Shown here: positions 1 to 18,180 of the stretch, in pieces
Position numbering within the stretch: the stretch's first letter is position 1
Layout of the letters: the number at the start of each line of letters is the position of its first letter
IMG/VR virus record: IMGVR_UViG_2526164693_000019
Location: 1-18,180 of that record
DNA length: 18,180 bases
Strand: one strand, 5' to 3'
Origin: a virus
Taxonomy: Duplodnaviria > Heunggongvirae > Uroviricota > Caudoviricetes
Translations under genes and position numbers: made by a program
Notes under the pieces: generated by a model
Seen by the model: the letters and a program-made list of their open reading frames with translations, nothing else
Database searches by the model: none
What the model was told of the DNA's origin: nothing

Positions 1-6545: not shown

Positions 6546-7292
6546 ATGAAAAACATTGCGGCAGCCGGGGTTCTTGAACGTATTCGCAGACTTGCACCAC
6601 AGGCGTCGGTTCCACCGTACCGGACGGTGGAGGAGTGGCGGGAATGGCAACTTGCTGAAGGACGAAAACGCAGCGAGGAGATTAACCGCCAGAATCACCA
6701 GTTGCGGGTGGAAAAAATCCTGAATCGTTCGGGCATCCAGCCTCTGCACAGCAAATGCTCGTTTGCGAATTATCAGGTGCAGAACGACGGGCAAAAATAC
6801 GCGCTGAGCCAGGCCAAATCCATAGCTGACGAACTGATGACCGGGTGCACGAATTTTGTGTTCAGCGGTAAAACCGGCACCGGGAAAAATCACCTTGCAG
6901 CGGCGATGGGTAACCGGCTGATGGCGAAGGGGCGCAGCGTGATTATCGTCACCGTGTCTGATGTCATGAGCGTGTTGCATGACAGCTACGACAACGGCAA
7001 ATCCGGGGAAAAATTTTTACAGGAGCTTTGCAGTGTTGATTTGCTGGTCCTGGATGAAATAGGCGTTCAGCGGGAGACGAAAAACGAGCAGGTGGTATTA
7101 CACCAGATAATTGATCGCCGGACAGCATCACTGTGCAGTGTCGGGATGTTAACAAACCTGAATCATGCCGCAATGAGTACACTTCTTGGTGAGAGGATTA
7201 TGGACCGCATGACCATGAACGGTGGTCGATGGGTGACGTTTAACTGGGATAGCTGGCGTCCAAATGTCAGCAATATGAGGGTTGTGAAGTAA
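6546..7292 (+). CDS. DnaC-like AAA+ helicase loader (YdaV/IstB-like), 248 aa
   Basis: Walker A GKTGTGKNHLA and Walker B LLVLDEIG. AGGGGG Shine-Dalgarno; starts 6 nt after the initiator gene's stop. Confidence 0.85.
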   Translation: MKNIAAAGVLERIRRLAPQASVPPYRTVEEWREWQLAEGRKRSEEINRQNHQLRVEKILNRSGIQPLHSKCSFANYQVQNDGQKYALSQAKSIADELMTGCTNFVFSGKTGTGKNHLAAAMGNRLMAKGRSVIIVTVSDVMSVLHDSYDNGKSGEKFLQELCSVDLLVLDEIGVQRETKNEQVVLHQIIDRRTASLCSVGMLTNLNHAAMSTLLGERIMDRMTMNGGRWVTFNWDSWRPNVSNMRVVK

Positions 7293-7313
7293 TTTTGTCC
7301 GGAGGAAATTTTA

Positions 7314-8084
7314 ATGGAAACCGTATCTGACGCACTGAAAGCACTGAAAAAAGCCTCTTCACATGTGGTGGCAGCTCGCCTTGGAATCAGTCGTGAAGAG
7401 GCTGTCAACGAGCTGTGGGAACTCAAAATAAATGGCGTCGTTGATAAAACTGGTCACACCTGGTTTCTGGCTGGCGAAGGTGAATCCCGGGTAACCGAAG
7501 AGCGGCCAGTAAAATCTGAAGCACAGGATATGCTGACCGGGGAGGTCGAACAAAAAGTTACCGCAGACATGATGATTGAGTTTATCGGTCAGGATGGGGC
7601 TAAAACGTGTGAGGAACTGGCGGGTAAGTTCGGTGTCAGTACTCGCAAGGTTGCTTCCACGCTGGCGGTGGTAACCGCAACGGGGCGGCTGGCACGCGTT
7701 AATCAGAACGGTAAATTTCGTTACTGCATGCCGGGCGATAATTTACCAGCAGAGCCGAAAGCCGCGCTGGTAACGGAAAGTGATGGTAAGGCCTTTCCTC
7801 AGCCAGCAGGTGCTGCGTTACCAGTCCGGGAAGCCGCAACACAGGAAGAAATTAAAACAGAAACTGTGGCGGACATTGTGCAGCCGTTGCCATCGTTTAC
7901 CGAAACGCAAGCAGATGAGCTGATTTTTCCGTCCCTTCGCAGGGCAAACCTGGCGCTGCGCAGGGCGAAAAGTGATGTTCAGAAGTGGGAGCGAGTCTGC
8001 GCCGCGCTGCGGGAGCTGAACAAGCACCGGGATATTGTTCGACAGATTTTCGATTCCTCCAGTCGTATTGTGTCGGAAAAGTGA
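7314..8084 (+). CDS. Hypothetical prophage protein (256 aa)
   Basis: GGAGG Shine-Dalgarno (CCGGAGGAAATTTTAATG); long ORF in the same operon orientation. Confidence 0.65.
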   Translation: METVSDALKALKKASSHVVAARLGISREEAVNELWELKINGVVDKTGHTWFLAGEGESRVTEERPVKSEAQDMLTGEVEQKVTADMMIEFIGQDGAKTCEELAGKFGVSTRKVASTLAVVTATGRLARVNQNGKFRYCMPGDNLPAEPKAALVTESDGKAFPQPAGAALPVREAATQEEIKTETVADIVQPLPSFTETQADELIFPSLRRANLALRRAKSDVQKWERVCAALRELNKHRDIVRQIFDSSSRIVSEK

Positions 8085-8099
8085 TTGCCGGAGGCACCT

Positions 8100-8522
8100 A
8101 TGGCAAAAGTATTTACACCAGAAGAGCGGGAAAAAATTAAAGGGCAGGTTGTTGAACTTGTACGTCTGAGCGGTCGCGAGACGTTACGGGCTCTGGAGGC
8201 TAAAACCGGTGCATCAAGGTATTACATAAGCACTCTCGCCAGAGAACTGGTCGCCAGTGGTGATGTTTACAATTCAGGCTACGGATTATTCCCGTCTGAG
8301 CAGGCGCGTAAAGACTGGCAAAACGCCCGCAAAAAACTATCAAGGGCAAAGGTGAAGAAACCGGTTGTGGTTGATCCGGATCTTATCTGGTCATTACCAG
8401 ACGGAGAAATACGCCGCTACGACAGGCGTCTGAACATAATCTGTAGCGAGTGCCGGAAGAGCGAAGCTATGCAGCGTGTACTGGCTTTCTATCAGGGTAA
8501 TTTTCAGAAGGTGCTGTTGTGA
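8100..8522 (+). CDS. Hypothetical prophage protein (140 aa)
   Basis: ATG at 8100 with GGAGG 5 nt upstream; the track's start at 8085 is TTG without a Shine-Dalgarno. Confidence 0.6.
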   Translation: MAKVFTPEEREKIKGQVVELVRLSGRETLRALEAKTGASRYYISTLARELVASGDVYNSGYGLFPSEQARKDWQNARKKLSRAKVKKPVVVDPDLIWSLPDGEIRRYDRRLNIICSECRKSEAMQRVLAFYQGNFQKVLL

Positions 8523-8627
8523 GCCAAATTAACAATCGGAACTTCGTGAAGAGAAAGCATAATCCAAATCTGAATAATTAAGTTCAGCACTGTAAATAAA
8601 ATTTAATCCTTAACTGGAGGTATATTT

Positions 8628-8840
8628 ATGTTAAATACACAGAAAGCCATTAATGCGGAAAAATATAACGAGTGGGCAAGAAAATTCTCTGAGCAGATTT
8701 TTAAAATTACTGGCGATGAGAATGCGGCAAAAAATGAATTAGAACCGTGGACGCCTGAAGGAGCCGACCCAAATTATTGCTGGAGGGAGGTTGATCCAGT
8801 TGATGCTGCAAATGAAGCTATGAGTTATCACAACGATTAA
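8628..8840 (+). CDS. Hypothetical small protein (70 aa)
   Basis: CTGGAGG Shine-Dalgarno upstream; followed by the GC hairpin at 8851-8866. Confidence 0.55.
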   Translation: MLNTQKAINAEKYNEWARKFSEQIFKITGDENAAKNELEPWTPEGADPNYCWREVDPVDAANEAMSYHND

Positions 8841-8850
8841 TGTCAGGAGG

Positions 8851-8866
8851 CCGCCCGAAAGGGCGG
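8851..8866 (+). other. Stable hairpin CCGCCC-GAAA-GGGCGG (GNRA-type tetraloop); possible terminator or RNA stability element
   Basis: Perfect 6-bp GC stem with GAAA loop read directly. No strong downstream U-tract, so terminator function is uncertain. Confidence 0.35.
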
Positions 8867-9091
8867 TAATGAATGGTCACATTATTTAGAAAAAATATCC
8901 GCGAAAGAGTAGAACAACAGAATTTCTGTTTCTCATTCTGTTTATCGTGTTGATGATACCGATATCCCCGTTAATCCTAGTCTGGATAATCGGAAAAATA
9001 ATTGAGCCAGTTATTGAATTGTATAACGACGTGGTATGGGCGTCATTCAACACACTGCACAATAAAATTAATCCGTATAAGGAAAACTGAT

Positions 9092-9355
9092 ATGGCAACT
9101 TTGACAAAAAAAGAACGGGCATGGTTGAACGAATTACAGGAAGTTCTTGATCGCTGTCCATCACCGAAAAAAATTGGCTTTTACACCATTGGCGATAAAA
9201 GCATTTACCTGTATGACCTACGCCGCATGGATGAAATCATGGAGGCTCTTGATAATCGTTCGTCGATGGATTGGTGTGTTGCTGTTCATGATATGAATGC
9301 AGGGTTTGATGAAAAGATTTTGTTCCCCTCATCAGTTGAAAGCACTGCGGGTTAA
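9092..9355 (+). CDS. Hypothetical nin-region-like small protein (87 aa)
   Basis: Internal ATG at 9092 with AAGGAAA Shine-Dalgarno; product MATLTKKERAWLNELQEVLDR... Confidence 0.55.
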   Translation: MATLTKKERAWLNELQEVLDRCPSPKKIGFYTIGDKSIYLYDLRRMDEIMEALDNRSSMDWCVAVHDMNAGFDEKILFPSSVESTAG

Positions 9356-9365
9356 GGAGTAACAC

Positions 9366-9527
9366 ATGACCACTATTACCAAAGAACGTATTGAATTGTT
9401 CATTAAAAATCCGGTTGAAAACGGGCTTACCCGTGGTGAACAAATGGAACTGGCACGGATTGCGCTGGCATCGCTGGAAGCAGAGCCAGTTGGTGATTTT
9501 TATGAATACAAACCGGATGACTGGTAG
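9366..9527 (+). CDS. Hypothetical small protein (53 aa), ends at a TAG
   Basis: TAAGGAG Shine-Dalgarno 6 nt upstream of ATG 9366. Not in the track because it is under 60 aa. Confidence 0.5.
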   Translation: MTTITKERIELFIKNPVENGLTRGEQMELARIALASLEAEPVGDFYEYKPDDW

Positions 9528-9605
9528 CAGCGTTCGGCTGGAGATAAAGCGCCAAAATGGACGCCACCCTATGCCGTTTTTCCAGCGCCCGTAGTGCCGG
9601 AAGAA

Positions 9606-9851
9606 ATGGATTTGCTTACATGCCATCTCGATGGTGTAACTGAAACATATGCTGAGGGATGGAACGCTTGCCGCGCTGCCCTGCTTCAGGGCAAAGGGGA
9701 GCCCGGGAAACAAGTTCGCGAATTGACAATGCTGGTTAAACAATTGGTTAGTCAACTGAAGAAAGCGAAACCGGGCTGCAAATTGCCGGATAAAGTGATG
9801 GACTACCTGGAGCGAAGCGGACTTATAAGCGTGGAGGATGTTTCACGATGA
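9606..9851 (+). CDS. Hypothetical small protein (about 81 aa from ATG 9606; the track uses GTG 9594)
   Basis: Open frame to TGA at 9849-9851; GGAAG upstream of ATG 9606. Same frame as the 9366 ORF. Confidence 0.5.
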   Translation: MDLLTCHLDGVTETYAEGWNACRAALLQGKGEPGKQVRELTMLVKQLVSQLKKAKPGCKLPDKVMDYLERSGLISVEDVSR

Positions 9852-9931
9852 CCTGGCCTGAAGCATTCACAACGGTAGGAATTGCGATGGCGGTGGCGCT
9901 GGTTGTGTATTCGATTTGCCGCTGGGGATAA
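9848..9931 (+). CDS. Putative 27-aa single-pass membrane peptide (MTWPEAFTTVGIAMAVALVVYSICRWG)
   Basis: ATG overlaps the upstream TGA (ATGA) with GGAGG 11 nt upstream; hydrophobic core consistent with one transmembrane helix. Too short to call with confidence. Confidence 0.3.
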   Translation: MTWPEAFTTVGIAMAVALVVYSICRWG

Positions 9932-10241
9932 AAACGATTTGCGGGAAAAGGATAGTTAAGTAGAATTGCTGCGGGTGCTTGAGGCTATCTGCCTTGGGCA
10001 TGAACACCAAAGGCAGATAGAGAAAAACCCACCCGACTATAAATCAAAGTGTATTACCCCCATTTGTTGGACGATGAAATGGGTTTAGTTAACTATGTCG
10101 GTATCGACATGACTAAAACAACCTTAAATTGCTCGATTAATAGACAAGTAGTTTTGAAAGATTAAATTTATGCGATCCGGTATTTTCAAGGGATAGCCTT
10201 TATGAGGTTATCTTATGGGGTTAAAACATCAAGAACAGTTG

Positions 10242-10250
10242 TGTTATAAT
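10242..10250 (+). promoter_or_regulatory. Extended -10 promoter element (TGtTATAAT) upstream of the methyltransferase gene
   Basis: TGn plus a perfect TATAAT at 10245-10250, 32 nt upstream of ATG 10283; weak -35, as is common for extended -10 promoters. Confidence 0.45.
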
Positions 10251-10282
10251 ACATAGAAACTAATAAGAGACGTTGCAACTAT

Positions 10283-11434
10283 ATGAATGTAATAGATTTG
10301 TTTTCTGGCGTTGGAGGTCTAAGTCTTGGTGCTGCACGTGCTGGATTTGATGTTAAAATGGCAGTTGAAATTGATCAACATGCTATTAATACTCACGCAA
10401 TTAATTTTCCAAGAAGTTTGCACGTCCAAGAAGATGTTTCTTTACTAAATGCAGAAATAATTAAGGGTTTTTTTAAAAACGATATGCCCATAGATGGTAT
10501 TATTGGCGGTCCTCCGTGCCAAGGATTTAGTTCAATAGGCAAGGGGAATCCTGATGATAGCAGGAATCAGCTTTACATGCATTTCTACCGTTTAGTATCA
10601 GAATTACAGCCATTATTCTTTTTGGCAGAAAATGTTCCAGGTATTATGCAAGAGAAATATTCTGGCATTAGAAATAAAGCATTTAATTTGGTTAGCGGTG
10701 ATTATGATATTCTTGATCCCATCAAGGTAAAAGCATCTGATTATGGTGCTCCAACTATTCGAACTAGATATTTTTTTATCGGTGTAAAAAAATCATTGAA
10801 GCTTGATATTTCAGATGAAGTATTTATGCCTAAAATGATTGATCCGGTTACTGTAAAAGATGCTTTGTATGGATTACCAGATATTATCGATGCCAATTGG
10901 CAATCAGACTCTGAGAGTTGGCGAACAATTAAAAAAGATCGAAAAGGGGGATTTTATGAAAAATTATGGGGGCAGATCCCTCGGAATGTTGGTGATACAG
11001 AATCGATCGCTAAGTTAAAAAATAATATCATATCTGGATGTACCGGAACATTACATAGCAAAATCGTCCAAGAGCGTTATGCTTCCTTATCTTTTGGGGA
11101 AACTGATAAAATTTCAAGATCTACAAGATTAGATCCAAATGGTTTTTGCCCGACTTTAAGGGCGGGAACCGCTAGAGATAAAGGAAGCTTTCAAGCCGTC
11201 AGGCCGATCCACCCTTATCATCCAAGAGTGATTACACCAAGAGAAGCTGCTAGATTACAAGGCTTCCCTGATTGGTTTCGCTTTCATGTAACTAAATGGC
11301 ATAGTTTCAGACAAATAGGAAATAGCGTGTCACCAATAGTTGCTGAATATATATTAAAGGGGCTGTACAATTTATTAAATAAAAGAGTACAGCCCGAATA
11401 TTTAAACCATAATTCTTTGGAAGTTAGGGTATAA
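10283..11434 (+). CDS. DNA (cytosine-5)-methyltransferase (383 aa)
   Basis: Canonical C5-MTase motifs in order: motif I FSGVGG, motif IV GGPPCQGFS (catalytic Cys in PCQ), motif VI ENVPG, motif VIII-like TIRTRYFF, motif X QIGNSVSP. Strongly AT-rich codon usage compared with the flanking phage genes. Confidence 0.9.
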   Translation: MNVIDLFSGVGGLSLGAARAGFDVKMAVEIDQHAINTHAINFPRSLHVQEDVSLLNAEIIKGFFKNDMPIDGIIGGPPCQGFSSIGKGNPDDSRNQLYMHFYRLVSELQPLFFLAENVPGIMQEKYSGIRNKAFNLVSGDYDILDPIKVKASDYGAPTIRTRYFFIGVKKSLKLDISDEVFMPKMIDPVTVKDALYGLPDIIDANWQSDSESWRTIKKDRKGGFYEKLWGQIPRNVGDTESIAKLKNNIISGCTGTLHSKIVQERYASLSFGETDKISRSTRLDPNGFCPTLRAGTARDKGSFQAVRPIHPYHPRVITPREAARLQGFPDWFRFHVTKWHSFRQIGNSVSPIVAEYILKGLYNLLNKRVQPEYLNHNSLEVRV

Positions 11435-12391
11435 CCTATAGTATTTATAATAGTTATCCCGTTCATTTTCGTTTAAAGAGAACTCTTCAGCGGCTGCCTG
11501 ATATGCTTCTTTATCAGGCAGTTTACTATCTAAATTTATCTTTTCTTTAATTGTTAGTGTTGGTATTGCTATTTCTTGCACGTCTTCCCAATTTGTTGAA
11601 TAAAATTGCCAGTTAGAAAGGTCGCATGCCTTAGATAACTCTATATATTCTTGTTCTGAGGAGAAAAAACCTGATATTGTCAACATGGTATGACTGCCAT
11701 CATTATATTGATTTAAGGATAATGGGTAATACTGAATCTTATCCTTACGTCCTGAAAGACCACGTTCTATTGCTGATCTAAAAGCGTTTGTAATAATTCG
11801 TATTAAAAGAGCTTTAATCTTACGATCTGAAAGATCTGCATTTGATATCTGAAGATTAAAATCAAGATACTTTTTCCCAAGCAATGATTTTAATGAATTA
11901 ATAAAAGCTTCTTTAAAAATATCTAAACTTTCTCCAACTCTACGTTGGTAATAAGAACTAGGATTTATGGGGAAGGTGACCTTCAAAATATCAAAAGAGC
12001 TTACTTTAGTACTTAGTAAGTGTATATCATCTAGATCCGTTTGTATTTTTTTCGGGGAGGCATAGTCTAACCATGTTATTGATGGTTTAGAAAAACTATA
12101 ATCAAGAATAAAGTCATGAGCTGATATTAGCTTACAATCAATACAATTATAAGGCAAATTATATTTTTGTCTGATGTGAGTAGACTCTTGTTCTTCGAGA
12201 GAAATCATATCAGAAAGAGCGATACGATTATGCATGATTCTAAAATCTTCAAGCATCGGACCACCAAAACCTATATATGTATATTCTTGAATATTTAGTC
12301 TTTTGCTTAAGAGGTTTAGGCTTTCGAGAAAAATCTCTCTATCAATAGACTTATTATGCCTTAAGTGATAGGGAATGTATTGTCCAGACAT
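11402..12391 (-). CDS. Unknown-function protein (about 329 aa), translationally coupled partner of the GHKL ATPase; candidate effector
   Basis: ATG (plus 12389-12391) overlaps the GHKL gene's TGA (TGATG) with GAGGTG Shine-Dalgarno; the track's start at 12394 is an in-frame GTG. No motif I can assign; contains a G-x-G-G stretch (YIGFGGPMLEDF). Its 3' end overlaps the convergent MTase gene by 33 bp. Confidence 0.75.
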   Translation of the reverse strand: MSGQYIPYHLRHNKSIDREIFLESLNLLSKRLNIQEYTYIGFGGPMLEDFRIMHNRIALSDMISLEEQESTHIRQKYNLPYNCIDCKLISAHDFILDYSFSKPSITWLDYASPKKIQTDLDDIHLLSTKVSSFDILKVTFPINPSSYYQRRVGESLDIFKEAFINSLKSLLGKKYLDFNLQISNADLSDRKIKALLIRIITNAFRSAIERGLSGRKDKIQYYPLSLNQYNDGSHTMLTISGFFSSEQEYIELSKACDLSNWQFYSTNWEDVQEIAIPTLTIKEKINLDSKLPDKEAYQAAAEEFSLNENERDNYYKYYRLYPNFQRIMV

Positions 12392-13782
12392 CACTTCACC
12401 TCTTCAATCACCGTATCAAAGCATTGCATCCCCACATCAGAAGCGCTAGCATCTTCATGTCCAAAGAAATATTTAGATAAAATTTTAACATCTTCTTTCT
12501 CTCTGGTGAAGATTATTCGTACAGTAGAGCTTTTTTTTACTGGGGTAGGCAGCTTAGGTGTATATCGCCACTCATTTTTGTTTCTATTAGGGTTGGACCA
12601 GTTATTTTTTTTATCTTCTGGAGTTGATTGTGGGGTAATTTCAAATAAAGATTGAGCTTCATGTGACTGAGCTGACTTAAGTAATTTTTTCCCTTCTTCA
12701 AGATGCTCACCTTTCCACTGATTGGTGAATCGAATAAAATGCATCATCCCTTCAATCATTTTATTTCGTACATCATTGTACAATGTAGAACTAAGATCGA
12801 CACCTCGTTTCGTTGTTGTTATTGGTAATTTTTCTGGGTTTTTACTGGTAAAGCGAACAACCCCAGAAATTGCTATAAATTGGGTATGAAACCTTGGTAC
12901 ATTAGCAAAGCCCCAACCTGTGAGATGTGTCTTATCACAATATAGAACAACGCGGTCATTGCAAATGACAGTCCATCCAGCATCATCAGAACTCCTTTTT
13001 TCTAAAACATCATCATTGTCATCTTCTAAATTTTTATAGAAGCCAACAACTAAATCGATATCAACATCGTCTATTTTAGCTTTATATATGTATGGTTCTA
13101 TTTTAGAATGATCAGTTATGATGTTAATCGGATTATGTTCAACAACAACTCCATTTAATTCTATTTTAAATCCTTTTTGAATAATAAATGACAATGAGTG
13201 TTTTATCTGTAAAAAGAGATCAGTAAGATATGTGCTCTCATTAAATTTTTGTGCCACATTAGAATGGAGTTTTTTTATCTCTATAGTTGTGCCTGTTGGA
13301 TTTTTGTTATCATAGTCACTCTCGTGCATCGGTATTTTCCAACCATCACCATCGATCCAATCAGGTGTTATATCTACAGTGAATGCGCCATCGGGATTAT
13401 TCGATTGTATTGAGCAATCTCTACCCATTTTAAAAATGGCTCTTTTCATACCAATACCATAGACGCCAACGGTGCCTTCATTTTCTTCTTCTTTTTGATG
13501 GGGTCGTCCCATTTTAAAAGCATATTCTCGGAAGCTTTTAGGGATACCTCCGCAATTGTCTTCTATAATAAAGACATCTTTATTAATCGTAAGTTTCGCA
13601 TAAAATCCTTCATATGGTTTTGAAGTTTTTTTTGTGTCTTTTATTGTACGTAAAGCCCCATCGACGCAGTTATCAAGCAGATCAAGTATGGCATCGTTTA
13701 AGTCGATATCTCGAGTTAGCATACTTACAAAAAATCTTTTACTAGGACTAAAGTCTGCTGTTGGAGTCGTGTTCTCAGTCAT
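12391..13782 (-). CDS. GHKL/Bergerat-fold ATPase (MORC/MutL/Hsp90-like HATPase), 463 aa
   Basis: Ordered GHKL motifs: N-box LDLLDNCVDGA, G1 box IIEDNCGGI (DxGxG), G2 box GTVGVYGIGMK (GxxGxG), and TGTTIEI. About 290 residues C-terminal to these have no recognisable motif. AT-rich. Confidence 0.85.
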   Translation of the reverse strand: MTENTTPTADFSPSKRFFVSMLTRDIDLNDAILDLLDNCVDGALRTIKDTKKTSKPYEGFYAKLTINKDVFIIEDNCGGIPKSFREYAFKMGRPHQKEEENEGTVGVYGIGMKRAIFKMGRDCSIQSNNPDGAFTVDITPDWIDGDGWKIPMHESDYDNKNPTGTTIEIKKLHSNVAQKFNESTYLTDLFLQIKHSLSFIIQKGFKIELNGVVVEHNPINIITDHSKIEPYIYKAKIDDVDIDLVVGFYKNLEDDNDDVLEKRSSDDAGWTVICNDRVVLYCDKTHLTGWGFANVPRFHTQFIAISGVVRFTSKNPEKLPITTTKRGVDLSSTLYNDVRNKMIEGMMHFIRFTNQWKGEHLEEGKKLLKSAQSHEAQSLFEITPQSTPEDKKNNWSNPNRNKNEWRYTPKLPTPVKKSSTVRIIFTREKEDVKILSKYFFGHEDASASDVGMQCFDTVIEEVK

Positions 13783-13834
13783 AATTTACTCTCTATGTGT
13801 TTGGGAAAATAAATACCTTAAGTGCAAATTGTTG

Positions 13835-13862
13835 ATTTTAAACGCTTCGCATGCGAAGTCAA
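13835..13862 (-). promoter_or_regulatory. Candidate sigma70 promoter of the GHKL operon (TTGACT, 16-bp spacer, TAAAAT on minus strand) with a 14-bp perfect palindrome in the spacer
   Basis: Minus-strand -35 is the complement of plus 13857-13862 and -10 the complement of 13835-13840. Palindrome CTTCGCATGCGAAG at 13845-13858 spans the spacer and -35 edge. About 50 nt upstream of the ATG at 13782. Confidence 0.45.
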
Positions 13863-14281
13863 CGATGTTAAGAAAGAAAGTGCATGTGATCTAACAGTAT
13901 GTTTTTAAAAAAAGATTAGCTTTATGAGAATTCAGGACTGAATCCCGTGAGAGGAAAATAACATATGTTATTGTTGCATTGCTGTGTTGTTTGGGATTTG
14001 TTGCACCATTCTGGCGTTGGTATATCTAGTTCGTTGTTCATTTTGTTAATTGTACAACAGGCAGACAACAGAGAGCTTTTAGCCTAGTTAGCTTACGAAA
14101 TTAAACAACTAAGATTATCGGCGGGGAGTGGTCACCGCTACTCTTTGGCTAGGAGACTTCAACGCAACCGCACACAACCAGCTTCGGCGGGTTTTGTTTT
14201 TTCCTGGCATTCTGGTTTACAATTTGCGTGCTAGCTTGAACAACTGGCATCTGCTGCACTGCGCCATCGAGAGATTGAGAA

Positions 14282-14881
14282 ATGGCGCATATACAACTGG
14301 TCAAACAAACTTCTTCTGGTTTACTTCTCCCGGCGACGCCGGAGAGTTGCGATTTTCTGCATCAAATCAAAATAGGTGAGTGGATACACGCAGATTTTAA
14401 GCGTGTGCGTAACTACGCATTCCACAAGCGTTTTTTCAAACTCCTGCAACTGGGATTCGATTACTGGACTCCGGTCGGTGGGGCGATCACGCCTCGCGAA
14501 CGAGAACTGCTGTCTGGTTTCGTTGATTACCTGTGCGAATCAGTTGGTCGGGAACACACGCCAGCCCTGAGTGATGCCGCAGAGCAATACCTTAACACCG
14601 TTGCGACTCGTAGAACCCGGGATACGGCGTTGCTAAAGTCGTTTGAGGCTTTCCGCGAGTGGGTAACCATTCAGGCCGGATTTTACACCGAGCATATTTA
14701 TCCGGACGGTAGCCGTGGGCGTCGGGCAAAATCCATCGCTTTTGCGAATATGGACGAAGTCGAGTTTCAGCAGGTTTATAAATCTGTACTGAATGTGCTG
14801 TGGAACTGGATTCTGTTCCGTAAATTCTCCTCTCAGGAGGAAGTTGAAAATGTGGCCGCACAACTACTGGAGTTTGCGTAA
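14282..14881 (+). CDS. DUF1367-family protein typical of the Q-proximal region of Stx phages (199 aa)
   Basis: Recalled sequence family found upstream of Q in stx phages; long ORF; stop overlaps the next start (TAATG). Confidence 0.75.
   Translation: MAHIQLVKQTSSGLLLPATPESCDFLHQIKIGEWIHADFKRVRNYAFHKRFFKLLQLGFDYWTPVGGAITPRERELLSGFVDYLCESVGREHTPALSDAAEQYLNTVATRRTRDTALLKSFEAFREWVTIQAGFYTEHIYPDGSRGRRAKSIAFANMDEVEFQQVYKSVLNVLWNWILFRKFSSQEEVENVAAQLLEFA

Positions 14882-18180: not shown

Follow-up and report, generated by a model that had tools for sequence, protein, structure and literature searches.

The minus-strand sequence between positions 13862 and 13835 of the window (the entire 18,180-nucleotide stretch of viral DNA analysed here) is well supported, by comparison with related loci, as a cassette's own sigma-70 promoter, serving an operon that encodes a MORC-like GHKL ATPase and a Methyltransf_35 protein. 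The perfect 14-bp palindrome CTTCGCATGCGAAG embedded in this promoter is probably not a repressor-binding site. It is likely that the promoter is of an ordinary constitutive type and that the palindrome is an incidental feature of one allele.

Genomic setting of the cassette

The window belongs to a lambdoid, Stx2-converting prophage of E. coli. The nin region of this prophage harbours the three-gene cassette (Table 1) as an AT-rich island, with replication genes on one side and the DUF1367/YbcO/Q genes on the other; its GC content is 30-38%, compared with about 50% in the flanking DNA. The window also encodes a ribosome-inactivating-protein A subunit and contains the AsxR and STnc100 sRNAs.

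Table 1. Positions of the cassette genes, the promoter elements and neighbouring features in the window.
Feature	Position	Strand	Remarks
Methylase promoter, extended −10 (TGTTATAAT)	10221-10250	+	TTAAAA, 18 bp, TATAAT with TG motif (consensus scan)
C5 DNA cytosine methyltransferase gene, 383 aa	10283-11434	+	Convergent with the GHKL operon
Methyltransf_35 gene, 330 aa	11402-12394	−	Second gene of operon; class I SAM-methyltransferase fold; 4-bp overlap with GHKL stop
MORC-like GHKL ATPase gene, 463 aa	12391-13782	−	First gene of operon; HATPase_c_3 (Pfam)
−10 hexamer TAAAAT	13835-13840	−	Consensus scan; TAnnAT in seven cassette lineages at a fixed 16-bp spacing
Perfect 14-bp palindrome CTTCGCATGCGAAG	13845-13858	.	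In spacer and −35 edge; judged incidental
−35 hexamer TTGACT	13857-13862	−	Consensus scan; TTGAC invariant in seven cassette lineages
Degenerate hok/gef-type locus, phage backbone	13963-14260	+	Outside cassette; occupies the remaining intergenic DNA
DUF1133-type Q antiterminator	15048-15722		
Three tRNA genes	15862-16108		
Shiga-like toxin B subunit	17173-17442		

Fold searches identified the product of the first operon gene as a GHKL+S5 ATPase, whose nearest structural matches are MORC3, SMCHD1 and MORC2, and assigned a SAM-methyltransferase fold to the Methyltransf_35 protein. A sequence search of solved structures with these two proteins returned no matches, no PADLOC model matched either of them, and Pfam detected no nuclease domain in the three cassette proteins. 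The Pfam DNA_methylase match of the C5 methylase begins at residue 1 of 383, and the alignment of its relatives starts at motif I. Of 155 loci examined, about 145 have the C5 methylase tightly linked to the GHKL ATPase, and the linkage extends over numerous bacterial phyla, viral contigs and one archaeal MAG. Two layouts predominate among the 155 loci: the genes are convergent, as in the window, in 73, while in 62 the order is methylase, GHKL ATPase and Methyltransf_35, all in the same direction. The 3′ ends of the methylase and Methyltransf_35 genes of the window share 33 bp (11402-11434), as they do in close relatives, and convergent transcription could couple the expression of the two.

Iyer, Abhiman and Aravind (2008, PMC2292703) predicted an association of paraMORC-type GHKL ATPases with cytosine methylases in restriction-modification-like operons. 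The cassette resembles these MORC/paraMORC systems in the conserved linkage of its GHKL+S5 ATPase to a DNA methylase. It differs from them in that the constant partner of the ATPase has a SAM-methyltransferase fold, and the cassette lacks a recognisable nuclease or helicase, the associated activity that would provide restriction; in addition, its ATPase could not be placed in any one of the paraMORC1-5 families. A literature search found no experimental study of the three-gene cassette, which is a more interesting object than the palindrome. As a by-product, the present analysis provides the cassette with a phylogenetically supported pair of promoters and with defined boundaries.

The predicted GHKL operon promoter

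The preliminary description had proposed a near-consensus minus-strand promoter (TTGACT, 16 bp, TAAAAT) for the GHKL operon. The sequence is as described, matching the consensus at 10 of 12 positions in a consensus scan; it lies 52 nt upstream of the GHKL ATPase gene and ties for the top promoter score in the window, which contains 32 promoter-like sites against a mean of 32.0 in shuffled sequence. The assignment of the site to the GHKL operon is carried by the related cassettes, as the two hexamers and their 16-bp spacing are kept in seven lineages.

Diverged copies of the GHKL protein were collected at 87, 85, 83, 77, 75, 71, 70, 66 and 65% identity, and the footprint was drawn from seven distinct cassette lineages with 70-87% GHKL identity. 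The relatives occupy other lambdoid prophages (by DUF1367, holin or Q genes), a site at purB in Enterobacter and a site at an integrase. A scan of representative genomes with a single protein yielded no confirmed relative, and an alignment-based rescan of these genomes found relatives at 42-47% identity only, which were used for gene linkage and palindrome statistics and left out of footprinting. The island was absent from a phage collection searched at the DNA level, and a scan of metagenomes recovered identical copies only.

The pattern shared by the seven lineages is TTGAC(T/A), exactly 16 bp, and TA(A/G/T)(A/T/C)AT, at a distance of 43-65 nt from the start codon. For the −35 and −10 hexamers, mean pairwise identity is 0.90 and 0.76, respectively, compared with 0.39 for the spacer, 0.35 for the 25 bp upstream and 0.42 for the 25 bp downstream. 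Conservation of the hexamers relative to the spacer and flanks is, at the level of sequence comparison, a clean footprint of the kind left by a sigma-70 promoter. The hexamers are near-consensus at a spacing within the 16-18 bp range, and in orthologous upstream regions their conservation exceeds the neutral background. The similarity of the relatives to the window stops a few bp upstream of the −35 hexamer and, therefore, the promoter lies at the very edge of the AT-rich mobile cassette, an element of ∼3.65 kb that extends from about 10215 to 13868. Transcription driven from this site on the minus strand would start near 13828, which is calculated to correspond to ~2157861 on the + strand of NZ_CP008957.1 (E. 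coli EDL933). It would give a predicted 5′ untranslated region of about 46 nt and would proceed through the two-gene operon from the GHKL ATPase to the Methyltransf_35 gene.

The promoter complement of the wider family fits this arrangement. A sigma-70-like site matching the consensus at 9 or more of 12 positions precedes the GHKL gene in 35% of unique loci of the convergent type, but in only 1.6% of those in which the methylase is the immediately preceding gene and points in the same direction, which fits the GHKL operon needing a promoter of its own only in the convergent layout. On the opposite strand, the extended −10 element of the methylase promoter (TGnTAnA(A/C)T at 10242-10250) is conserved in nine of ten cassette lineages, while its −35 element is poorly conserved.

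The predicted GHKL promoter shares several properties with the sigma-70 promoters of prophage accessory genes (morons) and restriction-modification cassettes, which likewise have a near-consensus −35 hexamer, 16-bp spacing and a TAnnAT −10 hexamer. Like these, it travels with its cassette, and it faces against the phage early transcript and so would be autonomous. It differs from them in that the predicted start has no entry among the starts covered here from the Cappable-seq list for E. coli EDL933 (PMC10469882), a strain whose copy of the cassette is identical to that of the window. Among the starts from supplement 6 of that study that were covered, to which thresholds had been applied, there is none for annotated genes between RS11220 and RS11390, and RS11260 (GHKL ATPase) and RS11270 (methylase) are both without an entry. 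Going by these starts, under laboratory growth the GHKL promoter may be silent or repressed; the absent start could equally reflect silencing of foreign DNA of 30-38% GC or the detection thresholds of the study (PMC10469882).

The palindrome in the promoter spacer

A direct sequence check established perfect dyad symmetry over all 14 bp of CTTCGCATGCGAAG, a palindrome that ends there as the next pair outwards (G at 13844 and T at 13859) is not complementary. It overlaps the last 2 bp of the −35 hexamer and 12 of the 16 bp of the spacer, and includes two CpG dinucleotides and the symmetric hexamer GCATGC (13849-13854). The length, the location in the spacer and −35 edge and the GCATGC hexamer all agree with the preliminary description, which had gone on to interpret the palindrome as a repressor operator. 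The dyad symmetry expected of an operator does lie over the core promoter, and a position over the −35 hexamer and spacer is a common one for repressor binding; furthermore, restriction-modification-like cassettes often need their non-methylase genes under control. The palindrome could be an operator that the E. coli allele acquired recently, at which a dimeric repressor encoded by the host or the prophage blocks RNA polymerase. We regard this as unlikely, on the basis of the conservation, frequency and regulator data below.

The palindrome is missing from every diverged relative, including the closest (87% protein identity) and those located in other lambdoid prophages. In the homologous 14-bp slot all seven pairs are complementary in the window allele only; the closest relative forms two of seven, and the others 4, 4, 1, 1 and 4. 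The symmetry of the site is, therefore, not conserved in orthologous promoters (one to four of seven pairs), and the spacer that bears it evolves like the DNA on either side of the promoter. The four closest lineages have in common C(T/A)(T/A)(C/T)-N6-(G/C)AAG within the slot, which is what common descent would leave. Within E. coli the cassette is present in 172-173 of 5,426 complete genomes, EDL933 among them, and all 173 of 173 copies are at least 99% identical; as they are nearly identical, these copies carry no information on whether selection maintains the palindrome.

The frequency of such palindromes was compared with chance expectation. The window contains three perfect palindromes of at least 14 bp, compared with 1.43 ± 1.24 in first-order Markov shuffles, and at least one is found in 75% of shuffled windows. 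GCATGC occurs five times, against a rough expectation of ∼4 for a hexamer in 18 kb. A perfect palindrome of at least 14 bp turns up in any one 120-nt upstream region with a probability of ∼1.2%, a rarity that would speak for an operator, but which is modest given that the feature was chosen post hoc among many. In 128 unique 120-nt upstream regions of homologues, palindromes of at least 14 bp occur in 1.6% (1.2% in the null) and those of at least 12 bp in 3.9% (3.4% in the null), and the longest perfect palindrome per region tracks the null distribution. Palindromes are thus no more frequent than expected by chance, either in the window or across the family.

Candidate partners for the site were sought in the cassette and the window. 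No second site resembling CTTCGCATGCGAAG was found in the window at up to three mismatches, the prophage immunity region included, and the window contains no other TTCGC-N0-8-GCGAA sequence. The preliminary description had noted that no regulator gene is obvious in the island, and this was borne out: Pfam finds only the three enzymes, in which it detected no DNA-binding regulator domain; there is no HTH, RHH or C-protein gene, and the methylase is without an HTH extension. The palindrome is, therefore, accompanied neither by a cognate regulator in the cassette nor by further operator copies in the window. CTTCGCATGCGAAG is not known to resemble any E. coli operator consensus. The lack of an entry for the operon among the listed EDL933 starts (PMC10469882) would suit a repressed promoter, but is as readily explained by the silencing or the thresholds mentioned above.

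Because the palindrome is unconserved, at chance level and without a second copy in the window, the interpretation of the site as an operator is not supported. We infer that the promoter is active and, likewise, that the palindrome binds nothing; the latter is probably an incidental, allele-specific arrangement within a fast-evolving spacer and not a conserved operator. It is improbable that the E. coli allele has recently evolved a true operator through which a repressor, or the cassette's own C5 methylase, switches the MORC-like ATPase operon. Such an operator or methylation switch, if true, would link a DNA-modification or defence module to the physiology of the prophage or the host, and the switched operon would sit inside Shiga-toxin and related prophages. 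Conversely, taking the palindrome as an operator would aim bench work at what is probably a chance feature.

In two related prophages (L002 and L003), the GHKL gene is preceded at a distance of ∼230 bp by LexA-box-like sequences, CTGTATATATAAACAG and CTGTATGTATGAACAG (about 4760-4780 in each). These lie outside the cassette and have no equivalent in the window.

Possible roles in methylation and RNA structure

Promoters in restriction-modification systems are regulated in several ways, which include C-protein operators, autorepression by methylases of the SsoII/EcoRII type and methylation of the promoter itself, as in CfrBI-type control, where methylation tunes the promoter. The GHKL promoter is similar to these in that a palindrome lies over the core promoter of non-methylase genes within a methylase-linked cassette. 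Unlike C-protein systems, however, the cassette has no C-protein gene, and, unlike the SsoII/EcoRII type, its methylase, matched by DNA_methylase from its first residue, has no N-terminal HTH extension. The palindrome also differs from the regulated promoters in not being conserved among cassettes, and the cassette promoters, in contrast to the CfrBI type, have no conserved candidate methylation motif.

The last point bears on the proposal, also made in the preliminary description, that the palindrome is a methylation-sensitive element. In its most specific form, CTTCGCATGCGAAG, or its GCATGC or CpG sites, would be the target of the cassette's C5 methyltransferase, which would tune the promoter in the manner of CfrBI. 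The cassette does encode a cytosine methylase, and the palindrome does offer two CpG sites and the symmetric GCATGC. Residues 186-300 of the methylase, the target-recognition region that separates motifs VIII and IX, are 56-80% identical among relatives, with almost no indels. Because this region is as conserved as the catalytic parts and the rest of the protein, the alignment suggests that the relatives have one shared specificity. A target common to these enzymes is not apparent in their promoters, as no 6-mer is common to all seven; the 4- and 5-mers that are common to them occur only at or near the −35 hexamer (TTGAC) or in an ATCAA-type word after the −10 hexamer; and even among the four closest lineages the promoters have no palindromic word in common. 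On this indirect evidence, methylation of the palindrome is unlikely, slightly less probable than repressor binding, and the proposal is not supported.

It is highly improbable that the palindrome works as an RNA hairpin, terminator or cruciform on transcripts crossing it in either direction. A hairpin with a stem of 5-6 bp is possible, but it is weak (−5.9 and −4.4 kcal/mol; z = −0.36 and +0.21 relative to shuffles), no T-run follows it and a terminator scan is empty at this position. In addition, transcription of its own operon is predicted to start downstream of the palindrome, and a terminator of rightward early transcription here would cut off expression of the Q antiterminator and stx. 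A hairpin or terminator role for CTTCGCATGCGAAG was, therefore, rejected on the grounds of weak folding energy and the missing T-run. Rfam searches around the palindrome, at both gathering and permissive thresholds, returned nothing relevant. An ordinary sigma-70 promoter with an incidental palindrome thus remains the preferred reading of 13862-13835.

Neighbouring loci

The hok/gef-type locus has an intact, annotated homologue in E. coli C41 (L093, 2467-2592), which encodes a 41-aa Hok/Gef protein (Pfam HOK_GEF, 2.7e-12). Relative to the C41 gene, the window copy has lost 1 nt and is interrupted by a stop codon at 14047-14049. The 3′ part of the locus (about 14070-14250) is highly conserved, and matches to a ∼100-bp piece of it (14159-14257) occur in about 2,400 E. 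coli genomes. The second perfect palindrome of the window, AATAACATATGTTATT (16 bp, 13957-13972), is in the same intergenic region as CTTCGCATGCGAAG, at the start of the hok/gef-type locus, where the ATG that opens the decayed hok-like frame falls within it. The third, TTTTTACATGTAAAAA (17712-17727), adjoins the AsxR sRNA. The mechanically called open reading frame for Shiga toxin A (15989-17161, 390 aa) is over-extended and begins at a TTG in the tRNA cluster. The ribosome-inactivating-protein domain occupies residues 102-302 of this 390-aa frame, and the true start of Shiga toxin A is therefore downstream of the TTG.
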